From: a virus
Strand: one strand, 5' to 3'
Length of the DNA stretch: 5,008 nt
IMG/VR virus record: IMGVR_UViG_3300013195_000001
Coordinates: 1 to 5,008 of that record
Part shown: piece by piece, positions 1-5,008 of the stretch
Layout: the number at the start of each line of letters is the position of its first letter
How positions within the stretch are numbered: the first letter of the stretch is position 1
The notes under the pieces: model-generated
Databases searched by the model: none
The model's input: only the letters and a program-made list of their open reading frames with translations
Told to the model about the DNA's origin: nothing
Made by a program: the position numbers and the translations under genes

Positions 1-107
1 CATTGATTGTAACACTTTCAACTTCTCCCTGTAATTTAACATCTGTTGTCTGAGCTCCATAAGTAACTTCTAAATCACCTATACCGTAACCATAATTGCC
101 AATACTA
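1..107. repeat. Terminal redundancy, copy 1 (identical to 4902..5008); signature of a circular contig
   Basis: Base-by-base comparison shows 1..107 equals 4902..5008 exactly. The repeat lies inside the capsid ORF and preserves its frame. Confidence 0.95.
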
Positions 108-847
108 GCCTGTAAATCTCCATATTGTCCGTATCCTGTATTTGCATCTACTACTTTATCAACTGAAACTGTACCTAGTGGTAACTCTACCTCTGTTCCT
201 CTTTGCAAAAAGGGTAAAGATGAAGTAAAATAATCTTTCTCCCAATTTGAACGTCTTAAATCTAATTGATCATTAACATGAAATCCTGATTGTAATATTC
301 CACTATTTGTATGCTGTATATATTCTGTACCTACATTCTGATCTCTAAAATATTCATGATATATTAACTGATATGCACGGAATGGCAATAATGATATATA
401 CTGAAATTCAGGTGTTGTTGTTGCAACATTTGTCCAAGCACCACCATCTTGAGTACCTGACATACTGGATTCTAATGGAGGTACGCCTAAATAATCTGCT
501 AAACTTCCTTTGACTAATTTATTTTTTGTCGTTGAATTAACTTCTAATCTTGGAAAACTCGGTAAATCGTTGCCATCTTCACCACCTGTTATAAAATCTT
601 TCCACTCATCGAAAACTAATCGATAAGGGACAAAGAAATAATCCATTTTAAAATCTACATTATGCATCATAGGTGCTAATAATGGACTAAAACGAATCAT
701 CTGTTGGGTATTTACTCTAAAACTATCACCTGGAATAACGTCTTGAATAAATGCCGGATATAAATAACCCATGTTTCCGGTCTGTTTTACCTCGCGTGAT
801 AAGTCAAACTTATTCTTACGAGGTTTGTTTACTTGTATACTATTCAT
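1..847 (-). CDS. VP1: Major capsid protein (Microviridae VP1/F family), N-terminal 282 codons plus 1 nt. The ORF continues across the circular junction into 4174..4901, giving 1575 nt in total (524 aa plus stop).
   Basis: Hand translation of the minus strand from the ATG at 847..845 shows no stops down to position 1: MNSIQVNKPRKNKFDLSREVKQTGNMGYLYPAFIQDVIPGDSFRVNTQQMIRFSPLLAPMMHNVDFKMDYFFVPYRLVFDEWKDFITGGEDGN...RSNWEKDYFTSSLPFLQRGTEV.... Hallmark microvirus capsid motifs are present (FDLS..., G.L.P....V.PGD.F, DyFFVPyRlv.d.W..F, W.KDYFTs.LP..QrG). The frame is continuous with ORF 4174..4860: (4901+847)-4860 = 888, which is divisible by 3. Confidence 0.95.
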   Translation of the reverse strand, partial: MNSIQVNKPRKNKFDLSREVKQTGNMGYLYPAFIQDVIPGDSFRVNTQQMIRFSPLLAPMMHNVDFKMDYFFVPYRLVFDEWKDFITGGEDGNDLPSFPRLEVNSTTKNKLVKGSLADYLGVPPLESSMSGTQDGGAWTNVATTTPEFQYISLLPFRAYQLIYHEYFRDQNVGTEYIQHTNSGILQSGFHVNDQLDLRRSNWEKDYFTSSLPFLQRGTEVELPLGTVSVDKVVDANTGYGQYGDLQASIGNYGYGIGDLEVTYGAQTTDVKLQGEVESVTIN

Positions 848-1758
848 AATGTTTCATTGTTGTTAACTAAATCTCTATGACGGATTAAGTCGCTATCCTT
901 AGCGTTTATATATTCGAGTAATTTACCGTCATAATATTTTTCTAATTTTTCCTCGAATGCTTTCATTTTTTTATCTAAATGTTCTTCGTAGCTTTTTCTA
1001 CTTAACTCAATTCTATCTTCTTTATTTATAAATAATCGTCTCAAATATGCTTTTGGTAATCTTCGAACTCTTCCATTCATGTCTCGTACCTCTAAACTTT
1101 CTGATTCAATATGGTGCGTTCCATAATTCTGTAAATATGCATTACCTATAATCGGTTTTTTGCTCATTAAACTAAATGGGGGAGTACGTCTATCTGTTTT
1201 TCTGTTAAACTGTTTAAACATATATTTTGTAACATAATTTATACTTGAACTAGTTACAGTACCTACATCAGCAAAACCCTTTTTCCATTGATTTTGTAAT
1301 GGTGCTATGTTGCCAATATCCATATTAAACAAGATAAGATGATAATGAGGACGACGAGTTTTGCTGCCATATTCACCGACTGCATAATAGCGTAATGGTT
1401 TGGCTCTAAACTTGACTTCCTTTTTTGATATGTTGAGCGTTTTACTGACATATTTTACATGATCATTTCGCAATCTCTTTATATAATCTTGAACATGTTT
1501 TTTAAATAATGTTTGATAACCTTGCTTAGTACGTGGTATGTGTAAATCATTGTACGTTAATGTTATAAAAAATGCGCTATCGCTAAATAAATACTCATGT
1601 TCTAATCTTAGACTCCATTCTGATCTGCGTTTTTTTTGACATGGTAAACACTTGCCACATGGTACTCTGAAATCTAAATCCTTAAGCTTAATACTATTTG
1701 CGCATGATGTACCAATAATATCCGGTACAAATCCGTACTCTGAATCTACTATCCTCAT
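844..1758 (-). CDS. VP4: Rolling-circle replication initiation protein (HUH endonuclease; Microviridae VP4 / phiX174 gene A family)
   Basis: 304-aa ORF with all three RCR motifs in order: motif I 'FFITLTY', motif II HUH 'RPHYHLILF', motif III 'INYVTKYMFK' with two tyrosines spaced YxxxY (compare YVAKY in phiX174 A). An N-terminal Cys cluster 'CGKCLPC' is typical of microvirus Reps. The stop TGA (846..844) overlaps the capsid ATG (847..845) as ATGA. Confidence 0.93.
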   Translation of the reverse strand: MRIVDSEYGFVPDIIGTSCANSIKLKDLDFRVPCGKCLPCQKKRRSEWSLRLEHEYLFSDSAFFITLTYNDLHIPRTKQGYQTLFKKHVQDYIKRLRNDHVKYVSKTLNISKKEVKFRAKPLRYYAVGEYGSKTRRPHYHLILFNMDIGNIAPLQNQWKKGFADVGTVTSSSINYVTKYMFKQFNRKTDRRTPPFSLMSKKPIIGNAYLQNYGTHHIESESLEVRDMNGRVRRLPKAYLRRLFINKEDRIELSRKSYEEHLDKKMKAFEEKLEKYYDGKLLEYINAKDSDLIRHRDLVNNNETL

Positions 1759-1848
1759 TTATGACATACGGATACCACCTCGCTTAGCGAGAATATATTT
1801 ACTGTTTCTTTTGCTTTTATATTTACGTTTTGTTCTAAATCTGTTCAT
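1759..1848 (-). CDS. Small, highly basic peptide (29 aa); candidate ssDNA-binding/packaging protein analogous to phiX174 J or gokushovirus VP8. It is absent from the supplied ORF track.
   Basis: Hand translation from the ATG at 1848..1846 gives MNRFRTKRKYKSKRNSKYILAKRGGIRMS followed by TAA (1761..1759). 12 of 29 residues are K or R and none are acidic. An in-frame stop lies 5 codons upstream, so 1848 is the first possible ATG. The stop abuts the Rep ATG at 1758 with no gap (TAAATG). It is on the same strand as all other genes. Confidence 0.55.
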   Translation of the reverse strand: MNRFRTKRKYKSKRNSKYILAKRGGIRMS

Positions 1849-1905
1849 ATCTATAATTTTAAATTAATGCCTCACAACGTGATTAGTTCGGTAAGGTTTT
1901 GGGGA

Positions 1906-2775
1906 CTAAAAACCTATTCCGTCTGGAAATAATTTTTTCCATATTAAATTTGCTGTTTTACTGCCCAATATTGCTGTTAGCTTTTCTAAAGACGCTAATC
2001 CTAATTGCGCACCAATAATACCTTGTACTATTACTCTATCTGTTTCATTATTAACAGGATCTAATCCTACTGCTGATAATGTGTCAAATATTGTAGAACC
2101 TGTTACTCCTTTATCTGTTTTCTGTTTTGTAAATAATGCAGTTGCCTTATTTAAATCTTCCTGGCTCATTAATGTTAACTTTTGTTGAGCTTTCAATATC
2201 GTGTCTTGACTTACATTTTTAACTCTTGCTATACTTTCAGATATATTCTGATTTTTAACTTCTATATCTTTAGCTAAATTTTGCATTTGGAATTGACTCA
2301 GTTGTTTAGCTATTCCATACTGTCCAGCATTAACTGCCGAGTCTATTCCCTTAGCAAGCGCATTCGCTTTATTAAGTTGAACTTGACTATTCATAACTGA
2401 CATTTGTGCACCAGCAGCTGCTGATTGTGCTATCTCTGCTCCACTAAATGTTGTTGGTATTGTATCTGCAGTTGGCATTGATGTATTTGTATTTCCTGTT
2501 GTACCTTGTCCATACATTAAAGCCGGATTTAAACCAGCATCTTTTAACCTTTTCATTTGATTAAGTGGTGTATTATATGCATTGGCATAATCAAACATGC
2601 CGCGGTCAAACTTTTGTTGCATTTCCATTAATGCTTTATTGTTGCCAAAAGTTCTTTCCTGCATTTCTTTTGTAAGATTCTCGTAATATTTACGCTCTCT
2701 TAATTGACGACTTCTTTGACCTAATTGCCCAAAAAAACCTGCCATTGATGTTAATAGTGCTATTGGAAAACTCAT
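1906..2775 (-). CDS. VP2: DNA pilot / minor capsid protein (Microviridae VP2, functional analogue of phiX174 H)
   Basis: 289-aa ORF. It has a hydrophobic N-terminus 'MSFPIALLTSMAGFFGQLG', the conserved 'NQMKRLKDAGLNPALMYG' block typical of microvirus VP2 proteins, and a long A/Q/N/S-rich, probably coiled-coil central region (AQSAAAGAQMSVMNSQVQLNKANALAKG...QNLAKDIEVKNQNISESIARVKN). Its position next to the other structural and replication genes fits. Confidence 0.85.
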   Translation of the reverse strand: MSFPIALLTSMAGFFGQLGQRSRQLRERKYYENLTKEMQERTFGNNKALMEMQQKFDRGMFDYANAYNTPLNQMKRLKDAGLNPALMYGQGTTGNTNTSMPTADTIPTTFSGAEIAQSAAAGAQMSVMNSQVQLNKANALAKGIDSAVNAGQYGIAKQLSQFQMQNLAKDIEVKNQNISESIARVKNVSQDTILKAQQKLTLMSQEDLNKATALFTKQKTDKGVTGSTIFDTLSAVGLDPVNNETDRVIVQGIIGAQLGLASLEKLTAILGSKTANLIWKKLFPDGIGF

Positions 2776-2844
2776 TATCTACCTATTTTACCGTCTTGGT
2801 CTATGTCAAATTTTACTACTTCTTCTAGCATTTTTATTGCTAAT

Positions 2845-3300
2845 TCAAGCAAACGCGGTAATATCGCAGTTGCTATTTTCATGATTAATTTTTGTTTCAT
2901 TGTTTATTTCTTTAATATTAATTTTGTCTTCGCCTCGCCATAATAATGACTCAACAATTTCAGTAGTTTGTCTACTATTGTGTATCATTGTTGGAATCTC
3001 ATCGTTCTCCTGGTATATTCCTACTCCGATGCACCCTTGTACATCGCCTCCACGATTAGCCGGATGTATACGAATTCCATATCTATTAGGAACTCCCATA
3101 ATTTCGAGTGTTTTAGTTTTAAACTTAGGACTAAGAGACCAACGCATACTATAAGTGCCAGCTTGTATACGTTTTTCATAATTTTCTACAGTGGAGAATT
3201 TTAGAACTCCATGATTTCTAGTTGTTATTTTTAGTACTCCAAACAAGTTGTTATAATTTCCTCTTGTTAATCTTTGTAGTGTTACATCAGTAATTATCAT
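2845..3300 (-). CDS. Accessory protein with a DUF5675-like core (conserved His...Cys signature); function unknown, candidate peptidoglycan-active or lysis enzyme
   Basis: 151-aa ORF on the same strand, and the first gene after the intergenic region. The segment 'FGVLKI...FSTVEN....IQAGTYSMRWSLSPKFKTKTLEIMGVPNRYGIRIHPANRGGDVQGCIGVG' matches my recollection of the DUF5675 pattern (G.L.....C.TlE.....IP.G.Y......SP.F......l..VPgr.gI.IH.gN...dt.GCI.vG) found mainly in Bacteroidota genomes and their phages. This was recognised from memory and not searched. Confidence 0.7.
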   Translation of the reverse strand: MIITDVTLQRLTRGNYNNLFGVLKITTRNHGVLKFSTVENYEKRIQAGTYSMRWSLSPKFKTKTLEIMGVPNRYGIRIHPANRGGDVQGCIGVGIYQENDEIPTMIHNSRQTTEIVESLLWRGEDKINIKEINNETKINHENSNCDITAFA

Positions 3301-3388
3301 ATTCGTAAATTGTTATAATGTTATTATGTTAATTATTCTCTGATTTTCACCATAATATATATTGTGTTAAATACATATTTTTCAGCTA

Positions 3389-3406
3389 TATCAAAGAACT
3401 TTGATA
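3389..3406. promoter_or_regulatory. Near-perfect 18-bp palindrome (8-bp arms TATCAAAG / CTTTGATA with a 2-nt centre); candidate operator, Rep-binding or promoter-associated site
   Basis: Read directly from the sequence: tatcaaag-aa-ctttgata, about 90 nt upstream (coding sense) of the DUF5675-like gene's ATG. The arm contains TTGATA(T), overlapping the nick-motif core found at 3501..3510. Confidence 0.4.
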
Positions 3407-3428
3407 AATATACAATTTTTTTTTTACT

Positions 3429-3446
3429 CCCCTACCCTAGTAGGGG
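3429..3446. repeat. GC-rich hairpin (7-bp stem CCCCTAC/GTAGGGG, 4-nt loop), flanked by T-runs on the window plus strand
   Basis: Read directly from the sequence: T10-act-CCCCTAC-ccta-GTAGGGG-ttattttgttttttttt. It looks like a terminator only in the plus-strand (non-coding) sense. On the coding-sense strand it is flanked by A-runs. Confidence 0.6.
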
Positions 3447-3473
3447 TTATTTTGTTTTTTTTTGGTTGTTTTT

Positions 3474-3490
3474 GTGACTTTTTTAGTCAC
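3474..3490. repeat. Short hairpin (6-bp stem GTGACT/AGTCAC, T5/A5 loop)
   Basis: Read directly from the sequence: gtgact-ttttt-agtcac, immediately adjacent to the 3491..3524 hairpin. Confidence 0.6.
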
Positions 3491-3524
3491 TAGGACATAC
3501 AATATCAAGTCGTTGTATGTCCTA
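3491..3524 (-). promoter_or_regulatory. Candidate viral-strand (rolling-circle) replication origin: a 12-bp stem-loop presenting a phiX174-like nick-site motif
   Basis: The minus strand reads 5'-TAGGACATACAA-CGACTTGATA-TTGTATGTCCTA-3', a perfect 12-bp stem with a 10-nt loop. The 10-mer ACTTGATATT (reverse complement of plus-strand 3501..3510 'aatatcaagt') is identical to the core of the phiX174 origin CAACTTG^ATATTAATAAC as I recall it. It lies on the coding-sense strand, the strand expected to be nicked. Confidence 0.5.
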
Positions 3525-3526
3525 AT

Positions 3527-3550
3527 AAAAAAAGGGGGTTATTAACCCCC
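3527..3550 (-). terminator. Rho-independent terminator ending the capsid / ORF72 / VP3-like transcription unit
   Basis: The minus strand reads TTTTTTA-GGGGGTTA-A-TAACCCCC-TTTTTTT-ATTAGG. This is a GC-rich stem (effectively about 6 bp with a 5-nt loop) followed by a T7 run, about 25 nt downstream of the VP3-like TAG stop (3577..3575). T-tracts flank it only in the minus-strand sense. Confidence 0.8.
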
Positions 3551-3574
3551 TAAAAAACTAACATAATAAACTAA

Positions 3575-3967
3575 CTATTCACTCTCCGTTGTTGTTTCTT
3601 TGTTGTTTTCTTGTACTGTTGCATTTGCTTGAGTTTGTGCTAATGCATCTGCTTTGGCCTTTTCATCTGCTTTTATCTTACTTTCCAAATCTTTTACTTG
3701 TGTATTTAACTCTTTTAGATATTGCAGCTTTTCTACTGGTTCCATTTCCTGAATCTTATTAAGAGACTGCGAACTAAATGTCGCTTGTTCTTCATAATAA
3801 GGCGTTTTATAATTGTCATAACTCATTCCCTGAGTATTTCTAAATAATATCTCTCGAATTGATTGACTTTGATTTGGCTTTGTGATAACTTCTCCTGAAT
3901 TATCTTCAGCCGTTACTTTTGCCGGATTCCACCGGTCCTTTACTGTCGGTTTAATTTTCTTTGCCAT
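3575..3967 (-). CDS. Putative internal scaffolding protein (VP3-like)
   Basis: 130-aa ORF of the size, charge pattern and position expected for VP3. 'TKPNQSQSIREILFRNTQGM' loosely resembles the gokushovirus VP3 block '..T.QS.....dIN.I..r...tG'. The C-terminus is an acidic and lysine-rich helix (LQYLKELNTQVKDLESKIKADEKAKADALAQ). It is followed directly by an intrinsic terminator. The assignment rests on weak similarity and synteny. Confidence 0.55.
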   Translation of the reverse strand: MAKKIKPTVKDRWNPAKVTAEDNSGEVITKPNQSQSIREILFRNTQGMSYDNYKTPYYEEQATFSSQSLNKIQEMEPVEKLQYLKELNTQVKDLESKIKADEKAKADALAQTQANATVQENNKETTTESE

Positions 3968-4169
3968 TTTCTTCTTTGTTTAATATTGACATTAAATTTG
4001 TGTTTAATCGTTGTACCTCTTTATAAAGAAGTGCTAATGCTGAACCATTTTCATAAACCATTTCTTCTATAGAATGATCTTTTATATACTGTTCTTTGTG
4101 TTCTTTCCATTTTGTCTGAAAATCTTTTACTTCTTTTTTACTTGGTTTTTCTGATTTAACTACTTTCAT
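3951..4169 (-). CDS. Hypothetical 72-aa protein (ORFan), K/E-rich and predicted helical
   Basis: The ORF sits tightly between the capsid stop (4-nt gap: TAA-aatt-ATG) and the VP3-like gene, overlapping its start by 17 nt. It has the same strand and similar composition to its neighbours. I recognise no motif and see no TM segment. Confidence 0.6.
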   Translation of the reverse strand: MKVVKSEKPSKKEVKDFQTKWKEHKEQYIKDHSIEEMVYENGSALALLYKEVQRLNTNLMSILNKEENGKEN

Positions 4170-4173
4170 AATT

Positions 4174-5008
4174 TTAATTTAATGTTGGATTACTGTGATA
4201 TGGCATTGGTCTCAATGCATCTACTTTATGGTATAATGATATCCATAACTTATGTTCTGTACTGTCTTGTATTGCAAATATTCTATCATCTGGATTACAT
4301 TCAATAAATGATTGATTTAATAATGGTGCTTGACTAAAACGTCTTGATAACTCCCAATGTGCTAAAGTATCTCTAAAATCACCAGCGATACGATTTTGAG
4401 AATATTTGTACTCTGCATATCTCTGTTGATAACCAAATATTGTATCATCACTTGTTTTATTCCCCTGGATAAACAATTCTTTTGTATAAACTTCTTGCTC
4501 TCCTAAATTTGCAAACTGTGGAAAATAATGATCAAACTTGTCAAACTTTTGCCAAAATCTTGATAAACCTTGTACATAACTAGTTTTAGGTATTACCCTT
4601 GCTAAACCTAAAATAATACCATGTTCATTGAATGATTGTTGGAATCCAATTCCTTCTCCTAATCCTAAAGCATGACCGGTCATGTCTCCTTGTGGTCTAT
4701 CTGTTGAGCCTTCACTTGCATATGTACTTAATACTTCACTAATCATAATGGGCGTTCGACCACCACCCAAATATTGGGGGACTTGTACTGTATAATCTGG
4801 TATTCTTTCGCCAAATATTGCAAATATTTGTTCTCTATAACGTGAGCCAGCACGTGCCATTAATTCTAACCATTGTTGCAGAGCTGATGCTTTACGTAAC
4901 TCATTGATTGTAACACTTTCAACTTCTCCCTGTAATTTAACATCTGTTGTCTGAGCTCCATAAGTAACTTCTAAATCACCTATACCGTAACCATAATTGC
5001 CAATACTA
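4174..5008 (-). CDS. VP1: Major capsid protein, C-terminal portion. Bases 4902..5008 duplicate 1..107. The true ORF is join(847..1, 4901..4174) on the minus strand.
   Basis: The ORF-track entry 4174..4860 starts at an internal Met. The frame stays open upstream through 5008: ...SIGNYGYGIGDLEVTYGAQTTDVKLQGEVESVTINELRKASALQQWLELMARAGSRYREQIFAIFGERIPDYTVQVPQYLGGG.... The motif 'INELR.A.ALQ.WLE..AR.GSRY.E.....FG' is the conserved microvirus capsid signature. The stop is TAA at 4176..4174. Confidence 0.95.
   Translation of the reverse strand, partial: SIGNYGYGIGDLEVTYGAQTTDVKLQGEVESVTINELRKASALQQWLELMARAGSRYREQIFAIFGERIPDYTVQVPQYLGGGRTPIMISEVLSTYASEGSTDRPQGDMTGHALGLGEGIGFQQSFNEHGIILGLARVIPKTSYVQGLSRFWQKFDKFDHYFPQFANLGEQEVYTKELFIQGNKTSDDTIFGYQQRYAEYKYSQNRIAGDFRDTLAHWELSRRFSQAPLLNQSFIECNPDDRIFAIQDSTEHKLWISLYHKVDALRPMPYHSNPTLN
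4902..5008. repeat. Terminal redundancy, copy 2 (identical to 1..107)
   Basis: As for copy 1. The window ends while the match is still running, as expected for an assembly overlap rather than a biological repeat. Confidence 0.95.

Follow-up and report, generated by a model that had tools for sequence, protein, structure and literature searches.

An intergenic hairpin with a phiX174-type nick motif in its loop as the probable rolling-circle origin of a marine microvirus

Our results showed that the hairpin at positions 3491-3524 of the window, the whole 5,008-nt stretch of viral DNA analyzed here, is probably the viral-strand origin of rolling-circle replication, with a loop that would be nicked by a two-tyrosine HUH Rep. 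From sequence comparisons, we give a probability of about 0.8 to this interpretation, in which the element is homologous to the phiX174 origin but is presented by a hairpin and lies between genes. A sequence-only reading of the same DNA had proposed a candidate rolling-circle origin at this place; the comparative evidence supports that proposal, and we infer cleavage by Rep.

The window carries a 107-nt direct repeat at its two ends and was therefore taken as a complete circular marine microvirus genome of 4901 nt. All of its genes are on the minus strand, so that the ACTTG^ATATT motif is on the coding, viral-sense strand, which is the correct strand, as had been claimed. In viral-sense order, the first gene encodes the major capsid protein (Phage_F; intact, 524 codons, spanning the contig junction) and is followed by ORF72 and then ORF130. 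A non-coding region of 274 nt (3574-3301) separates ORF130 from the gene for a DUF5675 protein, which comes directly after it; next are the genes for a pilot protein (VP2-like PHROGs) and for a VP4-like Rep of 304 aa (844-1758), all on the minus strand. The sequence-only reading had placed the hairpin in a non-coding region that it called the only large one, and the gap at 3301-3574 is indeed the only one of such size; as a whole it is unusually structured (z = -6.9). The hairpin is intergenic and about 1.7 kb away from the Rep gene. The same virus was present in independent assemblies from several marine metagenome runs of PRJNA278075, and the element was identical in three independent assemblies, which shows that it is not an assembly artefact.

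The only Pfam match of the Rep was PF23343 (E = 1.8e-17), and it also matched PHROG 942, "replication initiation protein" (E = 1.7e-71). No Pfam match to a plasmid Rep family (Rep_1 included) or to a helicase domain was found, and no Rep match above 37% identity was found in GenBank phages. The HUH motif HYH is encoded by codons 138-140 (window 1339-1347, minus strand) and the catalytic motif Y175-V-T-K-Y179 by window positions 1222-1236 (minus strand). The corresponding motifs are HYHLILF and Y175-V-T-K-Y179 in the Rep of the window and HFHAVHF and Y343-V-A-K-Y347 in the phiX174 A protein, so the two-tyrosine YV.KY motif that the sequence-only reading had described as common to both proteins is present in each. 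The cognate Rep of phiX174 thus has HUH and YxxKY, as the Rep of the window does. The two differ in size (304 aa vs. 513 aa in phiX174 A), and their sequence similarity is weak (blastp, E = 4e-5). The Rep of the window also has a region with four cysteines at its N terminus.

On the plus strand, positions 3491-3524 read TAGGACATACAA TATCAAGTCG TTGTATGTCCTA. The reverse complement, on the minus strand, reads TAGGACATACAA CGACTTGATA TTGTATGTCCTA and folds into a perfect stem of 12 bp (TAGGACATACAA / TTGTATGTCCTA) around the 10-nt loop CGACTTGATA (3503-3512). This agrees with the 12 perfect base pairs counted before. The predicted Rep cut, G^A, separates the complements of 3506 and 3505, again in agreement with the earlier coordinates. 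The hairpin is the strongest one, and its single-stranded DNA fold had an energy of -9.5 kcal/mol (z = -7.2). The window has a single copy of the 10-mer ACTTGATATT, at 3501-3510 of the minus strand.

A match of this kind might be a coincidence in an AT-rich genome, with a hairpin that has no specific function, and chance alone would indeed give the shorter motif CTTGATA about once (0.97) in each genome. The exact 10-mer, however, is expected only 0.04 times per genome on both strands (5000 dinucleotide-preserving shuffles). The naive estimate of the sequence-only reading had been about 0.01, roughly four times lower, and its caveat that the AT bias would raise the figure was right. Perfect hairpins of at least 12 bp appeared in 3 of 300 shuffles (1%).

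The phiX174 record NC_001422 reads ...CCCCCAACTTGATATTAATAACACTATAGACCAC...; the origin is CAACTTG^ATATTAATAAC, with an annotated rep_origin at A4306, inside gene A, and the nick is G4305^A4306. The origin core and the cut after the G, as given in the earlier reading, are confirmed by this record. The loop CGACTTGATA shares 9 of 10 positions with the phiX174 decamer CAACTTGATA, and over 10 consecutive nt across the phiX174 nick site the match of ACTTGATATT to phiX174 is exact. The origin of phiX174 and other Bullavirinae (CAACTTG^ATATTAATAACACTATAGACCAC, used by the gene A protein) shares the core ACTTG^ATAT with the window, on the viral strand in both cases. The 30-nt stretch CGACTTGATATTGTATGTCCTAGTGACTAA (3483-3512, minus strand) is colinear with the 30-nt viral-strand origin of phiX174, CAACTTGATATTAATAACACTATAGACCAC (positions -7 to +23), and 18 of the 30 positions are identical. 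Downstream, outside the 10-mer, the window and phiX174 agree at only 7 of 18 positions, and the homology of the 3' half therefore rests mainly on the register of a TGAC box (3486-3489, minus strand; +17 to +20 from the predicted nick), a candidate Rep-binding determinant.

The two origins differ in their setting and presentation. The phiX174 origin is inside the Rep gene and the origin of the window is intergenic. In the window, the recognition sequence is the loop and the equivalent of the spacer is the 3' arm of the 12-bp hairpin, which is not simply AT-rich; phiX174 has an AT-rich spacer, a 3' determinant ending in ...GACCAC, and no hairpin above background. Its best stem has 5 pairs (background mean 4.9), in accordance with the earlier statement that the phiX174 origin is within gene A and is not presented by a hairpin. 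A pairing of GTGCTC with GACCAC in phiX174 also reaches 5 pairs, not above background, and was left uninterpreted. The phiX174 A protein does not need a hairpin. The intragenic location and the lack of a hairpin are features of the Bullavirinae rather than of the mechanism. The element of the window has the motif, the strand and the Rep of a phiX174-type origin, and the 30-nt organization may be kept in part.

We aligned 87 unique elements, anchored on CTTG, in a position matrix. The conserved positions were C-7, A-5, CTTG, A+1, T+2, T+4, A+6, A+15, T+17, G+18, A+19, C+20, and A+25, a block from about -7 to +25, nearly the same span as the classical 30-nt origin of phiX174 (-7 to +23). GAC started at +18 in 41 of the 87 elements and at +19 in 14, even though the 3' arm ended anywhere from 10 to 17 nt after the nick. 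Over all sense CTTG sites, origin sites included, the background frequency of GAC at +18 was 6%. GAC likewise starts at +18 in phiX174 (+18 to +20). That the TGAC box (+17 to +20) keeps this register argues for homology rather than coincidence. A saturation-mutagenesis preprint described detrimental synonymous mutations in gene A, from Q107 to D115, that colocalize with the phiX174 plus-strand origin. By codon arithmetic (gene A start at 3981), Q107-D115 runs from CAA through GAC, and D115 is the phiX174 GAC at +18.

To follow the element in close relatives we used 20 IMG/VR contigs with Rep proteins 63-91% identical by best segment. The element was on the Rep-sense strand in every locus of this set that covers the origin region. 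The layout was constant: a varying terminator hairpin and T-run, then AGGACATACTA-CGACTTGATA-TAGTATGTCCT, then AGTGAC, which is often part of a small second hairpin. The flanks and the terminator varied freely and the element was nearly invariant. In an alignment of 16 sequences, 7 of the 12 stem pairs showed no variation, non-pairing was almost confined to two pairs at either end of the stem, outermost and next to the loop, and two pairs had independently undergone a compensatory double change: the window itself has AU in place of UA, and locus L009 has UA in place of GC. The loop core ACTTGAT was invariant in the close clade. Most relatives read ACTTGATATA, and the conserved core is therefore (G)ACTTGATAT / GACTTGATAT and not the full 10-mer; the motif of the earlier reading stands as an exact match to phiX174 but is longer than what the relatives conserve, (G)ACTTGATAT. 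We also scored every 30-mer of the genome against 19 relatives with a Rep identity of at most 70%. The 30-mer at 3484-3513 ranked third in the genome (0.875; mean 0.68, sd 0.07); the other 11 of the top 12 are coding. The top-ranked 30-mer consisted of the codons for INYVTKYMFK, which includes the catalytic tyrosines of Rep.

A set of distant relatives was retrieved with a Rep profile, down to about 30% Rep identity. Their stem sequences were entirely different yet complementary, and the loop kept ACTTG(A/T). Locus L024 has the 5' arm GGCCATATATA, the loop CGACTTGATA, and the 3' arm and flank ATATATGGCC; the same loop is found in L027 between GGTCATACAA and TTGTATGACC (3' arm and flank). The loop is CACTTGAT in L031 (5' arm GGCCCTTATAAC, 3' arm and flank GTTATAAGGGCC), CACATACTTGATATA in L037 (5' arm GATAACACTAA, 3' arm TTAGTGTTATC, then TGACAC), and CTTGATGA in L039/L040 (5' arm CCCACTCTTAATA, 3' arm TATTATGAGTGGG, then TGACAC). 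A variant loop, CACTTGTC, occurs in L036. The loci without the element are non-circular contigs from which the origin region is apparently missing. L042 was left out; it has a weak Rep match and no capsid similarity, and is probably not a microvirus. Covariation of the stem around a conserved loop, which had been suggested as the thing to look for in relatives, was clearly present. Since variation in the close clade is small, the evidence for covariation comes mostly from the distant relatives, which were found by a hairpin-based scan. The circularity of such a scan is addressed by the antisense and sequence-only controls described below.

These controls were done with a gokushovirus-like set of 80 genomes gathered through the capsid protein, 77 of which were long enough to test. 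A hairpin of at least 9 bp with CTTG in the sense-strand loop was found in 60 of the 77 genomes, vs. 11 with CAAG (antisense control); at a threshold of at least 11 bp, the counts were 28 and 2. The CTTG hairpin ranked first in strength, alone or jointly, in 31 genomes, vs. 1 for the antisense control, and in 17 of the 77 genomes the CTTG-loop hairpin was below the 9-bp threshold. CTTG was the top loop 4-mer among the 189 strong hairpins of these genomes (49, vs. 3 for the reverse complement). When CTTG-N17/18-GAC sites were picked by sequence alone, 59% of those in sense and 3% of those in antisense were in hairpins of at least 9 bp; for all sense CTTG sites the value was 6%.

In cultured gokushoviruses the element was also recognizable. 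The strongest hairpin of the Chp2 genome is ctagcgtataacag-TCTACTTGAT-ctgttatacgctag (2904-2941), between VP3 and ORF8, and that of phiMH2K is at 3296-3335 (loop ...CTACTTGTTG...); both have ACTTG in the loop. Chp1 has a 9-bp hairpin (2750-2777) with the weaker variant CCTCTTGGCT (CTCTTGG). In these three phages the hairpin is on the coding strand in non-coding DNA. SpV4 has a hairpin of this ACTTG kind at 512-544, with 10 pairs and the loop ATTACTTGTTATA followed by TTGACGAC, which shares the rank of strongest; the record annotates the capsid gene only. TGA is read as a sense codon in SpV4. The element was also present in a Ciona microvirus, Dulem virus 138, and an Eel River pequenovirus. In five large microvirus genomes, of 5.6-6.6 kb, no canonical element was detected, and the element is widespread, not universal, among microviruses. 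The motif and the hairpin are thus kept together on one strand in dozens of divergent genomes with covarying stems. A chance match in a functionless hairpin is extremely improbable, and the comparative data effectively refute it.

If the hairpin is the viral-strand origin, it could work as follows. On the supercoiled RF, the 12-bp inverted repeat would extrude or breathe, which would leave the loop CGACTTG^ATA single-stranded. The 304-aa HUH Rep would dock through two elements, the 3' arm and TGAC (+17 to +20), the latter a putative binding site. Y175 or Y179 would then cut G^A (complements of 3506/3505), so that Rep would be held on the 5' phosphate and the 3'-OH would prime the host polymerase. 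After one round, the origin would be regenerated on the displaced strand, refold into the hairpin and be cut by the second tyrosine; strand transfer would resolve the first Rep linkage and release a circular viral strand. The alternating use of the tyrosines is proposed by analogy with the phiX174 A protein.

There is also a broader interpretation, to which we would give an even chance. The hairpin with a (Y)ACTTG^(A/T) loop and TGAC at +17 to +20 may be the ancestral and widespread plus origin of the non-bullavirus microviruses (Gokushovirinae, pequenoviruses, and the marine clade), and the phiX174 origin may be a derived, hairpin-less remnant, made up of the loop, the 3' arm and the TGAC box, whose 5' arm was lost as gene A took in the origin. 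If so, there would be a simple rule to locate the origin and the nick in many uncultured microviruses, and the fixed register would point to a distance-measuring Rep-DNA contact, not previously described. In the literature searched, an experimentally defined replication origin is found among microviruses only for phiX174-like phages, in which it atypically lies within the Rep gene. The searchable literature gave us no hairpin-presented nick site for any microvirus outside the bullaviruses, gokushoviruses included, and an older mention is possible.

Microviruses rank with the most abundant ssDNA phages of gut and marine viromes. For the uncultured majority of them, the element gives a testable origin model and a natural zero coordinate for genome annotation. 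It is also a possible substrate for Rep nicking assays and a possible minimal cis element for replicons or synthetic genomes. In evolutionary terms, it is a bridge between the phiX174 origin, the origins of pC194-type plasmids, and the hairpin origins typical of other HUH replicons. We rate the significance as moderate. The mechanism is the one expected for a HUH Rep; the location of the site, its presentation and the breadth of its sharing are new.

Other known origins have parts of this arrangement. The pC194 / pUB110 family has the same heptamer CTTGATA in the origin, and the pC194 origin, used with RepH, reads TTCTTTCTTATCTTGATAATAAGGG. Nicking in pC194-type plasmids occurs at CTTG^ATA, and a link to phiX174 has historically been made. 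A short inverted repeat, CTTAT/ATAAG, surrounds the motif in pC194, and it is plausible that the site is presented in a loop there too. The plasmids differ from the window in the Rep family and the flanks, they have no TGAC at +18, and their stem is much shorter.

CRESS-DNA virus origins have the nonanucleotide NANTATT^AC in a hairpin loop, and their Rep has one catalytic tyrosine and a fused SF3 helicase. A HUH nick site in the loop of a conserved intergenic hairpin is an architecture that the window has in common with CRESS-DNA viruses and with pT181 / pMV158 plasmids. However, the loop CGACTTGATA is unrelated to the NANTATTAC-like loop of CRESS-DNA viruses, and the Rep of the window has two tyrosines and no helicase domain, in contrast with the single tyrosine and SF3 helicase of the CRESS-DNA Rep. 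The likeness to CRESS-DNA and plasmid HUH origins that the sequence-only reading had pointed to therefore holds for the architecture; the nonanucleotide, the single-tyrosine Rep and the helicase are absent, and the link in sequence is with phiX174 and pC194-type origins. We regard the resemblance to CRESS-DNA viruses, pT181 and pMV158 as a shared solution rather than close kinship.

The hairpin could instead be, or could also be, the origin of the complementary (minus) strand, where host RNA polymerase, primase or PriA would prime the ssDNA for its conversion to RF; we consider this unlikely. Hairpins that prime the complementary strand occur in phiX174 (F-G region), G4, Ff phages, and plasmid ssoA, and in Ff phages the origins of both strands are adjacent. 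The structure in the window is stable and specific to one strand, and it has been conserved in non-coding DNA on the strand that is packaged; a conserved hairpin on the viral strand is what a complementary-strand origin is expected to look like too. However, host priming signals are not expected to keep the loop of the phiX174 Rep site and the TGAC register across hosts as diverse as Chlamydia, Bdellovibrio, Spiroplasma, and marine bacteria, and two neighboring hairpins, at 3474-3490 and 3429-3447, are available for a priming role.

Conserved intergenic hairpins of small microviruses have been read in this way. The tiny reekeekee- and roodoodoo-microviruses have conserved intergenic hairpins with compensatory stem changes and invariant loops (PMC9865509). 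The authors discussed these hairpins as possible signals for complementary-strand initiation and left the function open (PMC9865509); we saw no connection made there with a Rep nick site. By description, they resemble the element of the window.

The first of the two neighbors, GTGACTAAAAAAGTCAC (3474-3490, minus strand), is immediately 3' of the origin hairpin and includes the TGAC box. Its DNA fold had an energy of -4.0 kcal/mol (z = -7.0), and it is kept as GTGAC..GTCAC or ATGAC..GTCAT in many relatives and lost in others. It may be involved in Rep binding or be part of a complementary-strand origin. The second, CCCCTACTAGGGTAGGGG (3429-3447, minus strand), is also intergenic; it is kept in the closest relatives only and is a candidate complementary-strand origin element.

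It is very unlikely, in our view, that the element at 3491-3524 is a site for another protein or process (transcription termination or attenuation, packaging, or dif-like XerC/D recombination for lysogeny). The hairpin comes directly after a transcription unit, as a terminator would. However, it has no T-run after the stem, only 4 of its 12 stem pairs are G-C, it was not called by the terminator scan, a canonical terminator adjoins it, and its loop is conserved, which is not the case for the loop sequences of terminators. A known RNA element is not indicated either, as the hairpin had no Rfam family match. Packaging in phiX174 is coupled to the origin through the A protein, with no separate signal, which counts against a packaging site. 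A dif-like site has some support in the dif motifs found in non-coding regions of some gokushoviruses. The dif sites of temperate gokushoviruses are 28 bp long, with 11-bp arms and a 6-bp spacer, like the host dif. The element has 12-bp arms and a 10-nt loop, and its arms vary freely between lineages while the loop is fixed; a dif/Xer site was rejected on these grounds.

The terminator scan found a Rho-independent terminator-like hairpin, AGGGGGTTAATAACCCCCT, followed by a T7 run (3526-3551; hairpin 3533-3551, minus strand), just upstream of the probable viral-strand origin. It closes the capsid-ORF72-ORF130 transcription unit, and at this place relatives have a GC hairpin and T-run whose sequence varies freely. 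Promoter-like hexamer pairs are located upstream of the DUF5675-VP2-Rep genes (3296-3370, minus strand); a consensus scan, which gives weak evidence, found 4 such sites where 2.4 are expected. With the terminator upstream and the promoter-like sites downstream, the probable origin sits between a terminator and the next promoter-like sequence, and this placement fits an origin that is kept clear of transcription.

The Rep of the marine microvirus, a two-tyrosine HUH protein of 304 aa, carries four cysteines (C19, C34, C37 and C40) within codons 19 to 40 (window 1639-1704), a stretch that includes the sequence CGKCLPC. All four were invariant among Reps down to 55% identity. This invariance suggests that the N-terminus holds a candidate zinc-binding module, and the putative module might contact DNA, for example at the TGAC box next to the origin hairpin.

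In some relatives, CGACTTGATA occurred a second time, downstream of the origin hairpin at a distance of about 45 nt. This additional copy was found in the related loci L016 (2116-2125) and L023 (3661-3670), and in a degenerate form in a third, L014, at about 1685. The second copy is followed by an A-run, and has neither a hairpin nor a TGAC at +18; it may represent a relic, serve as a secondary site of termination or act as a regulatory decoy.

The canonical origin element was absent from all five large microvirus genomes sampled, so their origin may be a different one or may lie on another motif. In one of these larger viruses (MG945767, 5.6 kb), the strongest of the hairpins in the intergenic region preceding Rep was at 5591-5634; its sense-strand loop reads CAAGG, which corresponds to CCTTG on the antisense strand.

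The intergenic region of the window also contains long A-runs on the minus strand, at 3448-3473 and 3419-3428 (A9 and A10 in viral sense). These runs lie between the hairpins of the region, and their position is conserved among close relatives. They may serve as bendable or easily melted spacers, or be part of a complementary-strand origin.

The first 107 nt of the window (1-107) are repeated directly at its end (4902-5008), which indicates that the genome in the window is circular and 4901 nt long. The capsid gene spans the junction and is intact, with 524 codons. Among the related contigs, L007 (IMGVR_UViG_3300047382_000383; 9496 nt) had the origin element twice, at 2535 and 7328, that is, 4793 nt apart. 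This contig is a head-to-tail dimer of a genome unit of roughly 4.8 kb, which reflects either concatenation during assembly or a replication intermediate. In several other contigs, either the end falls at or close to the origin hairpin or the whole intergenic region is missing (L003, end 4766-4792; L010, end; L011, L022, L032, L033 and L035), which suggests that assemblies are prone to break in this hairpin-rich and homopolymer-rich stretch.

No recognizable lysis gene is present in this microvirus. A 151-aa protein encoded on the minus strand (window 2845-3300) matched DUF5675 (E = 3e-18), and also gave a weak, sub-threshold match to a Tlde1 L,D-transpeptidase-like domain. This protein, in which the motif IHPANRGGDVQGCIGVG is present, may be a cell wall-acting (lysis) enzyme.
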